DNA from: Candidatus Saccharimonadota bacterium
GTDB taxonomy: Bacteria; Patescibacteriota; Saccharimonadia; Saccharimonadales; Saccharimonadaceae
Length of the DNA stretch: 32,000 nucleotides
Reading direction: 5' to 3'
Assembly: GCA_002421785.1 (NCBI GenBank)
Contig: DIRZ01000001.1
Coordinates: 60,001-92,000, forward strand
Every line of letters begins with the position of its first letter. The first letter of the stretch is position 1. Shown in pieces: positions 1 through 32,000 of the stretch. The notes beneath the pieces were generated by a model. It was not told the DNA's origin and did not search any database. It saw nothing but the letters and a program-made list of their open reading frames with translations. The position numbers were made by a program, and so were the translations under genes.

Positions 1-664
1 GCTTGCCCTTGCCACGAAGGTTCGTGATATTGAACACGGGGATGTCCAGTTTGTTGATCTGGTGAATCATCCGCGCCACCACGTCAGGGTCGACAGTCAA
101 GTTACCTTGACCGCCCAGGCCGCGACCAGCACTCGTTAGCTTCAGGACCGCCCTCAGTTGGGCGTCGTTCAGCTTCGGCTTGCCGGTCTTTGGGGTCACA
201 TCTTCATGCGTCTGCATGTCGATGATCTTACCCTGGCGATTAGTCGAATCTTCCCAGGTGGTTTCGGCGACCTTGCGGTCATCGAATGATCCCACCTGAG
301 TGCCATCTTCCTGGAGCACGACGTACCGACCGTTGTTGTCCGGCTCGGGAGTAACATCCTGACCGGTTTCCCGGTCGATGATGCGTCCTTCCTGGCCCGT
401 CTGCTCCTGCCACTGCTTGTGGGCACCAGCAAGCGTGTCGTTTTCGGCAACCTGCTTGCCCTTGCTGTTCTGCACTTCGTAGCGCGGCTGACTGGGCTGC
501 GGCATGCTCTTGGGCGCGTTGGGAGTCGGCGGCGGAGTGGGACGCTCCTGAGTGGAACGCCACAGCAGCCGCCACCACTGCTTGATGCGGTCGAGAACGG
601 AAAGCCTTGTCGGGTCGCTCGGACCCGACAAGGCACCGCCACGACCGACCGTGTCGTCGGTCAC
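1..664 (-). CDS. hypothetical protein, N-terminal part only (gene continues past the left window edge); contains a tandem 46-aa repeat
   Basis: The third minus-strand frame is open from GTG 664-662 to position 1. That GTG lies 7 nt after the TGA of the upstream ATPase gene. My translation is VTDDTVGRGGALSGPSDPTRLSVLDRIKQWWRLLW...RYEVQNSKGKQVAEN...GRIIDRETGQDVTP...RYVVLQEDGTQVGSF...GKIIDMQTHEDVTP...NKLDIPVFNITNLRGKGK. Its composition is balanced in K/D/E/Q, whereas the two listed minus ORFs (196..642, 279..578) are R/P/A-rich off-frame artefacts. It is probably absent from the ORF track because it has no in-window stop. The start is uncertain: GTG 664 or ATG 505. Confidence 0.5.
   Translation of the reverse strand, partial: MTDDTVGRGGALSGPSDPTRLSVLDRIKQWWRLLWRSTQERPTPPPTPNAPKSMPQPSQPRYEVQNSKGKQVAENDTLAGAHKQWQEQTGQEGRIIDRETGQDVTPEPDNNGRYVVLQEDGTQVGSFDDRKVAETTWEDSTNRQGKIIDMQTHEDVTPKTGKPKLNDAQLRAVLKLTSAGRGLGGQGNLTVDPDVVARMIHQINKLDIPVFNITNLRGKGK
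604..634 (-). repeat. perfect 13-bp inverted repeat (GCCTTGTCGGGTC - 5 nt - GACCCGACAAGGC); GC-rich hairpin just downstream of the ATPase stop, possible attenuator or terminator
   Basis: Read directly from the sequence. On the minus-strand RNA the hairpin is followed by TTTCCGTTCT. It lies inside the open frame that starts at GTG 664, which makes that start ambiguous. Confidence 0.6.
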
Positions 665-671
665 GTATTAC

Positions 672-1946
672 TCACCACCCCTTCAGGAGATCGAAACCGA
701 TGACCGGTGTCGAAAGCTTCTTGATGTCCAGTTCGATCTGGCTGACCGCCAGGTCCAGGGCCATGTGCCTAGCGCCACGGAGGGCAGCCTTGATCTGCTG
801 GGCCGTCAGAGACGACGCAGCGACCATCGTGCCGCCCACCATCAGCTGGGCACTGGTCGTCTGGCTGCGCTCGGCAGTCAGTTGAGCGACCATGTCAGCC
901 AGCTTGCCGAGCTCCTCCAGAAGGTGAAGCCGGCGACCGGTCATGCCATCCAGCAAATCACTGCAAACTTGCGCCCACAGCACTTCGTCGCCGGACTCGT
1001 CACCGATGGTGAGGAGTCCGTACATCAGCGCCTTCTGATCGACAACATGCACCTCGTTCCGCCCGTGAAGGACGGCCGAAGCGCGGCTGAAGTCGAACAG
1101 CTTGCCGAGAGTACGCGGCGTCACCTCGGGTACGCCGAGCTCCATGTCAAGGGGCTCTTCGGCGATATCCGCGTTCTTCGCGTGCCAGGCGGCACGAGCG
1201 GCGACCAAACGGCGACGCTGAAACTCGCTGACAAGCAGGACGTGCAGCAGGCGCATACCCGGGCTCACCACGATGCCGCCGTCAGCCTCGGACGCCATGA
1301 CGCGGTCCGAAAGCTGCCTGAGGCCGTCGTAGGGAAGTACGGGCAGAGACAAGCGCTTACCCGAATAGTCGAGGTAAGTACCACTGGCACGCAGGCTGTC
1401 ACCCAGGCCATCAATACCGCGCAGGTATGCCTTGCACATGAAGCGGTCAAGAACCGCCTGTAGAGCTGGCGTCATACGCATGTAGTTGCTGGTCGCGATG
1501 GCGGTGTGGAGCGGAGCCGGGACGATACCCATGCCCATGGTCTTGAACTCACGCTCATTGAGCACGTTGTTCACGCCACGCAGCACGTAGTCCGACCCGT
1601 CCATGAACTCGTCGAGAAAGGCGAAAACCGCCTCTACGATGCCACCCTCGAGGTTGTACACCTCGCGGCCGGACTTCATGAGCTCGTCGGCGATGATGTT
1701 GCCGAACATTTCCTCACGAGTTGTCTCCTTGGTGATCTGGAGCGAGAACGTGAGGGCACTCTCGTCGAACATCCCGAAGATGCTCGTGCTCATCAGGCTC
1801 TTGGCACGGCCGGGGCCGCTGAACCAGAACACGTGCTCACGAGCGAGCAGGGCGAACAGAACCTGAGTGAGGATCTGTTCGTTGCTGGGGAAGTTCTTCC
1901 CCAGCACGTAGAAGTTCTCACGCAGTTGCCCAGCGTATGTCATCAT
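672..1946 (-). CDS. AAA+ ATPase, MoxR-like (MoxR/MCM/Mg-chelatase superclade)
   Basis: The N-terminal AAA core shows a deviant Walker A FSGPGRAKSLM, a Walker B FAFLDEF, a sensor-1-like AIATSNY and an LLDRF-like VLDRFMCKAY. The start is trimmed to ATGATG at 1946. AAGGAG (1953-1958, minus) sits 6 nt upstream. GC3 is very high. The ~200-aa C-terminal half has no motif I recognise. Confidence 0.7.
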   Translation of the reverse strand: MMTYAGQLRENFYVLGKNFPSNEQILTQVLFALLAREHVFWFSGPGRAKSLMSTSIFGMFDESALTFSLQITKETTREEMFGNIIADELMKSGREVYNLEGGIVEAVFAFLDEFMDGSDYVLRGVNNVLNEREFKTMGMGIVPAPLHTAIATSNYMRMTPALQAVLDRFMCKAYLRGIDGLGDSLRASGTYLDYSGKRLSLPVLPYDGLRQLSDRVMASEADGGIVVSPGMRLLHVLLVSEFQRRRLVAARAAWHAKNADIAEEPLDMELGVPEVTPRTLGKLFDFSRASAVLHGRNEVHVVDQKALMYGLLTIGDESGDEVLWAQVCSDLLDGMTGRRLHLLEELGKLADMVAQLTAERSQTTSAQLMVGGTMVAASSLTAQQIKAALRGARHMALDLAVSQIELDIKKLSTPVIGFDLLKGW

Positions 1947-2024
1947 GCCGTTCTCCTTGGATTGGAATTGGTACCGAATTGGGACTGTACGAAGTGCGCC
2001 CAAAGGACGCACTCTACGTTGCTA

Positions 2025-2053
2025 ATTATAGTATAAATTACGATATTTTACAA
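2025..2053 (-). promoter_or_regulatory. sigma70-type promoter TTGTAA-17 nt-TATAAT driving the high-GC ATPase operon
   Basis: On the minus strand, TTGTAA is at 2053-2048 and TATAAT at 2030-2025, with an exact 17-nt spacer. A 5'UTR hairpin follows at 1993-2013 (AGTGCG/CGCACT), then the SD AAGGAG. Confidence 0.55.
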
Positions 2054-2062
2054 GTTTTTGCA

Positions 2063-2770
2063 CTACAGCGTAATCAAGGTACCTATCTGTTCGCCAGCTA
2101 CGGCGCGTCCGATGTTGCCGTCCGTCAATAAATCACAAATGATGACCGGCTTGTCTTCTTCCATCGCCAGACCGATCGCTGCTTTGTCCATTACGGTAAC
2201 GTTTGGATTATTGAGTGCTTCTTGGTAGGAAATATGGTCGTATTTTCTCGCCGTTGGGTCCTTGTTCGGGTCGGCATTGTACACGCCGTCTACTTTGGTC
2301 GTCTTTATCACTACTTCGCAGTCCATCTCCAGTGCCAAATTTACAGCCGCGGTATCAGTCGTCAGGAATGGACGGCCGATTCCACCGCCAATAATCACCA
2401 CACGTCCTTTGCCTAGGTGGTGTTCGGCGCGTCGATGGGTGTACTGGTCGACAAATTGATTAACTTCTATGCTACTAAGTGCCACGGTTGGCACATGTTC
2501 TGCATTGAAAATATCTGCGACAACACTGGCATTCATGATGGTCGCAAGCATGCCGGTGTTGTGTGCAGTCACTTGACCAATGCCATTACCGGCCAGCTGC
2601 GATCCTCGTGCATAATTACCACCACCAACTACCACAACTACCTGCGTCCCAGCCGCTACAACCATTCGTAGTTGGTCCGCGATCCACTTTACACGCTCTG
2701 CGTCGATACCCCCCGCCAGATTACCTTGTAGTTGTTCCCCTGAAAGTTTGAGTAGAATGCGTGTATACAT
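2063..2770 (-). CDS. pyrH: UMP kinase
   Basis: MYTRILLKLSGEQLQG...VVVVGGGNYARG...VVIIGGGIGRPFLTTDTAA is typical of the UMP kinase/amino-acid kinase family. The start is trimmed to ATG 2770. TATACT (2782-2777, minus) lies 6 nt upstream. Confidence 0.9.
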   Translation of the reverse strand: MYTRILLKLSGEQLQGNLAGGIDAERVKWIADQLRMVVAAGTQVVVVVGGGNYARGSQLAGNGIGQVTAHNTGMLATIMNASVVADIFNAEHVPTVALSSIEVNQFVDQYTHRRAEHHLGKGRVVIIGGGIGRPFLTTDTAAVNLALEMDCEVVIKTTKVDGVYNADPNKDPTARKYDHISYQEALNNPNVTVMDKAAIGLAMEEDKPVIICDLLTDGNIGRAVAGEQIGTLITL

Positions 2771-2833
2771 ACCTACAGTATACATAACCGTGACCAAGTA
2801 TCCCAAAACCCGCCGCCCAATACGGTGTGTATA

Positions 2834-2862
2834 TTGACATCAACACAATAATTTGCTATAAT
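2834..2862 (+). promoter_or_regulatory. consensus extended -10 promoter TTGACA-17 nt-(TGC)TATAAT
   Basis: TTGACA is at 2834-2839 and TATAAT at 2857-2862, preceded by TGC. It is nearly identical in layout to the promoter at 3389-3417. Confidence 0.65.
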
Positions 2863-2917
2863 ATAATTATACAATAGCACACTGGGTGCTATGAACCTAC
2901 TACGGGAAGGCAACACC

Positions 2918-3313
2918 ATGCAATACCTCCTGTTCATCTTCGGTGTCCTCGGCTGCGGCATCGTAGCGTTCTGGCTCCTGTTCACCGGGGCCCTCGACGC
3001 CACCGATCCCTTCACGACCCGTGAGCGCAAGTCGGGCCTGATCCGCGTCGCCATCGGCGCGGTGCTGGCGGTCGTTGCAATCAGCAGCGGCTACGCGACG
3101 TTCAACAGCTGGTGGGAGAACACGGCAACCGTCGGCGTGGTGCTGTCTCACGACGACACCGTCATGGTGCTCACCAGCAGCGGCACGCTGTACAATTGCC
3201 AGGCGGCCAACGAGTGCACCACTCTGAAGCCCGGCCAGCTCATCACGTTCGAATCCCGAACGGCAGGCGGCGCCTTTGGCCAGCCGGTCATCCGCAACGT
3301 CCGCGTCGGGTAA
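2918..3313 (+). CDS. small 2-TM membrane protein with a C-terminal C-x5-C domain (paralog A), high GC
   Basis: Two hydrophobic helices are present: MQYLLFIFGVLGCGIVAFWLLF and LIRVAIGAVLAVVAISSG. The C-terminal VMVLTSSGTLYNCQAANECTTLKPGQLITFE aligns with the 3475..3867 product. I prefer ATG 2918, with GGGAAGG 7 nt upstream, over the track start at 2891, which lies inside the 5' hairpin 2874-2892. Confidence 0.65.
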   Translation: MQYLLFIFGVLGCGIVAFWLLFTGALDATDPFTTRERKSGLIRVAIGAVLAVVAISSGYATFNSWWENTATVGVVLSHDDTVMVLTSSGTLYNCQAANECTTLKPGQLITFESRTAGGAFGQPVIRNVRVG

Positions 3314-3344
3314 CCGACCCTATCTTCACCCCGCGTGAAGGAAG

Positions 3345-3379
3345 CACACCCCGCTTCTTTCACGGCGGGGTGTGTTTTT
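3345..3379 (+). terminator. rho-independent terminator
   Basis: CACACCCCGC (3345-3354) pairs with GCGGGGTGTG (3365-3374), followed by TTTTT. Confidence 0.8.
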
Positions 3380-3388
3380 ATACGAACA

Positions 3389-3417
3389 TTGACATATTAC
3401 TACTATTTTGCTATAAT
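3389..3417 (+). promoter_or_regulatory. consensus extended -10 promoter TTGACA-17 nt-(TGC)TATAAT
   Basis: TTGACA is at 3389-3394 and TATAAT at 3412-3417, preceded by TGC. The 5'UTR hairpin TGACGC/GCGTCA lies at 3429-3446. Confidence 0.65.
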
Positions 3418-3474
3418 ATACCTATCGATGACGCAACTAGGCGTCACGCACCTCCCACGAAAGGGGATTAACCC

Positions 3475-3867
3475 ATGGAGATTCTCTCCATCCTGCTCGG
3501 TATCGTGGCAGCCCTCGCCACCGCCGTCGCCGCCCTGGCGCTCTTCGATGCTGTAACCGACCACGATCCTGCGCCCTTGCTGATCACGTTCGTGTTCGCG
3601 ATCATCGCACTCGGAACCGGCCTGGGCTCGATCTCTTCCTACAACGCCTACCAGACCAGCTGGAAGGACAGCAGCACCATCGTCCGCACCGTCTTCAATG
3701 AAGACGAGGACGTCATGCTGCTCAGCAAATACGGCACCGTCTACCGGTGTGTCGAGCAGGCCGAGTGCCAGGACCTCGAGAAGGGTGACCACGTCACTTT
3801 CGAGTGGCTTCCCGGTGGCTCCAGTGTGCCAGACACCCCTGACGCCCGCAAGGTCGTCAAGGGCTGA
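3475..3867 (+). CDS. small 2-TM membrane protein with a C-terminal C-x5-C domain (paralog B), high GC
   Basis: The helices are MEILSILLGIVAALATAVAALALF and LLITFVFAIIALGTGLGSI. The C-terminal segment is VMLLSKYGTVYRCVEQAECQDLEKGDHVTFE. The SD AAGGGGA lies 7 nt upstream of the ATG. Confidence 0.7.
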   Translation: MEILSILLGIVAALATAVAALALFDAVTDHDPAPLLITFVFAIIALGTGLGSISSYNAYQTSWKDSSTIVRTVFNEDEDVMLLSKYGTVYRCVEQAECQDLEKGDHVTFEWLPGGSSVPDTPDARKVVKG

Positions 3868-3878
3868 CTCCCCACCAG

Positions 3879-3929
3879 CCTCCGTGGCTGCGAGCAGATG
3901 CTCGCAGCCACGGAGGGCTTTTTATTTTT
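3879..3929 (+). terminator. rho-independent terminator
   Basis: A perfect 18-bp stem pairs CCTCCGTGGCTGCGAGCA (3879-3896) with TGCTCGCAGCCACGGAGG (3899-3916), followed by GCTTTTTATTTTT. Confidence 0.9.
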
Positions 3930-3945
3930 CGGGTATACTAATAAC

Positions 3946-4743
3946 ATGAAATTATATTCCTGGAACGTCAACGGTATACGCGCCGTACTGAGCAAAGGCA
4001 CTTTTCAAAAGTTCATTGCGGAACACGACCCTGATATCCTGTGCTTGCAGGAGACCAAGGCCGAGCGTGGGCAAGTAGAGCTCGATTTGCCCCAGTACAC
4101 CGAGCACTTCTATAGCGCTGTCAAAAAAGGCTACAGCGGAACCGCTATCTTTAGCAAAGTCCCCGCACTGCGCTACATCGATGGCTTTCCGCAAGACATC
4201 ATCGACACCTACCGCGTAACGGGTGATACCTACGGCGACCCGAACGCCGAGGGCAGGGTAATTGCCGCCGAATTCAACGACTTTTGGGTGGTGACCGTGT
4301 ATACGCCCAACAGCAAAGGAGACCTCAGCCGCCTGAGCCTGCGCTACGACGTGTGGGATAAGGCGTTCCTAGCCTACGTGCAGCAGCTTGAACAGTCCAA
4401 ACCATTACTGTTTTGCGGCGACCTGAACGTTGCGCATACCGAACTCGACCTCGCCAATCCCAAGCCAAATGTCGGCAAGCACGGCTTTACCAACGAAGAG
4501 CGCGAGCGTTTCCAGGACTTCTTGGACGCGGGGTTCGTGGATACCTTCCGCGCAGCCAACCCCAATAAACCAGATGCCTACACCTGGTGGACGCACTGGG
4601 CGAATGCCCGTGCGCGCAATGTGGGATGGCGCATTGACTACTGGCTGGCAAGCAAGGCCATCGCATCCCGCGTACACACCCCCCAAATCCACGCAGACGT
4701 CATGGGAAGCGACCACTGCCCAGTGAGCATCGAAATAAATTAA
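3946..4743 (+). CDS. xth: exodeoxyribonuclease III (ExoIII/APE1 family AP endonuclease)
   Basis: MKLYSWNVNGIRA...CLQETK...GSDHCPVSIEI is the ExoIII family pattern. The start is trimmed from 3898 to ATG 3946, because 3898-3929 is the upstream terminator. TATACT 3934-3939 lies 6 nt upstream. Confidence 0.9.
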   Translation: MKLYSWNVNGIRAVLSKGTFQKFIAEHDPDILCLQETKAERGQVELDLPQYTEHFYSAVKKGYSGTAIFSKVPALRYIDGFPQDIIDTYRVTGDTYGDPNAEGRVIAAEFNDFWVVTVYTPNSKGDLSRLSLRYDVWDKAFLAYVQQLEQSKPLLFCGDLNVAHTELDLANPKPNVGKHGFTNEERERFQDFLDAGFVDTFRAANPNKPDAYTWWTHWANARARNVGWRIDYWLASKAIASRVHTPQIHADVMGSDHCPVSIEIN

Positions 4744-4803
4744 GGCGACTTGCCTACTACGCTAGTGACAATACATTCAAAGAATGGTATAGTACTGTAA
4801 ATT

Positions 4804-5538
4804 ATGGCAAAGCAAAAGTTCGCAGCATTCGATATTGACGGCACACTATTCCGAAGTGGGCTTTACCGCGAGGTGGCCTACGAGCTCATGCGAATGGGCG
4901 TACTGCCCCCCGACGTCCTAGAAGAGACCACCGCCAAAAACCGCGAATGGCGCCACCGCACACATGGTAACGCGTTTGAAGAGTTCGAGATGCTTCTCAT
5001 CGACCGTATCGACAACTTCTTGCCCCAGCTACGCATCGAAGACTACGAAGAAGCGGCGCAAATGGTGCTTGCTAAGCGCGCCGATAACGTCTACGTCTAT
5101 ACTCGTGACCTCATCCATAGCCTTAAGGCACAGGGATACTTCCTTATCGCCATCAGCGGCTCACAAATCGAACTCGTCGAGCCATTTGCCGCAAAGTATG
5201 GGTTCGACGCGTGGGTCGGCCAGCAGTGGGAGCGTGGCGACGAATACTTCACTGGCAACGTTATTAAAACCCATACAGGCAAAGACGTCATCCTCCGCGA
5301 CCTAGCCAAGCGGCATAATCTTACATTCAAGGACAGCTACGCAGTCGGCGACAGTAACGGCGACGTGGGCATGCTCAGCGTTGTCGAACATCCTATCGCA
5401 TTTAATCCAACGTTCGAGCTGTATGAAAAAGCGGTCGAAAATGGCTGGCCCATGACCATCGAGCGCAAAAATGTCATCTATACCATGTCCGCCCAGCCAG
5501 ACGCTCCTTACGCGCTCACTTCTGTCCGGCATCAATAA
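4804..5538 (+). CDS. HAD-superfamily hydrolase (subfamily IB, SerB-like phosphatase)
   Basis: Motif I is FDIDGTLF, motif II is AISGS and motif IV is GDSNGD. Confidence 0.7.
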   Translation: MAKQKFAAFDIDGTLFRSGLYREVAYELMRMGVLPPDVLEETTAKNREWRHRTHGNAFEEFEMLLIDRIDNFLPQLRIEDYEEAAQMVLAKRADNVYVYTRDLIHSLKAQGYFLIAISGSQIELVEPFAAKYGFDAWVGQQWERGDEYFTGNVIKTHTGKDVILRDLAKRHNLTFKDSYAVGDSNGDVGMLSVVEHPIAFNPTFELYEKAVENGWPMTIERKNVIYTMSAQPDAPYALTSVRHQ

Positions 5539-5579
5539 ACCCCGGCAGCTTTTTACTCCTATCGCGCTATACTAGTACC

Positions 5580-6386
5580 ATGGACAACAGCTACTGGCTA
5601 CGCCAAACCCCAGCAAAACCGCTTTTTCCCGACATTGAATGGAGCAAGCCCGAACAGCGCTCTTCACGCGGGCGACTTGGTATTATCGGGGGTAACAAAC
5701 TCGGATTTGCTGGTGTGGCCGAAAGCTACAGTACGGCGCTCGGCTCCGGGGCGGGGGAAGTGCGCGTGCTACTCCCCGATGCGCTTCGCAAAGCAATCCC
5801 ACCATCAATGACCGACGTCACCTTCGGCGCAACAACCCCGAGCGGGAGCCTAAGCAAAGAAGCACTCGGCGAAATCCAGGCTCTTGCACAGTGGTCGACC
5901 GCACTGCTCCTATGTGGTGACGCTGGTCGCAACAGCGAAACGGCCATCGCCTATAGCGACCTCATCCGCCAATACACCGGACAGCTTATCATCACTCGCG
6001 ACGCAGTCGACCTGGTCAAAAACGATGCCGATGCGCTCGTAAATCGTCCCAACACACTTCTAGTGGTATCGTTCGCCCAGCTTCAGAAGCTCTTTCAGAG
6101 CGTCTATTATCCCAAAATCCTGACATTCAGCATGCAGCTCATGCAGCTTGTCGAAGCCATGCACAAATTTACCGTCACATACCCCGTTACCATCGCCGTA
6201 CTTCACCGCGAGACGCTCATCGTCGCGCATGATGGGCAGGTCACCACAACCGTATGGGATAACCCCATGACCATCTGGCGAGGCATTACCGCTGCACGTG
6301 CCGCAAGCTACTGGCTGTGGACACCAAATCAGCCGCTTGAAGCCGTCACGGCAAGCTTACTGGCGAACACCGAAAGATTCTCGTAA
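5580..6386 (+). CDS. carbohydrate-kinase-fold protein, YjeF_C / NAD(P)HX dehydratase-like (possibly degenerate)
   Basis: RGRLGIIGGNKLGFAGVAESYSTALGSGAGEVRVLLPD resembles the N-terminal KGxxGxxxxIGGSxxYxGAxxLAxxAALRxGAG pattern of that family. I could not find the C-terminal GGxGDxLxG motif. Confidence 0.4.
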   Translation: MDNSYWLRQTPAKPLFPDIEWSKPEQRSSRGRLGIIGGNKLGFAGVAESYSTALGSGAGEVRVLLPDALRKAIPPSMTDVTFGATTPSGSLSKEALGEIQALAQWSTALLLCGDAGRNSETAIAYSDLIRQYTGQLIITRDAVDLVKNDADALVNRPNTLLVVSFAQLQKLFQSVYYPKILTFSMQLMQLVEAMHKFTVTYPVTIAVLHRETLIVAHDGQVTTTVWDNPMTIWRGITAARAASYWLWTPNQPLEAVTASLLANTERFS

Positions 6387-6483
6387 TACACGCCCAAAAA
6401 GCGGCCATCCTCATCTATTTCATATTTTTTACCGGTTCAGTGTATAATTAAGGAGGCAAGGAAACATTGTATTTTCATCTTGT

Positions 6484-6570
6484 GCCGCGGTGGTGGAATT
6501 GGTAGACACGCCAGACTCAAAATCTTGTGAGCAATAGCTCGTACCGGTTCAAGTCCGGTCCGCGGTACCA
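6484..6570 (+). tRNA. tRNA-Leu (anticodon CAA), long variable arm, CCA encoded
   Basis: I folded the cloverleaf by eye. The acceptor is GCCGCGG/CCGCGGT (G1-U72), the anticodon loop is CTCAAAA, there is a long variable arm, and the T arm is ACCGG-TTCAAGT-CCGGT. It is collinear with E. coli tRNA-Leu(CAA). A TGTATAAT -10 lies at 6441-6448. Confidence 0.85.
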
Positions 6571-6652
6571 GATGCAAATCCAATAAGGCCCAGTGCCATG
6601 CATAGGCTTTGCCTGTGTATTCGTGTATACTTAACCTAGATAGATAGTCATT

Positions 6653-7900
6653 ATGCGCCCAGAAGATAAACGACCAACAACGCCTATAGTGGTACCGCAG
6701 CGTCAGTCGACGACTGTTGGTGACTCACAAATTCCTGGCGGCGAACAGGCTGCCAATATTGTGCGCGGTCAAATCGACTCAATCTACAATAATGACCCCG
6801 AGCTAACCATGCCTGCCGAGCAACCAGCGGCCCCCAAAAACGGTCCGGTCCCGTACACGCCACCAGCACCGCAGAACCTGCAGCTTGCGAGTCAACAAGC
6901 AGAGGTCGGTAACCCCTACGAGCGCACTCACAACGAGCAGCAGCACCAAATTCAGGTAAGTGCCTGGCAAAAGTACCATAGTGCTTGGCAAAGCTACTAC
7001 CAGCAGTACTACGAGCGCTATTACGTCAGTCAAGTACACGAGGCCAAGCAATCGCTAGAGGCCCAATCAGGCGAACAGCCTAAAGAGCCAGTTGATGAAT
7101 CGATTTCTAGCGACGAAGCTATGTACGATTTGCGTGCAAAGCTACGGGGTCGCATTAACGAGCAGGCTACAAAAGTACGTAAAAGTCGGCATTTCGTTCC
7201 AATTATCGCCGCCCTGAGCGTCATGCTTATTTTTGTCTTTCTTCAGTATAACCGCGTCATTTTTGCGTCCGTAGAGGCATACGTTACCCCTGGCAACATG
7301 GATCCCAGCACGCTTATCATCGACCCGAGTGCCCAGGTGCAGGTTGGTCCAGAACCACGACTTATCGTGCCAAAAATCAACGTCGATGTACCGATTGTAT
7401 GGGACGCAACCGCAGCCGACCAGAACTCGCTCAACAACGCCATGAAAAACGGCGTGGCCTGGTTTAATATTCCCGGTGCGAGCGCCAAGCCTGGGGAAGT
7501 CGGCAACTTCGTGGTCTCGGGCCACAGCAGCAACGACTGGCTTGACAGTGGTGACTATAAATTCGTGTTTGCGCGCCTTGAACAACTCACCGAAGGCGAT
7601 GTCATTTACGTGAACTACAACAGCGTCCGCTACACCTACAACATCGTGCGACGCGAAGTTGTAAAACCAACCGACGTAGCTGCGCTTGTCGACCCGACGA
7701 CTAAGCCCCTTATTACGCTCATTACCTGCGTTCCGCTTGGAACCGCCAACGAACGACTGCTTGTATTCGCAGAACAGGTAAGTCCAGACCCCAAAACCGC
7801 CGCAACTTCCACCCCGACCCCAGCCACAACATCTACAGCTACAAAAATGCCAGGCAATTCACCGACGTTCCTGCAACGCTTGTTCGGGATCGGTAACTAA
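6653..7900 (+). CDS. sortase-family transpeptidase with a long Q/Y/P-rich N-terminal extension
   Basis: The TM helix is FVPIIAALSVMLIFVFLQY. The catalytic His context is VVSGHS and the TLxTC motif is LITLITCVP. Confidence 0.8.
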   Translation: MRPEDKRPTTPIVVPQRQSTTVGDSQIPGGEQAANIVRGQIDSIYNNDPELTMPAEQPAAPKNGPVPYTPPAPQNLQLASQQAEVGNPYERTHNEQQHQIQVSAWQKYHSAWQSYYQQYYERYYVSQVHEAKQSLEAQSGEQPKEPVDESISSDEAMYDLRAKLRGRINEQATKVRKSRHFVPIIAALSVMLIFVFLQYNRVIFASVEAYVTPGNMDPSTLIIDPSAQVQVGPEPRLIVPKINVDVPIVWDATAADQNSLNNAMKNGVAWFNIPGASAKPGEVGNFVVSGHSSNDWLDSGDYKFVFARLEQLTEGDVIYVNYNSVRYTYNIVRREVVKPTDVAALVDPTTKPLITLITCVPLGTANERLLVFAEQVSPDPKTAATSTPTPATTSTATKMPGNSPTFLQRLFGIGN

Positions 7901-7902
7901 TA

Positions 7903-9369
7903 TTAGTCAGCGAGCGCTTTAGTACGCACCAACGCGACACCCGTTGGCTGCGGTGCGAAATGGTAATAGTATTTATTGTTCTCTGAGAGTGTGGCCGGTA
8001 GCACGCTAACGCCCGATGCTACTGTCTGGCGATTGGTACCATCAAAGTCATAGAAGTCGAAGCTACCACTAGCAGTCGACGACCAATGGAATCTGTCGAT
8101 CCACTGAACCGACTTCCCCTGATCGGCAGGAATAGTCGCGCGTGCCAGCTGGCGTGTTTCTAGGTCATACGTCGCGACGTCATTGCCACAGCGCGCAACA
8201 ACAAAGCGATCAAGAACTGGTGAAAAGTCTACATATGTCACGTTCGATGGGCAGTCATATTTTGCAACCTGGACTGACTGCGGCGTGGTTGACGCATCGC
8301 TTGAGGGTACATCGCCTCGCAAAATTTCAATCGTGGTACCGTGTGCGGTCACCGTATAGTCCTGCCCATAGTACGTGCCAGTGCGGAACCACGCCGGAAC
8401 GGCACCCTCGTCGGTGTAGGTGCGCGCAACCCGGGGCTTCGCAGCGCCACTCGTTAAATACCCGACACTACGCTGCATCGCCTCGTTTGCCAGCGTCGTA
8501 TATGTCACTGTGGAACGATCGGACTGCGCGAATGACTCGACATTCGTAATAAGCGGTCCACTGAGCGTCGTTGCCGACAAATCTGCTCGTCGGACTTCAT
8601 GAGTAGCTGTCAGCAGATACAGCGTATTGCTACTCGCAAGTGAATACTCCACAGCCCTAATATCTACCCCCAATGATTTGCTAATATTGCGAACAGGTTC
8701 GGCACCACGTAGGTCGACGGACAAATACTCCTCCTTGGCCTCTCCATACACATGACGCACAAGCATGTAGCGACCATCAAAATCCCAACCAACGAGGTCA
8801 AATACCTGCTGAAAACCTTCGTCGGGTGCGGTGTAGTCAAGCAGCGCCAGCGTCACTCTAGTCGGTGTCGCTTCATCTGCATTAAGGGGTGTCACTATAA
8901 TCGATGGATCATTTGCGCCCGGAAGCGCCGCGACATATTTGCGGTCCGGCGACACAATCGCATCTGCAACAGCAGGGAACGTCGCCACTGTTTTGATGGT
9001 TGGTTTCGTCGGCAACAATAGGGCATAGTTGAGCCACAGGACGCTTCCCGGCTGCACCATAACGTCTTTACGCCACGACGTGTATCCATCTTTTGTCATC
9101 GTAATCGTATGGCTACCAGTTTGGGCTGTCACCTTGCTGGCGGTGCGGTTCGCTAGTGTAATATCATCGAGCATAACGGTCGCGCCAGATGGCTTCGAGT
9201 CGAATTGCACCAAGCCACCTTGTTCAATCGTGCCATCGTAGCGATTAAACCGATAGCCAAGCATCACTAGTACGAGCGCCACCACAGTCACAACAACCGC
9301 CACAGCCATAAGGCCATACACAAAGAACAATTGAGCGCGTTTTTTACGTATATTTTTGGAATGATACAT
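7903..9369 (-). CDS. PEGA domain-containing membrane-anchored protein
   Basis: The N-terminal TM helix is LFFVYGLMAVAVVVTVVALVLVML. It is followed by a PEGA-like module, SKPSGATVMLDDITLANRTASKVTAQTGSHTITMTKDGYTSWRKDVMVQPGS. Confidence 0.65.
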   Translation of the reverse strand: MYHSKNIRKKRAQLFFVYGLMAVAVVVTVVALVLVMLGYRFNRYDGTIEQGGLVQFDSKPSGATVMLDDITLANRTASKVTAQTGSHTITMTKDGYTSWRKDVMVQPGSVLWLNYALLLPTKPTIKTVATFPAVADAIVSPDRKYVAALPGANDPSIIVTPLNADEATPTRVTLALLDYTAPDEGFQQVFDLVGWDFDGRYMLVRHVYGEAKEEYLSVDLRGAEPVRNISKSLGVDIRAVEYSLASSNTLYLLTATHEVRRADLSATTLSGPLITNVESFAQSDRSTVTYTTLANEAMQRSVGYLTSGAAKPRVARTYTDEGAVPAWFRTGTYYGQDYTVTAHGTTIEILRGDVPSSDASTTPQSVQVAKYDCPSNVTYVDFSPVLDRFVVARCGNDVATYDLETRQLARATIPADQGKSVQWIDRFHWSSTASGSFDFYDFDGTNRQTVASGVSVLPATLSENNKYYYHFAPQPTGVALVRTKALAD

Positions 9370-9493
9370 ATATACTAGCTATTATAGTCGTAACGGGCAT
9401 AAAAAAGAATCCTAGCTCTTGCAAATATCGCTCATGATACGCTACTATAGGGTAAGCACGAGCGGGGTAGCGCTCTCATTAGTAAGGGAGTAT

Positions 9494-10462
9494 ATGAGCG
9501 AAAAAACGGTTTCTATTAACGGCACGGTATACGACAAGCGCACCGGTATGCCTGTTCGCGTTGAACGCGAAGTCCATAACGTTACACGCCACAACGCGCA
9601 AACTGTTCATCAGCAGCTGCAAAAATCGCGCACCCTCAACCGCAAGTACGTCGCCCGTGACGCCGCTGCCACAGCTACAGCACCCGCTAGCACGGCTCCG
9701 GCTCCACACGCAATTTCTACCCACCGCGTCGTTTCGGCTCCCCAGGTTTCGCGTAGTGAGTCGGTTTCGCGCTTTGCTAAGGAATTTAACCGCGCACATG
9801 CAGTCCCCCAAAAAACCATTCGCGACATCGGCCCAACTGCTCATCCACTCGTTCGCCGCACCGAAGCAATTGTTGCTGCTAAAGCGCCTGTCGCAACCGT
9901 AATTAAACCTTCTTCAGTCCTCAAAAACGAAGCCATAAGCCGCGCCATGGCTCAAACACCTGCCAAGAACCACGCCAAGCCAGTCAAACAAAAATCTACC
10001 AGCAGGCACCGTCGAGCGCTCAGCCTTGCGTCTGCATCACTGGCGATTGTTCTGCTCGGTGGATACTTTACGTACCTTAGCATGCCGCAGATCTCAACCC
10101 GCGTTGCTGCCGCTCAAGCCGGTATCGCCGCAAGCTACCCCAGCTATCACCCAACAGGCTATACGCTGAGCGGGCCTGTTGCTTATGACCAAGGAAGCGT
10201 GACGATGAAATTCGCCGCCAATGCCGGCCCTCAAACCTTCACGCTTAACCAATCTCGCTCAGGCTGGGATTCCTCGGCAGTGCTCGACAACTACGTCGCA
10301 CCAAAGGCAGGTGAAAATTACAGCGCCACCACCATGAACGGCCTTACCATTTATACCTATAACAGCAACGCTGCATGGGTAAATGGCGGCATTTTGTACA
10401 CAATTACGGGCAACGCGCCCCTCAGCGGCGAACAAATCGGCCGCATTGCCACCAGTTTATAG
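9494..10462 (+). CDS. hypothetical single-pass membrane protein
   Basis: The start is trimmed to MSEKTVSING (ATG 9494), which is preceded by AAGGGAG. The central TM helix is LSLASASLAIVLLGGYFTYL. I recognise no catalytic motif. Confidence 0.55.
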   Translation: MSEKTVSINGTVYDKRTGMPVRVEREVHNVTRHNAQTVHQQLQKSRTLNRKYVARDAAATATAPASTAPAPHAISTHRVVSAPQVSRSESVSRFAKEFNRAHAVPQKTIRDIGPTAHPLVRRTEAIVAAKAPVATVIKPSSVLKNEAISRAMAQTPAKNHAKPVKQKSTSRHRRALSLASASLAIVLLGGYFTYLSMPQISTRVAAAQAGIAASYPSYHPTGYTLSGPVAYDQGSVTMKFAANAGPQTFTLNQSRSGWDSSAVLDNYVAPKAGENYSATTMNGLTIYTYNSNAAWVNGGILYTITGNAPLSGEQIGRIATSL

Positions 10463-10521
10463 CTGACCGCTTCGCGCAAACCACCTCGTCAATACCGGGG
10501 TGTTTTGCTATACTGACAGAC

Positions 10522-11952
10522 ATGACTGTACGTACACGTTTCGCTCCAAGCCCCACCGGCTATATCCATGTCGGCAATGTTCGCGCCGCACTTTTCCCAT
10601 GGCTCCTCGCGCGGCAGCAGCAGGGAACCTATATTTTACGCATCGAAGACACCGACCAAGCACGCTTCGTCGATGGCGCCACCGACCTGATTCTTGACAC
10701 GCTCGAATGGCTCGGCATTGATTGGGACGAAGGACCGCGAAAAGGCGGGGAATACGGACCCTACATCCAGTCCGAGCGACGCGATATCTACAAAGCCTGG
10801 GCACAAAAGCTTGTCGATAAGGGACTTGCCTACGCCGACCCTTACACGCCCGAAGAGGTACAGACCTTCCGCGAAGAAGCCAAAGCGCTTAAAAAACCGT
10901 TTTTGTACCGTGACCATCGCCCCGAGAATCCACCTGCCTGGGATGGCACACAGCCACTACGGCTCAAGGTAACCGACATCAAACGCTACACCTGGAACGA
11001 CCCTGTGATGGGCGAGCTTTCCGCAGGGCCCGAGGTGTTGGACGATTTCATCCTCATGAAAGCGGACGGTCTGCCAACGTACAACTTCGCGCATATTGTG
11101 GACGATGCCGAAATGAATGTCACGCACGTTATTCGTGGACTGGAGTACATTTCTTCAATCCCGCGCTATCTGAGCCTGTACGAAGCACTCGGGCTTGAAG
11201 TCCCTGTATTGGCGTGTCTGCCACACATCATGGCACCCGACGGCAAAAAGAAACTTGGCAAACGCGATGGCGCTAAAAGCGTCCAGGAATACCGCACCGA
11301 TGGCATCTTGCCTGAAGCAATGCTGAATTTCCTTGCCAGTATGGGTTGGAACGACGGCACAGAACAAGAGCTCTTTAGTCGTGAAGAGTTAATTGAAAAA
11401 TTCAGCCTCGACCGAGTCCAGCGCAGTGGCGCACGCTTTGACGAGCAACGACTACTCTGGATGAACGGGCAATGGATACGCCGACTCAGCCTCGATGACC
11501 TGTACACTCGAACGCTCAAGTACTGGCCCAAGAGTGCTGAAACTTACGACGAAGCCTACAAAAAACAAGTTCTCGGCCTCGTCCAAGATCGCCTAAAAAC
11601 TCTTGCCGAACTACCAATGATGACGAAGTACTTTTTCGAAGAGCCAGTCATCAACACCGAGCTGATTACCGACAATAAGCAGCTCAAAAAATTGTCGCCA
11701 GAAGAAGTTTCTACGCTGTTAGTAGCCGTCAAAACTGAGTTTGAAAACCTAGGCGAATGGACGCCCGAAGCCTTACAGGAATGCCTGAACCGCCTGCTTG
11801 ATGTCACAGGCCAAAAACCGGGCATTTTGTTCAGTCTGGTGCGCATTATCACCACATGGGCCCCCTTCAGTCCACAGCTCAACGATACGCTTGCACTCCT
11901 AGGCAAAGACAAAACGCTCGAGCGAATGGCAAACTACACTACGACACGCTAG
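10522..11952 (+). CDS. gltX: glutamyl-tRNA synthetase
   Basis: MTVRTRFAPSPTGYIHVGNVRAALF is the class I HIGH region, and KKKLGKRDG is the KMSKS-like loop. The start is trimmed from 10375. TATACT 10509-10514 lies 7 nt upstream. Confidence 0.9.
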   Translation: MTVRTRFAPSPTGYIHVGNVRAALFPWLLARQQQGTYILRIEDTDQARFVDGATDLILDTLEWLGIDWDEGPRKGGEYGPYIQSERRDIYKAWAQKLVDKGLAYADPYTPEEVQTFREEAKALKKPFLYRDHRPENPPAWDGTQPLRLKVTDIKRYTWNDPVMGELSAGPEVLDDFILMKADGLPTYNFAHIVDDAEMNVTHVIRGLEYISSIPRYLSLYEALGLEVPVLACLPHIMAPDGKKKLGKRDGAKSVQEYRTDGILPEAMLNFLASMGWNDGTEQELFSREELIEKFSLDRVQRSGARFDEQRLLWMNGQWIRRLSLDDLYTRTLKYWPKSAETYDEAYKKQVLGLVQDRLKTLAELPMMTKYFFEEPVINTELITDNKQLKKLSPEEVSTLLVAVKTEFENLGEWTPEALQECLNRLLDVTGQKPGILFSLVRIITTWAPFSPQLNDTLALLGKDKTLERMANYTTTR

Positions 11953-12010
11953 TTCTAGGCACGCTACCTCTAGCGTAGGGTAGGCCAACTTTGCTATACT
12001 AACCATAAGC

Positions 12011-13102
12011 ATGAAATGGCCTCATCCACACACTCTTTTACCCCGCGTCCATAACTGGATTCACCTCCATCCTCGGCGCACGTACGCATTTGTGGGCCTT
12101 GGCCTTGTCGTCGCGGCATCACTCATCGCAACGATACTGTTACTGCAACCAGCGCCCGAACCCCCCGTCGTCGTCACACCGACCGTCAAAAAGAAACCAA
12201 AGCCCGCACCCGTATTCTACTCGCCACTGACCGGACTAAAAGTGAACGATGAAGCCGCCACCAAGCAAGCCGTCACCGCCATCATGATTGAAAACAGTCC
12301 CGATGCGCGCCCGCAAAGCGGCGTCAAAGCAGCCGGAATTGTGTTCGAAGCGGTTGCCGAAGGCGGCATTACCCGGTTCCTGACACTACACCAAGAAGAC
12401 AAACCCCAGCTTATCGGTCCCGTGCGGAGCCTACGCATGTACTACGTTGACTGGCTTGCGCCGTACCAAGCAAGCGTTGCACACATCGGGGGAAGCGCGG
12501 CCGCACTCGCTGAAGTACGCAACGGCAACTACCGTGACATCGACCAGTTCTTTAACGCGCCGTACTACTGGCGCGCTACAGACCGCTACGCCCCCCATAA
12601 CGTATATACCAGCTTCGAAAAACTCGACGCGCTCAACCAGGCAAAAGGCTACACCGAATCCAGTTTCGAGGGCTTTGCCCGCATTGACGGTAAGCCAAGT
12701 AGTACGCCCAACGCCACAAGCATAGACCTCAACTTCAGTAGCGCGCTCTATAACACCCACTACGACTACGACACAGCCAGCAATACCTACCTTCGCTCCA
12801 TCGGTGGCGCACCGAGCGAAGACCGCGAAAGTGGGCGCATTATGCCAAGTGTTGTCGTAGCTATGAAAGTTGATATGACTCGCGTGCTCGAAGACGGCTA
12901 CCGTGAAAGCATCGTCACGACAGGCAGCGGTCCTGCTGTTATCTTCCAGAATGGAATCGTCACTGAAGCAACCTGGCAAAAAGACAGTCGCGCTGCGCCA
13001 CTTCGATTTATCGGTGCCGATGGCAAGCCTATCTCGCTGGTTCGTGGACAAACCTGGATCGGCGCCGTCCCTAATGGATCGGGGAGTGTCGCATGGAGAT
13101 AA
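12011..13102 (+). CDS. DUF3048 (YerB-like) domain protein, membrane anchored
   Basis: There is an N-terminal TM helix. AIMIENSPDARPQSGVKAAGIVFEAVAEGGITRFLTLHQ matches my recollection of the DUF3048 core. Confidence 0.65.
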   Translation: MKWPHPHTLLPRVHNWIHLHPRRTYAFVGLGLVVAASLIATILLLQPAPEPPVVVTPTVKKKPKPAPVFYSPLTGLKVNDEAATKQAVTAIMIENSPDARPQSGVKAAGIVFEAVAEGGITRFLTLHQEDKPQLIGPVRSLRMYYVDWLAPYQASVAHIGGSAAALAEVRNGNYRDIDQFFNAPYYWRATDRYAPHNVYTSFEKLDALNQAKGYTESSFEGFARIDGKPSSTPNATSIDLNFSSALYNTHYDYDTASNTYLRSIGGAPSEDRESGRIMPSVVVAMKVDMTRVLEDGYRESIVTTGSGPAVIFQNGIVTEATWQKDSRAAPLRFIGADGKPISLVRGQTWIGAVPNGSGSVAWR

Positions 13103-14664
13103 AAGACTCAAAACCGACCGACCGACCCACACCAACCAAGCCAGTGCTACTGAGTGATTACTGGCCTCGATATCGCCGCACCGCACTGCTTGCGACCTTT
13201 GCGATGCAAGTCGTCGTTGTTGCTGTTGTGGGCATGTCGCTCCTGGTCGGCGGAACACCGTTTACCGACCCTACATTTGGCATTACCATGCTTGCCACGC
13301 TACTGTGCGCCGGGTTCCTGAACGCGATGCTTGTCGATCTACTACTGACTCCTCACCGCGATATCGTGACAGCCGTTGCGCATGCCGCGGGCGAAAAATC
13401 CGACATCCCACTTGCCAGTCCAAATTCCGTACGCAACATCAAGAGCGGATTTAGGCCTGTGCTCCAGTTTGTCTATGAGCTCGTTGCTGACCAGAGCAAA
13501 CCAGAGGGGGCTGCGACGTCAGACACTGCAGCCACAGAACTCCACAAGCTTGCGACCGCCTTCGATCAAACCAGTGCGGGCCTGGTCACTATGGATGCTA
13601 ACGGCTCAATCCAATACGCAAACCGCCATGCACCGGTCGGCAAAACAACCAACGAAGTGCCGTACCTCGAATTGCTTTTTGAGCGTGAAGGCGAATTTAT
13701 GGAATGGCTCGCCACTTGCCGCGATAGTTCTGTGCGCGCTGAGCGCACCTGGCTCCGCGTTCCCAATAAAGTACTGGGCGACGAAGACCGACGAATCTTT
13801 GACGTTGCCGTCAACTACGAAAAGGGAAGTGCCGCGGAAGTTGTCATCGTCTGTTTTGATAGTTCCAAAGAATACCAACCAGAAGACGACGAACTCGACT
13901 TCATCGCGTTTGCCGCCCATGAATTGCGCGGTCCTATTACGGTCATTCGTGGCTATCTGGATGTGCTCGATATCGAAATCGGCCCCAGTCTCGCCCCGGA
14001 TCAACAAGAACTCATTAAGCGTTTAATTGTTTCGGCGAACCGCCTCAGTGGCTACATCAACAACATCCTCAATACCAGCAAATTTGACCGACGCCACATG
14101 AAGATACACCTAGCGGAAGATTCCGTCGCATCGATTTACGATTCCATACGCGATGACATGGAGCTGCGCGCGTCGTCCCAAAACCGCCTACTAACCGTCA
14201 CGCTTCCACCCGACCTACCAACAATTGCCGCTGACCGTTCAAGCCTAAGCGAGGTGATATCCAACCTCATCGACAACGCGCTCAAATACAGTACCGAAGG
14301 TGGCCTCGTGGCGGTGTCGGCCAGCGCAAAGGACGGCTATGTGACCGTGAGCGTACAGGACCACGGCATAGGAATGCCAAGCAACGTGGTAGGAAACCTG
14401 TTCCACAAATTCTATCGCTCGCACCGCTCGCGTGAAACCGTCGCCGGAACCGGCATCGGGCTCTACATCTGCAAAGCCATCGTTGAATCGCATGGCGGCA
14501 AAATAGGCGTGTCCAGCGTCGAAGGGCAGGGCTCCACGTTCAGCTTCACCGTTCCGATCTACGCCGCCGTAGCCGACAGGTTACAGGCAAACGACCACAC
14601 CAACGCAGGGCTCATTTCGACAAGCGACGGCTGGATAAAAAATCACTCTAAGTACACAGGATAG
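13093..14664 (+). CDS. sensor histidine kinase (2 TM, PAS-like, HisKA, HATPase_c)
   Basis: The H-box is FAAHELRGPITVIRGY, the N-box is LIDNALKYS and the G-boxes are DHGIGMP / GTGIGLYICKAIVESHGG. It overlaps the upstream gene by 10 nt. Confidence 0.85.
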   Translation: MEIKDSKPTDRPTPTKPVLLSDYWPRYRRTALLATFAMQVVVVAVVGMSLLVGGTPFTDPTFGITMLATLLCAGFLNAMLVDLLLTPHRDIVTAVAHAAGEKSDIPLASPNSVRNIKSGFRPVLQFVYELVADQSKPEGAATSDTAATELHKLATAFDQTSAGLVTMDANGSIQYANRHAPVGKTTNEVPYLELLFEREGEFMEWLATCRDSSVRAERTWLRVPNKVLGDEDRRIFDVAVNYEKGSAAEVVIVCFDSSKEYQPEDDELDFIAFAAHELRGPITVIRGYLDVLDIEIGPSLAPDQQELIKRLIVSANRLSGYINNILNTSKFDRRHMKIHLAEDSVASIYDSIRDDMELRASSQNRLLTVTLPPDLPTIAADRSSLSEVISNLIDNALKYSTEGGLVAVSASAKDGYVTVSVQDHGIGMPSNVVGNLFHKFYRSHRSRETVAGTGIGLYICKAIVESHGGKIGVSSVEGQGSTFSFTVPIYAAVADRLQANDHTNAGLISTSDGWIKNHSKYTG

Positions 14665-14675
14665 GGCACAAACAT

Positions 14676-15083
14676 ATGGCAATCAGATCAATTCTCGTAA
14701 TCGAAGATGACCGATTTATCGGTGAAATGTACGTGCGCAGCCTGCAACACGCTAACTACGACGTCGACTGGGTCGTCGATGGTAACGACGGCATCGTCGC
14801 CGCGCTCAACAAGCCCTACGACCTCATATTGCTCGACATCATGCTGCCCGAAAAGAAGGGGACCGACATCCTGAAAGCGCTCCGGGGCGAAGGTGCCGAC
14901 AAAATCCCCGGCACACGAGTTATCGTGATGACGAACTTTGACCAAGACGCCGAAAGTCGCATGGCCATGCAGCACGACGTAGACGCCTACCTGATAAAAG
15001 CCGAGATTACACCCCGCAAGCTCCTGGAAATCATCGCCAAGCTCGACACCCTTCCTCCCGCGCCAGCCGCACCCGCCCAATAG
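14676..15083 (+). CDS. single-domain response regulator (REC only) with a short Pro/Ala tail
   Basis: ILVIEDD...LILLDIMLP...VIVMTN...K is the receiver signature. There is no output domain. Confidence 0.85.
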   Translation: MAIRSILVIEDDRFIGEMYVRSLQHANYDVDWVVDGNDGIVAALNKPYDLILLDIMLPEKKGTDILKALRGEGADKIPGTRVIVMTNFDQDAESRMAMQHDVDAYLIKAEITPRKLLEIIAKLDTLPPAPAAPAQ

Positions 15084-15131
15084 CCAGACTAGACATTTCC
15101 CTCTGTATTTGATAGAGTGGGGATTGAATTT

Positions 15132-15206
15132 GGCCCTATCGTCTAACGGTTAGGACATCAGGTTCTCATCCTGGCAATCCGGGTTCGATTCCCGGTAGGG
15201 TCACCA
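15132..15206 (+). tRNA. tRNA-Glu (anticodon CTC), CCA encoded
   Basis: The acceptor is GGCCCTA/TAGGGTC, the D region is TCGTCTAACGGTTAGGAC, the anticodon stem-loop is CAGG-TTCTCAT-CCTG, and the T arm is CCGGG-TTCGATT-CCCGG. Confidence 0.85.
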
Positions 15207-15210
15207 AATA

Positions 15211-15245
15211 AAAATACTCTGCCTTTAGGTAGGGTATTTTTATTT
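15211..15245 (+). terminator. rho-independent terminator after tRNA-Glu
   Basis: AAAATACTCTGCC-TTTA-GGTAGGGTATTTT forms a hairpin with two G-U pairs and is followed by a T-run. Confidence 0.7.
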
Positions 15246-15287
15246 GATAGCTCTCGCCCGAGAGCCGAACCCGAAGGGTTCGATAGC
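15246..15287 (+). repeat. twin back-to-back hairpins bracketed by GATAGC direct repeats; contains a 9-nt copy of the tRNA T-arm (GGGTTCGAT)
   Basis: GCTCTCG/CGAGAGC lies at 15250-15265 and CGAACCC-GAA-GGGTTCG at 15266-15282. GATAGC occurs at 15246 and 15282. GGGTTCGAT at 15276-15284 is identical to tRNA positions 15181-15189. Confidence 0.6.
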
Positions 15288-15290
15288 AAG

Positions 15291-15326
15291 GAGCAGAGCA
15301 GAGCAGAGTAGAGTAGAGTAGAGTAG
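15291..15326 (+). repeat. pentanucleotide microsatellite (GAGCA)x3 (GAGTA)x4
   Basis: Read directly from the sequence: seven head-to-tail pentamers, ending 2 nt before a possible -35 (TTGCTC 15328-15333, then 17 nt, then TTATAT 15351-15356). Confidence 0.9.
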
Positions 15327-15448
15327 CTTGCTCATCTGAACGCGACACTGTTATATCCTAATATTCGCAGTAAGGGCCAGATTCTAAAGCTATCATTGCG
15401 TTCCAGGACTATCTAGGGCACAGCTCAATAAGCTGATAGGATAGAAAT

Positions 15449-17074
15449 ATGAAACAAATGAAGGCTTGCACCCCACCTAGCGCTGTCAAAGAAAATCTAT
15501 CTACGTACGATTTTTTTATACCGCTTCCAGAAGCTGTTCGGCTGCCTGAGGGACTACAGATCTTCGCTGAGGAAATTGACGATATAAGGAAAGGGGAAAG
15601 ACAAGTTTTGCGCTATGTCACGGCAGATGGGCTTAAGCGCCGCATAAACGTGCGGATAGAGTTTAGTCGAATCAAACATAACGTCCCGGTAGATGCATTG
15701 GCGGCAAGCTATTCTACATTGACTAAATTTTATGGCTTAAAGAAAGTCAAACTACCCCCCGAGGCTAACATCCAGGGTTACTTATCAATCGCACACGTAG
15801 GGGTGATAGGACCTCAAAATGCAACAGACGCCCAACTCTCAGATTATTTTGACGAGGGCATGTCGACCCTTAGGCAAGTGCTGAAGACATACTATGCAAA
15901 GCACCGTCTCCCACTGAATCTCCCGTCGCGACAAAATATCGGTGCGATGATTCCCTATACGGTCGAGAACATCGACAGCAAAGGGCTACCCGAGAACGGT
16001 CACTCAACACTTAGTTTAGGAATGCTCTTGACTGGGGGTCAATTCGACATTGCGACTACATTTGCAGAGCCATTATCCTCCAGTGAAGCAAGTACTATAA
16101 CCAAGGCTCAAATTCTTGATTCGGCTACTCTTTTGGAGCCATATATGGACGCGTATCGCGAGGCTACAGCCGCGGAATCCAACGGAGAATACCTCGCGGC
16201 GAGCGTTTTATTTACAGCAGCAATCGAGATATACCTTGACATAGTCTTGCAGCTAATGATGTGGGAAGAAGGAATGTCTCCGGAAGAAGCAAACTATCTA
16301 CTCAACGAAGTAAAGGTATGCGGTTGTGAGAACTGTACCGCGAAAATAAGCACCACCTTGGATCGAACAAGATCAGGCCTATATAAGAGTCGCCTAGGGG
16401 GGAGTTGGGACATCTATAAGGACCCCCTAATGAAGCGCTGGCAAGCAGCTCGGTATATTCGCAATGCAGCTGTACATAGCGGACAAGAGCCATCAGTCAG
16501 CGACACAAAAGACATTCATCGAACTCTTGACGAGATAGTGGCTTGGATTATAGATCTTCTGTGCACTAGCCTTTCGATTTACCCCGTAACAACCTTCGCG
16601 CTCGCTGGTCGCATAGGCCTAGAAAAGCGTGATCGCTGGGATGAGTATCAAGCCCTAGAAATCGGGGACGTGCCCGTCTCAATATCAAAGACTTTCGGCA
16701 ACTGGCGTAATGAGATAGCGCGGCTCCACCCATATTCATCCACTAGAAAAACAGTCGACGCAAGTTGTGACTTGGTCTATCTCCTGCATCCCAACGGAAA
16801 GCGCTATTGGCTTTTATGTGATTTTGCTAAGCAGTTATTCCGCTATACCAGCACCCCAAAATTAAACGAAGAAGCAAAGCTGGTAATCGCTAGTGTAGAA
16901 AGAAAATATACCAAAGGCCCACCGGGCAAAGGGATTACAATTCGTCTTGACAACCTAACGCGACCCGTTGATCACAGGAAGAAAGTTTGGCATCCGCTTT
17001 ACCTCATCTCCTCTGATTATGGCATTACTTGTCGCCCTACAAGCTTTACGATGCCAGAAGCGGGCGAGCAATAA
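15449..17074 (+). CDS. orphan 541-aa protein with a central HEPN-like R-x4-H motif (putative RNase toxin/defence protein)
   Basis: A long clean ORF in AT-shifted DNA. The central helical segment is EYLAASVLFTAAIEIYLDIVLQL ... WQAARYIRNAAVHSGQEPS ... IHRTLDEIVAWIIDLL. R-N-A-A-V-H (codons at 16460-16477) matches the HEPN R-[N/D/H]-x3-H signature. I recognise nothing in the N-terminal ~230 aa or the C-terminal ~170 aa. Confidence 0.75.
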   Translation: MKQMKACTPPSAVKENLSTYDFFIPLPEAVRLPEGLQIFAEEIDDIRKGERQVLRYVTADGLKRRINVRIEFSRIKHNVPVDALAASYSTLTKFYGLKKVKLPPEANIQGYLSIAHVGVIGPQNATDAQLSDYFDEGMSTLRQVLKTYYAKHRLPLNLPSRQNIGAMIPYTVENIDSKGLPENGHSTLSLGMLLTGGQFDIATTFAEPLSSSEASTITKAQILDSATLLEPYMDAYREATAAESNGEYLAASVLFTAAIEIYLDIVLQLMMWEEGMSPEEANYLLNEVKVCGCENCTAKISTTLDRTRSGLYKSRLGGSWDIYKDPLMKRWQAARYIRNAAVHSGQEPSVSDTKDIHRTLDEIVAWIIDLLCTSLSIYPVTTFALAGRIGLEKRDRWDEYQALEIGDVPVSISKTFGNWRNEIARLHPYSSTRKTVDASCDLVYLLHPNGKRYWLLCDFAKQLFRYTSTPKLNEEAKLVIASVERKYTKGPPGKGITIRLDNLTRPVDHRKKVWHPLYLISSDYGITCRPTSFTMPEAGEQ

Positions 17075-17336
17075 AATAGCAAGCAGACTACAGCACCGTA
17101 CCGCAAACACTGCTTACTGATATATTCTTCTGTTCTTGAGAGCCAAGCATCACGTCGTATCAAAAATCTGACTTCTCCAGCATATAAGTGATATTGCATG
17201 AACACGGTAAAAAATAATTCCCGTGTCTCACCCGGTTAGGAACCTCACCCCTTGCGCCACATCAAACTTGACAATTCATCGCAGTGGCCCGACCGCGCAT
17301 CAGCAATGGAATATGATAAGATATCCCTACACACCT

Positions 17337-18260
17337 ATGGCACGCATTTACGAACAAACCTACTTCGATGATGGAATAAAGCCCCTCGCACAGGCGAACC
17401 TGAGTATAGCCAGCTCGGCCGTGCTGTATGGCCTAAGCGTCTATACGGTATTCCCAGTACATACTACGAGCGATGGCAAGTTAGTCGCGTTTCGCCTGCA
17501 TGATCATTTTGAACGCCTCATCAATTCAGCCCGAATTGTCGGCATTGATACGTTCGAAGCCGACTGGGACGAAGCACGTTTTGTTAGCGTCGTTAAAGAA
17601 CTTGTAAAAGCAAATGATGTTCAGGACACTGCGTTTGTCAGGGCAACCGTCCACGTGAACGAACTGGTGCCAGGCACTCGGTCAAGGGGGCTCAAAACCT
17701 CACTCAGCATATTCATTTACGAAGCAGCCCCCATATTGCCGCAAGACGGCGCACGACTAAAAACCAGCGTGTGGCGCCGCATTCCAGACTATGCGATTCC
17801 ATCCCGCGCCAAAGTGAACGGCGCTTACGTGAACTCCGTACTTGCCAAACAAGACGCGCTTGATAGCGGGTACGATGACTGTACATTCCTCGATGCGGCC
17901 GGGCACGTGTGCGAACTAAGCGCGGCTAATATATTCATTGTCAGAAACAACACGTTAATCACACCGAATACCACCAGCGACCTGCTCGAAGGCATCAACC
18001 GCAAGACCGTGCTCGAACTCGCAAAAGATATGGGGATACCTGTCGTCGAGCGTGATATCGACCTTACTGAACTCTACATCGCCGACGAAGCATTCGCCTG
18101 CGGAACGTCAGCCTACCTGGCACCAATCTTCGAAATTGACGCCCGAAGAATCGGCAACAAGACCATCGGCCCCCTCACGGAGCGTCTGCGCAAACAATAC
18201 ACAGACGTGCTCCACGGCCACGACGAAGCCTACAAGCATCTCGTCACTGTACTCAACTAG
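17337..18260 (+). CDS. class IV aminotransferase (branched-chain / D-amino-acid aminotransferase-like)
   Basis: SRAKVNGAYVNSVLAKQDALDSGYDD is the fold-type IV catalytic Lys region, and LEGINRKTVLELA and AFACGTSA are also present. The start is trimmed to MARIYEQ (ATG 17337); ATG 17313 is an alternative. Confidence 0.75.
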   Translation: MARIYEQTYFDDGIKPLAQANLSIASSAVLYGLSVYTVFPVHTTSDGKLVAFRLHDHFERLINSARIVGIDTFEADWDEARFVSVVKELVKANDVQDTAFVRATVHVNELVPGTRSRGLKTSLSIFIYEAAPILPQDGARLKTSVWRRIPDYAIPSRAKVNGAYVNSVLAKQDALDSGYDDCTFLDAAGHVCELSAANIFIVRNNTLITPNTTSDLLEGINRKTVLELAKDMGIPVVERDIDLTELYIADEAFACGTSAYLAPIFEIDARRIGNKTIGPLTERLRKQYTDVLHGHDEAYKHLVTVLN

Positions 18261-18271
18261 CCCGCCCGTAT

Positions 18272-18300
18272 TTGACACACACCGCTTACGCCTTTATCAT
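18272..18300 (+). promoter_or_regulatory. promoter TTGACA-17 nt-TATCAT for the pilin gene
   Basis: TTGACA is at 18272-18277 and TATCAT at 18295-18300. The ATG lies 7 nt after the -10. Confidence 0.55.
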
Positions 18301-18307
18301 AAAACTA

Positions 18308-18859
18308 ATGACCAATTCTCGGGGGCGCAGACACTACACAGGCTTTACTATCGTGGAGCTCCTAATTGTGATTGTTGTGATTGCTATACTCGCCGCCATA
18401 ACCATCGCTGCCTATAACGGGGTTCAGGACCGCGCGAATGATTCTAGCGTGCAGGCAGACCTACGGACAATTAGCAAAAAGTTCGAACTGGCACGCGTCG
18501 ATGACGCGAACGCCTACTACCCAACGAACAACGCGACAATAGCTGCTGCTATACCCGGCGTCAAAGTTGCCAAGTCTTCGTACGCCACAACGCCCGACGT
18601 CGCTTACAACCTGTTGTTTTGTTGGCCAAGCACGGCCACGCCACGTGACTATGCGCTGCTTGCGACAAGCAAGTCAGGGAAGCGCTTTTACATTCGTACG
18701 ACGGGCGCGGTGACAGAGTATACCGGTGCCGTTAGCTGGGCGGACGCCAACATTTCGGCAATGTGCGGAAGTGTTATTGCTGGCTCCTCAGCATCGGGTG
18801 CCGGCTACTCGTCGGGTGACACCGCTACCGGGCCGTGGCGGTCCTGGACGGGCGCTTAA
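18308..18859 (+). CDS. type IV pilin / pseudopilin (prepilin N-terminal methylation motif)
   Basis: The N-terminus MTNSRGRRHYTG|FTIVELLIVIVVIAILAAITIAAY has a short basic leader, then G/FT.VEL, then a hydrophobic helix. Confidence 0.85.
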   Translation: MTNSRGRRHYTGFTIVELLIVIVVIAILAAITIAAYNGVQDRANDSSVQADLRTISKKFELARVDDANAYYPTNNATIAAAIPGVKVAKSSYATTPDVAYNLLFCWPSTATPRDYALLATSKSGKRFYIRTTGAVTEYTGAVSWADANISAMCGSVIAGSSASGAGYSSGDTATGPWRSWTGA

Positions 18860-18990
18860 CACCGCTCGGTTCACCACTTGTGCATATTGCATTTCACCCC
18901 TCATTGCCGCTATACTAGCCATAAGCGCAAATATACCAAATAGGGGGCTCCATAAAATCACGCCAACCAACTAGATTCTGGCACCGCCGG

Positions 18991-20955
18991 TTGAGCGAAG
19001 CGATTATGCTGATCGCTATTGTGTTAATAGGGCTCTATACGTGGGCGACCGTCAACCCTACAGAGGCGAATGCACAATTAGCTATTCCGACTGTTGCCGC
19101 CATTGCCGCCGGCCTGACATTTACCGTTACCCTTGCATTGTATTTTCTTACTCCCGTGAATCGTACTCGTGCAGCAGCGCTGACAAGCCATTCGTTGCTA
19201 CTCATGACACTGTGGATCGTTTTATTCCTGACACAGGGGGGCGAATCGAATTTCTTCGGCTTATTTATTGTCATAGTGACACTAACTGCATCTTTAGGGG
19301 CTTCGGGCATCGGTCTAGCTGTCCTAGCCCTTGCAAGCTTCCTGCTGTGGGAATTCTTGGGGAACGGCATCCCAATGGGCGACTTTATCGTACTGGCGGT
19401 CACTGGCGCGACGCCCCTGCTCGCGGCTATTGTGCTATGGGGGCGGGAAGACCCTGGCCTGGATGGGCAATCCCACGAAGAGCGCTCATACAACGAGCTG
19501 GCGAGCGAACTGAGCCAAGTAGCAGGTAAGTCGGAGGTTGTGATTAACGCCATTACCGATGGCGTGCTGGCGCTCGACAGCCAGGGCACAATTCAACTTA
19601 TCAATCCCGCCGCTCAAACACTCGTCGGGTGGAGCAAACACGACGCCGTCACGCTCAGCTACAAGTCGGTTCTCAAAATCATGAATGCCAAAAACGTCGA
19701 GGTGACGCCGGCCGAAGACCCTGTGGCCCAGGCGCTGACAACCAACCAGCCCGTCAAAACAGATAGCCTGAACATCCAAACGCAGTCGGGCAAAAACTTC
19801 ATGGCAGCAATCTCGGTGTCGCCCGTCGGTCAACTGGGCAAGGGTGTCATTGTCGTGTTCCGCGACATCACCACCGAGCGTTCCGACGAACGACAGCGCG
19901 CCGAGTTCATTAGCACCGCGAGCCACGAAATGCGCACACCCGTCGCAAGCATCGAAGGTTACCTGGGGCTCGCATTGAACCCCGCTACGGCCAGTATTGA
20001 CGCCAAGGCTCGTGACTTCATTACCAAAGCCCACGAATCCGCCCAGCACCTAGGCCGGCTGTTCCAGGACCTCCTGGACGTCAGCAGGGCAGACGATGGC
20101 CGCCTGGCGAACAACCCCACGGTTATTGACGTCGTTCCATTCATGCACGAAATCATCCTCGGCCTGACTCCCAAAGCAACCGCCAAGGGTCTAAGTATTT
20201 TGTACAAACCAATGCCCGACGGCGACAATGATGACCTTGCTCGGCGCATTAACCCCGTGTACTACGTGAACGTGGACGCCGATCATCTACGCGAGATTAG
20301 CGACAACCTGCTCGAAAATGCCATTAAATACACCCTCAAGGGCAATGTAGTCGTCGATATCGGCGGCGATGAAACACATGTCATCTTGAGCATCCAAGAC
20401 ACGGGCATAGGTATTCCGCGCGAGGACCAAGCCCACCTATTCCAAAAGTTTTACCGAGTCGACAACAGCGACACCCGCGAAATAGGGGGAACCGGGCTTG
20501 GGCTTTACCTGTGCCGTCGCCTTGCAGAAAGCATGGGTGGTCGCATATGGGTTGAAAGCGAATACAAAAAAGGCAGCACATTCTTCGTCGAGCTGCCACG
20601 TATTGATCACGACGAAGCAACCAGGCTAATCGAGCAGGCGAGTATCCTGGCCGAGCAACGAGCAGAAGCCGAAGCCGCCCAGGCCGCCCGTGACGCCCAA
20701 GCAACACAAGCAGCCCAAGTCGCCAGCATGAATACCTCAAATGCCTTTATGCCGCCTGTGGTACCCGAAGCGCCAGCCATCACCGAGCCCCTTCCACCCG
20801 CACCGCCACAGCCGGCGCCACAAGCACCTCAAGCCTACGTCGGAACGCCACAACCGGCACCAAATACACCCCTATCGACTATCGAAGCCAACCCCGGTCA
20901 ATACTTGTCACGTCCGACCAATATGGGCATAAATATTCCCCCGAGGCAACAATAA
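18991..20955 (+). CDS. sensor histidine kinase (multi-TM, PAS, HisKA, HATPase_c) with a Pro/Ala/Gln-rich C-terminal tail
   Basis: The H-box is STASHEMRTPVASIEGY, and the G-boxes are DTGIGIP / GTGLGLYLCRRLAESMGG. The start is uncertain: TTG 18991 or ATG 19006. Confidence 0.85.
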   Translation: MSEAIMLIAIVLIGLYTWATVNPTEANAQLAIPTVAAIAAGLTFTVTLALYFLTPVNRTRAAALTSHSLLLMTLWIVLFLTQGGESNFFGLFIVIVTLTASLGASGIGLAVLALASFLLWEFLGNGIPMGDFIVLAVTGATPLLAAIVLWGREDPGLDGQSHEERSYNELASELSQVAGKSEVVINAITDGVLALDSQGTIQLINPAAQTLVGWSKHDAVTLSYKSVLKIMNAKNVEVTPAEDPVAQALTTNQPVKTDSLNIQTQSGKNFMAAISVSPVGQLGKGVIVVFRDITTERSDERQRAEFISTASHEMRTPVASIEGYLGLALNPATASIDAKARDFITKAHESAQHLGRLFQDLLDVSRADDGRLANNPTVIDVVPFMHEIILGLTPKATAKGLSILYKPMPDGDNDDLARRINPVYYVNVDADHLREISDNLLENAIKYTLKGNVVVDIGGDETHVILSIQDTGIGIPREDQAHLFQKFYRVDNSDTREIGGTGLGLYLCRRLAESMGGRIWVESEYKKGSTFFVELPRIDHDEATRLIEQASILAEQRAEAEAAQAARDAQATQAAQVASMNTSNAFMPPVVPEAPAITEPLPPAPPQPAPQAPQAYVGTPQPAPNTPLSTIEANPGQYLSRPTNMGINIPPRQQ

Positions 20956-21007
20956 CCGCAAGAAGTATGGCAATTTTAAAACGCTTTAGCTACAATAGGG
21001 AGTAGTT

Positions 21008-22018
21008 ATGACAAAAATTCTACTGGTAGAGGACGACAAAAGCTTACGTGAAATTTATGGCGTCCGCTTGCTCGCAGAGGGCTACGACATCGTCTCAGCC
21101 GGCGACGGCGAGGAAGCGCTTGCAATGGCCATCAAGGATCGCCCTGACCTCATCGTCAGCGACGTGATGATGCCAAAAATTAGCGGGTTCGATATGCTCG
21201 ACATTCTTCGATCGACCACCGAAACGAAGAACATCAAAGTCATCATGATGACCGCTCTCAGCAGCGAAGATCAGCGCCAACGTGGCGTTGCCCTCGGCGC
21301 CGACCGCTATCTGGTGAAATCACAGGTTGGCATTGAGGACGTCGTACGAACCGTCCATGAAGTACTCGCAGATGCACCCGTTTCCACGCCCGCGCCGCTC
21401 CCCATGCCAACACCATCCGCTGCGCCTGTCGCGCCGCTCACCCCTATGTCTGCCGGCCCTGGCGCACGACCAAGCACACCCGCCCCAACACCCGTTTCCA
21501 CGCCCGCGCCCCAGCCACAACCTACGCCCATTGCCCCAGTAGCACCTACAGCCCCTACACCGGTTGCACCGACCCCAGCACCACTTCCAACGCCAGCCCC
21601 CGCGGCGCCCGTAGCGCCCGTTGCTCCAGCAAGTCCGCTGCCGCAGCCTACCGCACCTTTTTCGACACCGCGGCCGGGCACGCTTGCAGGGCGAGTAATT
21701 GAACCCCTCACTAATCAAGATTCCACCATACCCGACTTTGGCCACATGATGAATCAAGAATTATCACAGGCAAATCCTAATCCTTTTGCAGACAAGCCTG
21801 GTGTTGAACCTGGCTCAAACGATACAAATATTCCACCCGCTCCCGAAAGCGCCGTACCAGCCATGCCAACACCTCTCGCGGCCATCCCAACCGCACCTGC
21901 AGTGCCGAGTGGACTTAGTTTCGAGGAAACACCGCGACCACCTGTCGCTCCAGGCCCGGGTGCACTCACAACGCCACCCGTTCCTCAGCCACCACAAACG
22001 CCAAATCCTGGTGTATAG
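21008..22018 (+). CDS. response regulator: REC domain plus a ~215-aa Pro/Ala/Thr-rich low-complexity tail, no recognisable output domain
   Basis: ILLVEDD...LIVSDVMMP...VIMMTA...K is the receiver signature. PAPTP-type repeats follow, including a 22-nt direct DNA repeat at 21375-21396 and 21489-21510. Confidence 0.85.
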   Translation: MTKILLVEDDKSLREIYGVRLLAEGYDIVSAGDGEEALAMAIKDRPDLIVSDVMMPKISGFDMLDILRSTTETKNIKVIMMTALSSEDQRQRGVALGADRYLVKSQVGIEDVVRTVHEVLADAPVSTPAPLPMPTPSAAPVAPLTPMSAGPGARPSTPAPTPVSTPAPQPQPTPIAPVAPTAPTPVAPTPAPLPTPAPAAPVAPVAPASPLPQPTAPFSTPRPGTLAGRVIEPLTNQDSTIPDFGHMMNQELSQANPNPFADKPGVEPGSNDTNIPPAPESAVPAMPTPLAAIPTAPAVPSGLSFEETPRPPVAPGPGALTTPPVPQPPQTPNPGV

Positions 22019-22026
22019 TAACTAAC

Positions 22027-22722
22027 GTGACTGACGATACTTCAACCCGGCTCAACAAATACCTAGCCCTCCAGCTAGGTATTTCGCGTCGCGAAGCAGA
22101 TAATCTCATTAACACGGGCGTGGTTACTGTTAACGACAAGCCTGCCGTCATGGGGAGCAGGGCAGACCCCAGCGATATCATCGCCATTGCAGGTACGCCC
22201 CTTCCAGCCAAAACCGTCGCTTACCGGTATATTCTATTCAACAAACCCGTCGGGTATGTCTGCTCCCGCAAAAAACAGGGGGATAGCGACACCATTTATA
22301 CGCTTCTACCGCCCGAAATGCATTCGCTCAAACCCGTCGGACGACTCGATCGTAATACGTCGGGGATCCTGCTCCTTACCAACGATGGCGACTTCGCCCA
22401 ACGCATGACACACCCGAAGTACCAAAAGACCAAGGTGTACCACGTGCGCCTCGACCGCGACCTCGAGCCATTACACCAGCAAATGATAAGTGACTTCGGT
22501 GTCGATCTAGAAGACGGTCACAGCCAGCTCTTCCTGGAGCGACGCTCCGAAAGCAACCGCCGCGAATGGCAGGTGACGATGAGTGAGGGTCGCAACCGCC
22601 AAATTCGACGAACCTTCAGTGCACTCGGCTATAACATCCAGCGCCTCCACCGCATACAGTTCGGTCCATATTCACTGGGTGATATACCCCGCGGCTACTA
22701 TAAAGACGTCGATATATCATAG
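22027..22722 (+). CDS. pseudouridine synthase, RsuA/RluB family
   Basis: The S4 domain is LNKYLALQLGISRREADNLI, and the catalytic motif is GRLDRNTSGILLLTNDGDF. It has a GTG start, and TATAGT 22014-22019 lies 7 nt upstream. Confidence 0.85.
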   Translation: MTDDTSTRLNKYLALQLGISRREADNLINTGVVTVNDKPAVMGSRADPSDIIAIAGTPLPAKTVAYRYILFNKPVGYVCSRKKQGDSDTIYTLLPPEMHSLKPVGRLDRNTSGILLLTNDGDFAQRMTHPKYQKTKVYHVRLDRDLEPLHQQMISDFGVDLEDGHSQLFLERRSESNRREWQVTMSEGRNRQIRRTFSALGYNIQRLHRIQFGPYSLGDIPRGYYKDVDIS

Positions 22723-22867
22723 GTGAGATCTCATACGGACACCTCACTCGACTGCCGTAAGCGCTAGACTATTGTTAGCGTATACCACAATACTTTCTGC
22801 CTCACTAGTCAACTCAACACCGCTTATGCTCGTAATAGGGGTAAAAGTCTGGTATAATTAGCCCACT

Positions 22868-24289
22868 ATGGCAAGTAAACTACCTACTGTGGCGATTATC
22901 GGTCGCGCAAACGCGGGCAAAAGCTCGCTTTTTAATCGTATGGTCCGCGCTCAGCAGGCAATTGTTGCCCGTGAAGCTGGCACGACACGCGATAGCGTCA
23001 TCGGCAAAGTAGAGCACGCCTATCACCAGTTCTGGCTCGTTGACACGGCCGGCCTAAAGGATCCTAACGATGAATTTGAAGCGGGAATCCAGGAACAAAT
23101 TACCGAAGCAGCTGATGCCGCCGATGTTATCTTGGTTGTTGTTGACGCAACCGAATATCCTGGCGACGAAGATCGAATGGTCGCCAAGAAAGCGTTGAAA
23201 AGCAAAAAACCTGTTATCCTGGTCACCAACAAAGCCGACCTCAAAACCGCACTTCCTGACAAAGAATTCCTGCGCCTAGGCATCAAGACTATCATTCGCA
23301 CAAGCGCCGAACACAACAGCGGTATTGTCGATGTATTAAACAGTGTCGTTTCTATTATTCCCGTCGCACACGAAGAAGCTCCAGACAACGTGCTTCGCAT
23401 TGCACTCATCGGTCGCCCAAATGTCGGCAAAAGCTATCTTTTCAACACGCTTGCGGGCAAACAGCAGGCACTTGTCGCCGACGTTGCGGGGACCACTCGC
23501 GATCTTAACCGAGTCACCCTCAACTACCACCGGCAGGCCATCGAACTCATCGATACCGCCGGTATTCGGCGCCAGGGTAAGCAAGAGGTCGGTATCGAAA
23601 AATTTAGCGTACTTCGTACACTCCAGGCCATCGAAGAATCCGACATTTGCTTCCTTCTCATGGACGTCGGCGAGCTCAATACCCAGCTTGACCAGCGCCT
23701 GGCTGGCCTGATTGCAGAAGCGGGCAAGGGCCTGGCGCTCGTCGTCAGCAAATGGGATAGCGTGGAAGGTAAAGACGCCTTTACTCGTGATGCGCTCGCA
23801 CCAAAAATTGCTCGTAATTTTGACTTTGTTCCATGGGCACCACTCATCTTCACCAGTAGTGTTACCGGCCAGAATGTCACGAAACTATTTGACCTCGCTA
23901 TCGAAATCGATGCACGCCGCGAGCAACCAACCAAAACACGCGTGCTCAACGACCTACTGCAGCAAGCCGTGCAAAAGCATCCGCCAGCTGGCCTCAAGAA
24001 TACTCATCCAAAACTTCGCTACATGGTACAGACAGATACCACACCACCATGGTTTGTTATTTATGGCTCGAACCTCAAGTTCGTTCACTGGAGCTACAAA
24101 CGCTACCTCGAACGACTCCTTCGCGAAACCTACAATTACGCAGGCGTGCCTATTAAGTTTAGCTTCCGCGACGAAAAGCAGATTAAAGCCAACAAAGAGC
24201 GCGTCGCTCGTGGGCTAGCGCCTGTCACCAAGGCTTACAAAAAAGCCAAAGAAGCAGAGAAGCACGAACAAAGCCAAGCCCAACTATAA
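22868..24289 (+). CDS. der: ribosome-associated GTPase Der (EngA)
   Basis: There are two tandem G domains with P-loops GRANAGKSSLFN and GRPNVGKSYLFN, DTAG motifs and NKAD/SKWD motifs, followed by a KH-like C-terminus. Confidence 0.9.
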   Translation: MASKLPTVAIIGRANAGKSSLFNRMVRAQQAIVAREAGTTRDSVIGKVEHAYHQFWLVDTAGLKDPNDEFEAGIQEQITEAADAADVILVVVDATEYPGDEDRMVAKKALKSKKPVILVTNKADLKTALPDKEFLRLGIKTIIRTSAEHNSGIVDVLNSVVSIIPVAHEEAPDNVLRIALIGRPNVGKSYLFNTLAGKQQALVADVAGTTRDLNRVTLNYHRQAIELIDTAGIRRQGKQEVGIEKFSVLRTLQAIEESDICFLLMDVGELNTQLDQRLAGLIAEAGKGLALVVSKWDSVEGKDAFTRDALAPKIARNFDFVPWAPLIFTSSVTGQNVTKLFDLAIEIDARREQPTKTRVLNDLLQQAVQKHPPAGLKNTHPKLRYMVQTDTTPPWFVIYGSNLKFVHWSYKRYLERLLRETYNYAGVPIKFSFRDEKQIKANKERVARGLAPVTKAYKKAKEAEKHEQSQAQL

Positions 24290-24313
24290 CTCCCCTAGGA
24301 GTATACTGATACT

Positions 24314-24850
24314 ATGTCTATCGGCTTACAACGCGGCACCGTCCAGATTCTCCCATACGACCCTCAGTGGGCTCACGAGTATGAATTTGAAAAGCAGCGC
24401 CTAATGACGGCGCTCGGCAACACTATCATCGCAATCGAGCATGTCGGCAGCACCTCGGTACCCGGACTCGCCGCCAAACCACTCATCGACATAGTAGCCG
24501 CCATTGATTCCTTTGAACGACTACCTGCTATCATCCATGCACTCACCGCAATGGGCTACGAGCATATGCCCGAACGTATATCAAACGAGCGAGCCTTTTT
24601 TCCCAAGGGACCACAGCAGCGGCGCACTCATCACCTCAGTTTTGTACTACAGGGAAGTGACGCCTGGCGTCAAACCATTACGTTCCGCGACTATTTGCGC
24701 CAACACCCAGAACGCCGCAATGCCTACGCCGTACTCAAGCAGCAGCTTGCTAGCGCCCACGCCGATGACCGCTACGCATATACCGCGGCCAAGCACGACT
24801 TTATCGAACAAACCCTACAGCTTGCCCTGCTTGATGCTGTGCGCACATGA
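24314..24850 (+). CDS. GrpB (UPF0157) family protein
   Basis: YDPQWAHEYEFEKQRL...IEHVGSTSVPGLAAKPLIDIV is typical of GrpB. Confidence 0.75.
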   Translation: MSIGLQRGTVQILPYDPQWAHEYEFEKQRLMTALGNTIIAIEHVGSTSVPGLAAKPLIDIVAAIDSFERLPAIIHALTAMGYEHMPERISNERAFFPKGPQQRRTHHLSFVLQGSDAWRQTITFRDYLRQHPERRNAYAVLKQQLASAHADDRYAYTAAKHDFIEQTLQLALLDAVRT

Positions 24851-24905
24851 AAGTGGCCCCCGTTCCAGCTAAGGAAGAGGGCCGGTGCGGGGGACTTACC
24901 CGCGT

Positions 24906-25082
24906 TCACCGTGCAAGTTCGGTGAAGAACACGCCAAGGCCGTTGAGGAGCCTCCACGCGAAGTCCAGAACCGAGCCGACGCCATCGGCAGCTTTCACTG
25001 GATTCACGACGATCATGAAAACCAGGAAGCCGAGAGCAAGCCACAGCAAAACAGGCTTGATAGGTGGCTTCGCAAAAGACAC
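24906..25082 (-). CDS. 58-aa hydrophobic peptide, high GC, hypothetical
   Basis: There is a GTG start at 25082. AAGGAGG (25097-25091, minus) lies 8 nt upstream. The upstream promoter is TTTACT-17 nt-(TGT)TATAAT, with the -10 at 25136-25131, and there is a 5'UTR hairpin at 25106-25123. The product is VSFAKPPIKPVLLWLALGFLVFMIVVNPVKAADGVGSVLDFAWRLLNGLGVFFTELAR. Confidence 0.5.
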   Translation of the reverse strand: MSFAKPPIKPVLLWLALGFLVFMIVVNPVKAADGVGSVLDFAWRLLNGLGVFFTELAR

Positions 25083-25213
25083 CTGTCTCACCTCCTTTCG
25101 GTGCTAGCCACAGGGTTGTGACTGGGGTATATTATAACATTCTAACGAAGAAAAGTAAATGCTGTCGCGTGCACCGCTTTGTGCGCACCTCTCCGATAGG
25201 CTATACTAACCCT

Positions 25214-25777
25214 ATGAAGCTCGTCATTGGCCTCGGCAACCCCGAAAAGCAATACACTGGCACTCGGCATAACGTCGGCTTTGCTGTGCTGGATGAGTAC
25301 GCTCGTAGCAACGACTTGTCTTTCACGCGTAGCAGCAAATTCCGTGGAGATATTGCCGAGAAGGGGACGGGAGAGCACAAGGTACTATTCCTCAAGCCTA
25401 GCACCTACTACAACCTGGTAGGTGAGTCTGCCCGCGCGGTATGTGATTTTTACCGCATATTACCCCAAGATGTTTTGATCATCCACGATGATTTAGCGCT
25501 ACCGCTCGGCACGCTGCGCACCCGCCTGGGCGGGTCAAGTGCGGGAAATAACGGCGTTAAGTCACTCACACAGCACCTTGGTGAAGATACTACACGGCTC
25601 CGCGTCGGTATCTATAGCGACCAACGCGAATACATGGATGCTGCCGATTTCGTACTCAGTAAGTTTAATGCTAAAGAGCGCGCCACACTAGAGCGGCTAC
25701 AGCATGTCGCCGAAGTCTGTATCGAAGATTTCATCTACGGCAATCTGACCCCCATGACACATTCTGCAGAGGCCTAG
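25214..25777 (+). CDS. pth: peptidyl-tRNA hydrolase
   Basis: MKLVIGLGNPEKQYTGTRHNVGF is the canonical Pth N-terminus. The start is trimmed from 25064. TATACT 25202-25207 lies 6 nt upstream. Confidence 0.9.
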   Translation: MKLVIGLGNPEKQYTGTRHNVGFAVLDEYARSNDLSFTRSSKFRGDIAEKGTGEHKVLFLKPSTYYNLVGESARAVCDFYRILPQDVLIIHDDLALPLGTLRTRLGGSSAGNNGVKSLTQHLGEDTTRLRVGIYSDQREYMDAADFVLSKFNAKERATLERLQHVAEVCIEDFIYGNLTPMTHSAEA

Positions 25778-26574
25778 TACTCTTGGTGCGAATCTACCAC
25801 ATCCTGAGCTTTGCTCTCGGCGTGCGCGTGGGGTAATGCGCTCGTAACCGCGATAATGGCAACCACCCCTAGAATCAACATAGCAGCTTGCTTGGTGCCT
25901 TCACGATGAGGTTTTTCATGTATATCGGGTATCAGATCACTCGCGGCGATATAGATGAAGAAGCCAGCCGCCAGCGCCAGAAGTGGCGATGCGTCAAGCT
26001 GATACAAGCCGCCCAGCCAGAACGTAGCCATAGCCATCACTACTGTGGCCATGGCGCTCATCAGATTCACCGCAATCACACGACGAGGCTTCAGCCCTTT
26101 GCCAAGCAAAATACCAAAATCACCAATCTCTTGCGGTATCTCGTGCGCAGCCACCGCAATACTCATCGTAATACCGGCAGCGGGATTGACAAGAAATGCT
26201 GCACCGATGGCAATACCATCAATCGCATTATGTAGTGTGTCACCAATCACAACAAGATAGGTATGCACGCGATCGCGGCCGCCATGGACATCATCGTGGT
26301 GATGATGATGGAACCAACCCACGAGCCGCTCTAGTGCAAAGAATAGCAAGAACCCGCTCAGTGCCCACATCAGTATTTCACTTGGCTCACGGTCCTCGAG
26401 CGCCTCAGGGAGCGTACTCACAAACGCCGTTGCAAGTAACGTCCCCGCGCCAAACGGCAATGCATACACAATAACTTGCTGACGTAGCCGCGTGGCGCGA
26501 AGCAACACCATGCCTCCAACAAGCGAAATAACACTTCCGAGCGTTGCCCAAAACAATACTTGTAAACTATCCAT
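25774..26574 (-). CDS. ZIP-family divalent metal (zinc) transporter, ZupT-like
   Basis: The protein is multi-TM, with a His-rich loop WFHHHHHDDVHGG and a ZIP signature AAHEIPQEIGDFGIL. Confidence 0.8.
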   Translation of the reverse strand: MDSLQVLFWATLGSVISLVGGMVLLRATRLRQQVIVYALPFGAGTLLATAFVSTLPEALEDREPSEILMWALSGFLLFFALERLVGWFHHHHHDDVHGGRDRVHTYLVVIGDTLHNAIDGIAIGAAFLVNPAAGITMSIAVAAHEIPQEIGDFGILLGKGLKPRRVIAVNLMSAMATVVMAMATFWLGGLYQLDASPLLALAAGFFIYIAASDLIPDIHEKPHREGTKQAAMLILGVVAIIAVTSALPHAHAESKAQDVVDSHQEY

Positions 26575-26600
26575 TCACTTAGCATAGGGGAGGGATCTCC

Positions 26601-26638
26601 TTATTGCAAATTTGTTGCAATAAGCCGTATAATTGCAA
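26601..26638. promoter_or_regulatory. palindromic operator TTATTGCAA-5 nt-TTGCAATAA plus a third half-site AATTGCAA, in the divergent ZIP/Fur-family promoter region
   Basis: The perfect 9-bp inverted repeat spans 26601-26623. Its TTGCAA doubles as the -35 of the ZIP promoter (TTGCAA-17 nt-TATGCT-6 nt-ATG on the minus strand). The third site, at 26631-26638, overlaps the regulator's -10 (TATAAT 26628-26633). Confidence 0.6.
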
Positions 26639-26639
26639 C

Positions 26640-27065
26640 ATGCCACCTCTCAAACAGCTCCTACGCGACCATCACTTGCGACATACGACGGCTCGACAGG
26701 AAGTATTTGCTGCGCTCCAATCCGCAGAGAGGCCCCTGTTTATCCATCAAATCGTCAACCTTTGCCCCCTCTCGAACCGCACTAGCGTTTACCGGACCCT
26801 CAACCTGTTTGCGACATTAGGTATCATTGAAACCATCACTTCAGGGTGGAAAAGTCGGTATGAGCTCGCTGGACCGTTTAAGCCGCATCATCATCATTTG
26901 CATTGCACCGCCTGCCATCAGCTCATTCAGCTTGATATTCCTATCCTAGAAGAGACTATCAAATCATTCGCGGATAGTCATGAGTATATGCTCACAGGAC
27001 ACCACATTGAACTTACCGGCCTCTGTAAGAAATGTCAGCTGTCCTTATCGCAAGGGAGGGACTAA
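26640..27065 (+). CDS. Fur-family metalloregulator, probably Zur
   Basis: A winged-helix N-terminus is followed by HHHHLHCTACHQ and CKKC (two CxxC pairs). The gene is divergent from a ZIP transporter. The start is trimmed to ATG 26640, 6 nt after TATAAT. Confidence 0.75.
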   Translation: MPPLKQLLRDHHLRHTTARQEVFAALQSAERPLFIHQIVNLCPLSNRTSVYRTLNLFATLGIIETITSGWKSRYELAGPFKPHHHHLHCTACHQLIQLDIPILEETIKSFADSHEYMLTGHHIELTGLCKKCQLSLSQGRD

Positions 27066-27072
27066 TACCAAC

Positions 27073-27100
27073 CAAAAACCCGAGATTTCTCTCGGGTTTT
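27073..27100. terminator. bidirectional rho-independent terminator
   Basis: AAAAACCCGAGA-TTTC-TCTCGGGTTTTT has an A-run on one side and a T-run on the other. Confidence 0.85.
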
Positions 27101-27421
27101 TCAGTATTCTCACGTAAAGGTGCCAGGTAAGGGTGGGCATCACCTGACACCATTACGCCCTTCATCCCACCCTGAAGTCGGGTATTAGCGTGACCCACCT
27201 CACAAATACAAGAGGTCCGCCGGACAAAGGGGTTAGTATACGCACAGGGCTTTCTAGCGGCATTATAGTGGAGGGTAGATTACTATAATGCACCTTGTGC
27301 GCAACCTAACATAAGTTAGAATAGGGGGTATAAGGTGCTTGATCCAGGTAGTCCCTGGTCAATCGTTTACCATATTATCACACAGTTGGCATTATGTCAA
27401 TACTTTTTACAACTAATTAGC

Positions 27422-28282
27422 ATGAAAATCAATGATATTGTACCAGATAAGCATAACTACCTACAGATTGTAGGTAATATTGCTAAACCACCACGTATAT
27501 TGCATTATACCGGTAAACTCCCAGAAGCACGACTACCGACCGTTGCCATCGTGGGTACGCGCAAACCAACAAGCTATGGGCGGGAAGTGACCGAACGATT
27601 TTCGTATGAACTTGCGAGTAAAGGGGTTGTTATTATCAGCGGGTTAGCACTAGGGGTCGATGCAATTGCACATAGGGCCGCGCTGGACGCGGGCGGGACG
27701 ACCCTTGCCTTGCTCCCGTGTGGACTCCCCCGTATCGCACCGGCCACCAACAGGGGATTAGCAGAAGACATCGTCCGCCTTGGTGGCGCGCTCATCTGCG
27801 AGTACGACAGCGACGCTGAAGTTGCCTGGAAATCGAACATGCTCGAACGAAACAGGCTTGTATCGGGCATAGCCGATGCTGTATTAATCACCGAAGCAAG
27901 TGCGCGCAGTGGCACGCTCAACACCGCCGCACGCGCACTCGAGCAGGGAAAAACTGTTTTCGTCGTGCCCGGTAACATCACCAGCCCAAGTAGCGCGGGA
28001 TGCAATTCGCTCCTAAAGCAGGGCGCAACGCCCGTCACATGCGCCGAAGATATCCTCGAAGTTATTGCGCCTCAGCTTTTAACGAGCCAAACACAATTTG
28101 CCTTGGGGAGCAATACACACGAACTACAGATTATTGCACAGCTACAAGCAGGGCTGCGGGATGGCGACGAAATACAGCGTGTCACCGGCATTGCCGCAGG
28201 TGACATGAGCATGTCGCTCACCATGCTAGAACTCGCCGGCACCATTAAAGCGCTCGGCGCGAACCAGTGGACGCTCCGCTAA
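27422..28282 (+). CDS. dprA: DNA processing protein DprA (Smf)
   Basis: VAIVGTRKPTSYGREV...ISGLALGVDAIAHRAAL...ERNRLVSG is the DprA Rossmann-like domain. The start is trimmed to MKINDIV (ATG 27422). Confidence 0.85.
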   Translation: MKINDIVPDKHNYLQIVGNIAKPPRILHYTGKLPEARLPTVAIVGTRKPTSYGREVTERFSYELASKGVVIISGLALGVDAIAHRAALDAGGTTLALLPCGLPRIAPATNRGLAEDIVRLGGALICEYDSDAEVAWKSNMLERNRLVSGIADAVLITEASARSGTLNTAARALEQGKTVFVVPGNITSPSSAGCNSLLKQGATPVTCAEDILEVIAPQLLTSQTQFALGSNTHELQIIAQLQAGLRDGDEIQRVTGIAAGDMSMSLTMLELAGTIKALGANQWTLR

Positions 28283-28283
28283 T

Positions 28284-28568
28284 CTACTCGCAATCGAAGG
28301 TTTCTGTAACAGGAAAGATTGCGCCTTCGCGTTGCGGCACATAGCGCAAGGGCCGCTCGTCAAGTTCGAGCGGATTACCGAATACTCTCGCCTCGGTACG
28401 ATCCTTCTCAGGATTCATCCAAACTGCGCGGTTAACCGTGCGAACAAGTTCATTGAGGATATGTGCTAACCGCTCCTCTTCCTCTGGAGTCAACTTTTCA
28501 CCGGTAACATAGCGAAACCCTCCGCGAATTTTTTCACGAGTGACAGGTAAACTAACGTAATTTGTCAT
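28284..28568 (-). CDS. hypothetical 94-aa protein
   Basis: The ORF has backbone-like composition. AGGA lies 8 nt upstream of the ATG. I recognise no motif. Confidence 0.45.
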   Translation of the reverse strand: MTNYVSLPVTREKIRGGFRYVTGEKLTPEEEERLAHILNELVRTVNRAVWMNPEKDRTEARVFGNPLELDERPLRYVPQREGAIFPVTETFDCE

Positions 28569-28697
28569 ATCTGTATCCTTTATAGAATTATCCCTCCAGT
28601 TTGCTCGCAGACTCCCACCATGTCAAGAGTTTGTTGTCAATACTCCAACACCTATCATTTTTTATCATTCCAATGTAAATGTGGTATAGTATGCATA

Positions 28698-29297
28698 ATG
28701 AAACGCGATATCCGAGCCAAAGACCTTCTACAAATACCGACTGCCATTACCGCCGTGTCGTTTGCATCTGTTCTGGCGGGTGCACAGCACATCGAGACCC
28801 CAGAGGGCAAGGCATTAGTAGCGGCCGGCAGATTCGGCGATGTTGTTGACGGATTCGTCGCGCGCAAACTTGATATGTCTAGTGACGCAGGAGCAATCGC
28901 CGATGTTGTCGCCGACAAACTAGGTATGCTGGCAATTAGCGTCGGCATGTGGAAGCATGACATTGCCCCAAAGCCAGTCCTTGTCGGGATGGCCGCGAAA
29001 CATGCGCTCAACGCTGGCGCCACACTTTACAATGGTCTGCGCGACGAAAACAAGCGAGCCATTCGCCCACCAATTTCAGGTAAATACGGTATGGCCGCCG
29101 ACAATGTCTCACTGTTATCCTTCGCTGTCGCCAGTGAATTACAGCCAGGCACGGCCGGATGCCGGGTAGCGCGCGGACTAGGCTGGGCAGCCGCGGCAGC
29201 AGGCGCGGCATTTGGCGTCGTATCCGCACGCCACTACCTCAAAGGCGAGTTTGACGAAGCCACACCAGCGGTTGACGCCACGCCGAACCTGGGTTAG
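28698..29297 (+). CDS. CDP-alcohol phosphatidyltransferase family protein (PgsA-like)
   Basis: The signature D-G-x2-A-R-x8-G-x3-D-x3-D is present as DGFVARKLDMSSDAGAIADVVAD. The start is trimmed to MKRDIRAK (ATG 28698), 7 nt after TGGTATAGT. Confidence 0.75.
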   Translation: MKRDIRAKDLLQIPTAITAVSFASVLAGAQHIETPEGKALVAAGRFGDVVDGFVARKLDMSSDAGAIADVVADKLGMLAISVGMWKHDIAPKPVLVGMAAKHALNAGATLYNGLRDENKRAIRPPISGKYGMAADNVSLLSFAVASELQPGTAGCRVARGLGWAAAAAGAAFGVVSARHYLKGEFDEATPAVDATPNLG

Positions 29298-29352
29298 TAT
29301 AAGCCACTGTATTAGGCGAAAGCGCCATAATTATATATAGTGAAGTTTATAC

Positions 29353-31668
29353 ATGAGCAAAAATTTAGTAATCGTCGAGTCACCAGCCAAAGCTAAAACT
29401 ATCGAAAAATACCTCGGTAAAGACTTTAAAGTACTCAGTAGTATTGGGCATATCCGCTCTATCGCCAAAAAGACCAAAGATGGAACCCCTCCTATCGATG
29501 TGGAGCATGGTTTCAAAACCACCTACGAAGTCGACAGCGAAAAGAAAAAGGTGATTAGCGAGCTCAAGAAAGCAGTAAAAGCAGCCGAAACAGTTTGGCT
29601 CGCAACCGACGAAGACCGCGAAGGGGAAGCTATCGCATGGCACCTGTGTGAAGTACTTGGGCTTGATCCCACAAAAACCAAACGAATCGTCTTCCACGAA
29701 ATCACCAAGGGCGCGATAGAAGAAGCCATCAAACATCCGCGCACCGTTGATATGAAGCTTGTGGAAGCTCAGCAAGCCAGGCAAATCCTTGACCGCATTG
29801 TCGGTTTTGAGCTCAGCCCTGTTGTGTGGCAGAAGGTCCCGGGCGGCAAAAGCGCCGGCCGCGTTCAGAGCCCAGCCGTGCGCCTACTCGTCGAACGCGA
29901 GCGCGAAATCACCGCCTTTAGTACAAGCGCGCAGTTTAAAGTAACCGCCGTCTTTATCGCGGGCAAGGATGAGTTCAAGGCCGAACTCAAGCAGCGCTTC
30001 GATACCGAAGAACAGGCGACTGCATTTCTCACGCGTTTAGCCGATGCTACCTATACCGTCAGCGCCATCACCAAAGCACCGAGCACCCGCAACCCCGCTG
30101 CGCCGTTCACTACAAGTACGCTGCAACAAGAAGCCAACAGCAAGCTTGGATACAGCAGCCGCACCACCATGAACGCGGCACAAAAGCTCTACCAGGAAGG
30201 GCGTATCACATATATGCGTACCGACAGCGTCAACCTGAGCGGGCAGGCGATTGCCGCTGCTGCAGACTTTATTAAACGGCTTTATGGTATCGAATATAGT
30301 ACCGTTCGTAAGTTTAAAACCAAAAGTGCTGGCGCCCAGGAAGCTCACGAAGCCATTCGCCCGACAGACATCACCCGCGAATCTGTCAGCGGTAGTGACT
30401 ATGACCAAAAACTCTACGATCTCATCCGTCGCCGCACGCTGGCAAGCCAAATGAGCCCTGCCAAGCTTGAGCGCACAACGGTCACCATTGCCATATCAAG
30501 CGGCAGTGAAGTGTTTGAAGCCAAGGGTGAAGTTGTCGTGTTTGACGGTTTCCTGCGCGTTTATGGGGGCAAAGATGACACATTACTCCCTGCACTCGCG
30601 GCTAACGACGAAGTCAAACCCTACAGCGTAGAAGCACGCCAGGTGTTCGCTCGTCCGCCAGCACGCTACAGCGAAGGCGCGCTCGTCAAAAAACTCGAAG
30701 AACTCGGCATCGGTCGCCCAAGTACTTACGCCACTATCATTAATACCGTCCAGGCCCGTGGCTACGCCGAGCGTGGCGAAAGCGAAGGCACACCCCGCGA
30801 TGTTGTTGTGCTGCAACTACTTGATGGCCAAGTGGACCGTGAAGTGGTGCAAGAAAAAACCGGAAGCGACAAAGGTAAGCTCGTACCAACCCCCGCCGGA
30901 GAACTCATTAGTGACTTTCTGGGCACGCATTTTGACCAAGTGGTCGACTACGGGTTCACAGCAAGTGTCGAAGAACACTTCGACGACATCGCCGCCGACA
31001 AACTCGAGCGTAACCAAATGCTCGAAGAATTCTACACGCCATTCCATAAACTTATTGAACAGTCGGGTGGCATCGACCGTAGCACCGTTGGCAACAGCCG
31101 TGAAGTCGGTACCGACCCAAAAACCGGCAAGCCCATTACGGCGCGCTTTGGCCGCTTTGGCCCAATGCTCCAGCTTGGTACTAGCGAAGATGCCGACAAA
31201 CCGCAATTTGCACCATTGCCACGTGGCACCAAAATCGAAACCGTTACCCTAGAGCAGGCACTAGAAGCCTTTAAGCTACCCCGACTTGTCGGACAGACCA
31301 GCGATGGCGTCGACATCAAAGCAAACGTTGGTCGCTTCGGTCCATACATCCAGGTTGGCAAACTATTCGTAAGTATCAAAGACCACGATCCGCGCGATAT
31401 CACGCTTAGTGACGCGCGCGCCCTTTACGACGCTAAGCTCAAGGCCGAAGCCGAAAAAACCATCGCCGATTACGGTGCAGTCAAAGTACTTAACGGCCGC
31501 TATGGTCCCTACATTACCGATGGCAAAAAGAATGCCAAAATCCCTAAAGACACCGATCCAAAGACCATTGACGAAAAGCAAGCCAAAAAACTCCTCGCTG
31601 ACGCGCCCGCCAAAAAGGGCAGGGCGCGCGCCACCGCGCGTACCCGACGATCCGCAACCAAAAAGTAG
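29353..31668 (+). CDS. topA: DNA topoisomerase I (type IA)
   Basis: The Toprim motifs are LVIVESPAKAKTIEKYLG and ATDEDREGE, and the catalytic Tyr context is GRITYMRTDS. The C-terminal tail is Lys/Arg-rich. Confidence 0.92.
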   Translation: MSKNLVIVESPAKAKTIEKYLGKDFKVLSSIGHIRSIAKKTKDGTPPIDVEHGFKTTYEVDSEKKKVISELKKAVKAAETVWLATDEDREGEAIAWHLCEVLGLDPTKTKRIVFHEITKGAIEEAIKHPRTVDMKLVEAQQARQILDRIVGFELSPVVWQKVPGGKSAGRVQSPAVRLLVEREREITAFSTSAQFKVTAVFIAGKDEFKAELKQRFDTEEQATAFLTRLADATYTVSAITKAPSTRNPAAPFTTSTLQQEANSKLGYSSRTTMNAAQKLYQEGRITYMRTDSVNLSGQAIAAAADFIKRLYGIEYSTVRKFKTKSAGAQEAHEAIRPTDITRESVSGSDYDQKLYDLIRRRTLASQMSPAKLERTTVTIAISSGSEVFEAKGEVVVFDGFLRVYGGKDDTLLPALAANDEVKPYSVEARQVFARPPARYSEGALVKKLEELGIGRPSTYATIINTVQARGYAERGESEGTPRDVVVLQLLDGQVDREVVQEKTGSDKGKLVPTPAGELISDFLGTHFDQVVDYGFTASVEEHFDDIAADKLERNQMLEEFYTPFHKLIEQSGGIDRSTVGNSREVGTDPKTGKPITARFGRFGPMLQLGTSEDADKPQFAPLPRGTKIETVTLEQALEAFKLPRLVGQTSDGVDIKANVGRFGPYIQVGKLFVSIKDHDPRDITLSDARALYDAKLKAEAEKTIADYGAVKVLNGRYGPYITDGKKNAKIPKDTDPKTIDEKQAKKLLADAPAKKGRARATARTRRSATKK

Positions 31669-31692
31669 CACTTTAGCTCTAAATCCCCATTA

Positions 31693-31740
31693 CTCCCGTT
31701 TATTGCCGCAACCCTGCAAGAAAACGGGAGATTTTTATTT
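31693..31740 (+). terminator. rho-independent terminator after topA
   Basis: CTCCCGTTT (31693-31701) pairs with AAACGGGAG (31722-31730), with an inner TTGC/GCAA helix, followed by ATTTTTATTT. Confidence 0.75.
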
Positions 31741-31751
31741 ATGGTGTAATA

Positions 31752-31775
31752 TTATCCACAGTTTTTTGTGGATTA
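31752..31775. promoter_or_regulatory. inverted pair of DnaA-box-like 9-mers (TTATCCACA, and TGTGGATTA = TAATCCACA on the other strand)
   Basis: TTATCCACA at 31752-31760 is a perfect match to the TTATNCACA consensus. The inverted partner at 31767-31775 has one mismatch. The same 7-bp inverted repeat could alternatively be a second terminator hairpin. Confidence 0.4.
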
Positions 31776-31918
31776 TTTTGTAATTTTACAGGGGTGATAT
31801 TTGACAGGCAAGGGGAGTATGGTTAGCCTCATCATACTTTGCTAGCAAAAAAAGCCTCAAAAAAGTATTTACCATTAGCGTCTACATTGTGGTATACTAG
31901 CTATAGAGAATTATGTGT

Positions 31919-31947
31919 TTGACATATATAAAATAATGTTCTATAAT
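31919..31947 (+). promoter_or_regulatory. perfect consensus promoter TTGACA-17 nt-TATAAT reading out of the window
   Basis: TTGACA is at 31919-31924 and TATAAT at 31942-31947. An SD-like AGAGGTGAGG lies at 31983-31992, and the gene start lies beyond 32000. Confidence 0.6.
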
Positions 31948-32000
31948 CAGACACAAGATTGAAATATCAACGACTAATTCCCAGAGGTGAGGCGAGAGGA

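Follow-up and report, generated by a model that had tools for sequence, protein, structure and literature searches.

The locus considered here raises the question of what is encoded by a long ORF that lies beside a tRNA-Glu gene, among housekeeping genes, and how such a gene came to stand there. The window, i.e., the whole stretch of DNA that was analysed, comprises 32,000 nucleotides of a Candidatus Saccharimonadota genome. The preferred answer, with a probability of roughly 0.6, is that the ORF product belongs to a widespread, unannotated family of single-chain HEPN ribonucleases, which would be autoinhibited and act in abortive infection. The features that define the locus are:

15132..15206, + strand: tRNA-Glu gene, anticodon CUC (ARAGORN; Rfam tRNA, 60 bits)
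15205..15246 (about), + strand: 19-bp AT-rich hairpin directly 3′ of the tRNA-Glu gene (inverted repeat; RNA fold)
15449..17074, + strand: intact 541-aa ORF with an ATG start, belonging to a three-domain HEPN family that lacks annotation

The sequence-only reading of this DNA had described a 541-codon ORF in the most AT-rich coding DNA of the window, immediately downstream of a tRNA gene and its terminator. The ORF is present and intact as described, and the peptides quoted from it are found at RNAAVH 16460-16477, CGCENC 16319-16336 and, for EIYLD...WE, from 16226. With a GC content of 0.474 and a GC3 of 0.470, it ranks lowest in both values among the 29 main ORFs of the window, which has an overall GC content of 0.534 and a typical ORF GC3 of 0.52-0.70. 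In a 1-kb sliding window, the raw GC content at 26.5-27.5 kb is slightly below that of the ORF (0.457), this stretch being partly non-coding. The tRNA-Glu(CUC) gene, followed by its strong hairpin (dG -23.9 kcal/mol, z = -7.99 compared to shuffled sequences), is separated from the ORF by 242 nt. The hairpin is plausibly a terminator, although a simple consensus terminator scan did not call it.

The ORF is flanked by a response regulator gene, the tRNA gene and an aminotransferase gene, and the wider window holds housekeeping genes (a two-component system, aminotransferase, pilin, topA, der). Around the ORF, neither an integrase or integrase remnant nor a direct att repeat matching the 3′ end of the tRNA was found, and the T-arm recurs at 15258-15273 as a partial, inverted copy of 16 nt, which is no more than expected by chance. 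No defence gene adjoins the ORF within the window, and neither does an MNT, antitoxin-like or small partner ORF; for MNT and antitoxin-like ORFs, this agrees with the sequence-only reading. An MNT-HEPN (HepT/MntA) toxin-antitoxin system was rejected on the lack of an MNT gene or small partner ORF and on the size of the protein, 541 aa. An AbiF-like type III toxin-antitoxin system was discarded as well: tandem repeats of approximately 30-40 nt, as in AbiF-like antitoxin RNA, are absent upstream of the ORF, where the sole repeat seen is a (GAGTA)x7 microsatellite at 15291-15326, and a search against Rfam revealed no structured antitoxin RNA around the ORF, the tRNA being the only match.

The protein had been called an orphan, which turned out to be wrong. 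An exhaustive HMMER search identified relatives in 547 clusters at 50% identity (E<=1e-3), whereas a word-indexed homologue search had returned 7 relatives only, even with a 111-sequence profile. The family ranges from GC-poor candidate-phyla bacteria to GC-rich actinomycetes and is common to Saccharibacteria and Actinomycetota. Direct protein searches of Pfam, NCBIfam, PADLOC, PHROGs and PDB sequences gave no usable match, the family profile produced chance matches only when compared to PDB sequences, and the copies checked in public records are all labelled ‘hypothetical protein’. The family is unnamed and missing from Pfam, NCBIfam, PADLOC and PHROGs. Peptide patterns derived from a close alignment detected no relative on the contigs of GTDB species representatives, so that the family is either absent there or too divergent at those patterns. 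A phage-encoded origin was considered and is unsupported, since the family was found neither in phage records by tblastn nor in viral contigs with a degenerate motif pattern.

The HEPN core consists of four helices arranged as two α-hairpins, and HEPN RNase activity is metal-independent, relying on a composite site across the HEPN dimer. In HEPN proteins, helix 3 closes with an R-x4-6-H motif that extends into the loop before helix 4, and the conserved R of this motif is followed by a polar residue, in most cases N, D or H; a further acidic residue is conserved in helix 2, usually as E-x3-[KR], and helices 2 and 3 are separated by an insert (PMC3710099). In the 541-aa protein, the corresponding features are:

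16130..16573, + strand: HEPN-like four-helix domain, approximately residues 228-375 (DSSP of the model, Foldseek, consensus profiles)
16226..16228, + strand: E260, acidic residue of helix 2 (E-x3-D/R), within helix 248-273
16262..16267, + strand: W272-E273, where helix 2 ends, within the LLWEEG..P motif specific to the family
16460..16477, + strand: predicted catalytic R338-N-A-A-V-H343 (R-x4-H), at the C-terminal end of helix 3

The AF2 model of the 541-aa protein (pLDDT 92.7, pTM 0.90) shows the central domain as a four-helix core of two α-hairpins, with helices H1 (230-244), H2 (248-273), H3 (326-344) and H4 (350-373) according to DSSP. R338 and H343 lie at the end of helix 326-344, which is followed by a loop (345-349) and then by helix 350-373. 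The insert between H2 and H3 (274-325) is made up of short helices and a hairpin, and its length is variable, as the spacing between W272 and R338 is 51-66 residues across the family. Conservation was counted in 157 family members with 18-49% identity. The R-[N/D/H]-x3-H signature recognized in the sequence-only reading is invariant in this alignment at R338 and at H343 (157/157 each), and position 339 is a polar N, H or D in 153 of the 157 members (N 103, H 45, D 5). This invariance is far beyond chance. E260 is nearly as conserved (E in 153/157, Q in 3); four residues further, D prevails (116) while R is found just 20 times, so the acidic residue of helix 2 is present and its K/R partner usually absent. 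W272 and E273 are kept in 156/157 and 149/157 members, respectively.

The structural comparison points in the same direction. Among 350,542 PDB chains, the only high-probability Foldseek matches are HEPN proteins, namely 2q00_A (0.99) and 2hsb (0.97), with a target TM of 0.62-0.63 and E-values of 0.18-0.31. In BFVD, Foldseek returned an unnamed match with a probability of 0.97 and a MAE_28990-like HEPN at 0.38. The real 541-aa protein has no significant match to curated HEPN models; the profile matches that were obtained are weak and consistent, being either below threshold or from the artificial consensus sequence of the family, and they are all to the HEPN clan. Seven of 65 members give sub-threshold matches to four HEPN-clan Pfam families, with DUF4145 matched weakly by 3 of the 65 and by the window protein's own domain. 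The consensus matches PADLOC Csx1/Csm6 HEPN (E = 4e-6) and PF05168 HEPN (E = 0.02) over the whole domain, and DUF4145 (PF13643; E = 2e-4) at the motif, with 21.8 bits versus a cutoff of 23.1. An hhalign comparison of the family with the Ymh-HEPN alignment aligned the motif alone and was not significant.

Together, these observations make it very probable that the central domain has a HEPN fold with an intact catalytic-type site. A bundle with another activity, or with a structural role, in which R-x4-H arose by convergence would explain why no curated HEPN model reaches its threshold on the real sequence, and is compatible with the Foldseek E-values, the non-significant hhalign result and the general abundance of four-helix bundles. 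It is nevertheless very improbable, since five independent hallmarks coincide, i.e., the motif, its polar residue, its position, the acidic residue of helix 2 and the H2-H3 insert, while the high-probability fold matches and the weak profile matches all lead to HEPN proteins.

On both sides of the HEPN domain, additional domains are found:

15497..16063, + strand: N-terminal α/β domain, approximately residues 17-205 (secondary structure, conservation)
16736..17071, + strand: C-terminal β-rich domain, approximately residues 430-541 (secondary structure; conserved D458 and W514)

These flanking regions had not been recognized in the sequence-only reading, and neither has a Pfam match. The N-terminal domain opens with a conserved FFIPLP strand and contains the motifs TV.E, AFD and QRAY. 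Its domain-only model (pLDDT 90.5) has no credible analogue in the PDB according to Foldseek (best probability 0.35, TM < 0.25), and no Rossmann or CARF match. An RRM/RAMP fold was rejected for this domain, as several RAMP/Cas7-like chains among the matches to the full-length model have a probability of 0.25 at most (<=0.25) and the domain-only model brought no gain. The three domains are predicted in the AF2 model to pack as one rigid unit, and the N-terminal domain may serve in sensing or regulation.

HEPN RNases recur as effectors in the immunity of prokaryotes, as illustrated by Cas13, Csm6, PrrC, ApeA and DARNA. The structures that match the central domain best, 2q00 and 2hsb, are minimal HEPN toxins of the HepT/MNT type; these toxins, however, count approximately 120-130 aa and have an MNT antitoxin, whereas the protein described here is four times larger, lacks an MNT and carries an H2-H3 insert of about 50 residues. 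Among profiles, the family consensus matches Csx1/Csm6 best, the accessory RNases of CRISPR type III systems, but the protein is not assigned to this group, as there is no CARF domain, no nearby cas gene and no match with the real sequence. The nearest Pfam family is DUF4145, a HEPN family with which the consensus aligns on the R-x4-H helix and whose members frequently occur in fusions with restriction endonucleases or helicases. DUF4145 has also been associated with restriction-modification systems (PMC3710099). The matches remain below the gathering threshold and cover approximately 34 residues around the motif, and the architecture is entirely different.

Two single-gene systems offer parallels. 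ApeA (HEPN_Apea) is a single-protein anti-phage tRNA anticodon nuclease whose activating ligand is bound in a pocket that lies between its N-terminal domain and its HEPN domain (bioRxiv 10.64898/2026.01.26.701840). Like ApeA, the family combines a HEPN domain, here predicted to be catalytic, and non-catalytic domains without known homology in one polypeptide of approximately 500-600 aa, with no partner gene; ApeA acts in abortive infection and resides in defence islands, a placement that is seen here in relatives. However, neither the 541-aa protein nor the family consensus matches HEPN_Apea or ApeA-NTD in Pfam or PADLOC, and the HEPN domain is central instead of C-terminal, with another N-terminal α/β fold of about 190 aa and an extra C-terminal β domain. 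Secondly, DARNA/PD-T7-3 is an ssDNA-activated single-gene HEPN tRNase, in which a non-catalytic domain senses the infection cue and the R-x4-H motif forms a site across the HEPN dimer (bioRxiv 10.64898/2026.02.22.705581). The resemblance lies in a single-gene HEPN protein with an R-x4-H motif. With 456 aa, DARNA is all-helical, its HEPN domain being N-terminal and its C-terminal domain Pds5-like; this order and these folds are unlike those of the 541-aa protein, and no PADLOC model provides a sequence match between the two.

The position of the gene is informative as to its mobility. In approximately 20 Saccharibacteria species genomes, the gltX-DUF3048-HK-RR block is kept, and in most related genomes tRNA-Glu(CUC) follows the orthologous response regulator. 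No family member was detected by tblastn in these roughly 20 block-bearing genomes, nor by HMM in the 13 genomes whose sequence continues past the block. Across related genomes, the response regulator/tRNA-Glu is separated from the next kinase by a slot of 2.3 to 6.7 kb. Large serine recombinases read into tRNA-Glu in three loci (L012, L019, L021), and in L134 tRNA-Glu lies directly upstream of a homologue with 46% identity. tRNA-Glu(CUC) is thus the fixed border of a variable slot and a recurrent serine-recombinase integration site in Saccharibacteria, and the locus documents it as an integration hotspot. The gene itself, foreign in composition, is an insertion of variable presence next to this tRNA; missing at this locus in about 13-20 related Saccharibacteria, it does not behave as the strictly syntenic core gene that would have spoken against the defence proposal of the sequence-only reading. 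With good confidence, it can be regarded as mobile or accessory cargo rather than as a core gene.

The surroundings of the relatives were surveyed descriptively at a small set of approximately 35 loci. Homologues in L133 and L004 are located on serine-recombinase elements abutting a tRNA. On an Arthrobacter plasmid, a homologue stands beside a type III restriction-modification system, and on a Kocuria plasmid beside TIR and AriAB/PARIS genes. Others lie with a Ymh-HEPN gene on one side and a type II restriction-modification system on the other (L007), in an operon with an AbiO/Nhi-like helicase (L099), or beside DUF4365 REase-like proteins (L091, L098). In the metagenome survey, the neighbours include resolvases, transposases, DUF4238, Schlafen-AlbA_2 and PDC candidates, as well as ordinary genes, e.g., HSP70 and MMPL. 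At these loci, the relatives lie among defence and mobile genes, and presence among relatives is variable, as expected for a defence class, while the window copy has no adjacent defence gene; its neighbours being housekeeping genes, the defence context is drawn from the relatives alone. Given the HEPN core and this carriage on mobile elements and in defence islands, the family is a good candidate for a single-gene anti-phage RNase, and anti-phage abortive infection is somewhat favoured as its biological role.

The same surroundings bear on three other roles. A cellular HEPN protein without a role in conflict, which processes or regulates RNA or binds RNA or nucleotides non-catalytically, would suit the housekeeping neighbours of the window gene and the ordinary ones in some metagenomes, and some HEPN families indeed mature RNA or are non-catalytic (PMC3710099). 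Patchy presence in close relatives at a conserved locus, foreign composition (with the gene GC below that of the flanks in about 27 of 37 loci, counted by eye from a table), carriage on plasmids and recombinase islands and the strictly invariant R, H and polar residue, which speak for catalysis, make this role quite improbable. An effector toxin against other cells, e.g., of Saccharibacteria against actinobacterial hosts or competitors, exported by adjacent type IV secretion machinery, is suggested by the homologue in L001, which adjoins a CHAP peptidoglycan hydrolase, a PLD and a VirB4/VirD4-type T4SS cluster, and by the presence of the family in both Saccharibacteria and Actinomycetota. This is highly improbable, as the T4SS neighbourhood is restricted to one lineage, signal peptide, polymorphic-toxin architecture and conserved immunity gene are lacking, and most contexts are of the restriction-modification or defence type, with actinobacterial plasmid copies that have no secretion context.

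Thirdly, the protein could be an addiction or toxin-antitoxin-like toxin that stabilizes plasmids and integrative islands together with an unrecognized partner (a neighbouring protein, e.g., DUF5677, a small overlapping ORF or an RNA), without sensing phages. HEPN toxins neutralized by an MNT, an RNA or a protein antitoxin are firmly documented, the family is found on plasmids and integrative elements, and some neighbours are tightly coupled: DUF5677 lies 5 nt downstream of the homologue in L001 and L134 and directly upstream on a C. maris plasmid, a 272-aa ORF overlaps the start of the homologue in L089, and a 195-aa ORF overlaps its stop in Amycolatopsis. However, an all-against-all BLAST of 139 neighbours revealed one recurrent pair only and hence no partner gene that is kept across loci; DUF5677, DUF4238, DUF4365 and DUF3768 each recur in just 2-3 distinct contexts. 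As the absence of a conserved partner gene fits a single-gene system, and the window copy is intact with neither an adjoining ORF nor a structured RNA, an addiction toxin is considered unlikely. That the window copy has no partner, is nevertheless intact and retains every conserved residue argues for built-in autoinhibition.

For the preferred reading, an autoinhibited HEPN ribonuclease acting in abortive infection, a mechanism can be proposed by analogy with ApeA, DARNA/PD-T7-3, PrrC, Csm6 and HepT. Two protomers would dimerize through their HEPN domains, and their two R-x4-H motifs would together make up a single RNase site that needs no metal. Until they sense an infection cue, the flanking domains would keep the enzyme inactive. 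The active enzyme may then cut tRNA or another cellular RNA, thereby stopping translation and aborting phage replication. The core of the sequence-only reading, a large stand-alone HEPN protein that is a candidate toxin or defence RNase, is supported by motif, fold, weak profiles and context, with a putative RNase activity and a putative defence role. A further-reaching proposal, to which slightly less than even odds are given, is that the family forms a new class of single-protein abortive-infection RNases, with the N- and C-terminal domains as a new infection sensor clamped around the HEPN core, and that the gene is exchanged between epibiontic Saccharibacteria and the Actinomycetota that host them, by way of plasmids and of serine-recombinase islands that target tRNA genes.

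HEPN systems differ in how the nuclease is held off and in what triggers it, which makes them of biological and technological interest. The flanking domains of this family offer a possible new mechanism of trigger sensing, the N-terminal domain having no analogue in the PDB. To our knowledge, the defence repertoire of Saccharibacteria is barely charted, and naming the family would improve defence annotation, above all in this group.

Lastly, the window protein contains a cysteine cluster:

16319..16336, + strand: CGCENC (C291, C293, C296), between helices 2 and 3 (translation)

Its position in the inter-helix insert is as described in the sequence-only reading, and it is possibly a small metal-binding knuckle. 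The CxCxxC belongs to an insert of approximately 11 residues that P0007 lacks, as do most family members; since it is present in just 9 of the 157 members, it is a clade-specific rather than a family-defining feature.

The 541-aa protein has no match among Pfam, PADLOC, NCBIfam or PDB sequences, and a word-indexed search recovered only seven relatives. The sequence-only reading had called it an orphan. This is incorrect: when 1.84 billion cluster representatives were scanned exhaustively with HMMER, 547 related clusters passed E ≤ 1e-3 and 202 passed E ≤ 1e-10, most of them 500-620 aa long and aligned from end to end. The named members, all labelled 'hypothetical protein', include ones on an Amycolatopsis chromosome and on plasmids of Arthrobacter, Corynebacterium maris, Gordonia, Kocuria and Rhodococcus. 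The family is taxonomically broad, as illustrated by the GC content of the loci carrying it, which ranges from 35% to 69%. No member was found in the phage genomes and viral contigs searched. The GC content of the gene is below that of its flanks in about 27 of 37 loci (counted by eye from a table), with the most extreme contrast in Amycolatopsis (0.52 versus 0.68). This member, on the chromosome of Amycolatopsis sp. Hca4 (locus L097, 8001-9851), forms a striking compositional island of 52% GC in a genome of 68% GC, and its stop overlaps a 195-aa ORF of unknown function.

The gene and its immediate surroundings in the window are as follows.

Upstream: a histidine kinase and a response regulator
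15132-15206: tRNA-Glu(CUC), 242 nt upstream of the ORF
Directly 3′ of the tRNA-Glu: a 19-bp hairpin (-23.9 kcal/mol, z = -8)
15449-17074, + strand: clean ORF of 541 codons
Downstream: a class IV aminotransferase, a pilin-like protein and a second two-component pair

The remaining window genes are housekeeping genes, encoding topoisomerase I, DprA, Der, Pth, sortase and others. With a GC of 0.474 and a GC3 of 0.470, the ORF has the lowest values among the 29 window ORFs (window mean GC 0.534). The peptides quoted earlier from its product are exact: RNAAVH is encoded at 16460-16477 and CGCENC at 16319-16336. The 242-nt spacer between tRNA hairpin and ORF contains a pentanucleotide microsatellite, (GAGTA)x7.2, at 15291-15326, which the equivalent spacer of the related Saccharibacteria locus L134 lacks.

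The R-x4-H motif had been taken as a HEPN signature, and both alignment and modelling bear this out. In the family HMM alignment of 157 members, none lacks R338 or H343, and position 339 is N in 103, H in 45 and D in 5. Near-invariant residues are W272 (156), W320 (154), E260 (153), E273 (149) and P348 (149). An AlphaFold2 model made from 111 diverse members (pLDDT 92.7, pTM 0.90) predicts an α/β N-terminal domain (about 17-205), a helical domain (about 228-425) and a β-rich C-terminal domain (about 430-541). The bundle helices of the helical domain are modelled at 230-244, 248-273, 326-344 and 350-373; R338-H343 occupies the C-terminal end of helix 3 and continues into the loop, E260 is part of helix 2, and residues 274-325 make up an insert between helices 2 and 3. 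In the HEPN superfamily, helix 3 ends with an Rx4-6H motif whose R is followed by a polar residue (N, D or H), helix 2 carries a conserved acidic residue, and a variable insert separates helices 2 and 3 (Anantharaman et al., PMC3710099); the protein has the same arrangement in all these respects.

Among 350,542 PDB chains, Foldseek returned only two high-probability matches, 2q00_A (0.99) and 2hsb (0.97), both HEPN proteins, with a target TM of 0.62-0.63 and weak E-values of 0.18-0.31. In BFVD, an unnamed protein (0.97) and a MAE_28990-like HEPN protein (0.38) were matched. At the sequence level, 7 of 65 members gave sub-threshold matches to four HEPN-clan Pfam families. Over its whole length, the family domain consensus matches PADLOC Csx1/Csm6 HEPN (E = 4e-6) and PF05168 HEPN (E = 0.02), and on the motif helix it matches DUF4145 (E = 2e-4, 21.8 bits versus a cutoff of 23.1). 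A profile-profile comparison with a Ymh-HEPN alignment matched the motif alone and was not significant. That the protein is not HEPN at all is quite improbable in view of the model and the invariant motif. Taking all evidence together, HEPN membership with an intact predicted catalytic site has a probability of about 0.85-0.9.

The CGCENC cluster indeed lies in the insert between the helices, but it does not define the family: the CxCxxC pattern, in an insert of about 11 residues, occurs in only 9 of the 157 members, a Saccharibacteria-proximal clade, where it may form a small metal site. The N-terminal region, in which nothing had been recognised, was modelled alone (pLDDT 90.5) and also lacks a credible PDB analogue by Foldseek (best probability 0.35). 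Its conserved motifs are FFIPLP, TV.E, AFD and QRAY; W419, D458 and W514 are conserved in the C-terminal part. Given the high pTM of the full model, the three predicted domains should pack as a rigid unit.

The host is a Candidatus Saccharibacteria genome, and the identity of its kinase to the one of UBA1944 does not exceed 73%. About 20 species genomes of Saccharibacteria keep a DUF4367-gltX-DUF3048-HK-RR block, and tRNA-Glu(CUC) usually comes next. Many MAG contigs end just past this tRNA. Variable presence of the gene at tRNA-Glu had been proposed as a check; tblastn of these genomes, like the family HMM on the 13 of them extending downstream of the block, found no family member. The conserved genes that follow the block, HK2-RR2-pseudouridine synthase, are 3.9 kb away from it in the window, against 2.3 kb in L009 and 6.7 kb in L018, and the intervening content is unrelated among the three loci. 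In three other species, large serine recombinase genes lie directly downstream of tRNA-Glu(CUC):

L012, 9645-11186, - strand
L019, 12393-13955, - strand
L021, 12704-14509, - strand

Their coding 3′ ends read antisense into the tRNA-Glu 3′ end, with C-termini of ...ISPGIEPGL(S/P)G or ...GDPTGNRTRIARMRT. As these recombinases abut the tRNA, tRNA-Glu(CUC) downstream of gltX-DUF3048-HK-RR is a recurrent Saccharibacteria integration hotspot. The window copy looks like stranded cargo, since neither a recombinase nor an att repeat was found with it. A 16-nt stretch at 15258-15273, 52 nt past the tRNA, is 81% complementary to the T-arm (15180-15195); it could be a decayed att remnant and is probably due to chance, as comparable pairs are common in the same 2.5-kb region. 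In none of about 20 related genomes do the aminotransferase and pilin-like (N_methyl) genes (17223-18859) have a counterpart at up to 10 kb from the orthologous block. Variability may therefore extend beyond the HEPN gene to all 3.9 kb between tRNA-Glu and the second kinase. Just past its recombinase, L012 encodes a 581-aa P-loop ATPase (11648-13393, + strand) with weak AAA_23/AAA_15/AAA_29 matches and an N-terminal region that is PHP-like by eye, without Pfam support; it could be further defence-type island cargo.

The closest homologues are also found on islands. The gene for P0005 (46% identical; L134) is likewise directly 3′ of tRNA-Glu(CUC) and is followed by genes for DUF5677, a 346-aa protein, SPOUT and UmuC. 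The 346-aa protein is the counterpart of the L001 DUF4238 gene, without a recorded Pfam match. P0004 (L001-L003) is encoded beside the gltX-HK-RR block on an island with DUF5677, DUF4238, UmuDC, PLD, CHAP and a type IV secretion cluster. Despite this last neighbour, a secreted inter-cellular toxin is a very improbable reading. For P0002 and P0003, the setting is an element of about 6.5 kb with a large serine recombinase at its end, directly against a tRNA 3′ end; the recombinase of P0003 is 42-46% identical to the tRNA-Glu-linked ones. The gene is accessory and mobile. A housekeeping or non-catalytic HEPN protein, set beside this distribution and the invariant R and H, is quite improbable.

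The expected co-occurrence with defence genes holds for relatives, not for the window copy. On Arthrobacter pJ337-114, the genes for a methyltransferase and a type III restriction enzyme (PADLOC E = 1e-45) come before the family member, and P0012 is preceded by a similar Res protein. On the Kocuria plasmid, the family member is followed by a TIR protein and an AriAB/PARIS fusion (E = 3e-57). P0008 has a Ymh protein, which also belongs to a HEPN family, on one side and an Eco57I/XhoI restriction-modification pair on the other. P0010 overlaps an AbiO/Nhi/PDC-S41-like helicase gene, with a SocA-Panacea antitoxin-type gene nearby, and P0022 and P0119 adjoin mutually homologous DUF4365 REase-like proteins. 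On the C. maris plasmid the gene is downstream of DUF5677, which is reportedly over-represented close to defence loci marked by serine recombinases (PMC12632615). Scanning metagenome contigs with a degenerate motif gave 33 loci, at least 24 of them true members, whose 99 neighbours include resolvases, transposases, DUF4238, Schlafen-AlbA_2, HD and PDDEXK proteins and PDC-S02/M02 candidates as well as ordinary genes. No neighbour was found to be conserved across family loci. Defence neighbours of the relatives are frequent, and none is an obligate partner. It is unlikely that the protein is a toxin-antitoxin or addiction toxin whose partner has gone unrecognised: beside the gene in the window, neither a small ORF, a tandem RNA repeat nor an Rfam element was found as antitoxin candidate.

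DUF5677 and DUF4238 recur beside family members in distant lineages:

L001, 11638-13518
L134, 1932-3814
L094 (C. maris plasmid), 5943-6995
metagenome loci

DUF5677 adjoins three homologues, in two related Saccharibacteria islands (P0004 in L001-L003, P0005 in L134) and the Corynebacterium plasmid, and DUF4238 adjoins members in at least three loci. The L001 DUF5677 protein weakly matches PADLOC DitA (E = 0.0012). The Ymh/TIGR02391 (HEPN) protein beside P0008 (L007, 6076-7302, + strand) has relatives of 50-57% identity in many Actinomycetota (Micromonospora, Arthrobacter, Microbacterium) and one of 63% in Saccharibacteria. As both these relatives and the family itself span the two groups, this hints at a defence-gene pool common to Saccharibacteria epibionts and actinobacterial hosts.

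The closest working analogues of the family are ApeA and DARNA/PD-T7-3. The family fails the sequence models of both, and domain order and accessory folds differ. The nearest curated families by sequence are DUF4145 and the Csx1/Csm6 HEPN domain, at the consensus level only, and the nearest structures are minimal MNT-associated HEPN toxins. For these reasons, the family is assigned to the HEPN superfamily and to no named family within it. By analogy, dimerisation of the HEPN domain would build a composite, metal-independent RNase site, which the N- and C-terminal domains would keep inactive until an infection cue. Activation might then lead to cleavage of tRNA or other RNA and to translation arrest, i.e., abortive infection. 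In ApeA, this part is played by a pocket that binds a ligand and lies between its N-terminal and HEPN domains (bioRxiv 10.64898/2026.01.26.701840), and in DARNA by an ssDNA-binding C-terminal domain (bioRxiv 10.64898/2026.02.22.705581). One more HEPN family in defence islands will not surprise specialists. This one is large, wholly unannotated and confidently modelled, has flanking domains of unidentified fold, and carries defence-gene annotation into Saccharibacteria.

Elsewhere in the window, the DUF4367-like ORF (9419-10462) and the gltX ORF (10375-11952) share 88 nt in the mechanical ORF calls. Since the GltX Pfam match starts only at residue 52, the real start of gltX probably lies further downstream.
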